NCBI GenBank assembly: GCA_000802045.1 | Contig: JUEF01000030.1 | Span: 11,767 to 75,766, forward strand | Direction: 5' to 3' | DNA: 64,000 nt | Source of the DNA: Peptococcaceae bacterium BICA1-8 | GTDB taxonomy: Bacteria > Bacillota > Peptococcia > Peptococcales > BICA1-8 | In this document: in pieces, positions 1-64,000 of the stretch | Layout of the letters: the number at the start of each line of letters is the position of its first letter | How positions within the stretch are numbered: the stretch's first letter is position 1 | Position numbers and translations under genes: made by a program | The notes under the pieces: generated by a model | Databases searched by the model: none | What the model saw: the letters and a program-made list of their open reading frames with translations, nothing else | What the model was told of the DNA's origin: nothing

Positions 1-83
1 TATAACTGCTCTGATAGCTGTTATGTCTGATAACGTCCCGAGAATTCTCGATGCGTCCCGACCACATGCATTGTAGTAGTCTA

Positions 84-227
84 ATCCCTATCCTTTAGGG
101 CATAACCATGGGTTTGTCCTCAAACGGTTTGAATGGTTCCGTTCCAGCTCCTTCGTAGTCTGCTTTGTTGCTATCGTCTACCTTAAAATAGAGAACATCA
201 TCAGCAATTATTCCAAAAATTAAACCA
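84..227 (-). pseudogene. TfoX N-terminal-domain protein fragment (no start codon)
   Basis: Minus-strand frame reads IYYDGLIFGIIADDVLYFKVDDSNKADYEGAGTEPFKPFEDKPMVMP*, resembling the TfoX_N core. It opens directly after a TGA and has no initiator. Confidence 0.4.
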
Positions 228-365
228 TCATAATAAATTCAGATTTCGAACCTTGCATAATACTACACCAATATCATCAACCAGTTTCTCAGCTTCCTCA
301 TTTGATAAATGGGGTAGGCAGAAAGATGCTATGACTGCATCATACTCGTTACCTTTGAAATTCAT
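228..365 (-). pseudogene. class I SAM-dependent methyltransferase remnant (45 aa)
   Basis: MNFKGNEYDAVIASFCLPHLSNEEAEKLVDDIGVVL... is only the middle segment of a SAM-MTase fold. It ends at a TGA in the same frame as the TfoX fragment. Confidence 0.4.
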
Positions 366-510
366 GTCTCTCTTCGTTTTGTCCAAATTGAGTCATCCCT
401 TTCTTTTTCGTTTCTGCGATGGCGTCTAACTTTCGAGCGTATTACCGACGCGTCATTTTAGCTTTCATCTTGGACAAAGTGTTGGGAATACACTCTATCT
501 ACTGTTACGC

Positions 511-1329
511 TCATTCACTTACTGCTTCCAAAGTTATTAGTACAATTTCAGGGCGATTATAAAATCTAACAGGTAAGATGCTTTCTCCTAGACCACCATT
601 TATCACCATGGTTGTGGAGTTTGACGAAAATAGTCCATAATCTAACTTTGGAAAAAGGCCTTGCCCTGGAACAACAATTGCTCCTATAATTGGTATTCGC
701 ACCTGCCCACCATGAGTATGACCTGCCAATACTAAGTCAATTTTAGATTGAATTGCTAATGGATAAATATTTGGCGCATGCGCTAACAATAATCTTGGCG
801 AAGAATCATCGGTTCCTTCCAAAGCCAAATCTAAATTATCCTTTCCTAGGTATGGATCATCTACACCGATAATCCATATGTGTTTATCGCCCTTAGTATA
901 CTTTTGGCTTGTGTTCTCTAATATTTGTACCCCTTCTGATAAAAGTGGCTCTTTAATTTTATAGTCTGTCCACCAATCATGATTTCCGGGAACAAAAAAT
1001 GCCGGTTTTTTTTGCATCCCTTTTATTAAGCTAATAGCCGGATTAATGTTCGGATTATCTTTATCTACTAGGTCGCCAGTAATTGCCACCATGTCAAACT
1101 CATATCGATTTATTAAGTTAATCAAACGTTTCTGGTTACTACCATACTCCTTGCTATGAAGATCAGTTAAATGTAATATAGTAAAACCGTTAAATGAGGA
1201 AGGTAAATTCCTTACAGGGACAACATATTTTTTTACAGCAATAGATTTCACTTCGAAAAACACATAAGATATAAATGTCAGTCCGCCGCCAATAAGAAAA
1301 GTACGCCGTGAAACCTTTCCTATCCTCAA
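511..1329 (-). CDS. membrane-anchored metallophosphoesterase (calcineurin-like, YkuE-type)
   Basis: 272-aa ORF with GDLVD, GNHD and GHTHGGQ metallophosphatase motifs and an N-terminal hydrophobic anchor. Confidence 0.85.
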   Translation of the reverse strand: MRIGKVSRRTFLIGGGLTFISYVFFEVKSIAVKKYVVPVRNLPSSFNGFTILHLTDLHSKEYGSNQKRLINLINRYEFDMVAITGDLVDKDNPNINPAISLIKGMQKKPAFFVPGNHDWWTDYKIKEPLLSEGVQILENTSQKYTKGDKHIWIIGVDDPYLGKDNLDLALEGTDDSSPRLLLAHAPNIYPLAIQSKIDLVLAGHTHGGQVRIPIIGAIVVPGQGLFPKLDYGLFSSNSTTMVINGGLGESILPVRFYNRPEIVLITLEAVSE

Positions 1330-1383
1330 ATAAAAAACCTCCCTTTTATAAATGCTCCGATACGTAATTGCAGAAACATCATC

Positions 1384-2109
1384 TCATATATTATTTTCTT
1401 TTAAAATAATGGCCTCAACAGGACAAGATGTTACACAAAGTCCACAGCCATAACATAATTCCGGGTCATATAATAATTGTTCGCTTATTTTTTCCCGAGC
1501 CCCGAACACACACCGCTCCACACAATTAAAACATTTAATACATTTTTCATGGTCATCGAAAGCAACTACACTTGCTTTCCGAACCCAATTCGAACGTCCG
1601 TATTTAAGTAAAGCTTGTAAATCGTGACAACAACAACTGCAACAAGAACAAAGGGCATAATCTGGTTGACCGGGAGAAGAGATAGCCAAATGAACTAACC
1701 CCTCTCTGTCCGCAATAGTTAATATCTCCTGGCCTTCTTCTATCGTTATTTGTTTACCTACTCCTCGCTCCAATAACTCTTGAGCAGAATCATTAAGGTT
1801 AATGCATGTATTAATCGGTTTTTGGCAATTTTGAAAGGTTAAGCGGCAAGAGCATGAAACCAATACACGGTTATTAGCCCTGCTTAAAATATCAAATGCC
1901 TCATCTTTAGTAACTATGAAAGTTTCACCTGCAGCATGTAACTGTTCATGATGCTTAAGAGCTTCACCTATAGTCATTACTTTTGAAGATGGCTTTAAAA
2001 GCCTTTCATCTATATATCTGTCATATATCTGGAGCCTAGACTGCATGTAAAACTCTATGATTTTAGCTCGGTCTCCCTGAGATAATTCCCTTAACTTTCC
2101 TTCTCCCAA
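1384..2109 (-). CDS. 4Fe-4S dicluster domain protein, probably the 3' part of a frameshifted gene
   Basis: Two ferredoxin motifs (CIKCFNCVERC, CYGCGLCVTSCP) plus a CSCCSCCC stretch. The frame stays open upstream of the listed start (ANCNRLFRDGIVSRNKECFKTRSFYGIVNTLL...). Confidence 0.65.
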   Translation of the reverse strand: MGEGKLRELSQGDRAKIIEFYMQSRLQIYDRYIDERLLKPSSKVMTIGEALKHHEQLHAAGETFIVTKDEAFDILSRANNRVLVSCSCRLTFQNCQKPINTCINLNDSAQELLERGVGKQITIEEGQEILTIADREGLVHLAISSPGQPDYALCSCCSCCCHDLQALLKYGRSNWVRKASVVAFDDHEKCIKCFNCVERCVFGAREKISEQLLYDPELCYGCGLCVTSCPVEAIILKENNI

Positions 2110-2168
2110 AAGGGTATTAACAATCCCGTAGAAACTTCTCGTTTTGAAGCATTCTTTATTACGAGATA

Positions 2169-2384
2169 CTATTCCATCCCTAAAGAGTCTATTACAGTTT
2201 GCTTAACCTCTTCTACGGTCATCTCGAGTTTTTCCGCTATATCTTTTGGTTCGGCCCAATTATTAAAACTCAATAATATTGGTAGCATATCACCGGGAAT
2301 AATAGTTTTTAAAATATCAAGAAAATCCGGCGGGCATTTTATCTTTATTGCTAAACTTTCATATAAATCTAACATAAAAAACAA
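2169..2384 (-). CDS. small protein, probably the detached N-terminal part of the downstream Fe-S gene
   Basis: 71-aa ORF whose 3' end overlaps, in another frame, the upstream extension of ORF 1384..2109. Confidence 0.4.
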   Translation of the reverse strand: MFFMLDLYESLAIKIKCPPDFLDILKTIIPGDMLPILLSFNNWAEPKDIAEKLEMTVEEVKQTVIDSLGME

Positions 2385-2509
2385 TCCCTCCTTTTACTTA
2401 TATTAAAGAGAATTATAGGTCAGTATTTGGGCGTTATGTGATGTCCACACTCTTTTGGTTGTAAAACCCAAGAATTGTTCTAGTCATTCTTGGGTAAAAT
2501 TAGCCTGAG

Positions 2510-2767
2510 GTGAATAATATGTTAATGAACCAGCTAATGAATATGATGGAAAATTTAGTTCAGGAACTAAAAGAAGCTGACCCGGATAAGAGAGATCATT
2601 TCTTAAAAACTACGGTTACCCTTTTTGATATTGCTACTGAAGCTATGGAAAGAAGTCAAGAATTCCGGCAAGGGTTTGCAAAAGTTCATTCAGAATTTCT
2701 TAAATATCCGGAATGTAGAGAAACAGTTGACCTGAGCATAAAAGCTTACGAAAAGTTTGTTGAATAG
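2510..2767 (+). CDS. hypothetical protein
   Basis: 85-aa ORF, helical and acidic composition, no recognisable motif. Confidence 0.3.
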   Translation: MNNMLMNQLMNMMENLVQELKEADPDKRDHFLKTTVTLFDIATEAMERSQEFRQGFAKVHSEFLKYPECRETVDLSIKAYEKFVE

Positions 2768-2819
2768 AAATCAGGTTTGCCTTACCATTAGAAATAATAT
2801 ATGCGCTCCCAAGTTGTTT

Positions 2820-3464
2820 TCATCTTGAAGCTATACACTTCTCTTGGGTAGGGTAAAATGGAAGGAACCCGCCATACATATTTCTAAAAGTTCCACCACC
2901 TGTTCCACCATCTGCGCTAATCATAAAATAGTTCGTAATTCCTGCTAATTTTACTTTAAAGCTCTCAAATTTACTCCATTTTAATACTTCTTCAGAGAAT
3001 TTGTTAATCCCATTAACACCCAATAATTTCGCAGGAGGGTTTAACATAGTATCACAAGTTTCTTTAACAGCCTCAATTATTATTTGGGCAGTTACAGGTT
3101 GAGAACTGTTGAAATCAAACTCAAGCCATTTATTATTCGCAGGAAAAGGTCTGTAATTACTACTTCTAGCCTTTTCCATTTGTTGATAATCAACTAAATG
3201 AAAATCCTCAGATATTAAACCTTTTGGGGTTCTTATTGGATAATCAGAGTTATCCCTATCAGATACATGGAATTTTCGTTTTTCATCCTCAAATCCAAAT
3301 AAAACAATTGCATGACCACCAAAATGATTATCTTCACCTAAATTTAGATATTGAAGATACGGCATATCTACATAGACTAAAACAGGCTGTCCTTTTCTTA
3401 TAAGCAGCTTATTTTTTTCGAAAGCTTTATCATATCGCTTTGTGCTTTTACATTGTATTTTCAC
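2820..3464 (-). CDS. BtrH-like / DUF4872 family protein, probably N-terminally truncated
   Basis: GGHAIVLFGFED and following segments resemble the end of a BtrH_N peptidase-like domain plus DUF4872. About 100 aa of the expected N-terminus are absent. Confidence 0.45.
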   Translation of the reverse strand: MKIQCKSTKRYDKAFEKNKLLIRKGQPVLVYVDMPYLQYLNLGEDNHFGGHAIVLFGFEDEKRKFHVSDRDNSDYPIRTPKGLISEDFHLVDYQQMEKARSSNYRPFPANNKWLEFDFNSSQPVTAQIIIEAVKETCDTMLNPPAKLLGVNGINKFSEEVLKWSKFESFKVKLAGITNYFMISADGGTGGGTFRNMYGGFLPFYPTQEKCIASR

Positions 3465-3559
3465 ATTTAATCTTTTAGATATTTTCCTCTCATCTATTCA
3501 CACAGCACAAAATAAAACAATTCGGCTTACATTATGTTAGTTTTACTTAGTAGTTTTTG

Positions 3560-4018
3560 TTAGTCATTCAATCTAGTACTGTGATATTTTTCGCTTGAAC
3601 CTTCTAAAATGGAAGTTATTTTCTCTACGGTAATCCAATCATCCATATTACTCTGACGATTAAGTTTGAGAGTTTCAATAGTTTCAACATCTTTTATTTC
3701 TATTAGGCAAAGAATTTTTTTACCTGCCCAACGTTTTATTTGAGTATCAGTTAGGTTTAGTTTATTTTGATTTTCAGCAACTACCGCTTTTGATTCATCT
3801 TCTGTCATTTTTTCAGAATTAAATACGCTTTTAACAGTGGCTTTCGCATTAATTAATCCATTACCATTATTTTCAATAAAGTAAAGTGTTTCTCCTTCAA
3901 ATACTCTGCCATGAGGTAACTTTCTACCAGCTGCACCTCTAATAATCATTGTTTTTGTTCCATTTAAAATTTTTTCTAAAACCTTTGCTTTTGCATCGCA
4001 ATAAACTAAATGTTCCAT
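3560..4018 (-). CDS. ASCH/PUA-like domain protein
   Basis: 152-aa ORF. The N-terminal beta-rich segment (TMIIRGAAGRKLPHGRV..GETLYF) is typical of ASCH-fold proteins. This is a tentative call. Confidence 0.4.
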   Translation of the reverse strand: MEHLVYCDAKAKVLEKILNGTKTMIIRGAAGRKLPHGRVFEGETLYFIENNGNGLINAKATVKSVFNSEKMTEDESKAVVAENQNKLNLTDTQIKRWAGKKILCLIEIKDVETIETLKLNRQSNMDDWITVEKITSILEGSSEKYHSTRLND

Positions 4019-4440
4019 CTAAAGTACCCTCCCCATTTTTATTAGTTTATTAACACTATCATGACTCAACCTTTATCAAAACGAGAAATTCTATTTACCA
4101 TTGGAAATAACATTTTCTTCTATTCTTCATCTATTCATCTCTTAAACAAAGACAGGCAAAAATTGAACTCCCATATGTATGTGCCTTCTGCAGACGGTTC
4201 AGTACAACACAAGATTCATGAAGTTCTATATTCTTTTGTGCCATTTCAAAGGTCTCTCAGCTATTATGCTCCGAGGTCTTTTTTACTTTATTCATGGAAC
4301 ATCATAAATCTCTAATTTGTTATCTGACGGTTCGCCCTCATAGACTACCAAAAAGTTATTATTTGGGTGAAATCAGGAGCTTAGGTTTTGCTTGCAAATC
4401 TTAACCCCTAGCGAGCTGGCGTAGTCCATCAAAGGTGGAT

Positions 4441-5358
4441 TTAACGCTCTATTCCGAACAAATCACTTACCGATTTGTGCTTACGATGTAACAGCCAGGC
4501 TACGATCATGCCAAAAATAAATGTGGAAGAAGCTGTCTCTATCATGTGACTAAAGCGTACGCTTGCAATCGGTATAAGCGGATTTTCCAAAATGTGACCA
4601 ATGTTCTGCGGGATACTAAAGAGCAGACCTACAAGGATAGCCGTCCACCAGGCATTGATCTTTGAGCAACGAATAACCGGAAGAGCGCACAATGTCCAAA
4701 GCATGGCACGAAGAATCTGGAAGGAAAATAACCCAGGATCTGTACGCAAGGTATTGGATGTATGCGTCCAAAAAGGCAGAATTTCTCCCGGGCTTCCATA
4801 AAAAGCTCGTAACTCTGGGTTTTGCCAGGCAATGAAATATCCAGCACTCCAATACAGGACAAGATAGGCCATAACGATAACGACCAACTTCAATGCCCAC
4901 TGTTTCACGGGCATGACAAGTGCTGGATTAGACACTGAATCAGCCTTTCCACGACCTTTACCCAAAACCAACACCCCCAGTGGGACAAAGAAGAACGCGA
5001 TCGGAAAACCCATCACAAACAAACGTGGTAAAAGTTGTGCTCCAACCGTAATATTAGAAAGGAAATACCATGTCTCGATTTGCATAATGAATGTTACTGC
5101 ACCGTAATAGGCAAAAGATAATCCCAAGGCTAGTTTCCAGCCGCTCCAACGTGAGCTCAGAACCAGCCCCATCACCAACAGCGTATTGACAATACTAATA
5201 ATTAACATGCCAGTTTCCGCCGATACAAGCCCTGGCTCTGATTTGATATTCGGTATCAGCCCCAAAACAGCCTGCGCTCCACCGATGAAGAAGACGTTGA
5301 ACAACACGACAAGTACAATAAAACGTAAAATCCAACCTAGAACAGAAAAAGCCTTCAT
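4441..5358 (-). CDS. polytopic integral membrane protein, unknown family
   Basis: 305-aa ORF with about 8 hydrophobic segments. It is visibly more GC-rich than its neighbours. The nested ORFs on either strand are artefacts. Confidence 0.6.
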   Translation of the reverse strand: MKAFSVLGWILRFIVLVVLFNVFFIGGAQAVLGLIPNIKSEPGLVSAETGMLIISIVNTLLVMGLVLSSRWSGWKLALGLSFAYYGAVTFIMQIETWYFLSNITVGAQLLPRLFVMGFPIAFFFVPLGVLVLGKGRGKADSVSNPALVMPVKQWALKLVVIVMAYLVLYWSAGYFIAWQNPELRAFYGSPGEILPFWTHTSNTLRTDPGLFSFQILRAMLWTLCALPVIRCSKINAWWTAILVGLLFSIPQNIGHILENPLIPIASVRFSHMIETASSTFIFGMIVAWLLHRKHKSVSDLFGIER

Positions 5359-5547
5359 AATTTACTCTCCTAACTCAATTATTTAGAGCATGTAAAACCT
5401 TGACTAAGTTTTATGCAGCAGTATCTAGCATTTCATTCTTTTATAACCGAGTATTTCACCTAATGACCCTGAGCTTTGCGACGTCGGGGCTTAATAATAA
5501 CCTTCTGATGGTTGATATATTCACATGGAAATTACCTCATAATATCC

Positions 5548-6156
5548 TCATACCTTTTTGAGAATCATTCTAACACTGAAATATATCAATAAAAAACCAA
5601 CAGTAACATTCAAGATTTGTATTACATTATCCGCGAAAAACGTCTTAGCAAAGCTTCCGATTAAAGCAATTAACGTTAAAAAGAACATCGTCGATAATAA
5701 TGCTCCAAATCCAAATAAGTAAATGTCTTTTCTTTTCATGTCTTCTTCTGCGATTTTGGCTGAAAATACACCTGCCCAGAAAATTATTGTAAGGGGATTT
5801 GAAGCAGTGAGGATGATTGCAGTAGAAAATAAATTATTTGAATAATAAATATTCTGTATACTTAAGCTCGGCAAGAAACTAATATTAAATTGACTTAGAA
5901 CTGTGCTAAATCCAAAAATAAACAAGATGGCAGAGCCAAATATTTTTAAACTAAATTTTATATTTTTTTTCTCAATTATCGAAGCTATACCAAGAATAGC
6001 AGTAAGAATAAAAAAACCATCAATTAAAACAACACCTAATACCCCTGTTTCTGCAAAATAAAATCCTCTTAATGACGCCATTTGGAAAATAAAAATACAA
6101 ACAGGGCCTATTGCAAATTGTAATACCATTCCAAAATTGAAACCTTTAAAAATCAT
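5548..6156 (-). CDS. LysE family amino-acid exporter
   Basis: 202-aa, 6-TM protein with LysE-type organisation. It overlaps the upstream Lrp/AsnC gene by 4 nt. Confidence 0.75.
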   Translation of the reverse strand: MIFKGFNFGMVLQFAIGPVCIFIFQMASLRGFYFAETGVLGVVLIDGFFILTAILGIASIIEKKNIKFSLKIFGSAILFIFGFSTVLSQFNISFLPSLSIQNIYYSNNLFSTAIILTASNPLTIIFWAGVFSAKIAEEDMKRKDIYLFGFGALLSTMFFLTLIALIGSFAKTFFADNVIQILNVTVGFLLIYFSVRMILKKV

Positions 6157-6617
6157 TTTGCATAACTCTCAATATTAATATTTTCTTTTAAAGAGGAAAG
6201 AGCAATTATTGTATTTGATTTAAGTACACCTTTAATTTTCTTTAGAATATTTGATAAAAAATTTTCCAGGGATTTGGTATCTTCTACAAGTATTTTTAAT
6301 AAATAATCATATTCACCGACAACATGGTGGCACTCTAATACAGAATTACATTGAACAATAGATTTTCTAAAATCTTCTATATTCTCTGTTTTATCAATAT
6401 TGACAAAAACAAAGGCCAAAAGCTTGTAGTTGATTTTCTCTCTATTAATTTTTATTGTGTATTTTTCAATTATCTTTGCTTCCTCCATTTTTCTTATTCT
6501 TTCTGCTACCGCAGGAATGGAGAGGCTTACTTTTTTGCTTATTTCCGAAGTAGTTGCCCTGCTATTTTCTTTCAAGACATTAATAATTTTCAAATCAATT
6601 GTGTCCATAATAATCAC
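6153..6617 (-). CDS. Lrp/AsnC family transcriptional regulator
   Basis: LDxxDxKIL-type start (IDLKIINVLKENSRATTSEISKKVSLSIPAVAERIRKME), an HTH_AsnC plus RAM domain layout. Confidence 0.9.
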   Translation of the reverse strand: MIIMDTIDLKIINVLKENSRATTSEISKKVSLSIPAVAERIRKMEEAKIIEKYTIKINREKINYKLLAFVFVNIDKTENIEDFRKSIVQCNSVLECHHVVGEYDYLLKILVEDTKSLENFLSNILKKIKGVLKSNTIIALSSLKENINIESYAK

Positions 6618-7025
6618 CTCGTTTCTTAAATTAATGCTATTCTACACATTAGTTTAAATAAAGTAAATCTTTTCTTAAAATACATTAATATCTTAGGAAA
6701 TTCATGTTTTTACTTTCAATATTTAAACTTCATAGCATAAAATTTAGCATTAAACTTAAAAAACAGAAAGTGGCATTATATATTAGATATATCATATATA
6801 AAACCATAAGAAACTCTCAGAGGCAGACTCAGGTTGGGGTTGATGAGATAACAACCAACCAACTCTTCTAGACACAAGCCAAAATATAAAGGTAGTCTTA
6901 TCATTAGAACCATACAGTAAATGTGCTGTCTCAACCGTTCGTATAGAACTACTACAAATACACTTTGGCCAATGGCACCAAAGTAGCCCAAGTGCTACTT
7001 TTTTTTCGTAGTCTGCCGACTTTAA

Positions 7026-7245
7026 GATAACGTCCAAGCACTCACGACGCCGAGAGCCTTTGCTAGCTTACCCGGTATTGGAATAGGCTGTGGAAAGATT
7101 ACCGTACACCAGCTGGTCTGGCATTTTTTGGCCATGACTACTACGGCTTTCGCTTCCGGCATAATGTCCGCAGGATTGAAACCCGGCGGTGCTCAAGTAA
7201 AACGCTCCAAGGAAGCCACGCCCACTAGATCAGCCTGAAATTCTT
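7026..7245 (-). pseudogene. N-terminal fragment of an Fe-S oxidoreductase-like gene with an in-frame stop
   Basis: Frame reads FQADLVGVASLERFT*APPGFNPADIMPEAKAVVVMAKK. The ADLVG(V/I)A..ERF..AP.G..P.D..P.AK.V(V/I)V pattern is typical of N-termini in the epoxyqueuosine-reductase/reductive-dehalogenase-like Fe-S family. TGA at 7193-7195. No start codon. Confidence 0.4.
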
Positions 7246-7262
7246 TCTATCATGGATAATGT

Positions 7263-7952
7263 TCATAATCTTAAACACAAGGTTTTACTCTCACACTTTA
7301 TTTTTTTAACAAATTTCAAGTTAGATAATTCTATCGAACCTTCTAATTTGTTTTCACTAAATGGCCTAATTACAAAGCAGATTTCTCTAAACCCATTACT
7401 AGAATTAAATAAGTCTTTTAGCTTACAAAAAAAGATTGTTTCTGTAGGAGCTACAGGGATATTAATTTTATTTTCTAAATTTCCAAACTTCGCTTCAAGT
7501 ACAAAAGTTTTAATGTCTGTTGATTTACATTTAAAGCTCAAGTAGTATCCCTTATCATAATACTCTTCTAAATCATCGATACCTGTAATTACATAACTTA
7601 CCCAATTGTCTGAATTATCAGTGATATGATGATACTTTAATGCCAGTATGTTATTATTTGCGTATGCTTCAATTGTTCCTGGCAACTCATAACTAGTATA
7701 AATACCTCTTTTTTTGCCTAACCCATTTTCTATGTTAACTAACTTAGCTAATTCTAACGAAGTAAATTGAAAATCATCAAGTTCTCTTTCTTTTAAATTT
7801 TTAAATATTTCTCTTATACCACTTAAACTATTTAATATTTTTTTCTGAAATCTTTTAGAAAAAAAGAATACTACAGCCAGAATCATACTTAGAATCCCTA
7901 TCATATTAAGAAAAATACTACTTATATCACTAAATGATTTTAAAAAATGCAT
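7263..7952 (-). CDS. orphan membrane-anchored protein (N-terminal TM plus beta-rich domain)
   Basis: 229-aa AT-rich ORF with RBS AGGGGG upstream. No recognisable family. Confidence 0.5.
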   Translation of the reverse strand: MHFLKSFSDISSIFLNMIGILSMILAVVFFFSKRFQKKILNSLSGIREIFKNLKERELDDFQFTSLELAKLVNIENGLGKKRGIYTSYELPGTIEAYANNNILALKYHHITDNSDNWVSYVITGIDDLEEYYDKGYYLSFKCKSTDIKTFVLEAKFGNLENKINIPVAPTETIFFCKLKDLFNSSNGFREICFVIRPFSENKLEGSIELSNLKFVKKIKCESKTLCLRL

Positions 7953-7999
7953 TTTCTTTTCCCCCTATTTGTTATTAATTTTATTTATGACCCATAAGG

Positions 8000-8215
8000 A
8001 ATACCCTAGACGACTATTTCACATAACGATTGTGTTTTGCCGACGTCCTTGAGCCTTCAGGTGACCGCTCATGCCGGGGACCCTTTGGGTAAGCTAACAC
8101 GGGCACCGACTCGGTTGGTGAAAGGATGTGGCGCGCATGCCCCAAATCCCAGCTCAACGCGCCTTTACGGCAAAACTGGGTTATCGGATGGATGAGGCCG
8201 CAGCAAGAGCCGCAT
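8000..8215. other. GC-rich ORF-free structured segment (right-hand half of the split element)
   Basis: 9-bp long-range inverted repeat GTTTTGCCG (8034-8042) / CGGCAAAAC (8168-8176). Local hairpin GCCGC-ATGGAC-GCGGC. No credible reading frame. Confidence 0.4.
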
Positions 8216-8230
8216 GGACGCGGCGACCTT
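8216..8230. repeat. 15-bp direct repeat, copy 1 (GGACGCGGCGACCTT)
   Basis: 14/15 identical to 9030-9044. The two copies bracket the AT-rich two-ORF block. Confidence 0.8.
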
Positions 8231-8239
8231 TAATAGCAT

Positions 8240-8779
8240 TTATAAATCCAGTGTATTAAAAAATGCCTGTAGTTCCTCATTGCTTTTTTCATGCTTTATT
8301 CTATACTCATTAAATTCTTGTATAGGTAGGACAATCTTATATTTTTCTTGCTTAAAAATATTATTATTTCTTGTCGACACTATGAGCTTAAATTCAAAAT
8401 CGTTGATCCAATTAATTGTATTAAGATAATCCTCACGATTCGCACCTGATACTTCAAGATATATAATTAAAATCTTATTCACAGTTTTTTTTGGTTCCAA
8501 GACTATAGGGTATTTAACTTGCGTTTTGTGTTTCATAAATTCTAAAGGTGTAAAAATCTCTTCTTCAGACACAAAGTATTCCGTGAATTTGACATTAACC
8601 TTACTTAATAAAAATTCATCTTTAATTTTACTGAATTTTACTAATTCAACAATAATGTCTTCAATAATCCCAACATTATTACCAAAGTTATTAATAAACA
8701 AATTATAATTTACCATTAAATCAATATAGTTTTCTCCACAATCCTTAGCTTTAAAATGATATTGACGCAACGGAGACAC
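8240..8779 (-). CDS. orphan soluble protein
   Basis: 179-aa AT-rich ORF immediately downstream of the 66-aa membrane ORF. No recognisable motif. Confidence 0.45.
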   Translation of the reverse strand: MSPLRQYHFKAKDCGENYIDLMVNYNLFINNFGNNVGIIEDIIVELVKFSKIKDEFLLSKVNVKFTEYFVSEEEIFTPLEFMKHKTQVKYPIVLEPKKTVNKILIIYLEVSGANREDYLNTINWINDFEFKLIVSTRNNNIFKQEKYKIVLPIQEFNEYRIKHEKSNEELQAFFNTLDL

Positions 8780-8787
8780 ACTGACAT

Positions 8788-8988
8788 TTATTTCTGAGAA
8801 TTTTCAAGATATATTCTATAATTTGCAACAATAAATCCTATTAATAGAATTGCAGTAAATAAATATGATGGCAACTCAATATTTCCATAATATGTTATTA
8901 GCATTCCAATGACATCTAACCCTAGACATATAAGCAAAACACTATTTTTAATAATAAGTGACAAATAGGTAACTAATTTATTCATCAA
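8788..8988 (-). CDS. small two-TM membrane protein
   Basis: 66-aa ORF with two hydrophobic helices and RBS AAAGGAG upstream. Confidence 0.45.
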   Translation of the reverse strand: MMNKLVTYLSLIIKNSVLLICLGLDVIGMLITYYGNIELPSYLFTAILLIGFIVANYRIYLENSQK

Positions 8989-9029
8989 AAACTCCTTTTC
9001 TGTACTTTATTTAATAAACAGCCGTTACA

Positions 9030-9044
9030 GGACGCGGCGGCCTT
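9030..9044. repeat. 15-bp direct repeat, copy 2 (GGACGCGGCGGCCTT)
   Basis: See 8216-8230. Confidence 0.8.
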
Positions 9045-9890
9045 GCCTCATCTTTCCGAGTCATGGTAGACGCATCGGTTACCCGACGCACCGGGCTCCT
9101 CGAGAATACTCCCTTCCGTAATCGGCTATCATTAATAGCCTCTTGGTATTTTTCGCAGTGAGGTTGGCACCATTTATCCAGCCCTGCATGTCCGGTAGGT
9201 GTTTCCTTTGCAAATTGCGTATTCCCGTTAATCCCTTCCCCATGTAGCCGGCTCTCTCGACCTCATAGTAATATGGATTAATCCGACTTCCTATAGGTCT
9301 TCGGTCAGCCTCTTTGTCGATTGCACATTCCTACCAATAATATTTATATAACTGGAACCTATAGGATCTCCCAAGTTCCGGATACTTCTCTCCATACATG
9401 CCACGTTCTAGGACCCCGACAGACCCTCCAAAATCTCACCAATAGCGATTTTTTTGTATTACTTCCGTGACATTAAACACGTCGTCATCTGCATTTTCCT
9501 CTGTTTCCAGAGTCCACGGTTAACGGGGCTCAATTGTGCTTCAGGGATTACGGTCTCCCTTATGGCCTATATGGTTCTCTAGGTAAAGAATCTAAGCGAT
9601 TCACACAAAAACTAAAAAAAGGTTTTTGGTTCTCTGCTTATGTGTACATTCACCTAGCAGTTACCAGTTTCGGCGCAACACTCGATATGGGTGGCTGGTT
9701 AGGCCTTGCCCAACAGGGACTTTCACCCTGCAAGAAGTACCAAACTTCGCTTGGCGTACTAACGTTCCCGGCATTCCCGACGCTCACCAACCTTAACGCC
9801 TTACCCAATAGGGTGAGTGTGGTCCGGCATGCTACTTGATTAAACTATACCGGACCCGTAAGTGGGAATGGACGTGTTAGCCGGGGTAGC
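9045..9890 (-). ncRNA. GC-rich ORF-free structured segment, family unassigned (degenerate group-II-intron-like or other large ncRNA, or decayed DNA)
   Basis: About 0.85 kb with no credible ORF in six frames and many local hairpins. On the minus strand, GAGCCCGGU-GCGUCGG-GUAA-CCGAUGC (9058-9098) resembles a domain-5-like GNRA hairpin with an AGC base. GGGUGAAAGUCCC lies near 9717-9729. Confidence 0.3.
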
Positions 9891-9895
9891 ATCTT

Positions 9896-10684
9896 TTAAA
9901 AAGGTATATCCTCTTTTCGTATCAAAAGTGAATCTACAAGATAAGTAATATAGGCAGCAACTAAATTTAAAATCAGTTCCGCCTCAGTTTCTGTAACTTT
10001 GGATCCTTCAGGAGATGAATGTGCAACGCCCTGACTTTCACCCCGAAAAGCATATATTTTAATAATACTTTCAGTAATAGTGGGGGGAATATTGATTAAA
10101 TCCGATTTTTGGAGTTCCCGAATTGCCTTGGTAAAATTTACTGACGCCTTCTTACCCGTAATGATTTCTATACAAGACTCTAATGCACACATAGATTCCT
10201 TTACACAATTAGTTAAATCCGGAATAGGCTTTTCCCCGAAAAACTTAAGTGCCTTATTATAATGTTGCCTCACTAAATATAATTCGCTGTTGGAGAGGAT
10301 TGCCCCCATTCTCTTAATACTCTTCTGTGTATGTAGTCTTCCTTCTCTCTCAAACTGTCCATTGTTAAATCTATAATCTAAATTTTCTTCACATAACAAA
10401 TTATTAATTTCATGTGTAAAATACTCTTTTACTTCTTCAATAGATACTAATATCTGCATTAATTGGTTATCACGGACATCAGTTAAAAGTATTGCATATA
10501 TTCGTTCACAAAGTGAATATATCTTGTACCATTCTACACTTTGAAGCAACCAATTAAACTCATCTAGGTAAGTTTGAAAATTGTTATAGCCTTTTTCTAC
10601 CCGTCCAAGTCGATATAACTCATTAAGAACAGTTCCCCATGCCGAGGAGTTATTGTTTTCTGCAATATAACGCCGATGTACCAT
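9896..10684 (-). CDS. AbiJ-N-terminal-domain / HEPN-like (Abi_C-like) protein, possibly 5'-truncated
   Basis: 262 aa. The C-terminal FRGESQGVAHSS resembles the R-x(n)-H HEPN/Abi_C motif. The frame is open upstream (LFEKPISDDFPNTVRIGLSFIIED) but has no start codon there. Confidence 0.45.
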   Translation of the reverse strand: MVHRRYIAENNNSSAWGTVLNELYRLGRVEKGYNNFQTYLDEFNWLLQSVEWYKIYSLCERIYAILLTDVRDNQLMQILVSIEEVKEYFTHEINNLLCEENLDYRFNNGQFEREGRLHTQKSIKRMGAILSNSELYLVRQHYNKALKFFGEKPIPDLTNCVKESMCALESCIEIITGKKASVNFTKAIRELQKSDLINIPPTITESIIKIYAFRGESQGVAHSSPEGSKVTETEAELILNLVAAYITYLVDSLLIRKEDIPF

Positions 10685-11085
10685 ATCTTCAATGATGAAA
10701 CTTAAGCCAATACGGACAGTATTTGGAAAATCATCAGATATTGGTTTTTCAAATAATACTTGCTACAATCACCATTTTCCTAATTATTAGCTATTCTTCT
10801 TAATATTTCTATTTCCTTTAACAAATTTCCCCGTAATATCGACAATAATAAGTCACCAAAGGCTTTTTCACAATATTAGCATTTTAGAAAATAAATAACC
10901 TGAGTCCCCTATATTAAGTAAACTCAATAACTTTAGCTTATTAATTTTCAATAAAATATAGGGTTTCGCCCTTATATACTCTACTCTAATCTCTGAGGAC
11001 TTGATATATCCCAAAGTCAGTGATGTGGAAAATGTGCTAGTAAAAAGGGTGGATGGAGGTATTTAAATCTACTGAATTCTTATTC

Positions 11086-12594
11086 CTATTGACAAGACAA
11101 GTATGTAAAATAAACATCATCCATTGGATTATTTACAACAAACTCAATAACCCATTGACGTGAAGGTTCTAATATTGAATCTGGGTTATTCCAGACGAGG
11201 CGATCCCTTGCCTGCCAATGGTTTAATCCTTTATAATCTTCCTTTTTCATTTCCTCCCATACTGCCTGGGCATTTTTAGATTGATTGGAAACAGGTTCAT
11301 CAGGAGAACCATCCATCTCATTGAAGTAATAACCAGTAATGGCTGCTTTCCATTTATTTTTGCCATCTTGTGTTTTATCTTTTTCCAAGGAAGTCAATTC
11401 ATAAATATATCCTCCATGATCACTCCACCCTATCGGAATATACCTGCCATCCTCCAAGGTTAAATAATGAGAGGACTTGTGGGTATAGTTAATATTCCCA
11501 AAATATTTTTTAACCAGATTATCAAACTGCTCCTCGGTAATTCCCGTTTCATAAGAAACATTGGTAGCTTTTTCATAAATATATTTGCTAAGTTCATCCC
11601 AGTTGGGAACTTGCCCTAGAGAATAAGCTGGCAGAGATCTGATTTCTGACGGATTATTACTAAAGTAATCGTTAAAAAAGATGATGGTACATAAGGAAAT
11701 ATTTATTTCTCCATTTTGTATTTGACGTAAATAAAAATCATACTGATATTCATACTTCCAATTATTAAATGAAATCTTAGCTTCTTCAAAGGGTTGTACA
11801 TCCCAATCAACTTCTGCTGCCTTACCTTCTTGGACCCTGATGCCACCCCATCTTCCATCTTCTTTTACAAAAATTATATCCTCCGGTACGTTAAGCACAT
11901 CCATGAAAGCAGCATCCCATTTAATATCAACAAGGGGTTTCCCTTTCCGGGTTAAATATCCATATTTCTCCCTTTGTTTAACCTTAATAAAGGGTTCTAC
12001 TTCTTCGTAATAATTAAGCTCAATAAATTCATACTCTGGCTTTATTATCATAGTGCCACTTTGATCGACAGCACCCCATAAACCCTCCGCCTTTACTCCT
12101 ACAAGACCATTAGCCTTGAACCCATCAGGCATTTCAGCATTTTGTATTTCATCAAAGACATGATCGATTATTTGTATGCCGGTCTTATCATAAAGGCCCC
12201 ATTTACCATCTTTTTTCGCAAAAACAAGGTTTAACATAAGGTCATAGTCCTCAAAGCCAGTGAGGATAATATCGCCCCCATCATAGGCAAGGACTTTTTT
12301 GCCATCCTTTAAGGTTGAGATAATATAATCTGTTGTTTTTTCTCCAGCCTCACCAAGCCAGTAGCTTATAGTAAACTTTTCAGATTCCAGTGGTTTTTCC
12401 GAGCTAGCATCTTCCGTTTTTTTCTCCCCACTTGTTATATCTTTTTCCTTATTAACTTCTTGGATAGGCTCATTTATTATTGGCTTTTGTTCAAGTACTT
12501 CATTCTCTATAGGGGATTTACCCTGACAGCCAATTAGGATGCTGAAGATAATAATAATTATGGCTGTAAATATTATTAAACTACCTTTATTCAT
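11086..12594 (-). CDS. lipoprotein with WG/KWG-type repeats
   Basis: Lipobox LIGC after a signal peptide when started at MNKGSLII (RBS GGGGGA). Repeated KWGLYDKTG / LWGAVDQSG / KYGYLTRKG / RWGGIRV motifs. Confidence 0.7.
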   Translation of the reverse strand: MNKGSLIIFTAIIIIIFSILIGCQGKSPIENEVLEQKPIINEPIQEVNKEKDITSGEKKTEDASSEKPLESEKFTISYWLGEAGEKTTDYIISTLKDGKKVLAYDGGDIILTGFEDYDLMLNLVFAKKDGKWGLYDKTGIQIIDHVFDEIQNAEMPDGFKANGLVGVKAEGLWGAVDQSGTMIIKPEYEFIELNYYEEVEPFIKVKQREKYGYLTRKGKPLVDIKWDAAFMDVLNVPEDIIFVKEDGRWGGIRVQEGKAAEVDWDVQPFEEAKISFNNWKYEYQYDFYLRQIQNGEINISLCTIIFFNDYFSNNPSEIRSLPAYSLGQVPNWDELSKYIYEKATNVSYETGITEEQFDNLVKKYFGNINYTHKSSHYLTLEDGRYIPIGWSDHGGYIYELTSLEKDKTQDGKNKWKAAITGYYFNEMDGSPDEPVSNQSKNAQAVWEEMKKEDYKGLNHWQARDRLVWNNPDSILEPSRQWVIEFVVNNPMDDVYFTYLSCQ

Positions 12595-12632
12595 AAAATA
12601 TCCCCCACAGTTTTTATACATTAATCGTAAGA

Positions 12633-14348
12633 TTACCCCTCCCTATAGATATTACCACCTACACACACTATTTCATCCTTCTCAAGATAAATAGGCTTCA
12701 GGGAGTTATCAATCTCAATCTTCCCAATACTGTCATTTAGCAAATCCCATGTTAATAAATACTTATGGGTTTCTCCCTCTGGATTGTTTTTATGGGTCAT
12801 TGTTAGAATACTATTCCCTGCATTATCCCATTTAATTAAACTGTTATCGAAATAATCCAATTCCACATCCTTAATAGACAGGGAATGGGTTGTCTCTCCA
12901 TTTATGCTTAACACTTTAATATTCTGTTGCCCAAAATGTATCCCCTCATCTGTTACTTCCATAATAGCTATCTTTTTACCATCAGGCGATACTGTTGGCC
13001 TAATATAATTAGGTAAGTTTAAACTGATTGCACCACTATTAATGTCCAGAATCTGAATTGAGGGCTTATCTGTCTCCTGATTCCATGTTTCTATGACTAC
13101 TTTTTCTCCATCTAACCATTGAAAATGAATAGGTAAAACAGTTTGCAAATTACTGCTATACCGTGGAAACAGTGAAGTAGGCAAGTTGATTAAGACTTGA
13201 CCCTCTAGATCCAGTATCAGCAAACTTAGCGGTATCCCATCCCTATCACCGTGGTCCCTTAGTTGGCAGGCAAACACAGCTATCTTTTCTCCACTAGGGG
13301 CGGGACTCCCACCTAAAAGCAATAAATCCTCTGGGAGCTGGAATTTATTTAACTTTCCAGTACCAACCTCATACACAGATGTCTCATCAAGTAGTATTTT
13401 AGCTGAATCTGCAAACCATTTTGCATCCCAAAACCAAGTATAAAATTCCTCGTCCAATTCTTTAATTTCACCGGTATTAGTATTATAAAACACTGGCATG
13501 CCTCCCTGGGCTTCCCCCCCATCAAAGGTAATCCTGACCATGGACAGCCAATTTCTATCGGGAGACGGATTAAAATAATAATACTGAAGGTCTTTAATTG
13601 TCCCTAATGACTTCTTTTTCCCCGTTTTACTATCTAAAGACCATAAATAATGGGCATATTCAGTAGAGAGATCAGCCAGTACCTCGTTGTCCTTATTTGA
13701 TAGCTGTTTATACTTAATAATCCCGTCCTGCCCCCATCCCTCTACTGTGTAAAAATACTCCTTAGTACCCATAGCTATAGGGACAAAATATAAATCATTA
13801 TTGAAGTTCTTAATCAGTAGGTCGGTAGACTTTACATAATCCCCTCCGCCGGACCAGACTTCTCTTCTTTGGGTAAAGCAGATCTTATCTCCATCCGGTG
13901 ACCAAAAAGGCCCGGTTTCATAATCAATATTTACTCCAGAATATTCCTCTTGAGTGTTAACAACCATTGCCCTTTTCAAATCCGGCCAATCTAGAAGAAT
14001 ATATTTAGAATTGGATGACCAGCTTAAGTCTGAAAAATTATCAGCCTTAACTTTCATTTCCTTAGCATTCTGGAAATCTTGTCCAATACTAATAAACAGC
14101 CTCCGATCCCATGATTTGCCCACAAGATAAGCGGTGTATTTTTTATCCGGCGATACCACTTCTGCAACAATTTCAACATTTTTTTCCTCAATCGGGGATT
14201 TATTAGGGCTATTAGAAACCGTTTCTTCCTTTTGTTTTGCTTGTTCTGTATTCTTTTCTAAAGGTTCGGGGTATTTCTCCTGATTTACAGAACAGGCAGT
14301 AAGAAACAATATTAAGGTAACAATTATACATAAGCTCTTTTTAACCAA
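12633..14348 (-). CDS. lipoprotein with TolB-like beta-propeller repeats
   Basis: Signal peptide with LTAC lipobox. Recurrent SPDG(K/D)K..(I/F) motifs typical of WD40-like beta-propeller (PD40) repeats. Confidence 0.6.
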   Translation of the reverse strand: MVKKSLCIIVTLILFLTACSVNQEKYPEPLEKNTEQAKQKEETVSNSPNKSPIEEKNVEIVAEVVSPDKKYTAYLVGKSWDRRLFISIGQDFQNAKEMKVKADNFSDLSWSSNSKYILLDWPDLKRAMVVNTQEEYSGVNIDYETGPFWSPDGDKICFTQRREVWSGGGDYVKSTDLLIKNFNNDLYFVPIAMGTKEYFYTVEGWGQDGIIKYKQLSNKDNEVLADLSTEYAHYLWSLDSKTGKKKSLGTIKDLQYYYFNPSPDRNWLSMVRITFDGGEAQGGMPVFYNTNTGEIKELDEEFYTWFWDAKWFADSAKILLDETSVYEVGTGKLNKFQLPEDLLLLGGSPAPSGEKIAVFACQLRDHGDRDGIPLSLLILDLEGQVLINLPTSLFPRYSSNLQTVLPIHFQWLDGEKVVIETWNQETDKPSIQILDINSGAISLNLPNYIRPTVSPDGKKIAIMEVTDEGIHFGQQNIKVLSINGETTHSLSIKDVELDYFDNSLIKWDNAGNSILTMTHKNNPEGETHKYLLTWDLLNDSIGKIEIDNSLKPIYLEKDEIVCVGGNIYREG

Positions 14349-14503
14349 TTTTATATCGCCCTTTCTCTAGTTCGCAAACTGATAAGCAAAGTTCCATTTT
14401 TTTAATACTATTTTTTTCTTTTAAGGAGAACAACCACAATAATTATTCCAATAATAAGAAGGATTACTGCACCCCCCAAATGCCTTATCCGGTGTCTAAA
14501 TTA

Positions 14504-15142
14504 TTACTTATTATCTGAACCGGTAAACGCTGTAGCTACTCCTAAAGCTATGTAAATACTTCCTGTTATATATCGTTGAGCTTTTAAGTATGATGTTTTT
14601 CTCTTGAGCCATTTGCCTATACTTCCAGCTAGCAATGCAAATGATGTGTCTGTTAAAATTGCCAACATAATAAAGACTAGTCCAAGAAACATTATTTGTG
14701 CACTGGTACTTCCTTTTGACACATCGATAAATTGTGGTAAAAATGCTAAAAAAAACAAAGCAGTTTTTGGATTAAGGAGGTTTACTAGTATAGCTTTGTA
14801 AAAAACTACTGAGAGTTTGTTGTTCTTAATTTCATTATCATTACCCTCTAGCATCTCTTGTTTAATTAATTTACAAATACCTAAATATATTAGATAACCA
14901 GCACCAATAAATTTTATAATATTGAATGCGGTAGCTGATGCCATTAATAGTGCCGATATGCCAAAGGTTGCAGCTATTACATGGATAAAGCTCCCTAATT
15001 CTATACCTAATACAGCAATAATACCTGCTGATCGTCCTTGCTCTATACTCTGTGTCATAATGTAAATAATTGATGGTCCAGGAGTAATTAATAAAATCAA
15101 TGATGCTCCTGCAAACAATATAAGTGTAGTAATATCCGGCAT
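14504..15142 (-). CDS. LysE/RhtB family exporter
   Basis: 212 aa, 6 TM, N-terminal LTPGPS motif typical of RhtB/LysE translocators. Confidence 0.85.
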   Translation of the reverse strand: MPDITTLILFAGASLILLITPGPSIIYIMTQSIEQGRSAGIIAVLGIELGSFIHVIAATFGISALLMASATAFNIIKFIGAGYLIYLGICKLIKQEMLEGNDNEIKNNKLSVVFYKAILVNLLNPKTALFFLAFLPQFIDVSKGSTSAQIMFLGLVFIMLAILTDTSFALLAGSIGKWLKRKTSYLKAQRYITGSIYIALGVATAFTGSDNK

Positions 15143-15187
15143 TTTGCTTTCCTCCTAATTAAAAGTCCCACTAGAATTAGTTTTGCA

Positions 15188-15592
15188 TTACTCAATTACA
15201 AACGAAATCCTCATTGTACCTTTTGTACCCTCTTCTGTTTCAGCAGTAAAGGCACATTGGTAACGACCTTTATCTAATTTTGTTAGCAGAACGCTATTTG
15301 TATATTCATCTCCGTTGTTAAGAACTATATCCTTCCCACCATCTTCACTGGTATATTTTCTATTCGTGGTTGTATTTCTTACCTCATATTGCTCAATATT
15401 ACCATATAGAAATGTTGCCGTTATGTCTGATTTATTTGTTACGTTCCATTTTAATTTACAATAGTCTGTGCCCTTCTCAGCAACTCTGACGCTAACCTCA
15501 ATTATAGGTAAATCTTTGTTTTCCGTGCAGGCAGAAAGCACTAAGGTTGCTAAAATTAGAACAACTACCAATACTACTTTTGTAAAACGCAA
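15188..15592 (-). CDS. small lipoprotein (possibly BsuPI-like fold)
   Basis: Signal peptide plus LSAC lipobox, with a beta-rich mature part. Confidence 0.5.
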   Translation of the reverse strand: MRFTKVVLVVVLILATLVLSACTENKDLPIIEVSVRVAEKGTDYCKLKWNVTNKSDITATFLYGNIEQYEVRNTTTNRKYTSEDGGKDIVLNNGDEYTNSVLLTKLDKGRYQCAFTAETEEGTKGTMRISFVIE

Positions 15593-15900
15593 ATTCTACA
15601 ACTCCTTCTATGTAACTTATTTCAGTTTTTCATTAAAAAGTTCATCTGATGAATTTGTTATGTTTAGATTGTTTGTACTTACATGGGTATAAATTTCTGT
15701 AGTTTTTAAAATATTAATTCATCTTATCACCAAATTTTTACATAATAATTAAGTATTCCGTTCTTCTTCTCACTTTCCTTCCCCAAAATTCCCCTTAATT
15801 TCGACAAAATTAAGGCTCCATTTAAAGAAAATGCTTAGTCTAAACCAAGTTATCTATTTAATGGTATGATATAGAAGATCTACAAATTTCTTATCTGGCG

Positions 15901-16986
15901 GTGATTTATTTGCGAATAGGAGTTTTAACAGGTGGTGGTGATTGTCCTGGTTTAAATGCAGTAATTAGGGCAGTGACCAGAACGGCTATCTCCCACGGTG
16001 ATACAGTTTTTGGCTTTAAGGATGGCTTTAAAGGGCTAATTGAAAATCGTTACATTTCTTTAAATCATGATAGTGTTTCGGGGATATTAATCCGGGGAGG
16101 GACTATTTTAGGTACGACAAATAGGGACAACCCTATGAGATATGGACAGATAGTAAATGGAGAAAAGGTCTATAGTGATATGTCGGGGGTAATCAAAGAG
16201 AATTATCAGGCATTAGGCCTGGACGCCTTAGTTGTTATCGGCGGTGACGGTACCATGCGTATGGCCAATGAGATAGCGGAAAAAACCAATATCAAGGTGG
16301 TCGGTGTTCCGAAAACCATTGACAATGACATTGTTGGTACAGATCTGACCTTCGGTTTTTCCAGTGCTGTTGATATTGCCACAGAGGCTTTAGATAGGCT
16401 CCATTCTACAGCGGAATCCCACCACAGAGTTATGATTTTAGAGGTTATGGGAAGGGATGCTGGCTGGATTGCCCTTCATGCAGGGGTAGCAGGTGGAGCA
16501 GATATTATTTTGATCCCCGAAATTTCCTATAATATTGAAGGAATCCTTAATACCATAAATAACCGAATCAAAAGAGGTAAGCATTTTAGCCTTATTGTTG
16601 TAGCAGAAGGAGTGAAAACTCCCGAAGGGGATAGTATCTTTAAAGATATCATAAAATCAGATATCGATTTGGTTAAACTTGGCGGTATAAGTAACTGGCT
16701 AGTTAAAGCTATCGAAGCAGCAAGTAGTATCGAATGCCGGGCTACAATTTTGGGTCATTTACAACGGGGAGGCTCCCCTAACAGCTTTGACCGTGTTTAC
16801 TGTACCCAACTAGGAGCAAAGGCTGTAGAGTTGATTTACCAGGGTAAATTCCAGGAGATGGTCGCACTTATAAATAGCAATATTACCAGTGTACCTTTAT
16901 CGGGAGTGAAAGGTATTAAACTAGTAGATCCAGATGGGCAATTGGTTAATACGGCAAAGCAAATAGGCATATCATTCGGACAATAA
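15901..16986 (+). CDS. pfkA: ATP-dependent 6-phosphofructokinase
   Basis: GVLTGGGDCPGLNAVIR, IGGDGT, PKTIDNDI and MGRDAGWIA motifs. The real start may be the in-frame TTG at 15910. Confidence 0.9.
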   Translation: MIYLRIGVLTGGGDCPGLNAVIRAVTRTAISHGDTVFGFKDGFKGLIENRYISLNHDSVSGILIRGGTILGTTNRDNPMRYGQIVNGEKVYSDMSGVIKENYQALGLDALVVIGGDGTMRMANEIAEKTNIKVVGVPKTIDNDIVGTDLTFGFSSAVDIATEALDRLHSTAESHHRVMILEVMGRDAGWIALHAGVAGGADIILIPEISYNIEGILNTINNRIKRGKHFSLIVVAEGVKTPEGDSIFKDIIKSDIDLVKLGGISNWLVKAIEAASSIECRATILGHLQRGGSPNSFDRVYCTQLGAKAVELIYQGKFQEMVALINSNITSVPLSGVKGIKLVDPDGQLVNTAKQIGISFGQ

Positions 16987-17034
16987 CAAAAGGGCGACTA
17001 TAAACTATTGACCATAGACCATAGACTATTATAA

Positions 17035-17075
17035 GTCACCAGTCACTAGTGACTAGTCACTAGTCACTAGTCACT
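17035..17075. repeat. ACTAGT-containing heptamer tandem array (CACTAGT/GACTAGT)
   Basis: gtcaccagtcactagtgactagtcactagtcactagtcact, preceded by accatagaccatagactatt (17011-17030). Confidence 0.85.
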
Positions 17076-17158
17076 TATTTACCCACTTCTCTTCATTCAC
17101 CTTTCCTCAAAATTATGCATATTCTATAGTGATAATTTTGAGGAAGGGTGATTTTTTT

Positions 17159-17746
17159 ATGAGTTGTAATGTGAGGATTCTAAATGCTTGTCCCGGTCCA
17201 AGATGTTTAGACATTTATACAAATGACCTGCTTTTAAAAGACAATTGTTCATATAAGTATTTATCCGATTATACCTATGTTGATCCCGGTGACCACAATA
17301 TTAAAGTTTATAAATCCGGTAATAAACACTATCCAATTTTAAAGGCTTATACAAACCTTGTCGATACATCTTGTCATACTATTATCGCTTCAGGCCAAAA
17401 TTCTGATATGAGCCTATTTCTGGTCCCCGACGCCCATGTACCAGTAGCTACAGGTAAAGCATTTCTGAGATTTGTAAATTTGGCTGATTCACCCGATTTA
17501 GATTTCACCTTTACTGATGGAGCCTTTATTATGGTAAATGATATTGAATACAAAGAAGCAACTCAGTATTATCCGGTAACCCCAGGCACTTATACGGTAA
17601 AGGTTTTTATCTCCGGAACCAAACAACTCCTAATGGAAGTGCCTAATTTTACCCTAAGGCGGGGAAGATCTTATACACTTTATATTCTCGGTTTAATGAG
17701 TGATTGGAATATGATGGGACATATAGTCTGTTCGGATGGGGAATGA
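17159..17746 (+). CDS. DUF4397-like protein
   Basis: Start at MSCNVRILNA with RBS GAGGAAGGG. Two repeats of the V(R/K).(L/V)N..P....D(I/F)... beta pattern seen in DUF4397. Confidence 0.55.
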   Translation: MSCNVRILNACPGPRCLDIYTNDLLLKDNCSYKYLSDYTYVDPGDHNIKVYKSGNKHYPILKAYTNLVDTSCHTIIASGQNSDMSLFLVPDAHVPVATGKAFLRFVNLADSPDLDFTFTDGAFIMVNDIEYKEATQYYPVTPGTYTVKVFISGTKQLLMEVPNFTLRRGRSYTLYILGLMSDWNMMGHIVCSDGE

Positions 17747-17750
17747 GGAA

Positions 17751-17778
17751 TGGGGGCACACCTGTCCCCATCTTTTTT
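17751..17778 (+). terminator. rho-independent terminator
   Basis: tgggggcacacctgtcccca hairpin followed by tcttttttc. Confidence 0.55.
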
Positions 17779-17853
17779 CATTTTTTCCACTTTGTTTCAT
17801 ATCGAAAATATGTTAATATTTTTTATAGATCTGTTATAGAAGGAGATGAAAAA

Positions 17854-18354
17854 ATGAACACAAGGAAATTAACCTTTTCCGCCTTACTTATTGCTCTTGG
17901 TACTTTACTTGGCCATGTTATCTACATACCGGTAGGAGTAGCTAAATGCTTTCCGATTCAACACACTATTAATGTTTTATCAGCGGTCCTATTAGGCCCT
18001 GGTTACGCCCTTTCAAATGCCTTTTTAATTTCCCTTCTTAGAAATATTTTAGGGACAGGCTCGCCGCTAGCCTTTCCGGGAAGTATGCTAGGTGCTATTT
18101 TAGCAGCTTACCTTTTCCAAAGAACAAAAAAGTATTCCTATACAGTAGCGGGAGAAATATTTGGCACAGGTGTTTTAGGGGGATTGGCCTCCTACCCCAT
18201 TGCAAAGTATGTTTTAGGAAAGGAAATAGCCGTAATGTTTTTTGTAATACCCTTTTTAATTAGTACAATCGGCGGCAGCTTAATTGGCTTGGCAATTCTT
18301 AAGCTCTTAGAACGAAATGCATGGTTAGAAAAACAGGGCTTCCTAAGGAGATAA
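17854..18354 (+). CDS. thiW: energy-coupling-factor S component ThiW (thiazole precursor uptake)
   Basis: MNTRKLTFSALLIALGTLLGHVIYIPVGVAKCFPIQHTINVLSAVLLGP is ThiW-like. RBS AAGGAG lies 8 nt upstream. The longer listed ORF start is an upstream extension. Confidence 0.7.
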   Translation: MNTRKLTFSALLIALGTLLGHVIYIPVGVAKCFPIQHTINVLSAVLLGPGYALSNAFLISLLRNILGTGSPLAFPGSMLGAILAAYLFQRTKKYSYTVAGEIFGTGVLGGLASYPIAKYVLGKEIAVMFFVIPFLISTIGGSLIGLAILKLLERNAWLEKQGFLRR

Positions 18355-18358
18355 TCTC

Positions 18359-19291
18359 TTGAAAAATGATAAATTAATTTTCCTATTAATGGTCTTAGCT
18401 ACTTTTTTTTGGGCAGGAGCCTTTATTGCGGGAAAATACGGGGTTCAAGAATTTTCTCCTCTATCTCTAACTTTCTTTAGGTTCTTATTAGCCTCTGTAA
18501 TCATTTTTATTATTATGGTTAAGTATGAACAAAAGGACTGGCATCTAAAAAAAGAAGATTGGAAGGTAGTATTATTTTTAGGAACTGTAGGAATGATTGG
18601 TTATCATATTCTTTTTTTTGCAGCCTTAAAATATACTACGTCAATAAATGCCTCGATTATTGCCGCAACCAACCCCATGATAACCTCGGTTTTAGCAGTC
18701 TCTTTCGCCGGAGAAAGATTAAATATTAAAAGGGTTGGGGCAATATTTATTGCCCTAATGGGGGTAATTCTGACTATTACGAATTGGGACTTAAACTTTC
18801 TAACTCATTTTACTTTTAATAAAGGTGATATTTTAATGCTGTTTGCCGTTGTCTGTTGGGCTAGTTATTCCGTTATCTCCAAAAGGGTAATGCCTAAATA
18901 TTCACCTTTGATTCTTTCTACCTATAGCTTTATTGTTTGTACTGTGCTTTTATTTCCCTTTGTTGTATGGGAACAGATCCAAACTAGCTTTTTAAGCTCC
19001 ACAACCTGGTCCGGCTGGACTTCAGTAATTTATATGGCAATATTCCCAACTGTGATCGGCTACCTTATCCAACAAATGTCTTTTAAAGCCCTTGGAGCCA
19101 GTAGGACTAATATTTTCATCAACCTTGTGCCTATTTTTTCCATTATTTTAGCTACCCTTATCTTGCACGAACAATTCTCCGGTTTAAAACTGATCAGTGC
19201 CGGAATAATCATTGGCGGAGTTTATCTTAACTCTGTTATCACTGAAAACCCTCGCCAAGAAAGTAATAAAAGTGGAGACACGTCAATTTAA
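18359..19291 (+). CDS. EamA/DMT family transporter
   Basis: 310 aa, 10 TM, two EamA repeats. TTG start after RBS TAAGGAG. Confidence 0.85.
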   Translation: MKNDKLIFLLMVLATFFWAGAFIAGKYGVQEFSPLSLTFFRFLLASVIIFIIMVKYEQKDWHLKKEDWKVVLFLGTVGMIGYHILFFAALKYTTSINASIIAATNPMITSVLAVSFAGERLNIKRVGAIFIALMGVILTITNWDLNFLTHFTFNKGDILMLFAVVCWASYSVISKRVMPKYSPLILSTYSFIVCTVLLFPFVVWEQIQTSFLSSTTWSGWTSVIYMAIFPTVIGYLIQQMSFKALGASRTNIFINLVPIFSIILATLILHEQFSGLKLISAGIIIGGVYLNSVITENPRQESNKSGDTSI

Positions 19292-19355
19292 AGGAATGGG
19301 GACACACCTCTATTTTGATAGGTCTGCGTGCTGAGGAATGTCCCCAAATATAAAA

Positions 19356-19381
19356 ATCGCCCCAAACGAGGGCGATTTTTT
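19356..19381. terminator. bidirectional rho-independent terminator
   Basis: aaaaATCGCCCcaaacgaGGGCGATttttt lies between convergent genes (EamA on plus, cupin on minus). Confidence 0.75.
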
Positions 19382-19406
19382 GATTGCTACTTATGAATCC
19401 GACAAA

Positions 19407-19440
19407 ACCACTAGTCACCAGTCACTAGTCACTAGCCACT
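19407..19440. repeat. ACTAGT-containing heptamer array
   Basis: accactagtcaccagtcactagtcactagccact. Confidence 0.8.
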
Positions 19441-19443
19441 TTT

Positions 19444-19764
19444 TTACAGATAGTCTTCCCGTACGGGTGAAAATACTTCAACTACTACAGAATCCTCTAA
19501 TACATCAACACTATGTACTGCCCCTCCAGGTATTGCCCAACTATCCCCTGGCTTTGCGCTAAATTCATTCCCATCAATTTTAAAAACCATACTGCCAGAA
19601 ATCATATAGCCCGTTTGCTCGTGGGGATGGCTATGCTCAGGAATTATACTCCCCTTATCTAAAAATACTTCAATTAGTAACGTTTTTTCCCCATGAGCCA
19701 AAGTCTTTCTTTTTACCCCCTCAACCATAGGAATAAAGCCTCTTTTTTCATTTTTAACGAACAT
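19444..19764 (-). CDS. cupin domain protein
   Basis: 106 aa with the cupin_2 motifs HSHPHEQTGY and GDSWAIPGGAVH. Confidence 0.8.
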   Translation of the reverse strand: MFVKNEKRGFIPMVEGVKRKTLAHGEKTLLIEVFLDKGSIIPEHSHPHEQTGYMISGSMVFKIDGNEFSAKPGDSWAIPGGAVHSVDVLEDSVVVEVFSPVREDYL

Positions 19765-19845
19765 AAATATCCCTCCTATATATAATCTAAGATATTATTT
19801 CGGTATCCCAACTTCACTCTCCTTTAAAAACAAATACCAATATTT

Positions 19846-19888
19846 AACCACAGATCCTCCGAGGCATACGGTTAAAGAATAAAATAAA
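19846..19888. repeat. degenerate copy of the AACCACGG...CACGGT element
   Basis: aaccacagatcctccgaggcatacggttaaagaataaaataaa aligns with 48853-48900 and 51837-51884. Confidence 0.5.
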
Positions 19889-20035
19889 GACTAGAAATTA
19901 CGCTTCGCTAGATTTAACTTGAAAAAATACTAACGAAATGAAATGTAGTGAAATCTTAATCTAACGAAGTGAAATCTGAGTCTTTTATTATTTAACCTTA
20001 ACCTAGCGAAACGAAGTGGAGCGAAACCTTAACCT

Positions 20036-20062
20036 AAAAAGCCAGCCCGCGGGCTGGCTTTT
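20036..20062 (-). terminator. rho-independent terminator of the trpP-like gene (bidirectional shape)
   Basis: aaaaaGCCAGCCCgcGGGCTGGCtttt directly after the stop at 20067. Confidence 0.7.
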
Positions 20063-20066
20063 GAAA

Positions 20067-20600
20067 TTACTTAGTTATTTCCTGGGGTCTTCCCCTCTCT
20101 ATCACCTGTTTACTAAAGGTAACAAGAGGATAAAGTACTACTACCCCTATAGTATTTGCAATTGTTGCAGGTAAGACAACTGTTGCATAAAGGATTTCAA
20201 AGGGTGCGGGAATGCCTACTAAGGCTAAAGCTGAAAGCAAGAATACAGCTCCACTAAACAAGGTACCTAAAGCACCGATAATTCCTGCAGTTACAAGAAC
20301 AGGCACTCTACTTTTTGCAAGAATTTTAATCAGCATATATACAAACAAACTTGTTAAAGGTTTATCAATTAGGTTAGGAATTTGCCCCGCAGGAAAAGTT
20401 GTAGTTAGAGCACAGATAATTCCCGCTACACTACCTGCCAAAAGGGTTGATCTCAAATCCTTTTTTAATAGGATAATCACAAACAACATTGCTAAAAGTA
20501 AATCCGGCTTCATTCCAGCTCCATAACCAGGAGTAATTAAACGCAAAATAAAACCAATCGCCAGTAATAAACTGATTTGGGCCATTTCTCTAATATTCAT
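20067..20600 (-). CDS. trpP: TrpP-like tryptophan transporter (ECF-S-like membrane protein)
   Basis: 177 aa. GMKPDLLLAMLF and FPAGQIPNLIDKP segments as I recall them from B. subtilis TrpP/YhaG. Supported by the (G/U)AG triplet array in its leader. Confidence 0.65.
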   Translation of the reverse strand: MNIREMAQISLLLAIGFILRLITPGYGAGMKPDLLLAMLFVIILLKKDLRSTLLAGSVAGIICALTTTFPAGQIPNLIDKPLTSLFVYMLIKILAKSRVPVLVTAGIIGALGTLFSGAVFLLSALALVGIPAPFEILYATVVLPATIANTIGVVVLYPLVTFSKQVIERGRPQEITK

Positions 20601-20610
20601 TTTAACTTTT

Positions 20611-20714
20611 CTCCTCTCATCTCTTCTAGACTCAACTTACTAAACTAGCTAATTTACATATCAAACTTCTCATCTAACTTACTATTCTCATCTCAACTCA
20701 ACTTTTCTCGTCTA
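20611..20714 (-). promoter_or_regulatory. (G/U)AG triplet-repeat array: candidate TRAP (MtrB) binding site overlapping the SD
   Basis: The leader RNA has 16 GAG/UAG triplets. One run is GAG-uc-UAG-aa-GAG-au-GAG-ag-GAG, ending inside the AGGAG SD 10 nt before the ATG. Another is GAG-uu-GAG-au-GAG-aa-UAG. Confidence 0.55.
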
Positions 20715-20734
20715 GCATCACTCCTGTTTATTTT

Positions 20735-20767
20735 AGTTACTTGTGACTAGTTACTAGTGACTGGTGG
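20735..20767. repeat. ACTAGT-containing heptamer array
   Basis: agttacttgtgactagttactagtgactggtg, with related cagtgtccagtgaccag at 20808-20824. Confidence 0.75.
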
Positions 20768-20892
20768 GTTATTGAGGGTAAAATCTTAGGGTATCGTGCC
20801 CAGTTCTCAGTGTCCAGTGACCAGAAATAAATAACTTATTTAATAATATAACTCTAAATGGTTGTTTTTGCAATACATAATTTATAACAATC

Positions 20893-20919
20893 GGGCAGGC
20901 ATGGAAACCTGCCCCTACA
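20893..20919. repeat. GC hairpin ending CCCCTACA (CATGGAAAC-loop variant)
   Basis: gggcaggcatggaaacctgcccctaca. Same family as 56808-56834. Confidence 0.8.
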
Positions 20920-20965
20920 ATTAATATAAATCCTTCAACCTAACATCCTTACCCAAAAAAATAAC

Positions 20966-20989
20966 GGACGCGCAATGCGCGCCCCTACA
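20966..20989. repeat. GC hairpin ending CCCCTACA (CAATG variant)
   Basis: ggacgcgcaatgcgcgcccctaca. Same family as 44954-44977 and, inverted, 58767-58788. Confidence 0.8.
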
Positions 20990-20992
20990 TGT

Positions 20993-21334
20993 TTACATTT
21001 GTGGATACCACAGCTCTACTGCTTCGGAAATTATTTTTTGGATATCACCCAAAACCCTGCCCAGATGGTATTCGGCCTCTAAAAAGTCTTTTATAGCAGG
21101 ATTTAAATTCAAAACTTCAGAGGCCTTTTCCAATTCTGCCATTTTTTCTGGTGGTACTTCCTTGCCCATCATTTGCAGTGCCTGAATTTCCATCTGTTTT
21201 TTCCGCAAGTCTGTTAAAATCTTTTCTTTATCTTTACTCCCTTTTATTTTACTTAATGCCTCTTGATAGTTCTTGTATTCCGCGGAACTATTAAGTCCCC
21301 TTGAAAGATTATGGGCTAAGTCATGGACATTCAT
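20993..21334 (-). CDS. YlbF/YmcA family protein
   Basis: Start at MNVHDLAH (RBS GGAGGG 9 nt upstream). Helical 113-aa protein matching the YlbF/YmcA (UPF0342) pattern. Confidence 0.65.
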   Translation of the reverse strand: MNVHDLAHNLSRGLNSSAEYKNYQEALSKIKGSKDKEKILTDLRKKQMEIQALQMMGKEVPPEKMAELEKASEVLNLNPAIKDFLEAEYHLGRVLGDIQKIISEAVELWYPQM

Positions 21335-21520
21335 GTATAAAACCCTCCCCAATTATTAACTAGTTTTAATATATGTATTACTTAAAAATTGGTTCAACAC
21401 TCTTTTCGAAAATCCTCTTTTTAAGTAGCTATTAGGTAAATAGAACATCCTTATTTAAAAATAAAAGAAAATAAGTTGATATAATAATATAAAGAGTTAA
21501 AATAGTTTATATGTACCTAT

Positions 21521-22477
21521 ATGCGTCTTTTTGAGGAGTTTAAAAACATGAATATTTCACCCAATATTTTATTAGTTCTGGCTCCCCTCTTTTGGAGTCT
21601 TAATTTTTTAATCGGCAAAGCTATTGCTGGAGTAATACCTCCCGGTGCCATGACTTTATTTCGTTGGCTTATCACAATTATTATTATATTGCCCTTCTAC
21701 CGGAAACAATTAGTTCTAGATAAAAAGGTCTTTTTAACCCACTGGCCTTTAATCCTGATTTTTGGCCTTACAGGATATTTTATTAATAGTGCTGGGGCAT
21801 TTCTGGCCGTAACCTACACAACGGCAATTAATGCTGCATTCATTGCCGCCCTTAATCCAATTGCCTTTGCAGTTATCTCTTTTATTTTTTTCAAGGAGAG
21901 AATATCAAATATGCAGGTAATAGGGATAATTATTTCTTTGGTAGGAGTAATGTGGATACTCTTTAAGGGTGATATTCTTAACATCTTATCTTTGAAAATA
22001 AACATAGGTGATGGTTTTATGCTAATTTCAGTCTTAAGCTGGGCCGTTTATTCCACTGTTTTAAAGAAGAAAGGTACTATCTTCCCTTTGAATACCCTCT
22101 TTCCCGCTATGGTCTTAGGTGGCATATTAGTTAGCCTGCCCTACTTTATTGGAGAAGCCATTTTTACTGGTGTAGACTGGTTGAAAAACCTTGATCCTAA
22201 GCATTACCTAAGTATCTTAGCTGTGGGTATATTTCCCTCTTTTTTAGCCCTTTACAGTTGGAATACAGCTTTACAGACTGTTTCCTCCAACCATGCAGCT
22301 ATTTTTCTTAATTTAATTCCTGTTTTTACAACTATCTTATCCATACTTATTCTAGGAGAGCAGTTTGTTTTCTACCATGTTATTGGCGGACTATTAATAT
22401 TTTCAGGTGTAGTTATGGTCACAAATGACCAATTTTTTAGAAATAAATTAAAAGAAAGGTTTGCCACAAATGAGTGA
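21521..22477 (+). CDS. EamA/DMT family transporter
   Basis: 318 aa, 10 TM, duplicated EamA domains. The start may be the internal MNISPN. Confidence 0.85.
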   Translation: MRLFEEFKNMNISPNILLVLAPLFWSLNFLIGKAIAGVIPPGAMTLFRWLITIIIILPFYRKQLVLDKKVFLTHWPLILIFGLTGYFINSAGAFLAVTYTTAINAAFIAALNPIAFAVISFIFFKERISNMQVIGIIISLVGVMWILFKGDILNILSLKINIGDGFMLISVLSWAVYSTVLKKKGTIFPLNTLFPAMVLGGILVSLPYFIGEAIFTGVDWLKNLDPKHYLSILAVGIFPSFLALYSWNTALQTVSSNHAAIFLNLIPVFTTILSILILGEQFVFYHVIGGLLIFSGVVMVTNDQFFRNKLKERFATNE

Positions 22478-22494
22478 ATTATTTGTAAAGTAGG

Positions 22495-22525
22495 GACTAT
22501 AGACAATAGACTATAGACTATTGTC
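22495..22525. repeat. CTATAGA-type repeat / hairpin between convergent genes
   Basis: GACAATAGactatagaCTATTGTC stem-loop. It overlaps the last codons of ORF 22511..23539. Confidence 0.7.
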
Positions 22526-23539
22526 GGTAGCGGATATGATATCTTGAAATAGACCAGCTCCGCCTTCTTCTACCACGTTATAAACATTAACGGAAACCTT
22601 ACTGGCGATTTCCTGATAAAGCTTCTCCTTATTAACATAGGATGCTTCATAATCATCACTATTAAACCGGTATTTAGGATAGTAGGGATTAATGGTAAGA
22701 GCTATAATCTTGATATGTTTTCTTACTCCTATTTCTATTCCCTTTTGCTTAAGTTGAGCAAAAACATTATGTATTTTGTTTATATCACCAATAACCATAA
22801 GTTTTATGGGGTCAGGGAAAATTAATTTTTTCCCCGAAAGTTTCTCTGCTTTCTCTACCAAATACATTAAGCTCTTCTCACCTATTACCCCTTTAATATA
22901 AACAGTACTGACCTTCTCTAATTGGCTAAGTAATTCATCTACTTCATCACTGCTTAATATTGAATTTAAGCTGACAGTATTATGCTCAATATCTAAAACA
23001 GGATAACTAAAAACCTCTACCATACAATGGGTTTCAAAAGCGAGGTCACTTATTTTACTTTTCCGAGCAGCCCCAGTTGTCAGTATTAATCCCTCAACCT
23101 CAACCATAGGTGCAATCCTATTAAGAGCACCGTCAACTATAATCAAATTTAGATTATGTTGGCGTAGCTTATTTAATACCTGTCTTAGTTCACTGCTTTT
23201 ATTAGGTCCGGCAACGACCAGTCTACCCCCCTTAGTTACCTTGCCCAAGATAATCTTCCCTAATGGAGTAGCAAATTTCGTTACCTCCAAGACCTCTACT
23301 TCTGCAGTGCTAACCTTCAAGCATTTTTCAGCTACGGCCACCAAAACCCCGGGCCAAACTTCGATTTTTGGTTTAGGAAGACCAGTAACATTATCTATGT
23401 CTTCACCATCATAACCGATACTAGTCAGACCCAAGTTTAGCTTCTCATTTTTTTTAACCTCTGCCATTATGAAGGAGGTTGTTGTTGTTTTTCCTGTATT
23501 TTTAGCTGTCCCAGCTATTCCAATAATAATTGTCTGCAT
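22511..23539 (-). CDS. P-loop NTPase of unknown function
   Basis: N-terminal Walker A GIAGTAKNTGKTT. 342 aa. Start lies 3 nt after the stop of the upstream mutase-like gene. Confidence 0.5.
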   Translation of the reverse strand: MQTIIIGIAGTAKNTGKTTTTSFIMAEVKKNEKLNLGLTSIGYDGEDIDNVTGLPKPKIEVWPGVLVAVAEKCLKVSTAEVEVLEVTKFATPLGKIILGKVTKGGRLVVAGPNKSSELRQVLNKLRQHNLNLIIVDGALNRIAPMVEVEGLILTTGAARKSKISDLAFETHCMVEVFSYPVLDIEHNTVSLNSILSSDEVDELLSQLEKVSTVYIKGVIGEKSLMYLVEKAEKLSGKKLIFPDPIKLMVIGDINKIHNVFAQLKQKGIEIGVRKHIKIIALTINPYYPKYRFNSDDYEASYVNKEKLYQEIASKVSVNVYNVVEEGGAGLFQDIISATDNSL

Positions 23540-23541
23540 AG

Positions 23542-25359
23542 TTAACTTTCCTGTACTGTATTACGCCCTGCTCTACCAGGATATGCACCCTCTTCTCTGG
23601 TTCCCAATAAACCATCATAAAGGGCTTGTACAAAATCTCCCTTGGCTAGAACCTGTTTTAAGACCTCCTCAATACCTTTAACTATCTCATTTTGCCATTG
23701 TTCTGCTTTAGAAGTTGGCTTAATTCCTGCATTTCCTAAAAATCTAAAGCTTTCCTCGACCCCTCTTAGGGTATCAATTTTAGAGGGAACACTTATAGGG
23801 CCACCGGAGTAGGCCTCGTCAGCAGAGGCAATAGAAATAGCATCCACTCCTAAGGCTGTTGCCAGTAAAGCATGTAAGGAAGTAGCCATACTTGATTGTA
23901 CTCTATCTTCAGTCTGAGTTAAAAATCCAATGGGTGCTCCAGGCCAGATAGGTGCATCTATGATACTTCTTAGGGCATAGATTTTGGCTGCATTAAAATC
24001 GATATAGTTGTCCTCCATCTGCCCACCAATCATCATTTCCGGTGAATAAGCAAATAAAGGCTGTAAAATTGGTCTTGATCCTAGCTTTATGGCTAAATCA
24101 GCCATAATCAGCATCCCGGCAAAGGCTTTATAAGCAGGAACTCCAGTTAGTTCCTCATTAGTAACAATATCAAACGGCATTTTATATTTGGTTGCATATT
24201 TAATAGCACTGAACCCGTCTACGGTAAGCCGTGCAGGATCGGTGCCTGCAGCTAATGAACCATAGCAAACATTGATTTTTGTGAAATCAGCACCAATTTT
24301 TCCTGCTAAAACTACTGTCTCCGGTGTATTAAGACCTCGATGGGCACGCACCTGCCACAGGGTTGATTTTTCTAAAGACTGATAAATTCTAGCTAAATTA
24401 TTGGGTGTAATTACTGTACCATCCTCCTGATGTGTCAAATCCCCGCCTAAAAAACCCTCCGTCCTAGCACCCCAGGAGGGATCAAAATGGACAACTCCAT
24501 CAGCACCCCAAGACTCACTGACTTTAATATGGCCAATATCCATAAAGGGACATCCTGTTCCATATTGATTCCATACCACTGGTAATTTTCTCGTATGCTG
24601 AAGTTTTTTAACCTTCATTTTCTCTTTTATTTCAGTAATAAACTTCTGATAATTTTCCAGCTCTTCTTTCGTCAACTCTCTGGTTTTAGGATGAATTTTC
24701 CCTTGCAAGTAATATTCCTTAGGTACCTGATCGCAAAGCTCCGGATATTTTTTTAGGAACTCTTGGCTTTCCTGCATTTTGAGAAAAGACTGGTAATCCC
24801 ACAATTCTTCCCTGAGTTTAGCACGTTCCACTCCTGGTGAGGTTTTATTACTAGCCCAGGAAATAATTTGCTGGGAAATCTTATCTAAGAGGTTTCCTAT
24901 AGTTTGATTTACATATGTATATTTGTACGGCGCTGTAAAATCTGTTTTTTCTTTTTTGATTATAGTTTCCTCGGGATTATATTCTCTACCCTCAACAAAG
25001 GCCACTGCCTCTTCAACAGTAGTACCCGGCCCAAAACCGGCATCAAAGCCTAACTCTGCAGCCAATTCTTGACGAATAGCCATACCCCCTATACCAATTT
25101 TAACCTTTTCTCTTAAACCAGCTGCATCAGCTAAATCCACAAATCGGGCTAATAGCTCAGCAACTCCATATCCTAAGGTCCTACTTAATAATAAAGTATT
25201 ATAGTTTTCATCTAAGGCAATGCGAATAATTTCCTCGGGGGGAGTATCAGGTGGTAAAAGCCGAGTTTCTAAGCCTGATTCTTCCAAACCTCTTTTAATC
25301 ATTTTTAACCCAATATCATGAACAGGATCTAACGGTGCTAAAAGTACCTTTCTTTCCAT
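23542..25359 (-). CDS. B12-binding-like domain fused to an aminomutase/mutase-type TIM-barrel domain (putative cobalamin-dependent mutase)
   Basis: The N-terminal ~130 aa have the Rossmann layout of B12-binding domains but DPVHDIG instead of DxHxxG. The C-terminal part has RTEGFLGG... reminiscent of the lysine/ornithine aminomutase large subunit. Confidence 0.4.
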   Translation of the reverse strand: MERKVLLAPLDPVHDIGLKMIKRGLEESGLETRLLPPDTPPEEIIRIALDENYNTLLLSRTLGYGVAELLARFVDLADAAGLREKVKIGIGGMAIRQELAAELGFDAGFGPGTTVEEAVAFVEGREYNPEETIIKKEKTDFTAPYKYTYVNQTIGNLLDKISQQIISWASNKTSPGVERAKLREELWDYQSFLKMQESQEFLKKYPELCDQVPKEYYLQGKIHPKTRELTKEELENYQKFITEIKEKMKVKKLQHTRKLPVVWNQYGTGCPFMDIGHIKVSESWGADGVVHFDPSWGARTEGFLGGDLTHQEDGTVITPNNLARIYQSLEKSTLWQVRAHRGLNTPETVVLAGKIGADFTKINVCYGSLAAGTDPARLTVDGFSAIKYATKYKMPFDIVTNEELTGVPAYKAFAGMLIMADLAIKLGSRPILQPLFAYSPEMMIGGQMEDNYIDFNAAKIYALRSIIDAPIWPGAPIGFLTQTEDRVQSSMATSLHALLATALGVDAISIASADEAYSGGPISVPSKIDTLRGVEESFRFLGNAGIKPTSKAEQWQNEIVKGIEEVLKQVLAKGDFVQALYDGLLGTREEGAYPGRAGRNTVQES

Positions 25360-25599
25360 CTATTTTCCCTCCCCGCTAGTGAACAGCCAACCGTATTTAT
25401 CTCCCGACCTATGAAGGTATGCTCTAGCTCTAATCCTAGCGCCAGGTCCGATAAATTCAATAAATACTAGGTCTACATCGTCAAAGCCTAAATTCTTCAT
25501 CATCTCTAGAGCTATTCCTTTGCCTTGATCCTCACTGTCACAAACTATAAAGGTTTCTACATCCAGCGCATCCATAACCTTTTCCATAAGCTTAGCCAA
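25360..25599 (-). CDS. small protein of unknown function, first gene of the mutase-like operon
   Basis: Probable TTG start with RBS AAGGGGGA. The longer listed ORF would abut the divergent ORF at 25741 with no room for a promoter. Confidence 0.35.
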   Translation of the reverse strand: MAKLMEKVMDALDVETFIVCDSEDQGKGIALEMMKNLGFDDVDLVFIEFIGPGARIRARAYLHRSGDKYGWLFTSGEGK

Positions 25600-25740
25600 A
25601 ACCGAATCCCCCTTTTTTGAATGGCTTTGCCATTGACATTTTGTATAGCCTATTAGAATAAATATTTTTCTTTGTAAAGTTTTCCCCTTAATTGGAATAA
25701 ACATGTGGCAAGTAATGAAAAAATGAGGTGAAGACATGGG

Positions 25741-26381
25741 GTGAAAACCAATGAGTTTATTATTTTAGAGAAGATTCCGCTAGACGAGATAATCAACATT
25801 ACCTGCCAAATGGCTCACAAAGTTGATGATATTGCAGAATATAGTGTTTTGCAGTTAAAACCCAAATCTATTCAAGAATTGCCAAACTTCTGGGGAATAG
25901 TAGTAAAGACAAAAAAAGATATGGGCCTTTTTACAATTGTTCTCAAAAATGCCGGACTAAAAGAACCTTTAATGCTAGAACCTTTATTAGAAAAAAATTT
26001 AGTTATTGAATATCAAAAACTAGGTAGAGTTTTACCACCTCTGGTAACAAAAAGTATGCAGAAAATTATGATTATAGTGGACGGCTTTTGGATATGTTTA
26101 GAGCATATTTAATCTCCACTTTAAAAGAAGCTGGTTGTGAGGTAAGTATTTCCGGACCCTTTTCTATAAAATGGTTGGATAATCTAAGCTTAACGCAGGC
26201 TGATAAAATAATACCCATAGATACCTTTACTTCCTTAAGCAAAGAAATAATAAGCTCTGATGCCGATACATTAATCAGCCTAAACACACCCCTCTGGCAA
26301 AGAAAAATTACATCTCTGATGTGGTCTCAGAAAATAAATAAGTATCTTATAACAGTGAATAATCAATGGCTGGATAGCTAA
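25741..26381 (+). pseudogene. hypothetical gene split by a frameshift at a T-run
   Basis: ORFs 25741..26112 and 26088..26381 overlap. Reading ...KIMIIVDGF then shifting at ggcTTTTgg continues as LDMFRAYLISTLKEAGCEV.... Confidence 0.35.
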
Positions 26382-26455
26382 TGGGCAGACATCGGGGGTC
26401 GGTGACCAGGGACCGGTGCCCGGTGTTCAGGGGACAGTTACTTTGGGGGCATATT

Positions 26456-26817
26456 ATTGCGTCTGATAGTTGCTATTTGGTTAATTTGTTGCGTCTGACA
26501 TTACTTCTTCGTTAAATTGTTGCGTCTGATTTACTTTGGGGCCATTCTCTTGCTTCTGACAAGTATTGTCATTGCGAAGGCGTTAACCTGTGGCAATCTC
26601 TGGGTCGGAGATCGCCACGCTACGCTCGCGATGACAGGATCACTAATGCGAACTAGGAAAGGAGATATACCTGCAAAAGCGCAGGAATATCCCCTTTATT
26701 GTGCGGTTAATTTGGGGGCAAAACTTTGCGTCTGACTAATACTGATTGGTTATTTGTTACGTCTAATCGGTTATCTAATTGGTCTAATAGTACTTCTAAG
26801 TGAGCATTTGCGTCTAA
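26456..26817. repeat. phased array of TTGCGTCTGA-type motifs (31-32-bp period)
   Basis: Copies start at 26456, 26488, 26519 and 26550, then 26725, 26756 and 26806. GTCATTGCGA...TCGCGATGAC inverted segment at 26568-26634. Confidence 0.7.
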
Positions 26818-26942
26818 TAAATTTTAATATTACAAAAAGATAAATACAGCATACAAAAAAGCTTGATTTAACACCGTTTTCATATATAAATCGTTGTAAC
26901 ATATTCGAAATATCATAGTATTTTTATATTACGGAGTAATAT

Positions 26943-27069
26943 GTAGGCTGTTAAAAAATATTAGATAGCTAGGCGCAAAAAGGGGGCAAAACCGGAGGCG
27001 TACTAAAGTACGTTGAGGATTTTGACCCCTTTTGGGTACGACGCTAGATGATGTTTTTTAGCAGCCTAC
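26943..27069. repeat. ~125-nt long-hairpin element, copy A
   Basis: Three-stem hairpin with conserved boxes AGCTAGGCG, CCGGAGGCGTA, TACGTTGAGGAT and ACGACGCTAG. It ends 3 nt from the stop codon at 27073. Confidence 0.75.
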
Positions 27070-27072
27070 TTT

Positions 27073-28461
27073 TTACATGAGGAATATTGCCATGACAGTA
27101 GCTCCCAACAATCCTAACATAACGGGGATAAAGTTTCTCCGTGCTAATTCCATCGGGTCAACACCACAAATAGCAGCAACTGGAATTAATCCCCAAGGTA
27201 CTACTGTTCCGCCACCTATCCAGACAGAAGACAATTGTCCTAAGGCTGCTAAGGTTCCTTTGTCAACAGCAATAGCACTGCCAAAGGTTTGGGCCAATGA
27301 GCCTACTAAAGGTAGCCCTGAGAATCCCGAACCATCCAAACCGGTAATTCCACCAATTATTACTTGAATAAAAGCTACCGGTATCCTACTTAAAGGAACA
27401 TTATTAGCTAACGCATAACCCAAATCGGTCAAAAGACCAGTTGCTTGTTCACCTAGGATAACTTTAGCTGTTCCCTCTGAACCCAAGAAGAAGAAACCTC
27501 CGATTACAATTACAGGAGCAAAGATTTTAATTCCGAACATAAAGCCATCCCGGATGTAATCAGTAATTTTCTCCAGAGAATCAGTGCCAAATTGGAGAAT
27601 AGCTGCCAAGCACATAATAGCTGCTGCCGTACCTCCAATTAAAGCAGTAGCATCTCCACCCCGTATTTCGTATAAATACATGAATAGTACATCCAAACCG
27701 AAGGCTACTGGAATCAAAATTGCAATAAAGTAAGACACCCAGGTAAATTTCTGATTAGCCTTGGCTTCCTGATCTTTGGCCATTTGTTTTTGTTCAACTT
27801 TTATTGCCTCCTGATTTTTATTTATGTCTTTTTTGAGCATGATAAATGCTGTCACACTAGCAATAATTGAACAAGTTAACCATAAAGGAATACTTGGTCC
27901 GATTACTCCTGTTGCATCGGCAAACCCTGCTGATTTAGCAGTAATAGCCGGAGCACCTTGAATAAAGTAATCTGATGATAAAGCAATACCATGACCAAAT
28001 ATATTCATAGAAATTGCTGCACCAATAACCGGAAGTCCTGCTCTAACAGCTACTGGAAGAACAATGGCACCAATTAATGCTACAGCTGGTGATGGCCAAA
28101 CAAACCAGGATACTAGAAGCATAGCAATACCTAAAACCCAAAAAGCTATATTTGCGTTAACCATTGCCCGTGAGGCTGGCTGCATTACAATATAATCAGC
28201 ACCGACATCAGCTAAAGCTTTAGACATAGCTACAACCAGGGATATAATGGCAATAATTCCCCAGAACTCATTACCGGCAGCAATTAAAGCATTATATACT
28301 ACCTGTAGCCCTCCGATAAGACTGCCTTTTGCTGATAATCCAATAACAAATAAGCCTATAAAACAAGGCAATACCGTATCCCTGCGCAAAATCATGGTAA
28401 CCAAAACTATTAATACCATGAAAACATATATCCAATGTAATGAGGTTAATTGTACTTCCAC
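27073..28461 (-). CDS. polytopic permease (ion-transporter superfamily-like; substrate unknown)
   Basis: 462 aa, more than 10 TM, with a central hydrophilic loop. Resembles DcuC/YfcC/NhaC-type carriers. Confidence 0.6.
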   Translation of the reverse strand: MEVQLTSLHWIYVFMVLIVLVTMILRRDTVLPCFIGLFVIGLSAKGSLIGGLQVVYNALIAAGNEFWGIIAIISLVVAMSKALADVGADYIVMQPASRAMVNANIAFWVLGIAMLLVSWFVWPSPAVALIGAIVLPVAVRAGLPVIGAAISMNIFGHGIALSSDYFIQGAPAITAKSAGFADATGVIGPSIPLWLTCSIIASVTAFIMLKKDINKNQEAIKVEQKQMAKDQEAKANQKFTWVSYFIAILIPVAFGLDVLFMYLYEIRGGDATALIGGTAAAIMCLAAILQFGTDSLEKITDYIRDGFMFGIKIFAPVIVIGGFFFLGSEGTAKVILGEQATGLLTDLGYALANNVPLSRIPVAFIQVIIGGITGLDGSGFSGLPLVGSLAQTFGSAIAVDKGTLAALGQLSSVWIGGGTVVPWGLIPVAAICGVDPMELARRNFIPVMLGLLGATVMAIFLM

Positions 28462-28482
28462 TTTTTTCCCCCCTAATATGCC

Positions 28483-29763
28483 TTATACTACTGATTGATT
28501 ATAGAAGTTTGTCATTCCCGCTTCTTCTACTTTTTTCTTAATTTCGTTAAGATCGGTAGTATAGAAATTCAATTCTTTCATCCGTTGAAAATATACAGAA
28601 CCGGAGAAGGTATATTTTTTGGTTAGACCTTCTTCTGTAGCCATTTGTTCATTAACATATGCTATAGCATCACCGATTACTAGGCTAGTAGGAATCTGTT
28701 TTAAGTCTTTTTTAGCGGCATAACGAACTGCATTATTGCCTGCTAGGCTGCCAGTTACAATAGCCTCGGTATGACCTACTAACAAACCGGCTTTTTCGCC
28801 TCCGCAAAACAGATTATCTACACCCTTAGTTTTTAAGTAATTATCTCTTGGCGAAAGTGCAAGATAACGCATGGAGTTTCCAATCCCTCCGGAATACGGA
28901 TCTTCAAAACGTGCATTTTCAAAACCTGGAATCTGTCTTAAAGTATCCAAATGATAATAAGGTGTCATTAATTTGGCATGCCCTGTATCTAAGAGAATAA
29001 CGTTTTCCTTAAATTCCTGAAGTGCATATTGCTGACAGGCCTTCGACTCTAACGCCCCTTCTTTCTGGAGTTTCTGGGGAATAGGTATAACTGCAACCCC
29101 TTTAGAATTTAATTCTTTAACGATACTTTCTGCCAATGATTCCTTATGTAATTTACAAGAACCACTCATTGCTCCAACAGAGCCATCAGCCTTTTTACCT
29201 TTAAATTCTGTAACACCACATTTTGTTGCTAATTCAATTCTAGGTCCAAAGGTTGGGCAACGATAAATACACATAGCACAGCCATTACCGTATTTTAGGC
29301 AATTTCCCTGCGGCCCAGCCGTACCACTGGTTTCGACAAAAACGTCACCTGTATATTCGTTACCATCTTGGTCAACAACAGCGACAATTTTTTTTCCGTC
29401 CATTTTTACATCTTTAACTCGACACTGCAATTTATATTTTACCCCTGCTTCATCGAGCTTTCTCCGCACTGCCGGCTCTATAGCAGCTACATCATATAGT
29501 GATGCATGCTTATGTCCAGGAAACTCCATGTTTTTATGACGGGCGGTTTCATCAGTTGCATTAAAAAGTTCATTTCCACCCATCGCAATTGACTCTTCAG
29601 TTGCGACAAAACGGCCGTTATTTCGCATTATTCCACCGACTAAACCAGTACCTAAGAACATGTCTGTTCTTTCTAAGACAAGAACGTCAGCTCCTGCCTT
29701 TTTAGCAGTCAAACCAGCAGCACAGCCAGCCCAACCACCTCCAACAACAACAACTTTAACCAT
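28483..29763 (-). CDS. FAD-dependent oxidoreductase
   Basis: N-terminal VVVVGGGWAGCAAG dinucleotide-binding motif. 426 aa. CAMCIYRCP cysteine cluster. Confidence 0.7.
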   Translation of the reverse strand: MVKVVVVGGGWAGCAAGLTAKKAGADVLVLERTDMFLGTGLVGGIMRNNGRFVATEESIAMGGNELFNATDETARHKNMEFPGHKHASLYDVAAIEPAVRRKLDEAGVKYKLQCRVKDVKMDGKKIVAVVDQDGNEYTGDVFVETSGTAGPQGNCLKYGNGCAMCIYRCPTFGPRIELATKCGVTEFKGKKADGSVGAMSGSCKLHKESLAESIVKELNSKGVAVIPIPQKLQKEGALESKACQQYALQEFKENVILLDTGHAKLMTPYYHLDTLRQIPGFENARFEDPYSGGIGNSMRYLALSPRDNYLKTKGVDNLFCGGEKAGLLVGHTEAIVTGSLAGNNAVRYAAKKDLKQIPTSLVIGDAIAYVNEQMATEEGLTKKYTFSGSVYFQRMKELNFYTTDLNEIKKKVEEAGMTNFYNQSVV

Positions 29764-29806
29764 TCAGAAATCTCCTTTCATTTGTCCTTTGGACAGGCTA
29801 ACGTAA

Positions 29807-29861
29807 GGCTAAGGTTGAGGTTGAGTAAAAGATGCGAAACGAAGTGAGTGAAACCTTAGCC
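29807..29861. repeat. hairpin repeat (GGCTAAGGTT...AACCTTAGCC) with a GCGAAACGAAGTGAGTGAAACC core
   Basis: 10-bp stem. Core shared with 19985-20035, 59673-59708 (inverted) and 63459-63524. Confidence 0.65.
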
Positions 29862-29867
29862 TAGTTT

Positions 29868-31328
29868 TTATAGTAATCCTGCGTGTTTACATACAATTTC
29901 AATCAGTTTAACTTGGGCTTTTACGGCATAGCGCATTTTATCTGGAATTAGATTGCCATGGTCATCGGTTGTACCTAGACCAGTAGAAATGTAAATATTT
30001 CCGTCATAAGCAATAGTTGGGATAACACCAAACTTAGTCATTCCTGTTTGGAAGAGATTTGTGCCTGAATACATATCTTCAATTGGGAAGATAGGTATAC
30101 CCATTTGACCATCCTTCCAGGTACCTTCATAGTTAACCTCAACTGCAGTCGAATTGTATACCTTTGTGATTTTAATACCATCTCTAAACTTAGCTGGGAT
30201 ATTTTTAAACTCTTCAACAACAATGTCGTACATGTCATCTACTGGCTTTGTCAGCACTTCGGGGTTATCTCTTAGAACTTTCAGAGCCTGAATTTGACTT
30301 AATAAGGCTTCTTTACCAGGGTCAAAGGTTACATATGCTGCTTTTCCATAAGAAGAAGGAGTTCCCCAACGATCACCGTGCATACCCATTGACCGGCGAA
30401 TTTGAACCATTACATCCTCTTTACCGATGATAAGACCACTGGTTGCTGCTCCAGTTGCTTTATCCATACTATAGATCATTACATCACAATCAATTTTAGT
30501 TGGATCTATGCCAACAAAGGGAAGACCCCAAGCATTGTCAATTACATAAGGCACATTATAGGAATGGGCTAAATCGGCCATATATTTACATAATAGAGGA
30601 GTTCCGTCCTCATCCTGTACGCCATAACCATAACCTGGTGATGGATAGCCTAATGAGGTAATTCCAGTTAAGAAGTTTTCATGGATTTCTGCATGTAAAG
30701 CCAGCTTTTCAATAGATGCTTCAGGATCAACTTCTGATAACAAGATTGCTGGCCATTGCTTAATACCATGAACCGGATATTTTGCTCCTTCCAATGGAAC
30801 AAAGACAACATCAGTGTTATTTTGCCGCTTACCATAAAAGCCTAATTCACCAGCAGTTGAACCTCTATCAGCAACGATATCCTTGTATTTTGGTGGGAAG
30901 GGACGCCCATATCCGCCTTGGTGATGGATGTGTTTTTCATAGGGTGCTAGATAACGAGCACGGTAATTGTCACCACGACCTAAGTTCGGTGGAGTAAACA
31001 AGGTATCAAAAGTACACCAAAGTCCTGCTTCACAGGTACTTGTTGCTGCTGCTTCCCATTCATCACCATATACATCCTTAACCAATTCTCTGATTTGATC
31101 CATAAGTACTGCTAAGGGAATAACTTCCTTCGCACCTTTTTCGCTGTATTCCATAATATCGTGTCTTAAAGGTGCCGGACATCCAGAGATCGCTCCAGTC
31201 AGACCGAATTTTCCCCTGATCTCAGGGGGAATACCAATTTCATCTGCTGCCTTTGCAGCATCTGCATAAATATCTGCCACTTTAGCATGCAATTGCTTGT
31301 ACATTTGGTATTTATATTTTGCTACCAT
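29868..31328 (-). CDS. fold-type-I PLP-dependent enzyme, SelA/DgaE-like
   Basis: 486 aa. YSMDKATGAATSG resembles the S-x-D-K PLP-lysine motif of the SelA family. Confidence 0.5.
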   Translation of the reverse strand: MVAKYKYQMYKQLHAKVADIYADAAKAADEIGIPPEIRGKFGLTGAISGCPAPLRHDIMEYSEKGAKEVIPLAVLMDQIRELVKDVYGDEWEAAATSTCEAGLWCTFDTLFTPPNLGRGDNYRARYLAPYEKHIHHQGGYGRPFPPKYKDIVADRGSTAGELGFYGKRQNNTDVVFVPLEGAKYPVHGIKQWPAILLSEVDPEASIEKLALHAEIHENFLTGITSLGYPSPGYGYGVQDEDGTPLLCKYMADLAHSYNVPYVIDNAWGLPFVGIDPTKIDCDVMIYSMDKATGAATSGLIIGKEDVMVQIRRSMGMHGDRWGTPSSYGKAAYVTFDPGKEALLSQIQALKVLRDNPEVLTKPVDDMYDIVVEEFKNIPAKFRDGIKITKVYNSTAVEVNYEGTWKDGQMGIPIFPIEDMYSGTNLFQTGMTKFGVIPTIAYDGNIYISTGLGTTDDHGNLIPDKMRYAVKAQVKLIEIVCKHAGLL

Positions 31329-31355
31329 CTTAAAATAAAACCTCCTTTTATTAAT

Positions 31356-31377
31356 GGCTAGTGGCTAGTCACTAGTC
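31356..31377. repeat. ACTAGT-containing heptamer array inside an operon spacer
   Basis: ggctagtggctagtcactagtc, between the RidA gene and the PLP-enzyme gene. Confidence 0.75.
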
Positions 31378-31415
31378 TTTATAATTCTCAATTTTTAAAT
31401 CTCAATTCTCAGTTG

Positions 31416-31877
31416 TTACTTAACCTTTACTATCATTTCAACTTCACAAGTGGAATTTAGGGGAAGTTCATTAACCCCCACTGCGGCCCGGGCGTGTTGC
31501 CCTTTTTCTCCAAAAATTTCACCGATTAGCTCACTAGCTCCATTAATGACTTTAGGCTGCATATCAAAACCGTCACTAGAAGCAACAAAACCAGTTACTT
31601 TAACAATCTGCTCAATTTTATCAAGGTCACCGACTACACCCTTAATTACACTCAGACAGTTTAATGCACATAATTTGGCTGCCTGATATGCATCCTCTTC
31701 TTTTACATCTTTACCTACCTTTCCTTTATATTTCAATTCACCATTTAGAAAAGGTATTTGCCCTGAGGTATACACATAGTTGTCTACTTTAACTGCAGGG
31801 ACATAAGCTGCGACAGGTTTAGGTGCTTCCGGGATTTCTAAACCCATGCTTTTAATTTTTTCTTCGACTTTGGACAA
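31416..31877 (-). CDS. RidA/YjgF family reactive-intermediate deaminase
   Basis: 153 aa. YjgF/chorismate-mutase-like pattern (YVYTSGQIP...ARAAVGVNELPLNSTCEVE). Confidence 0.85.
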   Translation of the reverse strand: MSKVEEKIKSMGLEIPEAPKPVAAYVPAVKVDNYVYTSGQIPFLNGELKYKGKVGKDVKEEDAYQAAKLCALNCLSVIKGVVGDLDKIEQIVKVTGFVASSDGFDMQPKVINGASELIGEIFGEKGQHARAAVGVNELPLNSTCEVEMIVKVK

Positions 31878-31947
31878 TTTACTAACCTCCTTTCAAAATT
31901 TCTATAAATAAACATTTCCCTAATAGTTTTCTTAAGGAATCAAACAT

Positions 31948-32391
31948 TTATTCTCGTGATTTTTTACAAATAATTTCCATTCCCACCTCCGCATCAAGTT
32001 CCACTCCTGTTTTCCTTTCATCTGCCTTAATAACAATATTTAAATGATTAGGCATATGTGTTTCATCAAAACCTGCAATCTGACCAACTAATTTACCATC
32101 CAGATAAATTTCATCACCATTTATCATGACACTTCCCTGCTGAACCTCAAAAAAACCTAAATACGAAATACTGTCTACATTTTTCCCTGGCCCTGCTTCT
32201 TTTTCATCAGTAAAGATTAACTCGTGAATTTCATTTTTATTTAAAGCTCGAGATATTGGAGTAATTAGCTTTAAATTTCGGCCTTCTAGCTTACCATCTA
32301 AAACGACAACTAGTCTCCCTTTAATATCCTGTTTCTTTGCATAAGGATTGTTTTTAAAAAGACCCGCCTTATAAGGATCTATAACAGTCAA
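31948..32391 (-). CDS. small beta-rich protein, first gene of the operon (glucitol-IIA-like fold?)
   Basis: 147 aa with a TTG start. No firm family. Weak resemblance to PTS-IIA-glucitol-type barrels. Confidence 0.3.
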   Translation of the reverse strand: MTVIDPYKAGLFKNNPYAKKQDIKGRLVVVLDGKLEGRNLKLITPISRALNKNEIHELIFTDEKEAGPGKNVDSISYLGFFEVQQGSVMINGDEIYLDGKLVGQIAGFDETHMPNHLNIVIKADERKTGVELDAEVGMEIICKKSRE

Positions 32392-32459
32392 AAAATAAAC
32401 ACCTCCTTCTTTTTACTTTTAGATCAATTTTTTGGTCAGTATTTAACAAAAAAGTTATA

Positions 32460-32474
32460 TACTGAATGTCAGTA
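32460..32474. promoter_or_regulatory. palindromic operator candidate TACTGA-ATG-TCAGTA
   Basis: Perfect 6-bp arms lying 69-83 nt upstream of the TTG start at 32391. An extra TCAGTA half-site lies at 32446-32451. Confidence 0.4.
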
Positions 32475-32612
32475 TGGCGGCTCACACTACACTTAAACAC
32501 TCACATTAGTGTTATTATCTACTTTAAGAAGGTTTTTATGTAAAAATAGGTTTATAGTTTTATTCCTATCGATGTTTATCAATAATTAAATAAAGTTTAG
32601 CTAAAAAACGAC

Positions 32613-32637
32613 AAAAAAAAGCCGAGCTTAGCTCGAC
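32613..32637 (-). terminator. rho-independent terminator
   Basis: Minus strand reads GUCGAGCuaaGCUCGGC followed by U8, right after the stop at 32647. Confidence 0.8.
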
Positions 32638-32646
32638 TTTTAATGC

Positions 32647-33408
32647 TTAAACACTTATATAATTTACTTTACCATTCCCAAAGGTAGCTATCTTTGTATA
32701 TCCTGCTTTCTTGGCTATGGCTAAAGCCTTATCCACATCTCTTCCTACCTGTTCTGCCTGATGAGCATCAGATGATAATGTAATTGGAAGATTGGCTTGA
32801 AAACATAGTTCAACTAATTCTGGTGCCGGGTACAACTCATTAATTGGCTTGTACCAGCCGTTAGTATTTAATTCTATAACTACTCCTGTTTTCTCCAAGT
32901 CCCTAAGATAAGGGCTGAAGGTTTCTACAATACTTTTTTTAGGTCTGTGCCCAAATATCTTTAAAAGATCCAAATGTCCAATCAAAGGGAATAAACCGGT
33001 ATTTGCTGCTTCAACAACTAAAGTAAGATATCTGGTGTAGAGCTCGTCTATATCCCACTCCTCAAACCTTTTTTTCCCTTTATCAGCATCAAACATCCAT
33101 TCATCTATATAGTGAACAGAGCCTATTACATAGTCAAAAGGATGGCTGGTTCGAATTTTTGTGATCTCTTCTAGCTTTCCGGGGTAATAATCTATTTCTA
33201 ATCCTACCCTAATATTTATCTGGGGATACAATTCCTGTAGTTCCCGGTATAAAGTAAAATTTAAACTTCCTAGGTAGCGGTCGTGATCAGCAAAACCAAT
33301 TTCCTGGAGATTTTTCTTTAGGGCTACATCTAAAAATGGTATTAACTCCTCTAAAGAATGTTCACGATCAGCATGGCCTAAAGCATGGACATGATAATCT
33401 ACTAACAT
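32647..33408 (-). CDS. PHP-family histidinol-phosphatase-like hydrolase
   Basis: Starts MLVDYHVHALGHADREH (RBS AAGGAAGTGG). PHP metal-binding His/Asp pattern throughout. Confidence 0.8.
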   Translation of the reverse strand: MLVDYHVHALGHADREHSLEELIPFLDVALKKNLQEIGFADHDRYLGSLNFTLYRELQELYPQINIRVGLEIDYYPGKLEEITKIRTSHPFDYVIGSVHYIDEWMFDADKGKKRFEEWDIDELYTRYLTLVVEAANTGLFPLIGHLDLLKIFGHRPKKSIVETFSPYLRDLEKTGVVIELNTNGWYKPINELYPAPELVELCFQANLPITLSSDAHQAEQVGRDVDKALAIAKKAGYTKIATFGNGKVNYISV

Positions 33409-33522
33409 ATTTACCACTTCCTTTATTGTAATTGTTATTGTAAATATTATTATTTCCACTAAAATCAAAGTTCCTATGTCGATGTCTTCATTTTTTCACC
33501 ATTTCACTCTTTCACCCTTACA

Positions 33523-34365
33523 CTATTTCACTTTCTCATTACTTTCCTTGCCATAAGGTATTGGTATGTATTGTACCGATGGTCTCCGATTATTAGTCTG
33601 GGGATACAAGTCCATTAACTTGTATACTTCATAGGGCATATCTGTACTTACAAAAAGCTCTAATTCCCGCAACTCTTCAAATCTTATTGGATAATCATGG
33701 GTCCAGCGACCTTCGCTAAAAATTTTAGCAAGCTCACAAGCCCTTTCCTGGGAGAAATGCTCGGCCAGAATAAAGCACAAGGTATTCTCCACTTGTTTAA
33801 TCGCTTTTTTTGCTATATCAGCGAAAATTAGAGTTTCATCATCTATTTCATTGATATCCTTTTCCTTAACAACATTTAGTATAGAGACTGCAGGATATTG
33901 GCCTAGTTGTGGATCTACAGGACCTAAAACTGCGTTTTCATCCATTACTATTTTGTCGGCTGCCAAGGCAATCATTGTTCCGCCAGACATTGCATAATGA
34001 GGAACAAAAACTGTCACATCTGCTTTGTGTTTTTTTAAAGCATAGGCTATCTGTTCGGAAGCCAAAACTAATCCACCAGGGGTATGTAAAATAATATCTA
34101 TTGGCATATCAGCTGGAGTGAATCGAATTGCCCGCAGTATCTGCTCCGAATCCTCGATGTTTATATATTTTCGTAAGGCTAAGCCAAAAAAGCTCATTGA
34201 TTCCTGTCGGTGAATAAGGGTAATAACCCTCGAATTCCTCTTTTTCTCAAAATCCTGCATAATCTTAATTCTACTGGTTTCTATGCCTCTTTGCTTTATT
34301 AAAGGTAACAGCATAGATACCAAAAATAAAAGCAAAAAAAACTGCCAAAATCCATCGCCTTTCAC
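33523..34365 (-). CDS. SDH-family ClpP-fold serine protease
   Basis: N-terminal TM, then TPGGLVLASEQIA and YAMSGGTMIALAAD typical of the serine dehydrogenase proteinase family. The start codon is uncertain. Confidence 0.7.
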   Translation of the reverse strand: MKGDGFWQFFLLLFLVSMLLPLIKQRGIETSRIKIMQDFEKKRNSRVITLIHRQESMSFFGLALRKYINIEDSEQILRAIRFTPADMPIDIILHTPGGLVLASEQIAYALKKHKADVTVFVPHYAMSGGTMIALAADKIVMDENAVLGPVDPQLGQYPAVSILNVVKEKDINEIDDETLIFADIAKKAIKQVENTLCFILAEHFSQERACELAKIFSEGRWTHDYPIRFEELRELELFVSTDMPYEVYKLMDLYPQTNNRRPSVQYIPIPYGKESNEKVK

Positions 34366-34446
34366 CTCCTAGTTTATGTTATGTATATACCCAAATAATT
34401 ACTAGAAAAAACCGCAGAGGGTTTGCCCATAATTAATTACAATCTT

Positions 34447-36075
34447 TTATTGCTCATCATCCTTTTTTAAAATCATCTCACAAAATTGTTCTAAGATTAT
34501 AGGGTCATAATGGGTTACAGTATATTTAGCTAATTCCTCAACTGCTTGTTCCTTGGACATTGCTTCTTTATAAGGCCGATTTGTTGTAATAGCATCATAG
34601 CTATCAACAATCCTTAGTATTCTTGCACCTATAGGAATATCCTTACCTTTTAAACCTTTCGGATAACCTGTCCCATCATAATTTTCATGATGGTATAAAA
34701 TTATCTCCAAAGAATTCTGAAGAGTTTTTATAGGTCTGATAATATCTGCTCCCCATTGAGGATGTTGTTTAAACATTTCCCACTCAGACTGATTAAGTTT
34801 TTTTGGTTTATTCAAAACCTCTCTAGAAATTTCTATTTTACCGATATCATGTAAGAGTGAACCATAAATAAGATTTTTTGTTAGGAAATCATTGAATTTT
34901 GAACTTATAGAAAATTTTCTGCATAGTTCCATAGTTCTTTCCGAATGTCCATAAGTATAGCGGTCTTTAGCATTAATAACCATAGTTAGAGTTCTGATTG
35001 AATTTAAAAGTTCTTGTTCCTCATCCTTTAAAACAAGGCTCAATTCGTCAAAAACTGAATAATAGACTTCTACTTTATTCTTACTGACAAATTTAGCTTT
35101 ATATAAAGCTTCATCAGCTTTTTGAATAAGCTTTTCCTTAGTATCAGCCATTAAAGGCAACTGAGCTATTCCAATTGAAACAGTTAAGTTGCCCTTTGGC
35201 AGCACCTGCATGCCTATAAATTCAGTTTTTTCTATCTCTTCTCGAATCTTCTCAGCTAATATCCTAGCATCCCGGATCCCTGCCTCAGGCAATATTATTA
35301 CAAACTCTTCCCCACCATACCTAGCACAGTAGCCTTTTCCTTGAGTATTATTCTTCATGATATCAGCAACGGCTTTTAATACAATGTCACCCTTCTGATG
35401 ACCTAGGGAATCATTATACACCTTAAAATAATCTATATCTAATAAAAGCAAAGAAAGTGAAGACTTATTTCCTTTGGCTTCAGTTATTTTCTCATCTAGT
35501 ATGGTCTGAAAGCTCCTATGGTTTAATAAATCAGTCAATCCATCATGGGTTGCAAGTCTTTCTAATTCCTCTCTTATCTTTGCCTCTGTTTCCGTCATGT
35601 TGCCTAAAAGCCAGGCTAACAAAAATAAGACTCCACTAAGCATGATATCTGCATCAATATAGATAAAATTACTTAAAAAACCCATACCTAATAAAATAAG
35701 TGTTATTAAACCGACAAATATATACGAGTATATTTTTTTATATTTTAATGATGTGATAACTATTGGCATTAAATAAAGTATTTTAAAAATTTCTTGTTCT
35801 TCTTTCAATAAAAGAAAGGAAGCAATTAAAATAAAGAATATATTTATAAATGTGTCAAGCAATATGGTATGTTTATAGTCTACAAGTCGTATTAGTGGTA
35901 TCAGTGAAATAATAACTATAAAAACATAGCTAGAACCTACCGAGTAAAGAGTTGATGCTTCATTTTTAAAATCAAAAACTCTCATTACTAATATGGCTAA
36001 AAGTAAAAAAAAGAAAGTTTGTGTGACAAGAATATAAATCTCTTTATTTTTAAAATTTTTATCTATTTCTAACAT
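34447..36075 (-). CDS. polytopic membrane GGDEF plus HD-GYP protein (c-di-GMP synthesis/hydrolysis)
   Basis: About 6 N-terminal TM segments. GGDEF domain with RYGGEEF. HD-GYP domain with HSERT...LLHDIGK...HHENYDGTGYP. Start taken at MLEIDKNF. Confidence 0.85.
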   Translation of the reverse strand: MLEIDKNFKNKEIYILVTQTFFFLLLAILVMRVFDFKNEASTLYSVGSSYVFIVIISLIPLIRLVDYKHTILLDTFINIFFILIASFLLLKEEQEIFKILYLMPIVITSLKYKKIYSYIFVGLITLILLGMGFLSNFIYIDADIMLSGVLFLLAWLLGNMTETEAKIREELERLATHDGLTDLLNHRSFQTILDEKITEAKGNKSSLSLLLLDIDYFKVYNDSLGHQKGDIVLKAVADIMKNNTQGKGYCARYGGEEFVIILPEAGIRDARILAEKIREEIEKTEFIGMQVLPKGNLTVSIGIAQLPLMADTKEKLIQKADEALYKAKFVSKNKVEVYYSVFDELSLVLKDEEQELLNSIRTLTMVINAKDRYTYGHSERTMELCRKFSISSKFNDFLTKNLIYGSLLHDIGKIEISREVLNKPKKLNQSEWEMFKQHPQWGADIIRPIKTLQNSLEIILYHHENYDGTGYPKGLKGKDIPIGARILRIVDSYDAITTNRPYKEAMSKEQAVEELAKYTVTHYDPIILEQFCEMILKKDDEQ

Positions 36076-36095
36076 AGTTATAAACCTCACTGAAT

Positions 36096-36124
36096 TTAAA
36101 TTGAGGTGGAAAACCACCTCAATT
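36096..36124 (-). other. strong stem-loop between agrD and the GGDEF/HD-GYP gene
   Basis: AAATTGAGGTGGttttCCACCTCAATTT, a 12-bp perfect stem with no U-run after it. Confidence 0.6.
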
Positions 36125-36128
36125 TAAA

Positions 36129-36251
36129 CTATTTTTGTAAAGACTTAGGAGCTTTAGGTTGATATGTCCACCAACCACAGGCAAAAACTGAGCTGACACT
36201 GGCCAAAAGCATTAAAGTTGTAGCAAGTGCTGTAAAAATCGCCTTTTTCAT
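36129..36251 (-). CDS. agrD: AgrD-type autoinducing-peptide precursor (40 aa, absent from the ORF track)
   Basis: MKKAIFTALATTLMLLASVSSVFACGWWTYQPKAPKSLQK. RBS GGGAGGTG. The CGWWT-YQP..PKSL tail parallels clostridial AgrD (e.g. CLWFT-HQPEEPKSL). Lies 5 nt after agrB. Confidence 0.75.
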   Translation of the reverse strand: MKKAIFTALATTLMLLASVSSVFACGWWTYQPKAPKSLQK

Positions 36252-36256
36252 TTAAA

Positions 36257-36829
36257 TCACCTCCCTTTATTAAAAATTGGTAGTAAAGTTAGTGACTGAT
36301 ATAAAATGCCTAACATTGCACTAATATTTATCAGCAAATTGTCATTTAAAATTGTAAATATTAAAATAAAAATAATAAACAGAACAGAGGAAAGTCTCAG
36401 CTTATTCCGTAAGGTTTGGGAATGAATAGGTTTGGCTTCGGAGTCAACGGGTGCAAATAAAAATACAATAATCAAACATAGCAAAATGAAAATCATATTA
36501 ATCCAGTTAGTAGATCCAACCTGCAATAAATAATTAGCTAGGACTCCAATTAAACTGTAGATAATTGCACCCAAACCTAGGCATTTTAAGGGTGTATCAA
36601 AGTGAGCGCCTCCGGAAACTCTACGTAAAACACCGCCTGATATAGCTGCTATGGCTGCAGGCAAAAGAGCGTTAAAGACAAAACCTAATAATAAAATAGC
36701 CAGAAAACCAACTACACCAAGCAAGAACATCTCAATGGCATAAGAAACAATTTCATTTTTTTCTTCATCATAGTTTAAATCCTTAGTAATAAAACCCGCT
36801 AAGGATTTACTAAAATTAGAAAGCATCAC
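36257..36829 (-). CDS. agrB: AgrB family AIP-processing membrane peptidase
   Basis: 190 aa, 4-6 TM, conserved RR.SGG.H segment (LRRVSGGAHF). Confidence 0.85.
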   Translation of the reverse strand: MMLSNFSKSLAGFITKDLNYDEEKNEIVSYAIEMFLLGVVGFLAILLLGFVFNALLPAAIAAISGGVLRRVSGGAHFDTPLKCLGLGAIIYSLIGVLANYLLQVGSTNWINMIFILLCLIIVFLFAPVDSEAKPIHSQTLRNKLRLSSVLFIIFILIFTILNDNLLINISAMLGILYQSLTLLPIFNKGR

Positions 36830-37283
36830 TAGACTCCTTTATATCTAATCTCTTTTTTTTAATAAATAAGGCTACAAAAAAGATAATTAATACATGGGGT
36901 AAAGTAATTAAAATTCTTATAAAATCATTAGTTAATAATTCCTCACGAGAAATCGCAAATAGATTCATAATGGTAGGAACTATTAAGGACTCTGAAACAA
37001 TTAAAACTAAAAAACTCAATAAGCTAGATAAAATTGCACTACTTAAATCTACTTTTTTAATGAAACTTAGATAAGCAAATAAAAGACCAATTAATACTAC
37101 GGTATGCACGCCAAAAGTAATAGGTAGTAACCTAACCATAAAGGCAGTTATTGCTAGAATAATTCCTACAAAAATTACCTCTCGCCATTTAAAAGGTTGT
37201 CTTGCAATTGAAAGAGCTAAAATAACAACCGCAATTTGTTCAGGAATTCCTTGTAATAATACTACAGAAAAAGAAATATTCAT
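36816..37283 (-). CDS. 5-TM membrane protein of unknown function, overlapping agrB by 14 nt
   Basis: 155 aa, RBS GGAGGA, no soluble domain. Confidence 0.5.
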   Translation of the reverse strand: MNISFSVVLLQGIPEQIAVVILALSIARQPFKWREVIFVGIILAITAFMVRLLPITFGVHTVVLIGLLFAYLSFIKKVDLSSAILSSLLSFLVLIVSESLIVPTIMNLFAISREELLTNDFIRILITLPHVLIIFFVALFIKKKRLDIKESSDAF

Positions 37284-37483
37284 TCTGCATCCTCCATTTC
37301 AACTAATTTCCACAAATAATAATTTTCCCCTTTTTAAAAAAACAAATATTTCTATATTTTTTTCTCATATATTTAGAAAATCTACCTTTCTGCTGTTATA
37401 ATTTTTCACAATATTATTTATTCGCCAAACATTTACAAATTCCTACTAATTTTATCCACTTTGTATAAAATTTTTATGCATAG

Positions 37484-37510
37484 AAAAAACCGGGCCAACG
37501 AACGCCCGGT
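37484..37510 (-). terminator. rho-independent terminator after flxA
   Basis: Minus strand reads ACCGGGCguucguugGCCCGGU followed by UUUUUU. Confidence 0.75.
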
Positions 37511-37556
37511 TTCCCCCCCTCCTCATACGGTTTTACAATATCATTGTTATAACGAC

Positions 37557-38396
37557 TTAATATTCAGGTGGTAGATCCTTCAACTGCTCCATGGTGAAAA
37601 CAGGACCATCAAGACAAACATAACATGAACCAATGTTACAACGGCCACATTTACCAATACCGCATTTCATCCGCATTTCTAAGGTAGTAATAATATCTTG
37701 ATCACTAAAGTTCATTTTTTGCAGACTTGGCAGTGTGAATTTAATCATAATAGGAGGTCCGCACAAAACAGTGACCTGAGGCTTAGGAGCCAGTTCTTCT
37801 ACATAGGCGGGGACAAAACCTACATGACCGTCCCACCCTTCTTCTGCTCGGTCAATAGTAACAAAGACATCCATATTTGGGACCTTAGTCCAGTTTTCAA
37901 ATAAATCTTCCTGAAAACAGAGGTCTGACTTAGACCTAGCACCATAAACTACGGTCAGCTTACCAAAGTCATCTCTATTTTTAATACAGTGCATAATCAG
38001 ACTGCGGACAGGGGCCAAACCGATACCCCCACCAATAATGAGCAGATCTTTACCCTTACAGTAATCAATAGGGAAACCATTGCCGTAAGGCCCCCGAATC
38101 CCAACTTCCTGCCCTACTTCTATTTCATGCAAGGCTTTTGTCAGCTGACCTACTTCTTTAAGAGCCATTTCAATATGGTTTTCCCCTTTGTTGGTAATGG
38201 AAAACATACCCTCACCAACTAGAGGTAGAGACAGCATTCCTAATTGACCAGGCATGGGGTCAAAGGGCTTTTGATCATCCATAGTGCTTATATGAAAGGT
38301 TCTAACATCCGGAGTTTCCTGGACAATTTTTGTTACCTTGGCCTTTATGGGAACTAATGGGTTGATTTTTTTTACATCCTCTACAGTTATCGCCAC
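37557..38396 (-). CDS. flxA: FAD/NAD(P)-binding plus 2Fe-2S oxidoreductase, FlxA/AsrB/HydG-like
   Basis: 279 aa. GGGIGLAP NAD-binding motif and C-terminal CGIGKCGRCNIG 2Fe-2S motif. Confidence 0.75.
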   Translation of the reverse strand: MAITVEDVKKINPLVPIKAKVTKIVQETPDVRTFHISTMDDQKPFDPMPGQLGMLSLPLVGEGMFSITNKGENHIEMALKEVGQLTKALHEIEVGQEVGIRGPYGNGFPIDYCKGKDLLIIGGGIGLAPVRSLIMHCIKNRDDFGKLTVVYGARSKSDLCFQEDLFENWTKVPNMDVFVTIDRAEEGWDGHVGFVPAYVEELAPKPQVTVLCGPPIMIKFTLPSLQKMNFSDQDIITTLEMRMKCGIGKCGRCNIGSCYVCLDGPVFTMEQLKDLPPEY

Positions 38397-38448
38397 CTTA
38401 TTCCCTCCTTCACTTAAGATTAGTTACTCTACCTAGGATGTACTTCAT

Positions 38449-38823
38449 GTCATTCTGAGCGTAGCGAAGAATCTTAATCCATAAGATTCTCTGATAAATC
38501 CTTCCACCCTGGGTTTGCGTTTTCTATCAAATCATTTTTTTTAGACCTAATCCAGCCTTTAATCTGTTTCTCTCTGGAAATTGCACTTCTTACATCTGTC
38601 GTACTTTCAAAATAAACTAATTTATCAACATTATATTTCTTTGTAAACCCTTTAACCATCTTGTTTTTATGTTCATATAAGCGACGTTCGAGATCATTAG
38701 TAACACCTGTATATAGAACATTGTTTGACCAGTTTGTCAGTATATAAACATAATACATAAAGTTCACCTACTGATAAGATTCTTCACTTCGTTCCCGTCA
38801 TTCTGAGCGTAGCGAAGAATCTT
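38449..38823 (-). mobile_element. GIY-YIG mini-cassette bounded by perfect 27-bp direct repeats
   Basis: GTCATTCTGAGCGTAGCGAAGAATCTT at 38449-38475 and 38797-38823. It encloses only the GIY-YIG ORF. Confidence 0.65.
38474..38758 (-). CDS. GIY-YIG nuclease superfamily protein (UPF0213/YhbQ-like)
   Basis: MYYVYILTNWSNNVLYTGVTNDLERRLYEHK... carries the GIY-YIG core motifs. RBS AGGTGA 5 nt upstream of this ATG. Confidence 0.85.
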   Translation of the reverse strand: MYYVYILTNWSNNVLYTGVTNDLERRLYEHKNKMVKGFTKKYNVDKLVYFESTTDVRSAISREKQIKGWIRSKKNDLIENANPGWKDLSENLMD

Positions 38824-38919
38824 GCCTAGTAAGAAGACTAAGATCCTTCGGTCGTACCTCCCTCAGGATGACACAGCAACAATCTGTAGCTTTCAAAGCT
38901 ATGACAAATACAATTTTAG

Positions 38920-39909
38920 TTACGCTTCTTGTAGCTTCTTTATAACATTCGTTATATCAAGATTTACTGGACACTTCACTACACAGCGGCCACAGCCGGT
39001 ACAGAGGAGCATATTGTACCTTTCCGGGAAGTAGCGCAGCTTGTGTAAGAAACGGTTTCTGACCCGTTCCTTTTTACCGGGTCTGGGCTGATGACCACCA
39101 GCCATAACAGTGTATTCATCAACCATACAGCAGTCCCAGCAGCGGATTTTGGTACCATCTTCTCCTCTGACCTCACTTGCGATATCAAAGCAGTGACAGG
39201 TCGGACAGACATAGGCACAAGTGCTGCAGTTTAAGCATTTCCGGGAAATATCATCCCAAATAGGGTGGTCAAACATATCCTTTAATTTTTCCGGCAAGCC
39301 TTCTACATCAGCGGTAAGATTAAACTCTCCTATAGAAGGAATAGCTGCATCTTCCTCTGCAAACATACCCGAAACCTTACTTAATACCTCTTGTCCTCTT
39401 TCAGTGATTCCTTCAAAGCCCAATTTTTCCCCTAAATCATAGGCTTGAATATCTGCGCCCTGACCTTTTTGGGGGTCGATACCCATTGAAGTACAGAAAC
39501 AGGACTCCATAGGTTTTACACAGCTTAAAGCAATCAAAATACTTTTATCCCGCTTGTCTTGATAAAAGGGATCAACAAAGCCTTTGGTTAGAAAAACCTG
39601 ATCTAAGCAGTCAATACTTTTCATATCACAGGAACGGACACCAAAAATAACCTGCAATTTTTCGTCCTGAGGTATTTCTTCAATTTCCAAAGATTGATCC
39701 TTGGATTTGAATTTATACATTTCCTCAGTCTGAGGAAAGAAAATATCCTTGGGAGGCATAGTCACATTTTCCTCTAGAGCCAATTCCAAATTCTCACGGT
39801 AGGCAGCAAATCTAGAAACCCCTTCTAATTTTGCCGGGACTAATACTTTATATTCTTTTGCAAGTTGTTCCAACAACTCAGGCAGCTTTGCTTTAAGAAT
39901 AGTCTTCAT
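38920..39909 (-). CDS. flxB: 4Fe-4S protein, FlxB/AsrA-like
   Basis: 329 aa. CLNCSTCAYVCPTCHC and CTGCGRCVVKCP cluster motifs. N-terminus like anaerobic sulfite reductase subunit A. Confidence 0.7.
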   Translation of the reverse strand: MKTILKAKLPELLEQLAKEYKVLVPAKLEGVSRFAAYRENLELALEENVTMPPKDIFFPQTEEMYKFKSKDQSLEIEEIPQDEKLQVIFGVRSCDMKSIDCLDQVFLTKGFVDPFYQDKRDKSILIALSCVKPMESCFCTSMGIDPQKGQGADIQAYDLGEKLGFEGITERGQEVLSKVSGMFAEEDAAIPSIGEFNLTADVEGLPEKLKDMFDHPIWDDISRKCLNCSTCAYVCPTCHCFDIASEVRGEDGTKIRCWDCCMVDEYTVMAGGHQPRPGKKERVRNRFLHKLRYFPERYNMLLCTGCGRCVVKCPVNLDITNVIKKLQEA

Positions 39910-39921
39910 CGTTGCACCTCC

Positions 39922-40821
39922 CTACATGAACTCTTCTGGGTCATTTTTATCAAAATGGCCTAGAGGTAGTTTTCCTTCTATATCAACACCGGCATCATAC
40001 TCACCAAATAATTCATTGATATCCTTAACCAGCTTTTTGTTTAAAAGCATGATGGGAATATCCATAGGACAAGCCCGCTCACATTCACCACATTCGATAC
40101 AGCGGCCAGCCACATGCATAGCTCTAGTCAGAGCAAAAAATTGATTTTCTGAGGAGTTGTTAGCTTTACCGATCCAACCTACCCGAGTCTGGTCAAAAAC
40201 ACACTCCCGACAGCTGCAGGCAGGGCAGACATTCCGGCAGGCATAGCAACGAATACAGCGATCATATTGCCTTGTCCAGAAATCATATCTTTCATCAGGG
40301 CTCATGGCTTCAATTGCTGCCACATCACTGTAATCAGCTGCTTCTTTTGTTGCCGCTACTTCATTTAAAGCCTCTTTATCACCTAGGTAATAATCATAAA
40401 CCAAGGGATTAGGATACTGACACTCCAAGCATTTTTGAGCCTTGGGAAGTTCAGAGTTTTTCCCTAATTCTTTAGCTTTATCCTGGTCTAGAAGACCGGG
40501 GCAGGGAATACCAATCAAAATAACCTTTTCTCTATCTATTTGTTTATCCTGTAATAGCCGATTAAAGGCCCGAGAATCACAGCCTTTAACAAAAACAGCT
40601 GTTTTCCCTTCATGGTTTTTTAAGTCCACTAGATATTTACTGAGGTTGTTGTGACAAAAATCATCCCAAACTAACCTTTGTACATCTTCTGGTTTATCGA
40701 TAAAAGCTGGGGGTGACAGGTACCAGAAAGTACCCTTTTCCCAACCGATAACAACCTGAGCTTCACCCTTTTCTAAAATTTCCCGGGCAATTTCCTGCAT
40801 TTTTTTAGTCATTTCACTCAT
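39922..40821 (-). CDS. flxC: 4Fe-4S protein, FlxC-like
   Basis: 299 aa. CIRCYACRNVCPACSC and CIECGECERACP motifs. Overlaps flxD by 4 nt. Confidence 0.7.
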   Translation of the reverse strand: MSEMTKKMQEIAREILEKGEAQVVIGWEKGTFWYLSPPAFIDKPEDVQRLVWDDFCHNNLSKYLVDLKNHEGKTAVFVKGCDSRAFNRLLQDKQIDREKVILIGIPCPGLLDQDKAKELGKNSELPKAQKCLECQYPNPLVYDYYLGDKEALNEVAATKEAADYSDVAAIEAMSPDERYDFWTRQYDRCIRCYACRNVCPACSCRECVFDQTRVGWIGKANNSSENQFFALTRAMHVAGRCIECGECERACPMDIPIMLLNKKLVKDINELFGEYDAGVDIEGKLPLGHFDKNDPEEFM

Positions 40822-41255
40822 TGGGCATCCCTCAACTTCCTGTTAGGCCCCATAGCCCTAATTTCTTCAGTTATTTGGGTAACAACCTGTTGAAATTTCG
40901 GACCCTCGGAACCAGATATCCATCTGGCCTGGAATCGTTCAGGGTCAATACCTACATATTGTAAAAGTCTTTGCATCAACAAATACCTTCTGCGGGTGAA
41001 ATAATTGCCGCTTACATAATGACAGTCACCAGGATGGCAGCCTGCCACTAAGACCCCATCAATTCCCCGTTGAAAAGCCCTAATTACAAATTGGGGATTA
41101 ACCCGACCAGAACAAGGCACTCTTAGAATTCTAATATTAGGCGGGTACTGTAGGCGGCTTAATCCTGCCAGGTCAGCCCCGGCATAGGTACACCAGTTAC
41201 AGGCAAAAACCAGGATTTTAGGTTCCCAATTTTGTGGCATCTCCGTTATAGACAT
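40818..41255 (-). CDS. flxD: MvhD-type (methyl-viologen-reducing hydrogenase delta) protein, FlxD
   Basis: ILVFACNWCTYAGADLAG...RVPCSGRV...VAGCHPGDCHY is the canonical MvhD pattern. Confidence 0.85.
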   Translation of the reverse strand: MSITEMPQNWEPKILVFACNWCTYAGADLAGLSRLQYPPNIRILRVPCSGRVNPQFVIRAFQRGIDGVLVAGCHPGDCHYVSGNYFTRRRYLLMQRLLQYVGIDPERFQARWISGSEGPKFQQVVTQITEEIRAMGPNRKLRDAQ

Positions 41256-43228
41256 AAGGCATCCACCTCCGCCAAGATTTGTTCATTAGTAAAGTGCTTC
41301 AAGTTTAAGGCTGCAGAACGGCAGGCTACTGTACAAGCACCACAGCCCTGGCACAAACCGCTATTAACATTCGCAACCTTACGGCTAACTGTTTTGCCGT
41401 GAATTCTTTCTTGAATAACCTTAAGGTCAATTGCTGTATAAGGGCAAACTGGTACACACATACCACAACCAGAGCATATTGCCTCATTGACAGCAGAAAT
41501 AATCGGTTCTGTCGGCATTTCTTCCTTAGACAAGAGACCGCAGACCTTAACAGCGGCCGCACTAGCCTGAGCAACAGATTCAGGTATATCTTTCGGTCCC
41601 TGACACGCCCCTGCTAAGAAAACACCAGCAGTATGAGTTTCAACTGGAGCCAGCTTGGGATGAGCTTCAGTATAAAAATGGTTCTGGTCATAGGAGAAAC
41701 CAACCATTTGAGCAAGTTTTGCAGCATCAGCTTTGGCAACCATAGCTGTAGCTAAGACTACCATATCTGCTTCGATTTCCACAGGTCGTCCTAAAAGGGT
41801 ATCTTCACCCCAGACAATAAGCTTATCACCCTTTTCATAAATCTTAGATACCCTACCCCTAATATACTTGGCTCCATATTGATCAGTTGTCCGGGTGTAA
41901 AATTCATCATAACCCTTGCCAGGTGTCCGGACATCCATATAAAAGACATAAGCATTTGAATCTTTAATCTTTTCTCGCACCAGTGTTGCATGTTTTGCTG
42001 TATACATACAGCAGGTTTTAGAGCAATAAGCTTTACCTTTAGCTTCATCTCGGGAACCTACACATTTAATAAACACTACGTTTTGTGGTATTTTACCGTC
42101 AGAAGGCCGTTTGATTTTTCCCATGGTAGGACCGGAGGCATTTAACAATCTTTCAAAATGCAATCCGGTAATAACATCCTTATATTTGCCATAGCCATAT
42201 TCACCATAGACACTTTCATCAAAGAGGTCAAAACCAGTAGCGACTACGATGGCACCATAACGTTCTGTAACTAGTTCATCTTCTTGGGTAAAGTCTACCG
42301 CATTTGTTGGGCACACCTTTTGACAGACCCCGCACTTCCCGGATTTAAAGTATCGGCAGTTTTCTCTGTCGATTACCGGCTTATTGGGGATTGCCTGCGG
42401 AAATGGGGTATAAATAGCCTTTCGATCCATCATTTCCATTTCAAACTCACTAGGCACCTTTGTTGGGCACTTTTGGATACAGGTACCACAACCTGTACAG
42501 GCTTTGAGATCAACGGAACGGGCTTTTTTCCTGATAGTCACATCAAAATTGCCCACATAACCTTCTACTTTCTCTATCTCCGAATAGGTAATTAAATTAA
42601 CATTGGGATGATTGGCCACATCTACCATCTTAGGTGTTAAAATACAAGCTGAACAATCCAAAGTGGGGAAGGTCTTATCAACCTGAGCCATCCGACCACC
42701 GATAGAGGGTTCTTTTTCAACAACATCGACTATATGACCGGTGTTAGCAATATCAAGAGCTGCTTGTATTCCGGCAATCCCACCACCAATAACTAGTGCC
42801 CTCTTAGTGATAGGTATGGTCGACCTGACCAAGGCTTCATTTTGCATGACTTTGGCCACAGCCATCTTGACTAGATCTGTTGCTTTAATAGTGGCCCTTT
42901 CTTTATCATCAGGGTGAACCCAGGAGCAATGCTCTCTGATATTTGCCATTTCCAATAAGTAAGCATTTAAGCCGCCGCTTTCGATACAACGGCGAAAGGT
43001 TGGCTCATGCATCCGAGGTGAACAGGATGCCACCACGATTCTGTCTAGCTTTTGTTCCTTTATGGCTTTCTTTATTAATTCTTGTCCCGGTTCTGCACAC
43101 ATATACTTATAATCAGTACTATAGGCTACACCGGGAAAGCTTTTGGCATTTTCCGCCACTTTCTCACAATCCACTGCCGCTGAAATATTAGTACCACAGT
43201 GACAGATAAATACACCTACACGCTTCAT
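41246..43228 (-). CDS. hdrA: heterodisulfide reductase subunit A
   Basis: 660 aa. VGVFICHCGTNI start, GGGIAGIQAA FAD motif, multiple CxxCxxCxxxCP clusters. Confidence 0.9.
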   Translation of the reverse strand: MKRVGVFICHCGTNISAAVDCEKVAENAKSFPGVAYSTDYKYMCAEPGQELIKKAIKEQKLDRIVVASCSPRMHEPTFRRCIESGGLNAYLLEMANIREHCSWVHPDDKERATIKATDLVKMAVAKVMQNEALVRSTIPITKRALVIGGGIAGIQAALDIANTGHIVDVVEKEPSIGGRMAQVDKTFPTLDCSACILTPKMVDVANHPNVNLITYSEIEKVEGYVGNFDVTIRKKARSVDLKACTGCGTCIQKCPTKVPSEFEMEMMDRKAIYTPFPQAIPNKPVIDRENCRYFKSGKCGVCQKVCPTNAVDFTQEDELVTERYGAIVVATGFDLFDESVYGEYGYGKYKDVITGLHFERLLNASGPTMGKIKRPSDGKIPQNVVFIKCVGSRDEAKGKAYCSKTCCMYTAKHATLVREKIKDSNAYVFYMDVRTPGKGYDEFYTRTTDQYGAKYIRGRVSKIYEKGDKLIVWGEDTLLGRPVEIEADMVVLATAMVAKADAAKLAQMVGFSYDQNHFYTEAHPKLAPVETHTAGVFLAGACQGPKDIPESVAQASAAAVKVCGLLSKEEMPTEPIISAVNEAICSGCGMCVPVCPYTAIDLKVIQERIHGKTVSRKVANVNSGLCQGCGACTVACRSAALNLKHFTNEQILAEVDALCL

Positions 43229-44112
43229 GCAGTATCCCTCCTGCCTGCAGCTTCATTAAGCTTCTTCACTATGCCTGAAACATCAACAAAATGCTTACTG
43301 ATACCTAATTCTTGTGGATTTATCCCTAAGGCTATTCCCATTAACTCCGTAAAATAAAAGACTGGCAAGCTGTAGTTTTGTCCATATTTTGCTCCAACTT
43401 GAGTCTGACGCATATCCAGATTGCTCATACATAAAGGACAGGCAGTTGCTATACAATCGGCTCCCGTTTCCTTGGCTGCCGTCAATATTTTCTCAATCAT
43501 GGGAAAGCCTACCTCAGATTTGGTTGTGGCATGGGCAGCACCACAGCATTCAGTTTTAAAGGCCCAATCTACAGGGGTGCCCCCTAGAGCCTCTATCAAT
43601 TTATCCATGCTTTGGGGATCTTCCGCATCATCAAAACCCAATTTTGGGGGACGCACCAATAAGCAGCCATAATAGCTGACCACTTTTAAATCTTTTAAAG
43701 GTTTATTGACTAAAGTGTTGATAGACTCTAATCCCAAGTCATTAACAAAAACATCTAATAAAGCTCTAGCTTGGGATTTTCCTGTATACTGCCGTTCAAT
43801 CACTGCGCTTATAGTTTCTTGCATCTCCTTAGAATTCCTTACTTCAACCTCGGTTGCTTTACAGCGAGCATAGCAGGCTGCACAAGGGATAGCCACATCT
43901 AAGCCTTTTTCTTCAGCTATAGCTAAATTGCGAGCTGGTAGGGCTAAAGCTAACAAATGATCAGTTAAGTGGGCACTAGAAGCCCCACAGCAGTTCCACT
44001 CAGGGATTTCCCATAGCTCAATTCCTAAGGATTTAGCCACTTTTTTTGTAGATATATCATACTCTACACCGGTAGAACTTAACGAACAACCGGGATAATA
44101 GGCATACTTCAT
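43225..44112 (-). CDS. hdrB: heterodisulfide reductase subunit B
   Basis: Two CCG domains (NCCGASS, ECCGAAH). 295 aa. Confidence 0.9.
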   Translation of the reverse strand: MKYAYYPGCSLSSTGVEYDISTKKVAKSLGIELWEIPEWNCCGASSAHLTDHLLALALPARNLAIAEEKGLDVAIPCAACYARCKATEVEVRNSKEMQETISAVIERQYTGKSQARALLDVFVNDLGLESINTLVNKPLKDLKVVSYYGCLLVRPPKLGFDDAEDPQSMDKLIEALGGTPVDWAFKTECCGAAHATTKSEVGFPMIEKILTAAKETGADCIATACPLCMSNLDMRQTQVGAKYGQNYSLPVFYFTELMGIALGINPQELGISKHFVDVSGIVKKLNEAAGRRDTA

Positions 44113-44678
44113 AATTTACCACCCCGCTTCCGGACATTAGCGAATATTTTCTTCACTTCCCCATTATCTTTAATGGTATGGGGTAATGGGGATAATTTGC
44201 CTTTTAATAACATGCTAGGACCAAAATGGGCATCTTTTAAAGGCTGCATTCCATAGATATTGAAGCCCAGAATTAAACCCAACTCATGGACCCGACCATT
44301 ATTCTCTACGGATTTCAAAAATAGATCATGAAACAGGTCCATTTTCTTTTCCGCTACTGAGCCTTTTCTTTTAGCAATTATTCGTAAGGTCTCCATCACT
44401 CGGGCTATATCCACTTCGCGGGGGCAGCGGGTTGAACAGGTATCACAGCTTGCACACAACCAGATAGTATGGGATTGTAATGCTTCATCCATTAATCCCA
44501 GCTGGACTAACCGCATAATTTCCCGGGGAGTCTTATCCATAGCAAAGGCAACTGGGCACCCAGCTGAACATTTGCCACATTGGTAGCATTTTGAAGCTCG
44601 AACTCCGCTTTCTTTTGTAACCTCAGCCAAAACCTCTTGACCTTTAGCCCAGGCCGCAGTCAGTTCAATCCTTTCCAT
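44109..44678 (-). CDS. hdrC: heterodisulfide reductase subunit C
   Basis: CYQCGKCSAGCP and CASCDTCSTRCP motifs. Start set at MERIELT (RBS GGAAGGAGG), which leaves the Rex-like box outside the CDS. Confidence 0.85.
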   Translation of the reverse strand: MERIELTAAWAKGQEVLAEVTKESGVRASKCYQCGKCSAGCPVAFAMDKTPREIMRLVQLGLMDEALQSHTIWLCASCDTCSTRCPREVDIARVMETLRIIAKRKGSVAEKKMDLFHDLFLKSVENNGRVHELGLILGFNIYGMQPLKDAHFGPSMLLKGKLSPLPHTIKDNGEVKKIFANVRKRGGKL

Positions 44679-44705
44679 ACTGTTCCTCCTTCCATTTGCA
44701 TCAAC

Positions 44706-44723
44706 TTGTGATTTTGTACACAA
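44706..44723. promoter_or_regulatory. Rex-like operator candidate
   Basis: TTGTGAttttgtACACAA (minus strand TTGTGTacaaaaTCACAA) versus the Rex consensus TTGTGAA-n4-TTCACAA. It lies 28-45 nt upstream of hdrC. Confidence 0.35.
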
Positions 44724-44953
44724 TTTCACTAATGGCACATAAGTTTTGTTATTCTAGATTACCAGACAAAAATCCTTCACTGAAAATTAAAAGTATTCTT
44801 ATGATTCCTATAACCTTTGTCAATCACCTATCCATTATATCTAAAAATTCTTCCATAGTAAAAGAAAAATTCTGAATAATTTATCTACTGTTCTTCTAAC
44901 AATTGTCAATTAGTAATATACATTAGGGCAGGTAGTGACTAAATCACAACCGC

Positions 44954-44977
44954 GGACGTGCAATGCACGCCCCTACC
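44954..44977. repeat. GC hairpin ending CCCCTACC
   Basis: ggacgtgcaatgcacgcccctacc. Confidence 0.8.
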
Positions 44978-44980
44978 TTC

Positions 44981-45025
44981 CACTAGTGACTAGTCACTAG
45001 TCACTAGTCACTAGTCACTAGTAAC
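44981..45025. repeat. ACTAGT-containing heptamer array (longest copy)
   Basis: cactagtgactagtcactagtcactagtcactagtcactagtaac. Confidence 0.9.
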
Positions 45026-45049
45026 AAATACAGAGGTGTTGAAATAATT

Positions 45050-45967
45050 ATGCTAAGTGCACTATTTTTTCTTCTAGGTTTAGCTCTTTTTTTACTTGGA
45101 TTATTTATCTTAAAGGCGGGATTAGAAAGAATAGCAAGCTTTAATCTAAAAAAAATAATACAACGCTTTACTGCTACTCCTAGCTTAGGATGTTTAACAG
45201 GAACCTTTTTAACCATGCTTTTACAATCTAGCAGTGCTGTTACAGTAATTTCCATTGGTTTAGTAGATACTGGATTGATGTCATTTGCTCAGGCTTTGGG
45301 TATTGTCTTAGGAACAAATATTGGTACCACTATTACCGGTCAAATGTTGGCCTTTCCTTTGGAAGCTTTAGGCATACCATTAGTTTTCTTGGGTCTTGTC
45401 CTAATGATTTTCGGTAATACTCTACGATCCGTAGGTTTAAACATCTGTGGTTTAGGCTTTATTTTTTGGGGGATGGATTTTATGGGGAGTGCTTTTTCCT
45501 ATATAATGCATAATCCTTTAATCCAACACTTGCTGCTTTTAACAACCCGGAGCCACCTGCTTGCAGTACTTTTTGGAATAATTTTCACCGCCATTATTCA
45601 ATCAAGTAGTGCTATGACAGGCATAGTTCTGGTTTTAGCCAAAAGTGGCCATTTAGACCTTGTTACCTCAACTGCTATCATACTAGGCAGCAATATGGGC
45701 ACCTGTATAACTGCTGTTTTAGCCAGTATTGGATCAACTACCGCAGGAAAAAGAGTAGCTATAGCCCATGTTATCTTAAATTTTTTAGGTATTGTTATTT
45801 TCTATCCAATTCTCGAGCAGTTTACAGCTCTAATGGCTCTCAGCAGCTCAGACCTGCCTAGGCAAATTGCCCACACCCATACTTTTTTTAACGTTATTAG
45901 TTCACTAGCTGTACTACTCTTTGCTGGAGTTTTTACGAAATTCATCTATTGGCTTGTTCCGGAATAA
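45050..45967 (+). CDS. Na/Pi cotransporter family protein (short form, no PhoU domain)
   Basis: Duplicated Na_Pi_cotrans motif (LLQSSSAVTVI, IIQSSSAMTGI). 305 aa. RBS GAGGTG. Confidence 0.8.
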   Translation: MLSALFFLLGLALFLLGLFILKAGLERIASFNLKKIIQRFTATPSLGCLTGTFLTMLLQSSSAVTVISIGLVDTGLMSFAQALGIVLGTNIGTTITGQMLAFPLEALGIPLVFLGLVLMIFGNTLRSVGLNICGLGFIFWGMDFMGSAFSYIMHNPLIQHLLLLTTRSHLLAVLFGIIFTAIIQSSSAMTGIVLVLAKSGHLDLVTSTAIILGSNMGTCITAVLASIGSTTAGKRVAIAHVILNFLGIVIFYPILEQFTALMALSSSDLPRQIAHTHTFFNVISSLAVLLFAGVFTKFIYWLVPE

Positions 45968-46028
45968 AAATTCGCTTATTCGTGAGCGCGTGAGCGAGTG
46001 GGCGCGCTAATACTTTAGGGAGAATATG

Positions 46029-46214
46029 CTAGGTCTGGACAATTGCTAATAAGGAAGATTTCGGGTTGGACAATTACTATGAGGGCAAATTATTGCGTCT
46101 GACAAAAATCAAAAAAAATAGGCTTATGCCTATTTTATAAACAATTTTTTTTAATATCAAAGCTTGTGTCAGACGTAAGAGCAAAACCTATGAATAACTG
46201 TCAAACGCACTAGC
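46029..46214. repeat. second phased GTCTGACA-type array, with inverted copies beyond a hairpin
   Basis: ggtctggaca (46032), gggttggaca (46063) and gcgtctgaca (46095), at 31-32-bp spacing. Inverted gtcagacg (46169) and gtcaaacg (46200). Confidence 0.6.
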
Positions 46215-46495
46215 TAGACCCATGAGTAATTGTCTGTGTCAACATTTACTAAAGGCTCAAAGTCTTTTACTATAACTATTAGAGTATTGTAATCACAAAG
46301 CATTTTTTTAGTTATGATTGTATCTGCACCTTCAGGAAGTTTACTTCCTCCATTTATTTTTACAGTTTCACATAGTTTTATGCTAGCACTATTTTCTAGA
46401 ATAATACGTAAAGCAACATAGCCTTCTTCAAAGATAATTTTTTTAACTTCACTTGTTACTGCATAGCCATTAATAGCTGCTCTATACCCATTCAT
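46214..46495 (-). CDS. hypothetical protein
   Basis: 93-aa ORF, no motif recognised. Confidence 0.3.
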   Translation of the reverse strand: MNGYRAAINGYAVTSEVKKIIFEEGYVALRIILENSASIKLCETVKINGGSKLPEGADTIITKKMLCDYNTLIVIVKDFEPLVNVDTDNYSWV

Positions 46496-46645
46496 AAATA
46501 ACCTCCAGCACTATTTTACAGTCATTTAATAAATTGTATTTTTAATTTCTCTAAAAGTTCCTTCTTTCCTGCTGAATATTTCAAAAAGAATTCTGGAATA
46601 ATAAAGCTGAAAAATTAAAAATCTTTTAAAATTAGGAGGTCACTT

Positions 46646-47128
46646 ATGACAAAAAAAATTGTTGGTATTTTTTCCTCAAAAGGACAAGCAGAAGGTGCTG
46701 CTGAACAATTAAGACAAGCAGGATTTGATAAGGAAATATCTATTGTTTCCAAGGGCGAAGAAAAAAAACAAGGTAATAAGGAAGGCATGAACATGGGTAC
46801 TAGCGATTCTGTTACTGATGGAGCAGCAACAGGTGCCACTTGGGGAGCACTAGGCGGTCTTGCATTAGGCGCAGGTGCTCTTGCAATACCAGGCTTCGGA
46901 CCATTATTAGCAGCTGGACCTATTGCTGCAGCTCTTTCAGGAGCAGCAGCTGGTGGTTTAGGTGGAGCACTAGTAGATATGGGAATCCCTGAAACAGAAA
47001 GTAAAAATTATGAAAAAGACGTAAAAATGGGCAAAACCTTAATTGCTATAGAATGCAGTGATGACAAAGCAGCAAAAGCTCAAGAAATCTTAAAACAAAG
47101 CGGTGCCGAAAACGTAAAACAACATTAA
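46646..47128 (+). CDS. general-stress-type protein (YflT-like N-domain plus glycine-zipper segment)
   Basis: IVGIFSSKGQAEGAAEQLRQAGF start, GALGGLALGAGALAIPGFG glycine zipper, RBS AGGAGG. Confidence 0.55.
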   Translation: MTKKIVGIFSSKGQAEGAAEQLRQAGFDKEISIVSKGEEKKQGNKEGMNMGTSDSVTDGAATGATWGALGGLALGAGALAIPGFGPLLAAGPIAAALSGAAAGGLGGALVDMGIPETESKNYEKDVKMGKTLIAIECSDDKAAKAQEILKQSGAENVKQH

Positions 47129-47147
47129 CTGAATGGCTTTGCCATTC

Positions 47148-47180
47148 GTGCTACAGTGCTACAGTTCTACAGTGCTACAG
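47148..47180. repeat. GCTACAGT octamer tandem repeat
   Basis: gtgctacagtgctacagttctacagtgctacag. Confidence 0.85.
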
Positions 47181-47197
47181 AAAAACCTTAAAACAAA

Positions 47198-47224
47198 GTA
47201 AAGACCGGCAATACCGGTCTTTAC
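47198..47224. terminator. bidirectional terminator between convergent genes
   Basis: GTAAAGACCGGcaataCCGGTCTTTAC, 11-bp stem. Confidence 0.65.
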
Positions 47225-47231
47225 TTATATT

Positions 47232-48080
47232 TTAGGTAAAAAATTCGTCGGCATGGTAAGAGCTTCTTACAAGGGGTCCGGAGGCAACATACTTAAAACC
47301 TAATTCATAACCAATTTCTTTATATTTTTCGAAAATTACAGGCTCAATATATTCTATCACTGGATGATGATTTTTGGATGGCGCAAGATACTGGCCTATG
47401 GTTAAAACGTCACAACCAATATTTCGCAGGTCTTTCATAACATTAACTACCTCTTCTTCTTTTTCGCCAAGCCCCAACATAATACCAGATTTGGTATAAA
47501 TAGCATCATCAATTTGTTTAGCATTTTCTAAAAGCTTTAAGGAACGCAGGTAATTAGCTTGGGGTCTTACCGAGGAGTATAATCTAGGTACCGTCTCAAT
47601 ATTATGATTTAGGATATCAGGTCGCCCCTTAATTACCTTAAGTAGCGCATCACCATCACCTTGGAAATCAGGTATTAGTACTTCTATGGTAACCTTATTC
47701 TCTAATTCCCTAATTTTTTCGATAACCCTTACAAAATGATCAGCCCCACCATCAGACAAATCATCTCTGGTCACTGAGGTTATGACAACATGCTTAAGAT
47801 TAAGTTCTTGCACAGCACTGGCAACACGGTAAGGCTCTTCAAAATCAACTTCTTCTACCTCGCCCTTTCCTACATTACAAAAAGTACAGTTTCGGGTACA
47901 TATCCTACCTAAAATCATAAATGTTGCAGTCTTTCTTCCAAAACATTCAATAACATTTGGACAGTTAGCTTCCTCACATACGGTGTGTAAAGACAGTCGG
48001 TCCAACATTTTTTTTACCTCAATTAATTTTGAAGCATCCTTTAATTTAATCTTCAGCCAACTAGGTTTTCTTGCGTTCAT
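47232..48080 (-). CDS. lipA: lipoyl synthase
   Basis: CEEANCPN and CTRNCTFC radical-SAM/auxiliary cluster motifs. 282 aa. Confidence 0.95.
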
Positions 48081-48081
48081 T

Positions 48082-48768
48082 TTACTCTCTCCCCATCATT
48101 GCAAGCAGTTCTTGCTTATCAATTATCTCAGGCTCTAAGTTAAATTCCTTAGAAAAATATTCAATAATATAATTATTCACTACATTTAAATCTATTGTTG
48201 AACCAAGAACTTTTTCCAGAGAGGTTACCCCTTTGTCCTTGAAACCACAAGGGTTTATCCAATTAAAATGCTCTAATTTGGTATTAACATTAAAAGCAAA
48301 GCCATGCATACTAACCCACTTTTTAAAAGCAACACCGATAGCTGTAATTTTTTCATTATTAATCCACACTCCTGGGCATTTGGGTATAGTACAAGCTGTT
48401 ATTCCAAATTCATATTTTAATAGCTTTATAAAGGTTTCTTCGATCTTATGAAAGAAAACACTAATATCCCGGCCATGATAATTAAGATTTATGATAGGAT
48501 ACCCTACTATTTGACCCGGACCATGATAAGTAATATCCCCTCCTCTATTTACTTTATAGATATTTACACCCTGATTCTTCAATAGTTCCTGAGGGGTAAG
48601 TATATTATGATAATTTGTTCTTACGCCTAAAGTTAAGATAGGCGGATGCTCTAAAAGCAGCATTGTATCCTTTATCTTATTTTCTTGCCGCAGCTTTAAT
48701 AGTTCCTCCTGGATATTTAAAGCTTCCTGATAATCTATCATCCCAAGTTTGGAAATCAGTAATTTCAT
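48082..48768 (-). CDS. lipB: octanoyltransferase
   Basis: Start at MKLLISKLG (RBS AGGAG). [12 protein letters not shown] and KITAIGV motifs. Confidence 0.9.
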
Positions 48769-48852
48769 AGTGGCTCCTGTCAATATTATTCCAATTTTTA
48801 TTAATATTTTAACATATATATAAGCGGTATCCAAACACAAAATCTATTATTA

Positions 48853-48900
48853 AACCACGGACCCCTCCGGGGCACACAGATAAACACGGTAAAAATAAAT
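48853..48900. repeat. AACCACGG...CACGGT element
   Basis: aaccacggacccctccggggcacacagataaacacggtaaaaataaat. Near-identical architecture at 51837-51884. Confidence 0.8.
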
Positions 48901-48943
48901 ACTATATTTTGGTGTCACCAATTGGGTATTTATAAATTTACTA

Positions 48944-49003
48944 GGCCGTTCAAAAAGGCGTAGAACAAGGCCAAAAAGGGGTCAAAACCGGAGGCGTAAA
49001 TAC
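48944..49003. repeat. left half-copy of the ~125-nt hairpin element
   Basis: ggccgttcaaaaag...aaaaaggggtcaaaaccggaggcgtaaatac matches the 5' arm of copy A but has no 3' arm. Confidence 0.6.
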
Positions 49004-49024
49004 AGGGGTCTGATTCGTTGGGTT

Positions 49025-49144
49025 GGGTGCTCAAAAGTGGTAGATAGCTAGGCATATTTTAAGCCCAAGACCGCAGGCGTATATTAATACGTTGAGGATC
49101 TTGGGCTTAAAATTAACGACGCTAGGTGCCGCTTTTCAGCACCC
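49025..49144. repeat. ~125-nt long-hairpin element, copy B
   Basis: Same conserved boxes as copy A with different but self-complementary stems. It ends 2 nt from the copZ stop codon. Confidence 0.75.
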
Positions 49145-49146
49145 TA

Positions 49147-49380
49147 TTACACTGTGTAGCCTTCTTCAGTAATAACAGCTTTAACAGCCTCTAAGGTAAC
49201 CATATTAGCATCATATTCAACTTTAACTTCTTTTGCAGCTAAATCTACTTCCACACTTTCTACACCATTTAAAGCACCAACTGCTTTTAAAACTGCATTT
49301 TTACAATGATCACAGGTCATTCCTTCTACTTTTAGTACTTCAGCATGTACATGGCGATGACCACCACAGCATTCACACAT
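49147..49380 (-). CDS. copZ: copper chaperone CopZ (HMA domain) with a Cys/His-rich N-terminal tag
   Basis: GMTCDHC metal-binding motif. N-terminus MCECCGGHRHVH. Confidence 0.85.
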   Translation of the reverse strand: MCECCGGHRHVHAEVLKVEGMTCDHCKNAVLKAVGALNGVESVEVDLAAKEVKVEYDANMVTLEAVKAVITEEGYTV

Positions 49381-49416
49381 AGCTAAAACCTCCTCTGTCT
49401 TTTAATTATATTTTAA

Positions 49417-49431
49417 ACCACCTAGGGGTAT
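49417..49431. promoter_or_regulatory. weak CsoR-like pseudo-palindrome upstream of copZ
   Basis: ACCACCTAGGGGTAT, 37-51 nt upstream of the copZ start. It only partly matches the GC-rich CsoR operator pattern. Confidence 0.25.
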
Positions 49432-49492
49432 GGGTCAATTTGTTTTTTTTCCTGGGAAGGACTAAAGGCTGTTTTGTGGAAATAAGTATGAA

Positions 49493-49543
49493 GTAATTAT
49501 GTTTAATAATATTTTAACATAATATATGATTAAACATAATTAC
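49493..49543. promoter_or_regulatory. perfect 15-bp inverted repeat in the copZ / phosphodiesterase divergent region
   Basis: GTAATTATGTTTAAT (49493-49507) and ATTAAACATAATTAC (49529-49543), 21-bp spacer. Confidence 0.45.
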
Positions 49544-49586
49544 CTATTGTTAAACAGCTTAAAAATATTTATGGGAGTGAAGCCTA

Positions 49587-50291
49587 ATGCTGGTAATTGG
49601 ACATAGAGGGGCAGGTGCTTATGCTCCCCATAATTCACGGCAAGCCTTTGTCCAGGCTATTGCTATGGGTGCAGATATGATTGAAACCGATATCAGAGTA
49701 ACCTATGATAATGTTCCAGTTATTTTCCATGATAAAGATACCCGCTGGGGTCCAATCGCTGTTTTGACTTGGGATGAGCTGTGCCGTTATCCTTTAGGTA
49801 ATGGCGAATATATACTCTCTTTAGAGGAAATGCTCCTGCTTTTCGGTTCTAAAATTAGATTTAATTTGGAAATCAAACCAATTCCCTTAGAAAAACTAGA
49901 GCCTGTTTTAAATATATTAAAAAAATTCACCTTAGTGTCCTGCCTTATATCATCTTTCTCTATTCCTATTCTCGAGGAATTATCTCGCCTTACGAATTAT
50001 CAAAAAGCCTTATTAATTAATAAGGAAATGCCTCCTGAAAAGCTTCTAGGTCTTATGGAACAATGTCAGGTCTCCATACTTAATTTATACTATCCACTTT
50101 TAGATTCCCATGTCGCTGAGCTAATGTATGGTTATGATTATCAAATCATTGCTTGGACTGATTTTCACTCGGAAATCTGGAACCCCATTGTTTTATACAA
50201 AAAAGCCCTCGAACTAAATTGTCTAGGCTTCATTACCGGAAAACCTAATCTTCTCAAAGAATATTTGAAGTTTTTAAATCTACGTTTTTAG
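49587..50291 (+). CDS. glycerophosphodiester phosphodiesterase family protein
   Basis: IGHRGAG..APHNS...ETDIRVT.D..PV.FHD GDPD motifs. Confidence 0.85.
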   Translation: MLVIGHRGAGAYAPHNSRQAFVQAIAMGADMIETDIRVTYDNVPVIFHDKDTRWGPIAVLTWDELCRYPLGNGEYILSLEEMLLLFGSKIRFNLEIKPIPLEKLEPVLNILKKFTLVSCLISSFSIPILEELSRLTNYQKALLINKEMPPEKLLGLMEQCQVSILNLYYPLLDSHVAELMYGYDYQIIAWTDFHSEIWNPIVLYKKALELNCLGFITGKPNLLKEYLKFLNLRF

Positions 50292-50326
50292 GGTATATTA
50301 ATTTACGACTTAAGGGGGTCGTAACC

Positions 50327-51805
50327 TTGGACGCATTACAACTAAGTTCTTTATTCCCAGTAAACCAGATCACAGAAATTATCACCTCTACTTTTACATT
50401 AACCATCCTTTTTATAGCAATTGTTATTTTTTTTGAAAATGACGACCCATCTAAAACTCTGGCTTGGTTGCTAATTTTAGTTTTTTTGCCCGTTTTAGGT
50501 TTTTTTCTATATATGCTCGTAGGAAGGAAGTTTAGAAAAATTAAGCGGTATAGGAAAAAAGGAATTACCAGTCTAAGCGAACTTTCTAAAATGGTTCAAG
50601 ATGAATGCATGCTTGTTGTAAAGGGACAGGAATATGTAGAAAAAAATATACCTCATAAAAAAAAGTTAATTAGCCTTATTGTTAACTCAGCAAGTTCCCC
50701 ATTTACTATTAACAATAAATCTCAGATACTAAATAATGGCTTTGATACATATCAGAGCTTCTTTCAAGCTATTGAACTGGCTCAGCATCATATACATCTA
50801 GAATTTTATATAATTAGAGATGACCAAATTGGTACACAATTGCAAGAACTGTTGATTAAAAAAGCCCACGAGGGTGTGAAAATTCGCTTAATTTATGATG
50901 GTTACGGCAGCCTTAAGTTAGATCAAAAATTCTTGGAAAATTTTGAAAAAAACGGTATTCAAACAGCTTGTTTTTCGCCGGTTATCCTCCCAATCATAAA
51001 CAACAGAATAAACTACCGCAACCACAGAAAAATCTTGGTTGTTGACGGGAAAATCGGTTTTGTAGGTGGGATAAATATAGGTGATGAATACTTAGGGAAA
51101 AGCAAGGATTTTTTGGATTGGCGAGACACCCACTTACGCATCGAGGGTGATGCTGTAAAATTTTTGCAGCATATTTTTATCCAGGACTGGCTCTTTACTG
51201 CGAAAGAAAAAATCACTGGCTCCATGTATTATCCTCCCTGCTCTCCTAATACCAGTGAGGAATTAATTCAGATTGCTTCTAGTGGCCCTGATTCACCATG
51301 GGAGTCTATCATGCAAATGTATTTTTCTATGATAGCAACTGCAGAAAAATCTATGTACCTAACAACCCCCTACTTTATTCCTAATGAGAGCATTCTGATG
51401 GCTATCAAAAATGCTGCCTTAAGTGGTTTGGATGTGAGAATTATTATTCCCGGCAAACCAGATAGTAGATTTGTACTTTGGGCCTCCATGTCCTATCTAA
51501 AAGAACTTTTAGAAGCAGGAGTGCGGGTGTATCAATACCAAAAGGGTTTTATTCATTCTAAGACTTTAGTTGTTGACGGTTTAGTTTCCTCAATTGGAAC
51601 CGCAAATATGGACTTGAGAAGCTTTAAACTTAACTTTGAAGTAAATGCCTTTATTTATAATCAAGAAGCAAGTCAAAAACTTGAAGAGGATTTCTTTAAT
51701 GATTTAAAAAATAGTAAGGAAATCAGCTACTATGACTATCAAAAACGTTCTCTGTTCCTAAGGATTATGGAATCCCTAGCGCGGCTTTTTTCTCCTTTAC
51801 TTTAA
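50327..51805 (+). CDS. cls: cardiolipin synthase
   Basis: Two PLD HKD motifs (HRKILVVDG, HSKTLVVDG) and N-terminal TM helices. Confidence 0.9.
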   Translation: MDALQLSSLFPVNQITEIITSTFTLTILFIAIVIFFENDDPSKTLAWLLILVFLPVLGFFLYMLVGRKFRKIKRYRKKGITSLSELSKMVQDECMLVVKGQEYVEKNIPHKKKLISLIVNSASSPFTINNKSQILNNGFDTYQSFFQAIELAQHHIHLEFYIIRDDQIGTQLQELLIKKAHEGVKIRLIYDGYGSLKLDQKFLENFEKNGIQTACFSPVILPIINNRINYRNHRKILVVDGKIGFVGGINIGDEYLGKSKDFLDWRDTHLRIEGDAVKFLQHIFIQDWLFTAKEKITGSMYYPPCSPNTSEELIQIASSGPDSPWESIMQMYFSMIATAEKSMYLTTPYFIPNESILMAIKNAALSGLDVRIIIPGKPDSRFVLWASMSYLKELLEAGVRVYQYQKGFIHSKTLVVDGLVSSIGTANMDLRSFKLNFEVNAFIYNQEASQKLEEDFFNDLKNSKEISYYDYQKRSLFLRIMESLARLFSPLL

Positions 51806-51836
51806 GAATAACCTATAAGTAACAAATCTACTATTT

Positions 51837-51884
51837 AACCACGGGCCCCTTTGGGGCACACGGAGAAACACGGTAATAATAAAT
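51837..51884. repeat. AACCACGG...CACGGT element
   Basis: aaccacgggcccctttggggcacacggagaaacacggtaataataaat. Confidence 0.8.
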
Positions 51885-52018
51885 AATATTATAATTAACA
51901 TTTTCAGATGCAGAAAAAGGATATTTGCTTATTTATATAGAAAATAACTTAATATACTTTTATATGTTTTCTAACTTCGAACATCTAACGTCTAATTTCT
52001 AGAACGGGGGTCATACAA

Positions 52019-52174
52019 ATGGGTATTAATGTTCTTGGATGGTTCGGTCTAATTATTTTGGGTGGTTTAATTTTTTATCAAATATTTGGTCTTGATAATT
52101 CCTTTGACCCAATGTTAGCTGAAAATGTTGATTTCAACATGAAAAAACCTGAAAACGCACCAGCACATCATTAA
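52019..52174 (+). CDS. small membrane protein (51 aa, absent from the ORF track)
   Basis: MGINVLGWFGLIILGGLIFYQIFGL.... RBS GGGGG. A strong terminator follows immediately. Confidence 0.45.
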   Translation: MGINVLGWFGLIILGGLIFYQIFGLDNSFDPMLAENVDFNMKKPENAPAHH

Positions 52175-52177
52175 AAA

Positions 52178-52200
52178 ATCGCCCATCGGGCGATTTTTTT
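52178..52200 (+). terminator. rho-independent terminator
   Basis: ATCGCCCatcGGGCGAT followed by TTTTTTT. Confidence 0.8.
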
Positions 52201-52424
52201 AGGTTTAAGGCTCAAGTTAAGCTTCACCCTTATTAAATATAAAAAGCCCTTATTTCTGCTCCACTTATAATTAAGTGCATGAGTTGAATTAAAATGAAAC
52301 TCCAAAAATTCATTCTCCTTCCTTTTCCTTGGCCATTTATAAAACTATTGCAAGTCATGAATTTTGATCTTTATTTCTTCAATATAAACAGAAATATAAT
52401 TGTTGACAACAAACTATGATTTAT

Positions 52425-52456
52425 GTAAAGTTAACTTAACGTAAAGTTAACTTTAC
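52425..52456. promoter_or_regulatory. operator of the XRE regulator (palindrome GTAAAGTTAACTTTAC plus an upstream half-site)
   Basis: 16-bp perfect palindrome at 52441-52456 and GTAAAGTTAAC at 52425-52435, overlapping a TTGACA(-35)/TAAAGT(-10)-like promoter. Confidence 0.5.
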
Positions 52457-52474
52457 ATAGAAAGGGATGAGTAG

Positions 52475-52693
52475 TTGAAAAACAAAATTAGAGAGTTAAG
52501 AGAAAAACATGATTTAACTCAGGAACAGCTAGCGAAAAAATTGGAGGTATCCAGGCAGACAATTATCTCTATAGAGGTAGGCCGCTACAATCCCTCATTA
52601 ATCCTTGCCTACAAACTTGCTCAAAGCTTTGGGTGCAGCATCGAAGACATTTTTAATTTTTCAGACCTGGAAGGAGAGATGAATGATGAATAG
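52475..52693 (+). CDS. XRE-family HTH transcriptional regulator
   Basis: LTQEQLAKKLEVSRQTIISIEVGRYNPSL is a canonical HTH_3 domain. 72 aa. Confidence 0.85.
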   Translation: MKNKIRELREKHDLTQEQLAKKLEVSRQTIISIEVGRYNPSLILAYKLAQSFGCSIEDIFNFSDLEGEMNDE

Positions 52694-53075
52694 ATCCTTT
52701 GTTAAAGAATTGGTTTTAACTAACTACTTTTTAATTGGTTCCTTTGCTTTGATAATTATTCTGGGAAACTTATTTTATGGCGGAACAGTAGAGAGTTGGA
52801 CCAAATCATTTACTTTGTTAATCACATTGGCTTTAGCTTTTTTATTTAAGATCAAACGAATTAAATCCAAAGGCAAGTTACTAGATGAACGTCTTCAGCT
52901 CATTACGTACCGCGCAATAACCATTGGCTTCTACTTTATGTTAAGTTCGATATTCTGGTTTTTTACGAAAGAAATGGTGGTTGAAGGACAGGTTTCTGTA
53001 CGGACAATTGTAGAATTGATTGCAGGTGTTATAGGTTATATTGGAAGCTTTCTAATATTAGCTAAAAAATATTAG
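52683..53075 (+). CDS. 4-TM membrane protein co-transcribed with the XRE regulator
   Basis: Overlaps the regulator by 11 nt. 130 aa. Confidence 0.55.
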   Translation: MMNRSFVKELVLTNYFLIGSFALIIILGNLFYGGTVESWTKSFTLLITLALAFLFKIKRIKSKGKLLDERLQLITYRAITIGFYFMLSSIFWFFTKEMVVEGQVSVRTIVELIAGVIGYIGSFLILAKKY

Positions 53076-53405
53076 CAGCACCTACTTGAAATAAATCACT
53101 GTACCGCCTGTTGGCGATACTTTCACTTGACATGAACAAAATAGGCACTTATTAAAAGATCAATATAACCATGTTGTTCTTACACAGCTCAATCTATAAA
53201 GTATAAAAAGAGCCAATTAAGGTACATTTCATACCTTAATCGGCATTAGTTGGCGAAACACACTTTCTCTATTCTCAGCAAGCATTTCCACAGCTTGCTT
53301 TTTTAAAGAACAATAAAAGCCCTTGAGTACACTTAGTAATTCTCAAAGGCTTTTATATGTGAAATAACCCATAAGTTCAAACTGCAAAACGACTCAAGCC
53401 GTTTT

Positions 53406-54059
53406 TTAGTAGAGCATTTTCCCTAATGGGCCATTTTCATCAATAATATCTTGGATTTCATAAACCGAAATTGGGAAGTAAGGGAAACCATAGACATAAG
53501 GAGTAAGGTCATAAAGCTGAAAATAAATTACTAAAGCTTTATCTGCGATGTAATAATCCTGTTCAGGGTTAATCGATTGAAATTCATTAATCAAGGGTAA
53601 ATCACGTTCTACTATTTGTCTTCTAATAATTTCAGATAGCCTGCCAATGTAATCGCTTCCCCTAATAAATAGATCTGATAACCTATATGTTCTTCCAGTA
53701 ACAACATCAAAGGTTAATGATTTAATATAAGTCATACCGTGGGCTCCACCGGCAAAAGCATAATTAATTATCGAAAGACTCAATATACCCCTCTGATTAT
53801 TTTTTAGTTCATAGGTGCCTGTTACAGTAGTAAGAGGATTTTCATAATAACCTTGTTTTCTAAGAAGAAAATAAACCATATTCAAAATATCACTATTAAT
53901 CTTTTGCAAAATCCAATAATTAATATTTCCGCTCACCACAGGGTACACCACATCTAATCTATGCCCGACTAATCGTTGGGTAGTAACAATTACTGGTAAA
54001 TCTTGCATGTTCATATCTAACCACACCTTTCTAAATACTCCATATATGTTATGCAGCAA
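53406..54059 (-). CDS. DUF3298/DUF4163 (RsiV/PdaC-like) domain protein
   Basis: FAGGAHGM motif and following beta-rich domain typical of DUF3298. Confidence 0.6.
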   Translation of the reverse strand: MLHNIYGVFRKVWLDMNMQDLPVIVTTQRLVGHRLDVVYPVVSGNINYWILQKINSDILNMVYFLLRKQGYYENPLTTVTGTYELKNNQRGILSLSIINYAFAGGAHGMTYIKSLTFDVVTGRTYRLSDLFIRGSDYIGRLSEIIRRQIVERDLPLINEFQSINPEQDYYIADKALVIYFQLYDLTPYVYGFPYFPISVYEIQDIIDENGPLGKMLY

Positions 54060-54091
54060 TAAACGGTATGGTTATAATTTTGAAGCAGAAT

Positions 54092-55387
54092 CTACATTCT
54101 ACAAGTTTTGATTTTTGAAATTCGTTTTTCATCAACCTCTTCTACTTTAAATAAAATCTCATCTAATTCAATAACAGGGTTTTCCCCCTCAACAGGGAAT
54201 TTTCCTAATTGGCCTATGAGATAACCGCTTAAGGTTTCATATTCCTCGGTAGGTAATTTAACCCCAATAATTTTTTCAGCTTTATCTAGACTAATTGTCC
54301 CATCAAATAAATAGGTATTTTCATCTATTTTCTCAAACTCTTTTTCTTCTTCATAATCATGTTCATCAAAAATATTCCCAACTATCTCCTCAAGCAAGTC
54401 TTCTATGGTTACAATGCCAGCAGTACCACCATACTCATCTATTACTACAGCCATATGAACTTTACTTTCTTGTAATTCTTTTAATAAGTGATTGGTCTTT
54501 TTTGATTCTGGTACAAAATGGGGTTGCCTAATTATCTTTTTTAAATCAAATTGGTTATCACAGACATTAACAAATTTAATCAAATCTTTAACATGAAGAA
54601 TTCCAATTATATTATCAATTGAAGTTTCATAAACAGGAATCCTTGTGAATTGTTTTCTACTTATAACATTAATTATTTCCGCCAAACCTAAATCTATCGA
54701 AATACTAACTATATCTGTTCTATGGGTCATAATGTCTGAAGCCACTTTATCATCAAAATCAAAAATGTTATTAATCATTTCTTTTTCAGTTTCCTGAATT
54801 GTTCCTTTTTCTTCGCCTACATCAATCATTAGAAGTATTTCTTCTTCAGTAACATACTCTTCATTAGCATTAGGATCTCCGCCCAGGGCACTAATAAAGA
54901 AATTTGTCGAAAGTGTCAATAATTTTACAAATGGTGCTGTTACATACCCTAATAAGGTTAGTGGACCAACAGAAAATCTGGATATTACCTCTGGCTTTTG
55001 CATTGCAAGCCTTTTAGGAACAAGTTCACCTAAAACCAGGGTAAAATAAGCTAGAATAAGAGTTATAAATATAACTGCAAAGGGTTTAATTACCGCGGAA
55101 GACACAGATACACCATTTATTTGAATAAAAGCTACCAGTCTGTCTGCAAAGCTTTCAGATGCAAGTGCACTGGCTAGAAATCCTGCTAAGGTGATTCCGA
55201 TCTGGATAGTTGCCAGGAACTTACTTGGTTCATTTAAAAGGTTTTTAAGAAGTTGGGCTTTTTTATCCCCCTCCTCAGCCATCACTTTTATTTTATTATC
55301 ATTTAGTGAAATCATGGCAATTTCTGAGGCAGCAAAAAAAGCGTTAAGTAAAATCAGAACCGCCAGAATAAGTAATTCAATAAGCAA
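54092..55387 (-). CDS. hemolysin-family / CNNM-type protein (DUF21 + CBS pair + CorC_HlyC)
   Basis: 431 aa. N-terminal 4-TM DUF21, two CBS motifs, C-terminal transporter-associated domain. TTG start with RBS GGAGG. Confidence 0.9.
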
Positions 55388-55740
55388 ATATATTCAACCT
55401 CCACACAGTAGATTTCAGCAAAATAAAAAGACAAAAAACCTCCATCAATCAGAAAAACTTAAAGGTTCATTGTCATATTATAAACATCTGATTTTTCTGT
55501 TTATTGCCCAATTACAAGGGTTATCGTCCATGATTAGCAAAACCACTCCAAAAAAAACATATTTTTATAAATTATATCAATAGACTGTGTAGGTGTAAAT
55601 ATACAATCGTTCAGGCTTTGAGCGGTTCAAATGTTAACCACATAAAATTTATATAAATTTATAAAACTAAGAACAACTAATATAAATAATAACTATTGCG
55701 GGCTTTCTCAATTTTAATGAAAAGATAGGGTGAGTTATAA

Positions 55741-56262
55741 ATGAAAATAACAAAGATAGTTGAACAAATCGGAAATATAGGAAAAAGGGATGACCAAAAG
55801 GAAAAGCTTATTACTATTAGTGAAGCCCATGCCATTTGGGAAACTCTTACTGCTAAGTATGATGCAATGCACTTAACAAATATTCTACTTGTTTTTACTA
55901 AAGATGATGATTTGAAGATCATACTGAAAGATGGTATCGAAGCCATTAAAAAACAAATAATTATCATGGAAAAGTTAATGAACGCCTATAATATACCACT
56001 TACCAATAAACCACCTGATAATATTAATTGCAGTAATGTTGATATTAACTTAATGACCGATGAAATGATTTTTAGAACAATCGATACAGGGATGCAAGGT
56101 CAATTGGTACTTTTAATAGATAATTTCAGACACTCTATTTCCTCCATTATCAGAGAAGCCTTTAGAACAGCAGTTACTATTGAAATGGATCTATATGATG
56201 CATTTACTGAGTATGGGAAATTAAAGGGTTATTTATTAAGAGAGCCCTCCTTTAGACCATGA
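55741..56262 (+). CDS. DUF3231-like (ferritin-like helical) protein
   Basis: 173 aa. ISEAHAIWETLTAKYD... pattern is as in DUF3231 and spore-coat-related proteins. This is a tentative call. Confidence 0.45.
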   Translation: MKITKIVEQIGNIGKRDDQKEKLITISEAHAIWETLTAKYDAMHLTNILLVFTKDDDLKIILKDGIEAIKKQIIIMEKLMNAYNIPLTNKPPDNINCSNVDINLMTDEMIFRTIDTGMQGQLVLLIDNFRHSISSIIREAFRTAVTIEMDLYDAFTEYGKLKGYLLREPSFRP

Positions 56263-56793
56263 AAAACAAAGCATCGTTTCTTTTCGCCATTGTCCTTGAC
56301 TGATAATTCTTTCCATTATAAAGACACATAGTGTTGTAATAATATTGACCGAAACTATAGTGTATAATAAGTTTCTAGTATTTTTTGCATACTTTTTTAG
56401 AAAATAATAAACAATCGGAATTTCAAAAACTAAAGTGAGGAGTAAGTAACCCAGCATAATCATATAATATGGTCCACTATCAAAAGCACTTTTCCAAGCC
56501 CAAATAAATTCTCCCGCTGTCGCCCTATGACGCAGTGCTCTTTCAAAATAAGGGAATATAAAAGACATCATATTTGCCAGGGTAACTACCGCCAATGTTT
56601 TTGACCAATTATTAATCTTGCCTAATGTCTTTATCCCAACTGTTTCAATTAAAAGGGTTATTATTACTGCATATGGCAGAATTTTTTTTGGGCTATATGT
56701 TACCCAATGCCAGGATGAGTTTGCATAGGCTACTATTGGATACGTTAAGGTAAATATGAACATAACAATGTAAATTGCTTTCCACATTCTCAT
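56236..56793 (-). CDS. membrane protein, unknown family
   Basis: 185 aa, about 5 TM. Confidence 0.45.
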   Translation of the reverse strand: MRMWKAIYIVMFIFTLTYPIVAYANSSWHWVTYSPKKILPYAVIITLLIETVGIKTLGKINNWSKTLAVVTLANMMSFIFPYFERALRHRATAGEFIWAWKSAFDSGPYYMIMLGYLLLTLVFEIPIVYYFLKKYAKNTRNLLYTIVSVNIITTLCVFIMERIISQGQWRKETMLCFSWSKGGLS

Positions 56794-56807
56794 ATTATTA
56801 GACCCCC

Positions 56808-56834
56808 AGACATAATCGGGCGGACATGGAAACC
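56808..56834. repeat. GC hairpin ending CCCCTACA (CATGGAAAC variant)
   Basis: gggcggacatggaaacccgcccctaca. Confidence 0.8.
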
Positions 56835-56906
56835 CGCCCCTACACGATTAAATCAACTAAATTTTATTGTATGAAACACGAACACATCATCCGAGGTATG
56901 CTGAAT

Positions 56907-57083
56907 TTAGTTGCCTTTCGGAAACCGAAAATGACCAATCATAGGAGAACTCCATTTTAATAAATAGTCTTCCTCACGGGGAGTTGGCCCGGCATTATGA
57001 ATAATATGAGGCACACCGTCTGCTCTGCGCTTTTCAGAAACTACAGCAATATGCCAAAGTGGTACTCCATAAATGACAATACA
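56907..57083 (-). pseudogene. C-terminal fragment of a DUF1287-like gene
   Basis: Frame reads ...YGVPLWHIAVVSEKRRADGVPHIIHNAGPTPREEDYLLKWSSPMIGHFRFPKGN* with stops just upstream and no start codon. Confidence 0.45.
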
Positions 57084-57116
57084 GAACTACTTTTTTCATA
57101 AAGCACCTCATAAATG

Positions 57117-57473
57117 TTAGATATTTCCTACTACCCACTTTATTAGTTCAATTAAAAATTGAATAATTACTCCTGCGAAAAAAACAAAAGTAAGCCTACG
57201 ATACCAGTACAGCCACTTAATGACTTCTCTCTCATTCTCTGCCCACTGAGGGGTTTTGAATAACCATTTTATAGCTAAACTGTTTCGGGCATATGAACCA
57301 TAAAGTACACTTGCCTTATCGGGAACCCAAAGGATACCTATAGGTTTTTTGTCTTCCTCCCAAATCTCTCTATGATTTTCATATTCAAAACGCAAGATTT
57401 TATCAAATATAATAAAACCTATCAATAATAATAAAATTAGGACTGCAAAATATATTGCAAACAAGTCAATCAC
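57117..57473 (-). CDS. small membrane protein
   Basis: 118 aa, 2-3 TM. Confidence 0.4.
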   Translation of the reverse strand: MIDLFAIYFAVLILLLLIGFIIFDKILRFEYENHREIWEEDKKPIGILWVPDKASVLYGSYARNSLAIKWLFKTPQWAENEREVIKWLYWYRRLTFVFFAGVIIQFLIELIKWVVGNI

Positions 57474-57679
57474 CTCTTTTTCATATTTTCTCTTTTTATA
57501 ATAATGTCCTATACCAATCCGCTATAGAAGTAGCTAGTATTAATTTTCGTGCAAAATTAAGTAATTTCCTTTATTAATCTATACCAAAATGCAAATTTCA
57601 TAAAACAACCCCATAGGGTAGACTTTTTTATATTGTCTACTCTATAGGGTATTTTAACACCTTCTGGGGTTTTAATAAC

Positions 57680-58747
57680 CTAATTATAAATGATTAATTC
57701 TTTGTTATCCTTAATAATCAAACCCTCATCTAGCTTGTCCTTCTCACTTTCCGGTATACTTATTGTACTGGGATCACCATCACTAATATATCTTTTTTCC
57801 GGGTTATTATCAAAGTAGTTCAACCACTTATCAAACTCTTCCTGGAAAACTTGAATCCTCGGTAGCTTAGTGGGGTCATAGCCTTTAGCAGCAGGTGATT
57901 TAATAGGACCAGAACCTACTAATAGAATAGCTTTATTGTGGTATTTTGTTCCATCATACTCTCCGCTAACAGCCCAGTTAACCTCTTTAGGGTTAATCCC
58001 ATGGGGTAAAGCAAGGGTATCTAGTTCGTAGCCTGGAACAACCTCTTGAACCATTTTTACCATTCTAGCCAGTTCTTCTGCTACCTTTTCTTGAGAAAGG
58101 GTGCTAAGCTTTTCATGGTTTACCGTATGGTTACCCAGATCCATGCCTAAAGCAACCACTTCCTTTAGCTTATCCTGCCAGGAATCCTTTTGCCGAAAAG
58201 GTGTGTAATAGTTGATATAAAAGGTCGCTTCTAAACCAAAATCCGGATGTTCCTCAGCAAAAGCTTTTAATACTCCGACTGCAGAATTTGGATCAATGAT
58301 TCTTTTGCCATCCTGCTCTATGTACCTAAAATGTCCTTCTGTACCATCATCGAAGGTTAGAACAACAGGGGTATAGCCTGCTTCTACCTGAATATTATTT
58401 GTAACCACATCCCTGAGACTCACTAACCTGTAACCCTTTTCATATAGTACTTCTAAATCTTTACGAAAATTGGTATAGGTTCGGGCCCACCGACCTTCTT
58501 GTTCACCAATGGTATGCCACTCTAAAATCATAATCTGTCCTGCTTCATTAGCTTTGACTAAAACTGGGTCTATCTTCGTTTCCTCAGGTTCAGGTTCTAT
58601 TACGGGTGCTGGGTTCGGCTCTTCCTTTATTGAGATATTTGGTTCTTTTTCACCAGGATTTTGAACCTGCTTAGTACTGCAGCCTGTAAGAATGAGGGCA
58701 AAAACTAGAATTACTACTAAAATTATGTACCGCGTTTTTAACTTCAA
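57680..58747 (-). CDS. polysaccharide deacetylase family lipoprotein
   Basis: TFDDG and NHTVNH NodB motifs. LTGC lipobox. Start reset to TTG (MKLKTRY, RBS AAGGAGG), because the listed MRAPT N-terminus is encoded by a repeat. Confidence 0.8.
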   Translation of the reverse strand: MKLKTRYIILVVILVFALILTGCSTKQVQNPGEKEPNISIKEEPNPAPVIEPEPEETKIDPVLVKANEAGQIMILEWHTIGEQEGRWARTYTNFRKDLEVLYEKGYRLVSLRDVVTNNIQVEAGYTPVVLTFDDGTEGHFRYIEQDGKRIIDPNSAVGVLKAFAEEHPDFGLEATFYINYYTPFRQKDSWQDKLKEVVALGMDLGNHTVNHEKLSTLSQEKVAEELARMVKMVQEVVPGYELDTLALPHGINPKEVNWAVSGEYDGTKYHNKAILLVGSGPIKSPAAKGYDPTKLPRIQVFQEEFDKWLNYFDNNPEKRYISDGDPSTISIPESEKDKLDEGLIIKDNKELIIYN

Positions 58748-58766
58748 CTGTTTGTCCTCCTTTATT

Positions 58767-58788
58767 GTAGGGGCGCGCAATGCGCGTC
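58767..58788. repeat. GC hairpin family, inverted orientation
   Basis: tgtaggggcgcgcaatgcgcgtc. Confidence 0.8.
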
Positions 58789-58994
58789 TTTACTATATGT
58801 ATTCTATCACCTTGAACTGACACTCTTCTACATATTTATATTGTTAGTTATTTACAAATAAATTTCTTATCTGTACGTAAGACACTGTATGTTCGTGACA
58901 TCATGTCAACCGTTCGCCGAAAAGCCAATAAAAATTAAAACTACGAGTTTTAATTTCTTACTTCCGACCTCCGATCTCCAACCTCTAACCTCTA

Positions 58995-59555
58995 TTAGTA
59001 TCCTACTCTCCGCTTATCTAAGGTGGCTACTATGGCCGAAATAACTCGATATAGCTCTTCCTTTTCTTGAACGACAGATTGTAGATTCTTTCTGCATTCT
59101 CTACCAATTATTTCCCCATGGGCAATGGAAAGATTAACACTAGTTACCCCTTGCAAACAGTCAAGGACAGTATCGTCGTAAAAAGTTACTTGGGCCTTGG
59201 TATTATCTCCTGGGATACAATTTTTTATCTTATTATGGACTATATAACCGTTAGCACCCTCATCCTTGGCAAAAGGCTCCCTAATTTTTATGGACAGAAG
59301 TATTAATTCAGGATGAAAGGCTAAGGGTGCAGCAACTTTCTTACCAATTAAAACGCCATATTTGCGTTTTAATTGGGCTATGTCAACAGCAAAAACTTTA
59401 GCTAAATTTTTCAAAACCGTTTTAGTTTTATAAGGTATTACTATTTTTTCTCCACCAACTAACCAAACCTCAGTACTATTTCCGCCCAGTTGCTCGTAAA
59501 TAGGTATTAAACAATTTATGTCTTGCCATTTCAACTCAAAGTTAAAATTAGCCAT
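58995..59555 (-). CDS. ComK-like protein (tentative)
   Basis: Start at MANFNF (RBS GAGGAGG). Its layout (K..AAPLAF.PELILL..K.R.P......GYI....I) parallels the ComK family. Weak call. Confidence 0.4.
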   Translation of the reverse strand: MANFNFELKWQDINCLIPIYEQLGGNSTEVWLVGGEKIVIPYKTKTVLKNLAKVFAVDIAQLKRKYGVLIGKKVAAPLAFHPELILLSIKIREPFAKDEGANGYIVHNKIKNCIPGDNTKAQVTFYDDTVLDCLQGVTSVNLSIAHGEIIGRECRKNLQSVVQEKEELYRVISAIVATLDKRRVGY

Positions 59556-59619
59556 TAACAGACCTCCTCTCATAAGAAGAAAAATTATAACCTTTGGCGA
59601 AGGCTTAGTGTAATTTTAT

Positions 59620-59633
59620 CGAACGTACGTTCG
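59620..59633. promoter_or_regulatory. LexA (Cheo) box CGAACGTACGTTCG
   Basis: Perfect match to the Firmicute SOS-box consensus CGAAC-N4-GTTCG. It sits just upstream of a TTACAC-18-TATAAT promoter for the ComK-like gene. Confidence 0.55.
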
Positions 59634-59645
59634 GTTGTCAACTGA

Positions 59646-59670
59646 CAAAAAACCTGCGCTGCAGGTTTTT
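59646..59670 (-). terminator. rho-independent terminator after the amidase gene (bidirectional shape)
   Basis: aaaaaACCTGCgctGCAGGTtttt. Confidence 0.65.
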
Positions 59671-59730
59671 GAGGTTAAGGTTTCGCTACGCTAGGTTAAG
59701 GTTAAGAAAAAACTGCTTTTTATGGAGTGA

Positions 59731-60180
59731 TTATCCTGAATTTAATAGTTTTAAGAATACTTCTTTAGGAAAGAAGCGGCCAGGACATAAGGTGCTACTT
59801 CCTGGGACCTGATTATGAAGCTCTATTTTTCCTGTTTGAATATTATATTCTTGTCTTAGCTTCTTAACTAGCTTTACTGCCGCAGATAACTGTTCCGGTG
59901 ATGTAGTATCGTATTGAAAATTACCTACTAAACAGATGCCGATAGCGGTAAAATTCCTTCGCCCTGCCTGAGCATAGGCTCCTATTTTATCTAAGGGGCG
60001 TCCTAGCTCAATGCTACCGTCTGCTAAAACCAGATAGTGGTAACCGATATCACTCCAACCCCGTTCTTGAACATGCCATCTTCTTACAACTTCTGAATCA
60101 ATTGGCTGCCACTTATCCCCCTGCCAAAAGCCCCTCGGGCTAGCAGAATGATGAATCACAATACCCTGCCACTTAACCAT
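59731..60180 (-). CDS. N-acetylmuramoyl-L-alanine amidase (Amidase_2/PGRP type)
   Basis: GIVIHHSA...IGYHYLV...CPG pattern. 149 aa. Confidence 0.85.
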   Translation of the reverse strand: MVKWQGIVIHHSASPRGFWQGDKWQPIDSEVVRRWHVQERGWSDIGYHYLVLADGSIELGRPLDKIGAYAQAGRRNFTAIGICLVGNFQYDTTSPEQLSAAVKLVKKLRQEYNIQTGKIELHNQVPGSSTLCPGRFFPKEVFLKLLNSG

Positions 60181-60334
60181 TATATCGAGCCTCCTTTAAA
60201 CCTTCTATTACTTTAGCCAATTCCGTAATAGAATAGGCTAAGCTGTCCAACTTATTCTCAACCCTAACCAATAGATAGATGCTTATAACCATAGGAAACC
60301 CATAATTACTCACTTGCTGAAGTAGATTATCCAT
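60173..60334 (-). CDS. YvrJ family small membrane protein (53 aa, absent from the ORF track)
   Basis: MDNLLQQVSNYGFPMVISIYLLVRVENKLDSLAYSITELAKVIEG matches the YvrJ pattern. Its ATG overlaps the upstream stop (TAATG), and its stop overlaps the amidase start. Confidence 0.6.
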   Translation of the reverse strand: MDNLLQQVSNYGFPMVISIYLLVRVENKLDSLAYSITELAKVIEGLKEARYNG

Positions 60335-60555
60335 TACTCCTCACCCCCTTTAAAATTCCATTCCTCGATAACCCGCTGCTCACCCTCAATTATTCTTAAG
60401 ATTGCCTCCAGACAAGGGCTGCAAAGTAATAAATCACCCACTACCTGACTTTGCTGCCAGATTACTAACCGTTTTTCCACCTTTTCTAAGCGATCACATA
60501 AATTGCATTTATACCGTTTGGCAATATTATAGGGCTGTATTTCTACTTTGTTCAT
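60334..60555 (-). CDS. small zinc-ribbon-like protein
   Basis: 73 aa with CNLC ... CSPC cysteine pairs. Confidence 0.4.
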   Translation of the reverse strand: MNKVEIQPYNIAKRYKCNLCDRLEKVEKRLVIWQQSQVVGDLLLCSPCLEAILRIIEGEQRVIEEWNFKGGEE

Positions 60556-60656
60556 TTATAAAAAACTCCTCTAACGCTTATTTTGCTTATTCTTGGGCGA
60601 GTGAGTGGTGCTGGTAAAGAGTCTATAGTCTATCGCCCATTCTTATTTTTTTTTGT

Positions 60657-60780
60657 AAGGCAGTTCAAAAACGAGTATAGCTAGGCGTATTTAATGACCG
60701 AAACCGGAGTCGTATATGTAATACGTCGAGGATTTCGGTCATTAAAACAACGACGCTAGACGAAGTTTTTCAACTGCCTT
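60657..60780. repeat. ~125-nt long-hairpin element, copy C
   Basis: Same boxes as copies A and B, with unique self-complementary stems. It ends 9 nt from the stop codon at 60790. Confidence 0.75.
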
Positions 60781-60789
60781 ATTCTACAT

Positions 60790-61011
60790 CTAGCTAACTA
60801 GTTCGGTAACCTGTCTTGCTACAATTCTAGCCCCAATGACCGAGACAAGATCACCGCCGGTCGAATTGATAATATTTGCAGTGATAATGTCGTTCATAGC
60901 TGTTCCAACATCTACAGCAGTTAGATCCTCTCTAGGGTCTAGAATACTTATGGTCACACGACCGTTGGCTGCATTAGCAAATATCATCTGCAGGGTTTTA
61001 GTTTCTTCCAT
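60790..61011 (-). CDS. DUF2922 family protein
   Basis: 73 aa. The pattern TLQMIFANAANGRVTISILDPREDLT is typical of DUF2922, and it is adjacent to DUF1659. Confidence 0.6.
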   Translation of the reverse strand: MEETKTLQMIFANAANGRVTISILDPREDLTAVDVGTAMNDIITANIINSTGGDLVSVIGARIVARQVTELVS

Positions 61012-61049
61012 TATTAAATCACACCTCCTCTCCTGCTATTTTTCATAAC

Positions 61050-61283
61050 CTACATATCTTCTAAACTTACTTCATTGACCCTATTTACTTCAAACAGTGG
61101 ATGCTGCTGCAAGCCTGCAAGAGTAACAGAAAACTGGTAAACATTTTCATCAGACGCACTGGCTTTAACCCTATTATAACTACGGGTTTTTAAAACCGGA
61201 TTGCCCTGACCATCAACACCTGTTTGCACAATAACTTGCAGCCTAGAGCCTAAAGCGGTAGAGACTATTGCCATTTTTTTCAC
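61050..61283 (-). CDS. DUF1659 family protein
   Basis: 77 aa. The pattern GSRLQVIVQTGVDGQGNPVLKTRSYNRVK is typical of DUF1659. Confidence 0.6.
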   Translation of the reverse strand: MKKMAIVSTALGSRLQVIVQTGVDGQGNPVLKTRSYNRVKASASDENVYQFSVTLAGLQQHPLFEVNRVNEVSLEDM

Positions 61284-61508
61284 CTCCTCTATTCTTGACT
61301 TGTTTTAATTCTAATTGAGAAAGATAAAACAATACAAAGTCGTATTGACTACAAAACCTGTATGATTTACAACAAATCTTGCAAATTTTTAGTTTAAATA
61401 CTTAAAAAAAAGTGATAAAATATAGAAATATTAAATAAAACCTATAATCTACAGGGGAAATTGTTTTAATAGAGAATCTTTAATGAAATTCTTAATGGAG
61501 GGATATAT

Positions 61509-61934
61509 ATGGAGGCAAAAGTAATATGGAAAGATAAGGTATGCTTTGAAGCAAATGTGGGATCAGGCCATCAAGTTATCATGGATGGTTCAGCTGATAT
61601 TGGTGGTGAGAATAAAGGAGCAAGACCCACCGAGCTTTTACTTAGTGGCGTTGGTGGTTGCTCAGGTATAGATATGGTAAACATCTTAAATAAAATGCGC
61701 CAAGAAATAACCAATCTGACAATTCATGTCAACGGAAAAAGAGCAGAAGATTATCCGAGAAGATTTACCAATATTAACATTCATTTTGAGCTAGAAGGGG
61801 CAAATCTTGACCCTGAAAAAGTAAAAAGAGCCGCACAAATGTCTATGGAGAAATACTGCTCAGTATCCCTCTCTCTAAATGCAGAAATTACCTATACATG
61901 TGAAGTGAATGGAATATTTATCTCTACTCAATAG
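61509..61934 (+). CDS. OsmC family peroxiredoxin-like protein
   Basis: 141 aa. GARPTELLL..VGGCSGIDM and EKYCSVS motifs. Confidence 0.85.
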   Translation: MEAKVIWKDKVCFEANVGSGHQVIMDGSADIGGENKGARPTELLLSGVGGCSGIDMVNILNKMRQEITNLTIHVNGKRAEDYPRRFTNINIHFELEGANLDPEKVKRAAQMSMEKYCSVSLSLNAEITYTCEVNGIFISTQ

Positions 61935-61995
61935 TAATATGCTTTATTTTTCAGAAAACTTGTATGACACAAAAAAAATCAGGAGGCATGTTGAA

Positions 61996-62856
61996 ATGGA
62001 AGGTTTGGGTTTAGTAGACGGTAAATTTGTTGGTTTGGATGAATATGTTGTACCCATCGAAGATAGAGGTCACCTGTTTGGTGATGGGGTTTATGAAGCG
62101 GTAGTTGTCTGGGGTAGCAAACCTTTTATGGTAGTGGAACATATGGAAAGAATGTTTAATAGTGCTGCTTTAATTAGAATGGACCTTCCATATACTTTAG
62201 AAGAACTGATTAAATTTCACCTGCAATTGATTGAAAAAACGGGTTTTGAAGAAGCCTTAATATATTCCCAATTTACTAGAGGAGTTGCTCCCCGCAAGCA
62301 TCCCTTTCCTTTAGAAGTTAAGCCCCGTTTGTCTATGACTATCCGCCCTTGGGTTAGATTAGACTCTAATTTAAAAATTAACGGAGCCAAAGCCGTTCTT
62401 TTACCTGATGAGCGTTGGTTAAAATGCAATATTAAATCTCTTAATTTATTAGGAAATGTGCTAGCTAAACAGACGGCCACTGAAAATGGCTGTTTTGAAG
62501 CAATTTTGCATAGGGACGGATACGTCACTGAAGGTTCTAGTTCCAATGTCTTTGTGGTGAAGGATAGTGTAATCTATACAGCACCAACTAGTAACAAAAT
62601 TTTAGCGGGAATTACAAGAGGTGTCATTCTCAAACTTGCACAAGAGAATAATCTTATTTTGAAGGAAGAAACCTTTTCTCCTGACTTTCTGTTAGCTGCT
62701 GATGAGGTGTTTTTGACTGGCACTACTACAGAAATCATGCCTATAGTCTCCGTAAATAACCAAGCTATAGGTGATGGCAGAGTAGGCACTATTTCTAAGA
62801 TCCTGCATGAAGTTTATATGAATATAATAGCTAGAGAATGCCATTTATTACCGTAG
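61996..62856 (+). CDS. dat: D-amino-acid (class IV) aminotransferase
   Basis: Start at MEGLGLV (RBS AGGAGG). EDRGHLFGDGVYE, IKSLNLLGNVLAKQ and ITEGSSSNVF motifs of fold-type IV. Confidence 0.8.
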   Translation: MEGLGLVDGKFVGLDEYVVPIEDRGHLFGDGVYEAVVVWGSKPFMVVEHMERMFNSAALIRMDLPYTLEELIKFHLQLIEKTGFEEALIYSQFTRGVAPRKHPFPLEVKPRLSMTIRPWVRLDSNLKINGAKAVLLPDERWLKCNIKSLNLLGNVLAKQTATENGCFEAILHRDGYVTEGSSSNVFVVKDSVIYTAPTSNKILAGITRGVILKLAQENNLILKEETFSPDFLLAADEVFLTGTTTEIMPIVSVNNQAIGDGRVGTISKILHEVYMNIIARECHLLP

Positions 62857-62910
62857 GATTATTACAATGTAAGTTATGCTACTATGACTTCCAGCTGCTT
62901 AAAACAAAAA

Positions 62911-62939
62911 ACTGAACACTTTGAAGTGCTCAGTTTTTT
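62911..62939. terminator. bidirectional terminator
   Basis: aaaaaACTGAaCACTTtgAAGTGcTCAGTtttttt between convergent genes. Confidence 0.65.
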
Positions 62940-63354
62940 ACTTTTCAGCTCTAGTATATTTATAGATAGCTACAGCCAGCATCACAAAAGTAATCCCATA
63001 GGCCAAAATTAGCCCCTCAATATAATTGAAAATATTAATAACTATAAGAATATAAGCAAAACTCCTGCCTAAATTGGATAATAGGTCATATCTGGCAGTA
63101 TCGACACCTAGGCTTTTAAATTCTGCCCTAACCATTTTCCCCATATTGCTGGTCTCTAATGGAATGGAGCCTGCACTTAGAAAAAGTAAAAATCCAAATG
63201 ACCAAGCATAGGACAGATTGCCCAATTGATAGTTTTTCACTGCCATAACTAATTCCAAAGCTGCAGCAAGCATATAGCTAAATAGTAGCAATTTAGATAC
63301 TCCCCTTTTATCTCTCTGTTGACAATTATCTATATTAAATTCGGTAAAAAACAA
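62938..63354 (-). CDS. 4-TM membrane protein
   Basis: 138 aa, hydrophobic. Confidence 0.45.
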   Translation of the reverse strand: MFFTEFNIDNCQQRDKRGVSKLLLFSYMLAAALELVMAVKNYQLGNLSYAWSFGFLLFLSAGSIPLETSNMGKMVRAEFKSLGVDTARYDLLSNLGRSFAYILIVINIFNYIEGLILAYGITFVMLAVAIYKYTRAEK

Positions 63355-63458
63355 CTATTTCCTGCTTTCTAAAGGAAAATGCCTGACGGCGAGTTTTCGC
63401 GTTCTCTTTTGGGTCAATTATAAATGTCTAGTGGGTGAGAAAATAATAATTGAGGCTG

Positions 63459-63524
63459 AGGTTGAGGCTAAGAAAAAACTTAACCTTAACCTAGTGAGCC
63501 GTAAGGGAAACGAAACCTCAACCT
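63459..63524. repeat. hairpin repeat (AGGTTGAGG...CCTCAACCT) of the AACCTTAACC family
   Basis: 9-bp stem enclosing cttaaccttaacctagtgagccgtaagggaaacgaaa. Confidence 0.6.
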
Positions 63525-63540
63525 AATTTCACTAGCCACT

Positions 63541-63564
63541 CAAAACGGGCCTAAGCCCGTTTTG
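63541..63564 (-). terminator. probable terminator
   Basis: AAACGGGCctaaGCCCGTTT with short T/A runs, directly after the stop at 63565. Confidence 0.5.
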
Positions 63565-63792
63565 TCATTCTTTGCCAGTATCAGTCTCCTGCCATTCTAT
63601 CATCTCATCATCAATTGTAGTAACCTCATCCTTAAGGTCAATTAGCTTGGCATCCTCCAGCTCGTTTACAACCTGATGCATAGACTGTCTTTTCACTCCA
63701 GGCATTTTCTTAACAAACTCATTTATTTCTTTAGCACTTGCTTTCTGTTCAAATTTAATTCCGCCATATTTTATGAATTTATCCTCTGGCAT
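63565..63792 (-). CDS. hypothetical acidic protein
   Basis: 75-aa ORF, no motif. Confidence 0.35.
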   Translation of the reverse strand: MPEDKFIKYGGIKFEQKASAKEINEFVKKMPGVKRQSMHQVVNELEDAKLIDLKDEVTTIDDEMIEWQETDTGKE

Positions 63793-63924
63793 CTTTTATA
63801 CCTCCTAAACATTAATATTTCTAATGTGCTCTAAATTACCGCTATTATTCCTCTGTTATAATTGTAAAAACAGGGTTGTTTTGGTATACTAAACAATGAT
63901 TTTTAATTTAGGAGGTAAATACAA

Positions 63925-64000
63925 ATGAAAATTACTAAGGATTTGAGTATTGTTGAAGTTGTTCAAAAATACCCTCAAACAGCCGAAGTTTTTATGCAAT
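63925..64000 (+). CDS. DUF1858-like protein, 5' end only (runs off the window)
   Basis: MKITKDLSIVEVVQKYPQTAEVFMQ matches the DUF1858 / hybrid-cluster-associated disulfide-domain N-terminus. RBS AGGAGG. Confidence 0.5.
   Translation, partial: MKITKDLSIVEVVQKYPQTAEVFMQ

Follow-up and report, generated by a model that had tools for sequence, protein, structure and literature searches.

The 64-kb window (that is, the whole stretch of DNA that was analysed) carries an agr-type quorum-sensing module whose receptor, as read from the sequence, would be a membrane-bound and probably bifunctional c-di-GMP enzyme taking the place of AgrC/AgrA, a reading to which we assign a probability of roughly 0.6. 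The cassette lies on the minus strand (34447..37283) and comprises, in this order, a gene for a protein with five membrane helices (5TM), agrB, agrD, a 15-bp hairpin and a gene for a 6TM-GGDEF-HD-GYP protein. Chance is a poor explanation of this arrangement, given its recurrence in dozens of genomes and in differing contexts. The 6TM-GGDEF-HD-GYP protein is probably the receptor of the peptide, since its membrane part varies together with the peptide.

Genes and signals of the cassette

Every element that a preliminary description had listed in four tightly packed same-strand genes was found in its place on the minus strand, including a perfect stem-loop after agrD, the length of which had to be corrected from 12 to 15 bp. 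The agrB gene (36257..36829, minus strand) encodes the membrane peptidase/cyclase that processes AgrD. Its product matches PF04647 with E=7e-39 (133 bits, cut-off 23) and keeps the conserved His and Cys of agr-type AgrB proteins in a GGAH...C motif, with a His-Cys spacing of 7 residues as read from the sequence. Starting 5 nt downstream, agrD (36129..36251, minus strand) encodes a 40-aa pheromone precursor, MKKAIFTALATTLMLLASVSSVFA-CGWWT-YQPKAPKSLQK, which matches TIGR04223 (E=1.5e-10, 41 bits, cut-off 19) and is built as a hydrophobic leader followed by a ring-forming Cys/Ser residue and a C-terminal tail that is charged (SVFA-CGWWT-YQPKAPKSLQK). The AgrD family follows the pattern SVFAC-X4-YQPKxPKSLQK with a hypervariable X4, and in about 40 loci the core is the sole hypervariable stretch of the precursor. 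The pheromone core is predicted to be CGWWT (36165..36179, minus strand; AgrD residues 25-29), placed by its position and by analogy with the five-residue ring of Clostridium perfringens (PMC7492741).

The candidate receptor gene (34447..36075, minus strand) figures in the ORF list with 556 aa, starting from a GTG within the hairpin. The ATG at 36075 was preferred, giving 542 aa, as it is preceded by GAGG and agrees with the N-termini of aligned homologues. The protein begins with a membrane sensor domain (35596..36075, minus strand, residues 1-160), where hydropathy and predicted helices delimit six segments, in line with the roughly six N-terminal helices described before. The GGDEF and HD-GYP domains noticed in that same description are confirmed by Pfam with their motifs intact and, like AgrB and AgrD, score well over the curated cut-offs. 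The first of them (35077..35553, minus strand; PF00990, E=2e-42) is a predicted diguanylate cyclase with an intact GGEEF active site and DxD...ND metal site, as seen in RYGGEEF and LDIDYFKVYND; GG(D/E)EF is present in 15/17 homologues. Five residues ahead of GGDEF such domains commonly carry RxxD, an optional allosteric inhibitory site, which is replaced here by QGKG and is absent from that place in every aligned homologue. The second one (34501..34992, minus strand; HD_5, PF13487, E=4e-41) would be a c-di-GMP phosphodiesterase, since LLHDIGK and HHENYDGTGYP are intact, and HD and HHExxDGxGYP are kept in 17/17 homologues. As for the membrane domain, no Pfam model matched above cut-off that would relate it to AgrC/VirS, which weighs against the proposed receptor role; the similarities seen were weak and sub-threshold ones, to DUF4118, 6TM_PilS and, in 2/19 members of the family, MASE1. 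The AgrC entries of the PDB are kinase modules (6e52 and 4bxi), with no full-length AgrC structure among them, and the receptor modelled from its own sequence alone reached a pLDDT of 38, too low for use. When protein databases were searched with the domain, either as a single sequence or as an alignment, at most one match, a fragment of 176 aa, came back; the prefilter is probably swamped by hydrophobic words.

The cassette is headed by the 5TM gene (36816..37283, minus strand), which overlaps agrB by 14 nt and encodes 155 aa. Its AlphaFold (AF2) model consists of five long helices (pLDDT 93) with no fold match in the PDB. No Pfam or NCBIfam entry matched the protein, and 39 family members remained without a Pfam match even at E<=10. 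The family is a large, previously unannotated one that is tied to Agr loci; it has 1033 cluster representatives, almost all of them stand-alone proteins of 140-180 aa. Residues Q11, G12, P14, E15, R51, P54 and E98 are invariant, the conserved motifs being QGIPEQ, RLLPITFGVH and a lone Glu, and the invariant polar residues are predicted to lie near the outer membrane face on a topology taken from the charge distribution. Homology of 5TM to the receptor membrane domain or to AgrB was rejected (hhalign probability 2% and 0.5%). MroQ, a CPBP-type membrane protease of Staphylococcus aureus, acts with AgrB on AgrD in AIP maturation in a manner that depends on the agr type. A similar role would be plausible for 5TM, also a small polytopic membrane protein, but no sequence or fold relation was detected. 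A CPBP/MroQ-type protease was in fact discarded as its identity, since Rce1/Abi (PF02517) remained unmatched at E<=10 in the 39 members and the conserved motifs are unlike those of CPBP proteins (EExxxR, FxxxH, HxxxN).

Immediately 3' of the agrD stop, the hairpin (36095..36128, minus strand) is a perfect inverted repeat of 15 bp. A hairpin occupies the equivalent position in 27/27 loci examined, with differing sequences, and these structures are more stable than shuffled ones (median z = -4.6; z < -3 in 19 of the 27). The receptor start codon follows after only ~20 nt, and therefore there is no space for a separate receptor promoter. The hairpin is probably a leaky terminator or a stabiliser that sets the ratio of precursor to receptor. 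The putative promoter of the operon is in the upstream intergenic region (37284..37450, minus strand), where a search upstream of 5TM yielded consensus-level matches only; at ~37485-37520 the upstream gene has a hairpin that resembles a terminator. No riboswitch or known RNA was found at the locus.

The absence of an AgrC-type kinase and of an AgrA/LytTR regulator from the window, as first described, held in Pfam scans of 37 ORFs and in phmmer scans of all 182 ORFs of at least 50 aa (queries: an AgrC-type kinase, a LytTR regulator and three PAS kinases), neither of which turned up a domain of the histidine kinase, receiver or LytTR type. In terms of the canonical agrBDCA order, the slot beside agrD contains GGDEF and HD_5 instead of an HPK10-type AgrC kinase (HATPase_c_5), and a LytTR response regulator of the AgrA type is missing within the 64 kb (no Response_reg, no LytTR). 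A downstream gene for an SDH-type protease was rejected as part of the system because a near-identical genome (L013) lacks it at that spot.

Linkage between agrBD, 5TM and the c-di-GMP enzyme

Loci of relatives, designated by L-numbers, were compared with the window, and 30 species genomes were retrieved by means of 5TM. In 29 of them agrB adjoins 5TM, most often together with agrD. The gene after agrD encodes a TM-GGDEF-HD-GYP receptor in 18/30 genomes, in the order 5TM(x1-3)-agrB-agrD-receptor, and a PAS histidine kinase in 9/30. The latter are nine Desulfosporosinus/Desulfitobacterium loci, eight of them with agrBD intact, while L027 keeps only a truncated 5TM; in these slot kinases the extracellular domain is the most divergent part (76% vs 95-97%). 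The slot after agrD is thus read as a receptor slot. A reverse search with the receptor membrane domain found 5TM or agrBD adjacent in 12/12 evaluable metagenome loci. Eight of these have the same gene order. In the other four the receptor gene comes immediately after 5TM, and agrBD, wherever the contig is long enough to include it, is divergent; in none of the 12 did the domain appear away from agr genes. The adjacency of agrBD to the GGDEF/HD-GYP gene, from which the preliminary description had argued, is accordingly a conserved trait in both directions (18/30 and 12/12).

The loci span at least 12 unrelated flanking contexts, and the cassette was found in Peptococcaceae, Formimonas, Dichloromethanomonas, Desulforudis, Neomoorella and Romboutsia. 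The locus L018, where 5TM-agrBD genes are present with no adjacent receptor, counts against the c-di-GMP enzyme as receptor. PAS histidine kinases that carry this 6TM domain as a fusion occur in L003 and L014, Formimonas being among the lineages with such a fusion. The membrane domain of the PAS kinase is closest to that of the GGDEF receptor of the same locus in L014 (50%) but not in Formimonas (34%), and for this reason the similarity was not used as evidence.

A hypervariable block that ends inside the receptor gene

The strongest evidence for the proposed receptor is a hypervariable block (35680..37450, minus strand) that includes the promoter, 5TM, agrB, agrD, the hairpin and TM1-5 of the receptor, and which suggests that all of them change together. 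It was delimited by comparison with L013, the near-identical genome mentioned above, where the proteins flanking the cassette are 93-99% identical to those of the window. Nucleotide identity is 48-68% within the block and ~80-97% on either side, and the protein identities inside it fall to 40, 46, 75 and 34%, with 40% for 5TM and 46% for AgrB; the AgrD core is CGWWT in the window and CAFWG in L013. The left edge lies at ~37450, where identity drops from 81-97% to 56-59%. The right edge is sharp and falls within the receptor gene, at ~35680 (~residue 132), so that TM1-5 (35680-36075) are only 34% identical while the GGDEF/HD-GYP part reaches 92%. Homologue alignments reveal the same hypervariable TM1-5, followed by an invariant TM6 and linker. 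The Desulforudis pair L028/L030, again two close relatives and independent of the first pair, repeats the pattern and, in both comparisons, a variable half with synthase, peptide and sensor is joined to a conserved output half, as in a pherotype architecture. Recombination within the TM6/linker, the sequence of which is very conserved, could account in part for a boundary inside the gene. Almost the whole difference between the window and L013 lies in this cassette.

Two further comparisons point in opposite directions. The more distant L001 has the same AIP as the window and its TM region is closer to the window (49%) than that of L013, with the extra identities in TM1, ECL1, TM2, TM3 and TM5. 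On the contrary, among L006, L007, L008 and L012 the AIP cores differ, and the TM part (69-76%) is not more divergent than the catalytic part (70-79%), which counts against the c-di-GMP enzyme as receptor. Linkage and co-variation together nonetheless suggest that the TM domain would bind the peptide. The earlier proposal that the peptide is sensed either by this domain or by 5TM finds support in the two-way adjacency and in the shared hypervariable block.

Between these two candidates, 5TM might be the true binding subunit because it lies in the variable block (40% identity against flanks of 93-99%) and is sometimes directly ahead of the receptor gene; the GGDEF/HD-GYP protein, or the PAS kinase, would then be a signalling partner contacted through membrane helices. 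In this regard, the gene immediately after 5TM is that of the receptor in L044/45/47, where agrBD is divergent, that of a second PAS kinase in L014/L037/L038, that of a kinase in L027 and that of a 2-TM AgrC-type kinase core in L031, and the invariant polar residues of 5TM would be near the outer membrane face. We nevertheless hold this to be unlikely. In most loci 5TM overlaps or abuts agrB, and it is present irrespective of the kind of receptor, as would equally be expected of a biosynthetic protein; its copy number, 1-3 per locus, does not track that of receptors. Moreover, the strict invariance of its Q/E/R/H/E residues would suit catalysis or transport better than the binding of a hypervariable ligand, and hypervariability of receptor TM1-5 would be unexpected in a mere partner of 5TM.

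It is more doubtful still that the AIP is received by an unlinked kinase of the AgrC/VirS type, with the GGDEF/HD-GYP protein sensing something else and being co-located for co-regulation or as a downstream target. Orphan agrBD genes with a distant receptor are established in C. perfringens (PMC7492741), our view of this genome spans 64 kb, and L018 carries 5TM-agrBD with no receptor beside it. These points are set against a two-way linkage kept across at least 12 contexts, a sensor half that co-varies with the peptide in two lineages while the catalytic half does not, a TM domain never met away from agr genes in the reverse search, and the lack of room for an independent receptor promoter. 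Very improbable, finally, is that the membrane domain senses, in cis and within the membrane, AgrD precursor flux or the machinery of AgrB and 5TM instead of the extracellular peptide, as PilS does with pilin, thereby coupling c-di-GMP to pheromone production. Co-variation with AgrB, 5TM and AgrD would be equally expected of such an intramembrane partner, and some receptor TM domains are weakly similar to 6TM_PilS (2/19 members, E=3.7e-5) and DUF4118 (6/19, best E=1e-4). The Pfam similarities are below the gathering score, however, in only 2-6 of 19 members, and AgrD varies in its secreted core rather than in the leader that is embedded in the membrane.

Proposed mechanism and relation to known systems

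For the c-di-GMP enzyme as receptor, the following scheme is proposed. By its family membership, AgrB would cut the C-terminal tail of AgrD and close the five-residue ring CGWWT. Once the leader is removed, the tail-less thiolactone would probably rearrange to an all-amide cyclopeptide, a conversion shown for other clostridial AIPs (PMC8251862). Recognition of the secreted peptide would fall to TM1-5 of the 6TM-GGDEF-HD-GYP protein and to its outer loops, and the invariant TM6 and linker helix would relay the signal to the catalytic domains, shifting the balance between c-di-GMP synthesis and hydrolysis in either direction. Cell density would thus be read straight as a c-di-GMP level, with neither phosphorelay nor dedicated transcription factor. 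The hairpin after agrD may keep a short 5TM-agrB-agrD message in excess over read-through into the receptor gene, and 5TM would be a fourth obligatory component, either an AgrD maturation/export factor or an accessory subunit (co-receptor) of the receptor.

Agr is the model of Gram-positive peptide quorum sensing, many clostridial agrBD loci being 'orphans' and, to our knowledge, all characterised Agr receptors being histidine kinases. In S. aureus, a hypervariable block takes in the synthase and the peptide and continues into the receptor gene, within which it stops after the sensor half. The cassette shares with S. aureus agrBDCA the AgrB/AgrD pair, the polytopic receptor gene beside agrD and the specificity block ending inside this gene. 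It differs in its receptor output (GGDEF and HD-GYP rather than an HPK10 kinase), the absence of AgrA/LytTR in 64 kb, the extra 5TM gene heading the operon and a predicted peptide with no exocyclic tail. Quorum-sensing signals that act on c-di-GMP turnover are found in the Rpf systems, such as RpfR, the PAS-GGDEF-EAL receptor of Burkholderia BDSF, in which a single protein is both receptor and c-di-GMP enzyme, or RpfC/RpfG of Xanthomonas, which conveys the DSF signal to an HD-GYP protein. Whereas those systems use fatty acids and either a cytoplasmic PAS domain or a phosphorelay, the one proposed here would use a ribosomal cyclic peptide and a membrane domain in a Gram-positive bacterium.

The C. 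perfringens operon has two small hypothetical genes, CPE1563 and CPE1562, ahead of agrB-agrD (PMC2706048), a gene position that in many relatives studied here is taken by two 5TM genes. Its peptide has a 5-residue ring followed by an xQPxxPKSL tail, and its receptor is the unlinked kinase VirS (PMC7492741). The window resembles it in the 5-residue core, the xQPxxPKSL-type tail and the absence of agrCA beside agrBD, but has a c-di-GMP enzyme gene directly after agrD. In C. difficile, the receptor of AgrD1 from the orphan agrB1D1 is unknown and, according to the authors, 'another unidentified transmembrane sensor' must exist (PMC10602386), while the known link from Agr to c-di-GMP is transcriptional, via AgrA (PMC3754575). 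Romboutsia, from the same family, has the order 5TM-agrB-agrD-TM-GGDEF-HD-GYP (L033, L034). In the literature searched we found neither a description of a GGDEF/HD-GYP neighbour of C. difficile agrB1D1 nor a report of AgrD/AgrB linked to a GGDEF/HD-GYP receptor.

The chances are about even that many anaerobic Firmicutes, from Peptococcaceae to Romboutsia, use pheromone receptors that are themselves c-di-GMP synthases/phosphodiesterases, with 5TM as a core Agr component. If the proposal is true, at least some orphan agrBD loci would be explained, and the search for the missing receptors of others, such as C. difficile agr1, would have a guide. The 5TM family, with more than 1000 sequence clusters, would be a core component of Agr unrecognised before, and natural pairs of peptide and sensor domain, such as those of the window and L013, would allow the reading of a five-residue cyclic peptide by a membrane domain to be mapped. 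Altogether, the level of c-di-GMP would be set by Agr itself, without a kinase, a response regulator or a step of transcription, and cell density would act on the switch between motility, biofilm and sporulation by a direct path independent of transcription.

Layout of the cassette

The cassette comprises four head-to-tail genes on the minus strand (34447-37283), as read from the ORFs of the window. It opens with the gene of a 155-aa membrane protein, here called 5TM, whose AlphaFold model shows five long helices (pLDDT 93), and the end of this gene shares 14 nt with agrB (PF04647, E=7e-39). The agrD gene starts 5 nt past agrB and encodes a 40-aa precursor (MKKAIFTALATTLMLLASVSSVFA-CGWWT-YQPKAPKSLQK; TIGR04223, 41 bits against a cut-off of 19), with a perfect 15-bp inverted repeat (36095-36128) immediately 3′ of its stop. 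About 20 nt beyond this hairpin, an ATG at 36075 preceded by GAGG starts the gene of a 542-aa protein, the candidate peptide receptor, where six hydrophobic helices are followed by GGDEF (E=2e-42) and HD-GYP (HD_5, E=4e-41) domains. The catalytic signatures of this protein are complete (DIDYFKVYND, RYGGEEF, LLHDIGK and HHENYDGTGYP), and the RxxD inhibitory site is not present in its GGDEF domain. ORFs, domains and inverted repeat agree with every detail of the preliminary description of these four genes except the stem, which at 15 bp is longer than given there. Neither a comparison of 37 ORFs with Pfam nor phmmer searches of all 182 ORFs detected a histidine kinase, receiver or LytTR domain in the window; the phmmer queries comprised three PAS kinases, one AgrC-type kinase and one LytTR regulator.

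A stable stem-loop 3′ of the agrD stop also occurs in related loci (27/27 examined), with differing sequences and a median z-score of -4.6; a U-tract accompanies several of these hairpins and is absent from that of the window. Since the window has no space for a promoter ahead of the receptor gene, the simplest reading, drawn by analogy with precursor-peptide operons, is that the hairpin acts as a leaky terminator or a stabiliser, with read-through into the receptor gene and a precursor message that would exceed the receptor message.

Conserved linkage and a portable sensor domain

The 5TM protein has 44 close homologues, and a profile search extended the family to 1033 cluster representatives, almost all of them stand-alone proteins of 140-180 aa. 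Scanning one genome per species with 5TM gave 30 loci, in 29 of which one to three tandem 5TM genes adjoin agrB, with agrD next in most. The slot after agrD is occupied by a TM-GGDEF-HD-GYP protein of ~540-570 aa in 18 of the 30, including one (L005) counted from an open frame at the contig end. In nine Desulfosporosinus/Desulfitobacterium loci that slot is taken by a ~604-aa PAS-HisKA-HATPase kinase, which is membrane-bound and has an extracellular domain; one of these loci (L027) has lost agrBD and retains only a truncated 5TM and the kinase. Of the remaining three, one (L031) has the core of an AgrC-type kinase together with a LytTR regulator, another lacks a receptor gene alongside, and the third is truncated by the end of its contig. 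In the kinase-type loci (L010, L011, L017, L019-L022, L024 and L027) the protein is an orphan 2-TM PAS histidine kinase whose extracellular domain of ~170 aa is variable, and no response regulator adjoins it.

A metagenome scan with the receptor TM domain, the N-terminal part of the protein, yielded 13 loci, 12 of them with sufficient flanking sequence; 5TM stands beside the receptor in all 12, as does agrB-agrD wherever the contig extends that far. By their unrelated flanking genes, the receptor-type loci fall into at least 12 groups, distributed over Peptococcaceae, Ca. Formimonas, Ca. Dichloromethanomonas, Desulforudis, Neomoorella and Romboutsia. The adjacency of agrBD and the GGDEF/HD-GYP gene, on which the preliminary description had based its proposal, was therefore found from both ends to be conserved in relatives.

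No Pfam model matched the receptor TM domain, whose similarity to DUF4118, 6TM_PilS and MASE1 stayed below threshold, and the PDB holds no full-length AgrC structure. A relationship of this domain to 5TM was ruled out by comparison of the two. A profile built without the distant members matches the TM domains of receptors from Neomoorella, Desulforudis and Romboutsia timonensis (E=1e-7 to 1e-15). PAS histidine kinases within the Formimonas and L014/L037 loci carry this domain too, in fusion, which makes it a portable sensor module whose outputs can be exchanged.

Several loci depart from the common layout. Three contain a second receptor (L014, 7287-9956; L037, 6253-8856; L003, 4083-5681, minus strand), a PAS-HisKA-HATPase kinase that shares its 6TM sensor domain with the GGDEF/HD-GYP protein and is preceded in L014 and L037 by a 5TM gene of its own; there a single peptide may supply both c-di-GMP and a phosphorelay. 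In the metagenomic L044, L045 and L047, agrB-agrD diverges from an operon of 5TM and a receptor of 762-766 aa, which has an additional ~230 aa C-terminal to HD-GYP. The receptor genes of L009 (9318-10842) and L023 (9209-10817) are split into several ORFs, and are either pseudogenes or the result of assembly/frameshift errors.

Co-variation of the peptide and the sensor half

The strongest evidence comes from co-variation. In the MAG 'Clostridiaceae bacterium BRH_c20a' (L013) the gene order is the same as in the window and the flanking proteins are 93-99% identical; inside the cassette, identity is 40% for 5TM and 46% for AgrB. The AgrD core, the predicted five-residue ring (Cys plus X4) forming the pheromone moiety, is CAFWG in L013 versus CGWWT in the window, and the receptor is 34% identical in its TM region versus 92% in the GGDEF+HD-GYP part. 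A 90-nt sliding comparison gave 48-68% nucleotide identity from ~37450 to ~35680 and ~80-97% on either side. The right edge of this variable block, which contains 5TM, falls within the receptor gene where TM5 ends (about residue 132), and the segments that follow, TM6 and the linker (IDADIMLSGVLFLLAWLLGNMTETEAKIREELERLA), show 100% identity. Such an architecture, with the edge inside the receptor gene, is shared with the agr specificity groups of S. aureus, whose variable block ends mid-agrC.

The hypervariable-block pattern recurs in a lineage unrelated to this pair, namely between Desulforudis sp. Tu-874 and a Bacillota MAG (flanks 85-96%, 5TM 50%, AgrB 57%, TM 48%, catalytic part 91%), where the block edge likewise lies within the TM domain. 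The AgrD core of the window, CGWWT, recurs in L001, whose genome is less closely related (catalytic part 73%), and the TM region of L001 is closer to that of the window (49%) than is the TM region of L013; the extra identities sit in TM1, the first outer loop, TM2, TM3 and TM5. For the kinase-type loci L010 and L021, divergence is greatest in the extracellular domain (76% versus 95-97%). Across ~40 loci AgrD follows the pattern SVFAC-X4-YQPKxPKSLQK, and X4 differs at nearly every locus.

Immediately downstream of the receptor gene lies that of an SDH-family ClpP-like serine protease (33523-34365, minus strand; PF01972, E=4e-122), also found in L001 and L016. The near-identical L013 lacks it at this position, and it is therefore an indel outside the cassette. 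A 97-aa GIY-YIG ORF (38474-38767, minus strand; PF01541, E=3.5e-18) occupies part of a ~490-nt stretch that measures only ~240 nt in L013, possibly a small mobile insertion between a hydrogenase/heterodisulfide-reductase-like cluster and a NAD-binding gene. Elsewhere in the window, a group II intron D1-D4 fragment (9404-9723, minus strand; Rfam RF02005, 83 bits) is close to an AbiJ_NTD4-like ORF (9896-10684), and the ORFs at 27073-28461, 22511-23539, 4441-5358 and 7263-7952 (-) (462, 342, 305 and 229 aa) gave no Pfam match at E<=0.001.

The 5TM protein and a probable c-di-GMP output for Agr

The cassette includes an uncharacterised fourth component, 5TM. None of 39 members matched Pfam, the protein of the window had no match in NCBIfam, and no fold match was obtained in the PDB; kinship with AgrB was rejected on comparison of the two. 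Residues Q11, G12, P14, E15, R51, P54 and E98 are invariant and H60 and P129 nearly so, and helix positions together with charge distribution would put them close to the outer face of the membrane. The gene always opens its operon and is mostly coupled to agrB; it directly precedes a receptor gene in L044-47, L014/37/38, L027 and L031, and an agrD alone in L016. The protein would fit either an AgrD maturation/export factor or an accessory receptor subunit. The former function is known from MroQ, an unrelated protein of S. aureus. In C. perfringens, two hypothetical genes precede agrB-agrD in a single operon (PMC2706048), at the position taken here by 5TM.

Two loci show further arrangements of 5TM. 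L016 has an extra pair of 5TM and AgrD (8001-8634; core CGGWA) with no AgrB of its own; a full 5TM-5TM-AgrB-AgrD(CAWFG)-receptor set lies downstream of this pair, so that the locus holds two pheromone precursors. In L031 (7977-10878), 5TM overlaps a 282-aa AgrC-type kinase with only two TM helices (SPOB_a + HATPase_c_5), followed by AgrB, a Ser-type AgrD (MSVLTW) and a LytTR regulator, which hints that 5TM is able to partner a sensor-poor kinase.

The biosynthetic half is typical of the Agr family, and its AgrD-derived peptide is similar to that of C. perfringens, which has a 5-residue ring (PMC7492741). The receptor half falls outside the canonical agr locus because neither AgrC nor AgrA is present, although the genetic architecture is still like it. 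A single receptor-enzyme turning a quorum signal into c-di-GMP is already represented by RpfR; its signal, BDSF, is a fatty acid, whereas a peptide is proposed here. In C. difficile, Agr acts on c-di-GMP genes transcriptionally (PMC3754575) and the AgrD1 receptor is explicitly stated to be unknown (PMC10602386); Romboutsia, of the same family, carries the 5TM-agrBD-receptor arrangement. A peptide-pheromone receptor that is itself a c-di-GMP enzyme was not found described in the literature searched, the coverage of which is incomplete and leaves novelty unproven.

Altogether, the cassette is a genuine and conserved arrangement that is not due to chance, and it probably (about 0.6) represents an Agr quorum-sensing variant whose receptor is a c-di-GMP enzyme. 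AgrB would cyclise AgrD to a five-residue ring without a tail, and in clostridia such tail-less rings rearrange to all-amide cyclopeptides (PMC8251862). For the receptor, peptide binding and the enzymatic switch are inferred: TM1-5 would read the peptide, and TM6 and the linker would relay the signal to the enzyme domains, by which cell density would be converted directly into c-di-GMP level.

Follow-up and report, generated by a model that had tools for sequence, protein, structure and literature searches.

In Peptococcaceae bacterium BICA1-8, a small agrD gene lies in a conserved, co-evolving cassette whose last gene codes for a six-helix membrane domain followed by GGDEF and HD-GYP domains (6TM-GGDEF-HD-GYP), and the comparative sequence data lead us to favor this c-di-GMP cyclase/phosphodiesterase somewhat, and not a kinase, as the sensor of the Agr peptide. 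The small ORF, located in the window (the whole stretch of 64,000 nucleotides that was analyzed), almost certainly codes for a new AgrD precursor of the kind known from Clostridium perfringens; taken alone, the gene is an ordinary addition to the AgrD family. The features of the cassette are compiled in Table 1, in which "up" denotes the membrane protein gene preceding agrB.

Table 1. Features of the agr cassette in the window, with the evidence for each.
Feature	Position	Strand	Description	Evidence
Hypervariable "specificity block"	35620..37400	(-)	promoter region, up, agrB, agrD and 6TM sensor	nucleotide identity
up	36816..37283	(-)	155-aa five-helix membrane protein; first cassette gene; overlaps agrB start	
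agrB	36257..36829	(-)	membrane endopeptidase/cyclase	PF04647, E 7.2e-39, full-length match
Ribosome-binding site of agrD	36265-36258	(-)	GGGAGGTG, 6 nt before ATG	read from sequence
agrD	36129..36251	(-)	40-aa precursor; ATG 36251 to stop 36129	TIGR04223 score and family alignment
Hairpin	36095..36128	(-)	15-bp GC-core stem directly past agrD stop	RNA fold, -24 kcal/mol
Candidate receptor gene	34447-36075	(-)	542 aa; probable start ATG 36075	GAGG upstream
6TM sensor domain	35560..36075	(-)	residues 1-172	hydropathy and entropy; AF2 six helices, pLDDT 85
GGDEF diguanylate-cyclase domain	35077..35553	(-)		PF00990, E 2e-42; TIGR00254
HD-GYP (HD_5) c-di-GMP phosphodiesterase domain	34501..34992	(-)		PF13487, E 4e-41

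The 40 codons of agrD translate to MKKAIFTALATTLMLLASVSSVFACGWWTYQPKAPKSLQK, and the ORF was found behind GGGAGGTG exactly where a preliminary description of this DNA had placed it. The ribosome-binding site overlaps the stop codon TGA of agrB (36259-36257), and the ATG is located 5 nt past the end of agrB on the same strand. Since small ORFs are common by chance, with 64 ORFs of at least 30 aa within 11 kb, an ORF of 40 codons by itself proves no gene. The peptide was therefore compared with family models, and it matched the NCBIfam model TIGR04223 (quorum_AgrD, "AgrD family cyclic lactone autoinducer peptide") with 41.0 bits (E 1.5e-10) over model positions 1-38 of 38, the curated cut-off being 19 bits. 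A Pfam search with the peptide gave no match, Pfam being without a model for this AgrD branch. The identical peptide has been gene-called on two metagenome contigs with the same neighbors. In the GenBank record of the BICA1-8 MAG, the receptor and up genes carry the tags JM58_03320 and JM58_03330 with one tag between them, presumably that of agrB; since this leaves no tag number free for agrD, the gene is probably unannotated there.

Residues 1-24 of the peptide form a leader that consists of MKK, a hydrophobic core and a VFA end, and it reads as a signal peptide instead of the amphipathic leader that had been described. The Cys is set for a five-residue ring, as proposed earlier, the predicted ring being C25-G-W-W-T29, and it is followed by a conserved YQP. 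The tail (residues 30-40, YQPKAPKSLQK), the part predicted to be recognized by AgrB, had been called acidic and proline-rich; its prolines (P-x-x-P) are present, whereas its charge is basic, with three Lys and no acidic residue. The assignment to AgrD given in the preliminary description is borne out by the TIGR04223 score above the cut-off, by the AgrB directly upstream, by the position of the Cys five residues before the YQP and by the P-x-x-P tail.

To place the peptide among its relatives, loci were gathered through the gene downstream of agrD and then searched with small HMMs built from four cassettes, the locus scan for the sensor relying on a 10-sequence sensor alignment. Each of 25 independent loci has, at the same place after agrB, an ORF that matches the four-sequence AgrD HMM. 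The genes follow one another as up - agrB - agrD - 6TM-GGDEF-HD-GYP in 25/25 loci with enough sequence, C. perfringens included (the window, L003, L004, L006, L009-L014, L016-L020, L022, L024-L027, L030, L031 and L034-L036), and the conservation beside agrB in related genomes on which the first reading of the ORF had been made to depend held in all loci examined. The hosts of the cassette are Peptococcaceae, Desulfitobacteriia, Gracilibacter, Ca. Formimonas, Thermanaerosceptrum and other Clostridia, and its flanks vary, with ribosomal genes in L004, RNase HII in L003 and an amine oxidase in C. perfringens (L030). The lineages L006, L019, L025 and L026 have a disrupted receptor gene.

In every locus the AgrD consensus reads SS[VA]FA, then C-x-x-x-x, then [YH]QP-x-x-P[KR]SL[QIL]K. 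Leader and tail are near-invariant, and variation is confined to the four residues after the Cys, for which we found GWWT, GWWR, TWWN, AWWG, AFWG, ALWG, LLWG, AWFG, VFAH, SAWY, HAWY, TFWK, GGWA, GYLA, IYWA, FYWA, SFFA, AYLM, AVLM and LWIN. Hypervariable residues of this kind, after a Cys and between conserved flanks, are the classical signature of an autoinducer ring. Rings with two Trp recur among the relatives (GWWT four times, GWWR, TWWN, AWWG), so that the CGWWT ring is typical of the family and not the unusually hydrophobic one it had been taken for.

The same cassette is found in C. perfringens, where the gene order is DUF5317, a 153-aa protein, AgrB, AgrD and a 563-aa GGDEF+HD_5 protein. 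These genes are named CPE1563, CPE1562, agrB, agrD and CPE1560 (PMC2706048), CPE1560 being assigned by position only. HMMs built from the Peptococcaceae genes matched the C. perfringens genes (E values: up, 2e-31; AgrB, 4e-36; AgrD, 5e-14; sensor, 1e-17 over its full length), and at the level of these HMMs up is the counterpart of CPE1562. The C. perfringens AgrD, MKKLNKNLLTLFAALTTVVATTVATSACLWFTHQPEEPKSLRDE, is named "cyclic lactone autoinducer peptide" and matches the subfamily HMM; its leader ends in SA before the ring CLWFT, HQPEEPKSLRDE follows the ring, and the parallel drawn in the preliminary description (CLWFT and an HQPEEPKSL-type tail) thus proved right against the database sequence. 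The two systems have in common the gene order, a terminator-like hairpin between agrD and the 6TM-GGDEF-HD-GYP gene, and an AgrD in which the Cys stands right after a signal-peptide-like segment ending in A and is followed by a five-residue aromatic ring and [YH]QPxxPKSL. They differ in the extra DUF5317 gene (CPE1563) upstream in C. perfringens, in the ring (CLWFT there, CGWWT in the window) and in the tail, which is acidic in C. perfringens (HQPEEPKSLRDE) and in Staphylococcus aureus and basic in the window AgrD. It has been demonstrated that the C. perfringens AgrD gives rise to a secreted cyclic signaling peptide (PMC12312760, PMC12828898), and the published AIP is [CLWFT] (PMC12312760).

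These comparisons bear on the reading that the ORF arose by chance or codes for a secreted peptide that does not signal, with a lipoprotein-like leader. Its leader does look like a signal peptide followed by a Cys, and in one UniRef record the C. perfringens AgrD is named "Putative lipoprotein". Against this, the TIGR04223 score is well above the cut-off, the gene is obligately linked to agrB, the flanks of the hypervariable ring are invariant, and the AgrD of C. perfringens, another match of the subfamily HMM, has been verified by experiment as the precursor of an AIP (PMC7300355, PMC12312760, PMC12828898). We consider this reading barely credible, and both a chance origin and a lipoprotein signal peptide were rejected on account of the score, the hypervariable ring and the match of the C. 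perfringens AgrD to the subfamily HMM.

The gene downstream of agrD codes for a protein in which the motifs of both c-di-GMP domains are intact, RYGGEEF in the GGDEF domain and LLHDIGK together with HHENYDGTGYP (HHExxDGxGYP) in the HD-GYP domain. The GG[DE]EF and HD...GYP motifs are kept in about 105/106 full-length homologues, and with the active-site motifs of cyclase and phosphodiesterase intact both activities are predicted. An RxxD I-site is absent from the sequence of the GGDEF domain. The N-terminal 6TM domain is rare, as its profile retrieved only 184 cluster representatives among 1.84e9 proteins. The domains found in the 75 6TM representatives scanned were HisKA/HATPase_c kinase (41, often with PAS), GGDEF (30) and HD_5 (21); PF25323 (6TM_PilS) was touched by 12/75, and some family members match DUF4118 or MASE1 weakly. 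The window protein matched none of these membrane-domain models (6TM_PilS, DUF4118, MASE1). It resembles the known GGDEF/HD-GYP enzymes with 6TM (PilS-like), MASE1 or DUF4118 domains in combining a polytopic input with domains for c-di-GMP turnover; to our knowledge, no 6TM_PilS, MASE1 or DUF4118 input domain has been tied to an AgrD-type peptide. The sensor gave no sequence match in the PDB and its AF2 model (pLDDT 85) no Foldseek match, while Pfam contains no model of the AgrC sensor. With no solved structure resembling the domain, homology offers no basis for arguing a binding pocket.

An indication of what the sensor responds to comes from the syntenic locus L010 of Clostridiaceae bacterium BRH_c20a. 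In a sliding-window comparison with the window, nucleotide identity is 93-96% in the oxidoreductase gene upstream of the cassette, falls at ~37,400 to 51-66% throughout the block and is back to 87-95% at ~35,620, where TM helix 6 ends, so that the block lies between sides of 87-96% identity; this picture of sharp boundaries is drawn from about three alleles of one clade. Compared as proteins, the two loci show differences of 8% in the cytoplasmic domains, 58% in the sensor and 55% in AgrB, and the ring is CGWWT in the window and CAFWG in L010. L035 represents a third allele (CAWWG) and shows the same contrast against the window and against L010, the identity to the window being 54-71% in the block and 86-93% outside. 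More distant organisms are represented by L034 and L036, whose oxidoreductase is 83% and whose cytoplasmic part is 77-79% identical to those of the window. Both carry the window ring CGWWT, and their blocks are closer to that of the window (up, 67%; agrB, 72%; agrD, 82-85%; sensor, 70-72%) than are those of the closer relatives L010 and L035 (54-61%; agrD, 70-71%). The block therefore follows the peptide and not the organism.

The same relation was assessed over 20 cassettes with partial Mantel tests. With the cytoplasmic domain controlled for, ring and sensor distance are correlated (r = 0.27, p = 0.0016), whereas ring and cytoplasmic distance are not correlated when the sensor is controlled for (r = -0.02, p = 0.54). 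The correlation between AgrB and sensor distance amounts to r = 0.50 (p = 0.0002). A single ring residue separates L012 (GWWR) from the window (GWWT), yet their sensors are 68% different. C. perfringens (CLWFT) and a close relative (CMWFA) diverge evenly, without a hypervariable block, and this pair thus provides no independent replicate.

That the partial correlation of the sensor with AgrB exceeds that with the ring, and that up sits in the same variable block as the sensor, would suit a model in which the 6TM domain binds no peptide and forms a complex with AgrB and/or up, for example coupling c-di-GMP status to peptide production. However, histidine kinases carry the same 6TM module as their input at the N terminus, where a ligand sensor is normally found, and we regard this model as quite improbable.

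The AgrB of the cassette carries the motif GGAHFDTPLKC (GGAH-x6-C) with a His/Cys pair of the catalytic type, the spacing of which we take to be that of the S. aureus catalytic pair H77/C84. The protein encoded by up matched no Pfam family, and its 75 homologues are all named "hypothetical". Residues P14, E15, R51, G58, H60, E98 and P129 are invariant. The AF2 model shows five helices (pLDDT 93) and gave no fold match in a Foldseek search of the PDB, and hhalign detected no relation between up and the 6TM sensor. One to three copies of up are found in tandem across the loci. As up lies within the variable block, it must see something allele-specific, namely the ring, AgrB or the sensor, and it could have a role in maturation, export or co-reception; the 155-aa protein belongs to one specificity unit with AgrB, AgrD and the sensor. 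To complement an agrB mutant of C. perfringens, a fragment with CPE1563 and CPE1562 was required, which the authors explained by the operon structure (PMC2706048). Co-variation of the sensor could reflect a contact with AgrB or up in place of one with the peptide, or hitch-hiking of DNA beside agrD during allele replacement.

A canonical agrBDCA locus has an adjacent AgrC kinase of the HPK10 type (HATPase_c_5) and a LytTR-type AgrA; the 64-kb window has neither next to agrBD, and no HisKA, HATPase, Response_reg or LytTR domain was detected among the 38 ORFs scanned against Pfam across it. A second copy of the 6TM domain was likewise not found within the window. Kinases with the same 6TM module do occur in some other loci, and these are HisKA/HATPase_c proteins with PAS, not HPK10. 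In L027 the cassette is followed directly by a second up copy and such a kinase, and the sensors of the kinase and of the GGDEF protein are mutual best matches (54%). In L003 (Formimonas), L014 and L019 the kinases are located divergently upstream, and their sensors, only 34-41% identical to that of the GGDEF receptor at the same locus, make up a paralogue group of their own. The idea that a kinase and the GGDEF receptor of one locus have the same sensor allele was rejected, as it is true in L027 only. The use of the 6TM domain beside agrBD with either kinase or GGDEF/HD-GYP outputs marks it as a portable input module.

It is conceivable that the AIP is real and is sensed by an unlinked kinase of the AgrC/VirS type, the GGDEF-HD-GYP protein being a conserved neighbor with another input, or acting as an output or a regulator. 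For C. perfringens, the unlinked VirS/VirR is accepted as the receptor, in contrast to the adjacent GGDEF-HD-GYP candidate of the window; agrBD is described there without a linked receptor and reception is assigned to VirS (PMC7300355, PMC7492741), which binds the peptide (PMC7492741, PMC12828898). Because C. perfringens has the same cassette, the cassette is compatible with a distant kinase receptor; 6TM kinases accompany it in some loci, and a VirS/AgrC-like kinase could lie elsewhere in the BICA1-8 genome, of which the window covers 64 kb. Reception by an unlinked kinase leaves unexplained, however, why the block ends precisely at the sensor/cytoplasm junction of the downstream protein, why sensor similarity follows the ring even where the relatedness of the organisms points elsewhere and why the linkage has survived across lineages with different flanks, and the window yielded neither a kinase nor a response regulator among the 38 ORFs scanned. 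We therefore think this explanation unlikely. The downstream gene is proposed as the cognate sensor on the grounds of the AgrD and AgrB identities, synteny, the allele structure, the discordance of ring and sensor with the organism, the Mantel tests, the portable module, the lack of a kinase among the 38 ORFs scanned in the window and the conserved GGDEF and HD-GYP motifs. Points that speak against it are the 68% sensor difference between the window and L012, the evenly diverging C. perfringens pair, the low identity between the sensors of the divergent kinases and those of the GGDEF receptors, the lack of a solved structure similar to the sensor and the disrupted receptor genes of some lineages. 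Extended to a kinase-free branch of Agr, in which the 6TM-GGDEF-HD-GYP protein reads the peptide directly and co-evolves with it as a specificity allele, so that cell density sets c-di-GMP without a two-component system, the proposal stands in our judgment at about even chances.

The ORF is almost certainly agrD, the precursor of a cyclic pentapeptide autoinducer. By homology, AgrB would cleave after Thr29 and join Thr29 to the Cys25 thiol to give a thiolactone, and a type I signal peptidase would probably cut between VFA and Cys. Cleavage of the leader at this site, immediately in front of the Cys, would leave a mature CGWWT ring of five residues with no tail, for which a mass of 633.24 Da ([M+H]+ 634.24) was calculated. 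With the Cys predicted to be N-terminal, the thiolactone could undergo an S-to-N acyl shift to a homodetic cyclopeptide, and the ring may thus rearrange to a head-to-tail lactam like the clostridial AIPs without an N-terminal extension. Such a rearrangement has been described for tail-less clostridial peptides (Ruminiclostridium cellulolyticum Rc-AIP1 and others) (PMC8251862), with which the window peptide shares the predicted N-terminal Cys; work on Listeria monocytogenes suggests that a labile 5-mer thiolactone may be the active form (reviewed in PMC12828898). Binding of the peptide in the 6TM domain would shift the balance between c-di-GMP synthesis and breakdown, and cell density would in this way act directly on the level of the second messenger via the downstream GGDEF/HD-GYP enzyme.

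The proposed system can be compared with the agr specificity groups of S. aureus, where the variable segment comprises AgrB, AgrD and the AgrC sensor and the cytoplasmic part of the receptor is conserved. Both have a cyclic peptide processed by AgrB with a five-residue ring, a hypervariable segment of enzyme, peptide and sensor next to a conserved cytoplasmic part, and alleles that are discordant with the relatedness of the organisms. In contrast to the HPK10 kinase and LytTR regulator of S. aureus, the output of the window receptor is GGDEF plus HD-GYP, and its sensor appears to be a PilS-like or unclassified 6TM module and not the AgrC sensor. The window cassette further differs in the extra co-varying membrane protein up and in a peptide for which no exocyclic tail is predicted.

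If the downstream enzyme is indeed the receptor, Agr would act on c-di-GMP turnover, in place of a histidine kinase or in addition to one, and sensor, AgrB, peptide and up would evolve together as interchangeable specificity alleles, with the CPE1562-family protein as a new obligatory component of this agr type. For environmental Peptococcaceae, strain-specific "pherotypes" controlling c-di-GMP-dependent behavior would be predicted. In C. perfringens, room has been left for "one or more additional receptors" and a pulldown with biotin-5R yielded an unexplained band of ~75 kDa (PMC7300355, PMC7492741); CPE1560, identified by position and with a calculated mass of about 65 kDa, would be a candidate for such a receptor. 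This pathogen, in which the cassette is arranged alike, is amenable to genetics and offers a direct test of the idea, with a bearing on further peptide receptors and on how Agr affects sporulation and biofilm. Neither c-di-GMP nor a diguanylate cyclase appears in a 2025 review (PMC12828898). We found no paper linking agrBD to a GGDEF/HD-GYP receptor or discussing the gene at the CPE1560 position in a search that covered few subscription journals, so an earlier description is possible.

A search of the whole window against Rfam revealed neither a c-di-GMP riboswitch nor another RNA near the cassette. An equivalent of the hairpin past the agrD stop was present in 18/18 loci folded, C. perfringens included, with stem sequences that differ between loci, and it is often followed by a T-run. 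The hairpin is probably a partial (leaky) terminator or an RNA-stabilizing stem that sets the ratio of agrD to receptor transcript, and it would let agrD mRNA outnumber receptor mRNA.

The agrB gene is always preceded by the membrane protein gene 'up', present singly or as two or three tandem copies; the hypervariable block includes this gene. The 'up' family has no Pfam model, and the AF2 model of 'up', although of very high confidence, shows no fold match in the PDB. Seven residues (P14, E15, R51, G58, H60, E98 and P129) are invariant in the family. C. perfringens and related organisms encode an additional DUF5317 membrane protein ahead of 'up'; the Peptococcaceae cassettes are devoid of this gene.

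The number of peptide genes also varies. Locus L013 carries two agrD genes (3947-4069 and 5802-5942; rings CGGWA and CAWFG) but only one agrB, while a single MAG harbors two complete cassettes (L020 and L025) with the rings CFYWA and CIYWA.

The receptor gene is broken in some lineages (L006, L019, L025 and L026), with agrBD intact in all four. In the receptor of L027, the GGDEF motif is degenerate and HD-GYP is intact; judged from these motifs, the output of some members of the receptor family may be restricted to phosphodiesterase activity. The rare 6TM sensor module of the receptor is shared with the PAS-HisKA-HATPase histidine kinases that adjoin the cassettes in L027, L003, L014 and L019, all of which have the H-box AHEIRNPIT. 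These kinases may constitute a second branch of the same signal, operating by phosphorelay. Two genomes distant from each other carry a CheW gene paired with a stand-alone HD-GYP gene on the 3' side of their cassettes, and Formimonas has an HD-GYP gene alone. The CheW and stand-alone HD-GYP genes downstream of cassettes may be additional components of the c-di-GMP circuit; the window holds no counterpart of them.

Features of the window and of other cassette loci
Locus	Position	Strand	Feature	Remark
Window	9404-9723	minus	Group II intron domain D1-D4, RF02005	Rfam, 83 bits
Window	9896-10684	minus	ORF, AbiJ N-terminal domain match, PF18863	31.9 bits, cut-off 34
Window	33523-34365	minus	SDH-type ClpP-like serine protease	directly 3' of receptor gene
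Window	36816-37283	minus	'up', 155-aa membrane protein	counterpart of C. perfringens CPE1562
Window	38474-38767	minus	small GIY-YIG nuclease ORF	within ~38,429-38,916
L003 (Formimonas)	2304-3902	minus	6TM kinase	beside cassette
L003	8330-9634		HD-GYP, no CheW	downstream of cassette
L004	7896-9368		CheW, stand-alone HD-GYP	downstream of cassette
L006	4170-7455		interrupted receptor	DDE transposase within gene
L006	10233-11804		CheW, stand-alone HD-GYP	downstream of cassette
L014	1110-2810	minus	6TM kinase	beside cassette
L019	125-1765	minus	6TM kinase	beside cassette
L019	4680-7542		interrupted receptor	gene split
L025	6001-6641		interrupted receptor	frameshift
L026	5992-7516		interrupted receptor	frameshift
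L027	3727-5361		receptor, degenerate GGDEF	GGAKF; HD-GYP intact
L027	6001-8082		6TM kinase	beside cassette
L030 (C. perfringens)	5290-5856		DUF5317 membrane protein	5' of 'up'; CPE1563 by position

Around the window cassette, the ClpP-like serine protease gene is a recent insertion or deletion; none of the syntenic relatives L010, L034, L035 and L036 has it at the corresponding site. The stretch containing the GIY-YIG nuclease ORF does not align to L010 (Clostridiaceae bacterium BRH_c20a), and since it measures ~490 bp in the window versus ~240 bp in L010, this ORF looks like an insertion. Elsewhere in the window, the RF02005 intron match adjoins the ORF with the sub-threshold PF18863 match.

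Follow-up and report, generated by a model that had tools for sequence, protein, structure and literature searches.

A probable Ssn-family GIY-YIG nuclease gene and its hairpin repeats in the flxB-flxA junction of a Peptococcaceae genome

Introduction

The junction between the flxB-like and flxA-like genes in the window (the whole stretch of 64,000 nucleotides analysed here) contains a 94-aa GIY-YIG nuclease gene and four related hairpin units. We consider it highly likely (probability of about 0.85) that this locus represents an ssn gene inserted there together with its cognate SRM hairpins, one of which (unit B) was later converted by sequence of the type found in another (unit A). Judged by sequence, the locus adds a further example to the known Ssn/SRM system rather than introducing a new type of element. 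It provides a Gram-positive ssn example lodged between flx-hdr subunit genes that normally abut or overlap.

The Ssn family was founded on SsnA of Neisseria meningitidis (Chenal et al. 2025, Nat Commun; PMC11893778), a 94-aa single-domain GIY-YIG protein that acts as a site-specific endonuclease on single-stranded DNA (ssDNA). SsnA binds the NTS hairpin CGTCATTCCCGCGMAVGCGGGAATCYRG as ssDNA only, and not its reverse strand, double-stranded DNA (dsDNA) or RNA, and cleaves a few nucleotides upstream of the NTS repeat (PMC11893778). The three bases preceding the palindrome (GTC) determine cleavage and the C following it determines binding, while the mutants Y6A, Y17A and E64A are inactive (PMC11893778). 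As a rule, oriented hairpin repeats, named NTS or SRM (Ssn-related motifs), border the Ssn genes; among thousands of Ssn homologues, at least one SRM was reported nearby in 71% and SRMs on both sides in 42% (PMC11893778).

Results

An insertion into a normally tight flxB-flxA junction

The features of the locus are listed below in minus-strand order, followed by a related pair elsewhere in the window.

38920..39909, minus strand: flxB-like gene, 4Fe-4S dicluster protein, intact (Pfam Fer4_22, E=5e-31)
38397..38919, minus strand: flxB-flxA spacer, 523 nt, holding all four units and ssn
38839..38872, minus strand: SRM unit C, GTCATCCTGAGGGAGGTACGACCGAAGGATCTTAG, left half of the ORF-less pair C/B
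38797..38823, plus strand: SRM unit B, second 27-mer copy, right half of the ORF-less inverted pair with C
38776..38794, minus strand: SRM unit L', truncated hairpin at the left end of the ssn unit, GAACGAAGTGAAGAATCTT
38474..38758, minus strand: ssn, 94 aa, ATG at 38758, stop TAA at 38474-38476 within unit A
38468..38490, no strand assigned: small 9-bp hairpin, AGAATCTTA / TAAGATTCT, arms 38468-38476 and 38482-38490
38449..38475, plus strand: SRM unit A, first 27-mer copy and hairpin at the right end of the ssn unit, in inverted orientation to the gene; T, then GTC ATTCT GA GC GTA GC GA AGAAT C TT
37557..38396, minus strand: flxA-like gene, FAD/NAD-binding and Fe-S protein, intact (NAD_binding_1, DHODB_Fe-S_bind, FAD_binding_6)
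26568..26635, no strand assigned: ORF-less inverted pair 2, intergenic, stems ATTGC/GCAAT and ATCGC/GCGAT

Read along the minus strand, the flxB stop is followed by unit C (38872-38839), a 15-nt spacer, inverted B (38823-38797), GG, L' (38794-38776), the ribosome-binding site of ssn (AGGTGA at 38764-38769) with ssn itself, inverted A (38475-38449) and finally 52 nt. These 52 nt contain the flxA ribosome-binding site, GGAGGG, which is kept just upstream of the GTG start (38396). The ssn gene has the same orientation as the flxB-like and flxA-like genes, and flxC- and flxD/MvhD-like genes lie further upstream on the same strand. The first-pass annotation had described an operon invaded without damage to the neighbouring genes, and both flanking genes are indeed intact.

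A FlxA scan with one genome per species yielded 80 loci, 79 of which had a readable flxB-flxA junction. A GIY-YIG gene was present in 0 of these 79 junctions from other species, in which the spacer mostly measured −22 to +26 nt. The two genes are thus normally adjacent, as had been proposed, and the gene-bearing spacer is far from universally conserved. Given that 0/79 junctions have the gene and that flxB and flxA mostly abut, the cluster represents an insertion into a normally tight junction. No genuine SRM units were found across 624 kb of orthologous flx loci. Spacers among close relatives (FlxA identity >80%) vary from 4 to 288 nt. L215 keeps a remnant of unit C (GTCATCCTAAGGGAGGTAC) at the same place, while L273 (BRH_c20a), the nearest of the relatives that have no ssn cluster, carries an unrelated 272-nt spacer. 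Because the L273 spacer is unrelated, the insertion boundaries and any target duplication are unreadable. Exact-protein look-ups with Ssn and FlxA for strain-level filled or empty alleles returned the same locus only.

The encoded protein resembles Neisseria SsnA

The Ssn protein matches Pfam GIY-YIG (PF01541, E=3.5e-18) at residues 4-77 with no second domain found, in line with the 94-aa GIY-YIG gene in operon orientation (minus strand, 38474-38758) that had been called from the letters. A tblastn search with the window protein over 7.3 Gb matched a Neisseria gonorrhoeae chromosome (E=5e-19) that PLSDB lists as a plasmid, and the orthologue used for comparison was taken from this chromosome; it is thus the N. 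gonorrhoeae orthologue, not N. meningitidis SsnA itself, that all comparisons refer to. Its ORF encodes 94 aa with Y6, Y17 and E64, and 8 NTS copies around it were recovered by the published pattern. Pairwise alignment of the two proteins gave 48% identity over 85/94 aa with 0 gaps (E=5e-29), and Y5, Y16 and E63 of the window protein aligned to the catalytic Y6, Y17 and E64. The Ssn family has been delimited by a BLAST match to Neisseria SsnA with E<1e-10 and at least 75% query cover (PMC11893778), and the window protein, compared with the N. gonorrhoeae orthologue, falls inside these limits. Between the window and L375, the contig with the nearest Ssn homologue, ssn has a dN/dS of 0.26 (flxA, 0.02; flxB, 0.09), indicating that the gene is maintained under purifying selection and is not decaying.

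The nearest solved structure is UPF0213 BH0048, a minimal GIY-YIG domain (E=0.0015). This match and the purifying selection would also be expected of a vertically inherited housekeeping repair protein of the UPF0213/YhbQ type with which the repeats have nothing to do. However, the protein's similarity to SsnA (E=5e-29) far exceeds that to UPF0213 structures, the gene is missing from the 79 orthologous junctions, and the family occurs in unrelated contexts with the same hairpins, so that such a housekeeping origin is barely credible.

If the protein were instead a free-standing homing endonuclease with a GIY-YIG domain, like I-TevI or the phage Seg proteins, it would cut the empty dsDNA junction, and break repair would then copy its gene in. 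Such enzymes (I-TevI, T4 Seg) share with the window gene the GIY-YIG catalytic fold, a small gene size and presence/absence polymorphism between relatives, and the protein has weak similarity to I-TevI (E=0.4) and to the group I intron endonuclease model TIGR01453. The TIGR01453 score of 22 bits nevertheless stays far under the cut-off of 56, and the best solved relative is the UPF0213 minimal domain rather than I-TevI. Homing endonucleases possess DNA-binding domains, and the dsDNA they cleave is that of a specific allele, whereas the window protein has only 94 aa and no DNA-binding extension, is 48% identical to SsnA, which is inactive on dsDNA (PMC11893778), and has relatives that act on ssDNA hairpins and whose genes lie with hairpins in many unrelated junctions. 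We therefore regard a homing endonuclease as very improbable, and assignment to the Ssn family as the preferred reading of the gene.

The repeats form a hairpin class outside the published SRM pattern

The motif reads GTC ATTCT GA GC GNA GC GA AGAAT C, and its architecture comprises a T-GTC tag, a 5-bp stem, tandem G·A, an inner hairpin with a GNA loop and then C-T. The tag is TGTC in units A and C and CGTC in unit B, and in all three units the stem is followed by C. Unit A is supported by stem covariation across sites and by the flank consensus, T at −1 and C at +1. We scanned IMG/VR with GTCANNNNGAGCGNAGCGANNNNT, a pattern that does not demand pairing, and all four N-pairs were Watson-Crick in 61 of 90 new non-redundant sites, against a chance expectation of 1/256. 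At least 11 different stems occurred among the IMG/VR sites, and the inner pair covaries too (GC..GC vs AC..GT). In 522 strict units (defined below) the commonest inner segment was GCGNAGC, and hairpins as long as 40 nt can take its place. The C after the stem was conserved in 97-99% and the T before GTC in 86-92% of 288 units from unbiased sets. The conserved T-GTC tag and 3' C agree with the published determinants, in which GTC serves cleavage and the 3' C binding (PMC11893778).

Calculated with nearest-neighbour DNA parameters, a single unit was no more stable than its shuffles (−1.9 kcal/mol, z about 0), while pairs of units were significantly stable against shuffles (z −2.6 to −4.5). Since the folding energy of a single unit is no better than that of shuffles, support for its fold comes from covariation only. 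Unusual stability in DNA is a property of GNA loops with a C-G closing pair and of sheared G·A pairs.

The published SRM pattern, HGTCWYN(0-2)YYVSBRHN(0-5)WNVSBRGN(0-2)RNCYNB (PMC11893778), gave 0 matches in the window and 0/86 within 500 bp of the close homologues. It misses these units because the tandem G·A violates its S position. Assignment of the units to SRM accordingly rests on architecture together with the conserved tag and tail bases and not on the published consensus, and it is to be read as a sequence-based one. The units would represent a distinct hairpin class outside the published pattern, with T-GTC, a covarying 5-bp stem, tandem G·A, a variable inner hairpin and C-T. Given the 0/86 found here, the published association figures probably undercount.

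Two definitions of a unit were compared. The loose one, GTC followed by any perfect 5-bp stem, gave 57 occurrences in the window and 52.7 in shuffles, which makes it non-specific at the scale of a genome. The figure of 82/86 homologues that it produced was therefore discarded and the strict definition was used (GTCA-N4-GA-N3..40-GA-revcomp(N4)-T), which has a background of about 0.1 per 64 kb. Rfam searches at gathering and permissive thresholds returned nothing relevant at the locus, and a literature search by sequence string retrieved coincidental primers only; general searches on GIY-YIG genes and repeats mostly retrieved work on fungal mitochondria.

Homologous genes are bounded by inverted units

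With the strict definition, a unit lay within 500 bp of 61 of 86 homologue ORFs, and units lay on both sides in 36/86, compared with about 0 for shuffled flanks. The suggestion that the GIY-YIG gene is associated with hairpin repeats of its own is thereby borne out; absence of such repeats from other GIY-YIG loci, which would have pointed the other way, is not what was found, as related units flank most homologues. The canonical arrangement, in which the upstream unit is in sense orientation and the downstream one inverted, was seen in 30 of the 86. In gene orientation, a canonical unit reads GTCATTCTGAACGAAGTGAAGAATCTT, about 20 nt with the ribosome-binding site, the ORF and TAAGATTCTTCGCTNCGCTCAGAATGAC (L003 and L013), and in these two loci and many more the gene is bounded by inverted copies, roughly 27 bp long, of one motif.

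Protein identity was higher between homologues of the same stem type (0.647) than between those of different types (0.601), a difference reached by 0/2000 permutations. This link fits co-variation of enzyme and hairpin as far as sequences can tell, with shared ancestry as a confounder. Across the family, ssn was co-oriented with the upstream gene in 31/34 loci (by crude ORF calls), and homologues were also found between other operon partners, as in sbcD-ssn-sbcC.

The 27-bp direct repeat consists of hairpins from two adjacent units

Two exact plus-strand copies of the 27-mer GTCATTCTGAGCGTAGCGAAGAATCTT are present, one at 38449-38475 and one at 38797-38823, as originally noticed, with 0 matches in 100 shuffles and no third copy in the window at up to 3 mismatches. 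The direct repeat can be extended to 32 nt with 30/32 identical (38444-38475 vs 38792-38823). The first-pass annotation took the two copies for the boundaries of a module that holds only the GIY-YIG gene. The ORF does lie between them, but so does a truncated fourth unit, L' (38776-38794, minus strand). Compared with the intact left arms GTCATTCTGAACGAAGTGAAGAATCTT of L003 and L013, L' has lost its first 8 nt and is without the GTC tag and the 5' stem half. The neighbouring copy described as a remnant at 38842-38871 is related, as proposed, but is a complete third unit (38839-38872, minus strand). Similarly, the sequence at 26568-26634, also taken for a remnant, contains related units in the form of an ORF-less inverted pair, which folds at −19.7 kcal/mol (z −4.5) and has stems different from those of the flxB-flxA units.

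Local hairpins are present at both repeats, as had been pointed out: 38776-38794 pairs with 38805-38823 (the B/L' hairpin, −10.9 kcal/mol, z −3.9), and 38468-38476 pairs with 38482-38490. The latter 9-bp hairpin overlaps the tail of unit A and the final ssn codons, and it is lineage-specific, being absent in L375. Unit B, which pairs with L', is also the partner of C in the C..B pair (−12.4 kcal/mol, z −2.6). The "direct repeat" is therefore B plus A, same-orientation hairpins from two adjacent units, and not the two ends of one element. As homologous genes are bounded by inverted units and one 27-mer belongs to an ORF-less pair, the direct repeats do not serve as module boundaries.

An insertion shared with L375 and a probable later homogenisation of the repeats

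The nearest Ssn homologue, P0002 (87-89% identical, according to the comparison used), sits at the same junction in metagenome contig L375, whose spacer is collinear with that of the window and 91% identical in a whole-spacer alignment. In L375, unit B and its partner C both belong to the ATCCT/AGGAT type, and B differs from A by two substitutions, compensatory within the hairpin, and one indel. L375 has 43 extra nt between B and L', and its L' is 5'-truncated as in the window. Nucleotide identities of the flanking genes were as follows.

Window vs L273: flxB 92.6%, flxA 93.6%
Window vs L375: flxB 90.1%, flxA 92.4%
L375 vs L273: flxB 89.7%, flxA 92.0%

The cluster-less L273 is thus slightly nearer to the window than L375 is. 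L273 is consequently no outgroup, and loss, replacement or recombination is needed to explain its state, with the direction unsettled. Judged from these divergences, the insertion is not recent, for it is common to a lineage about 9-10% diverged in DNA and its left end is truncated in both members. Most simply, B (and L') would have been overwritten by A-type sequence in the window lineage through gene conversion, a reading that compares two lineages only. Because B differs from A in L375, the 27/27 identity in the window reflects local homogenisation and not target duplication. Hairpin copies at one locus may therefore homogenise each other and give "perfect" repeats without recent transposition.

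These observations bear on the possibility that the locus is an active, self-contained mobile cassette, recently inserted, with the 27-bp direct repeats as its ends or as a target duplication. The exact 27-mer on both sides of the ORF fits such a cassette, as does the fact that 79 other species and L273, a close relative, are without the cluster, and the NTS-ssnA-NTS arrangement has been likened to an insertion sequence by the authors of the Ssn paper (PMC11893778). However, the bounding units of homologues are inverted rather than direct, copy B is part of the neighbouring pair C/B, and the left-end unit is tagless in both lineages. Moreover, the two substitutions and one indel between the L375 copies mean that the duplication was not made by the insertion, so that perfect identity loses its value as an insertion mark, and the insertion is older than about 9-10% DNA divergence. 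Together with the purifying selection on ssn, this speaks against a recent event, and we regard an active cassette as unlikely, in favour of an old ssn insertion whose unit B was later converted.

Discussion

Proposed working of the locus

By analogy with Neisseria SsnA, the protein would bind the hairpin and 3' C of A, B or C when these are exposed as single strands, during replication or in incoming transforming or conjugative DNA, and would nick about 3 nt upstream of the tag. On the plus strand the predicted cuts would fall near 38444/38445 and 38792/38793, and the minus strand would be cut near 38876/38877. L' should escape cutting, since it is without the tag; the ssn unit is therefore probably no longer excisable and fixed in place.

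No terminator-like site was found in the spacer on the minus (coding) strand. This, together with the 31/34 co-orientation and the other operon-internal examples, makes read-through likely, and ssn would most likely be transcribed by read-through from the flx-hdr operon. As to the cellular role, ssDNA restriction of SRM-bearing DNA and repeat spreading are both candidates.

Likeness to known systems

The locus shares with Ssn/NTS a 94-aa single-domain GIY-YIG protein (48% identical, with like catalytic residues), oriented flanking hairpins with GTC before the stem and C after it, ORF-less pairs nearby and the insertion-sequence-like layout of repeat, gene and repeat. It differs in the hairpin, since NTS has a perfect stem of 8 bp and a loop of 4 nt, whereas here the stem measures 5 bp and is combined with tandem G·A and an inner hairpin that varies, and in the tag, which is mostly TGTC and not CGTC. 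The host differs too, as the gene lies within an operon of a Gram-positive Peptococcaceae metagenome-assembled genome.

The CGTC-tagged REPs (Di Nocera et al. 2013; PMC3733652), which include Neisseria dRS3 and Rickettsia RPE-4/6, have a CGTC/TGTC tag, an 8-9 bp stem starting with A-T and a 4-5 nt loop, and occur mostly as inverted dimers. They were described as mostly intergenic and as having no dedicated transposase, and Bacillota are not listed in that survey (PMC3733652). The units described here have in common with them the CGTC/TGTC tag, the A-T stem start, about 9 stem positions and the inverted dimers. By contrast, the stem is here broken by two G·A positions, the loop has 3 nt or is replaced by a longer inner hairpin, the tail is CTT where theirs is CCA, and a dedicated enzyme (Ssn) is now known.

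The RAYT/REPIN and IS200/IS605 systems resemble the locus in layout, with an enzyme gene between inverted tagged hairpins that also occur solo and as inverted doublets, and in the recognition of ssDNA hairpins with cleavage adjoining them. Membership of RAYT/REPIN was rejected, since the enzyme is a GIY-YIG nuclease and not HUH/Y1 and the tag is GTC and not GTAG; the likeness is one of layout only, an analogy drawn already by the authors of the Ssn paper (PMC11893778). Mobility is a candidate property here, with no strand-transfer chemistry known. An integron gene cassette was likewise rejected, as the units start with GTCAT and by inspection are without the GTTRRRY core.

A more far-reaching reading is that Ssn-SRM elements are GIY-YIG-driven ssDNA transposons, of which the ORF-less pairs (38797-38872 and 26568-26635) would be non-autonomous derivatives, and that the GA-bracketed class travels widely and seeds phage genomes as well. 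Insertion, presence/absence polymorphism, inverted-repeat ends and concerted evolution were observed here. No clean pair of filled and empty sites was found among the relatives examined and the left end is defective here, and we put this reading forward as a speculative possibility that is more doubtful than probable. If it were true, Ssn would be the first GIY-YIG transposase of prokaryotes, and the CGTC-tagged REPs would have the mobilising enzyme that they have long lacked.

Hairpins as possible transcript signals and orphan units in phage-like contigs

The hairpins might alternatively act in the transcript, as processing or stability signals similar to the intervening sequences that RNase III excises, and so uncouple flxB and flxA expression, with the nuclease gene as a passenger. 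The long-range complementarity between 38457-38476 and 38775-38794, which encloses the ORF, would suit such a role, as would the significantly stable B/L' and C/B stems and the probable co-transcription of a cluster in which a terminator is absent. The conserved asymmetric tag and tail, on the other hand, fit determinants of DNA recognition, and SsnA does not bind RNA (PMC11893778). Units elsewhere point the same way. Relative to gene direction, the orphan units of viral contigs were in sense orientation in 37 cases and antisense in 34, and they lay in convergent gaps far more often than in divergent ones (24 vs 5). The lack of orientation bias and the preference for convergent gaps fit an element that acts at the DNA level and is tolerated intergenically, not an RNA signal. 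We therefore hold transcript signalling to be quite unlikely as the explanation of the cluster and retain the inserted ssn gene with its cognate hairpins; an RNA side-effect on flxA expression is possible. More than 100 phage-like IMG/VR contigs contain the same 25-mer, and ssn genes are all but missing from them; these orphan hairpins also bear on whether Ssn is an ssDNA restriction system or a spreader of repeats.

Local features of ssn and its Neisseria counterpart

The first ~75 nt of ssn, the 94-aa GIY-YIG nuclease gene in the flxB-flxA spacer, were identical between the window (38680-38758) and the sister lineage with the same insertion (L375 1340-1418), and the remainder of the gene together with its flanks differed by ~10% between the two. 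This identical start may represent a local conversion tract or constraint. At the outer end of unit A, the right-end hairpin of the ssn unit, the sequence ATGACA and a TAGAGT 16 nt downstream make up a weak sigma-70-like promoter match (9/12; window 38426-38453, minus strand) directed into flxA. For ssn comparison, two 2.17-Mb Neisseria gonorrhoeae records filed as plasmids in PLSDB (NZ_CP119142.1 and NZ_CP119140.1; L377), which are evidently chromosomes, are useful because ssnA and its NTS repeats are present in both.

The hairpin in phage-like contigs

More than 100 phage-like contigs (IMG/VR loci L023-L213) carried the same 25-mer hairpin between unrelated flanks, in sequence of both high and low GC content, and an ssn homologue was found in only one of the 105 stretches of the first IMG/VR scan (L112). 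Multiple copies occurred, for example, in two IMG/VR contigs:

L101 6763-6847, hairpin copies, head-to-tail with a 30-nt period
L075 3717-9747, nine hairpin copies

Six related phage contigs (L036, L059, L063, L069, L122 and L127) shared the hairpin at one common intergenic position around the listed match positions, immediately 5' of a conserved gene's ribosome-binding site; the flanks were considerably diverged, yet this position remained constant.

Repeats in the flxB-flxA spacer and elsewhere in the window

The flxB-flxA spacer was hypervariable in the clade, as seen in a close relative without ssn (L273, BRH_c20a) and two further relatives:

L273 3728-4001, several GATGCATC-like repeats
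L218 3712-4001, tandem CAGTMACCAGT-like repeats
L215 3751-4001, debris starting with GTCAT

Immediately 5' of flxA, all three contained ACTAGTCACCAGT strings similar to the heptamers that form short tandem arrays in the window:

17042-17064 and 44993-45022, (GTCACTA)n

A TTGCGTCTGA-type decamer was matched 13 times in the whole window against 1.9 expected. Six such decamers clustered at 26457-26817 with a spacing of ~30 nt, bracketing on either side the ORF-less hairpin pair at 26568-26635.

Two other features were located on the minus strand of the window:

9404-9723, minus, group II intron domains D1-D4 (Rfam RF02005, 83 bits, E=1e-21)
36257-37283, minus, AgrB-family membrane protein gene and second gene for a membrane protein (Pfam AgrB, from the annotation of L001)

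The intron match is a further mobile element within the window, and the two membrane protein genes, adjoining flxA directly downstream, are an agr-like peptide-signalling pair beside the energy operon.
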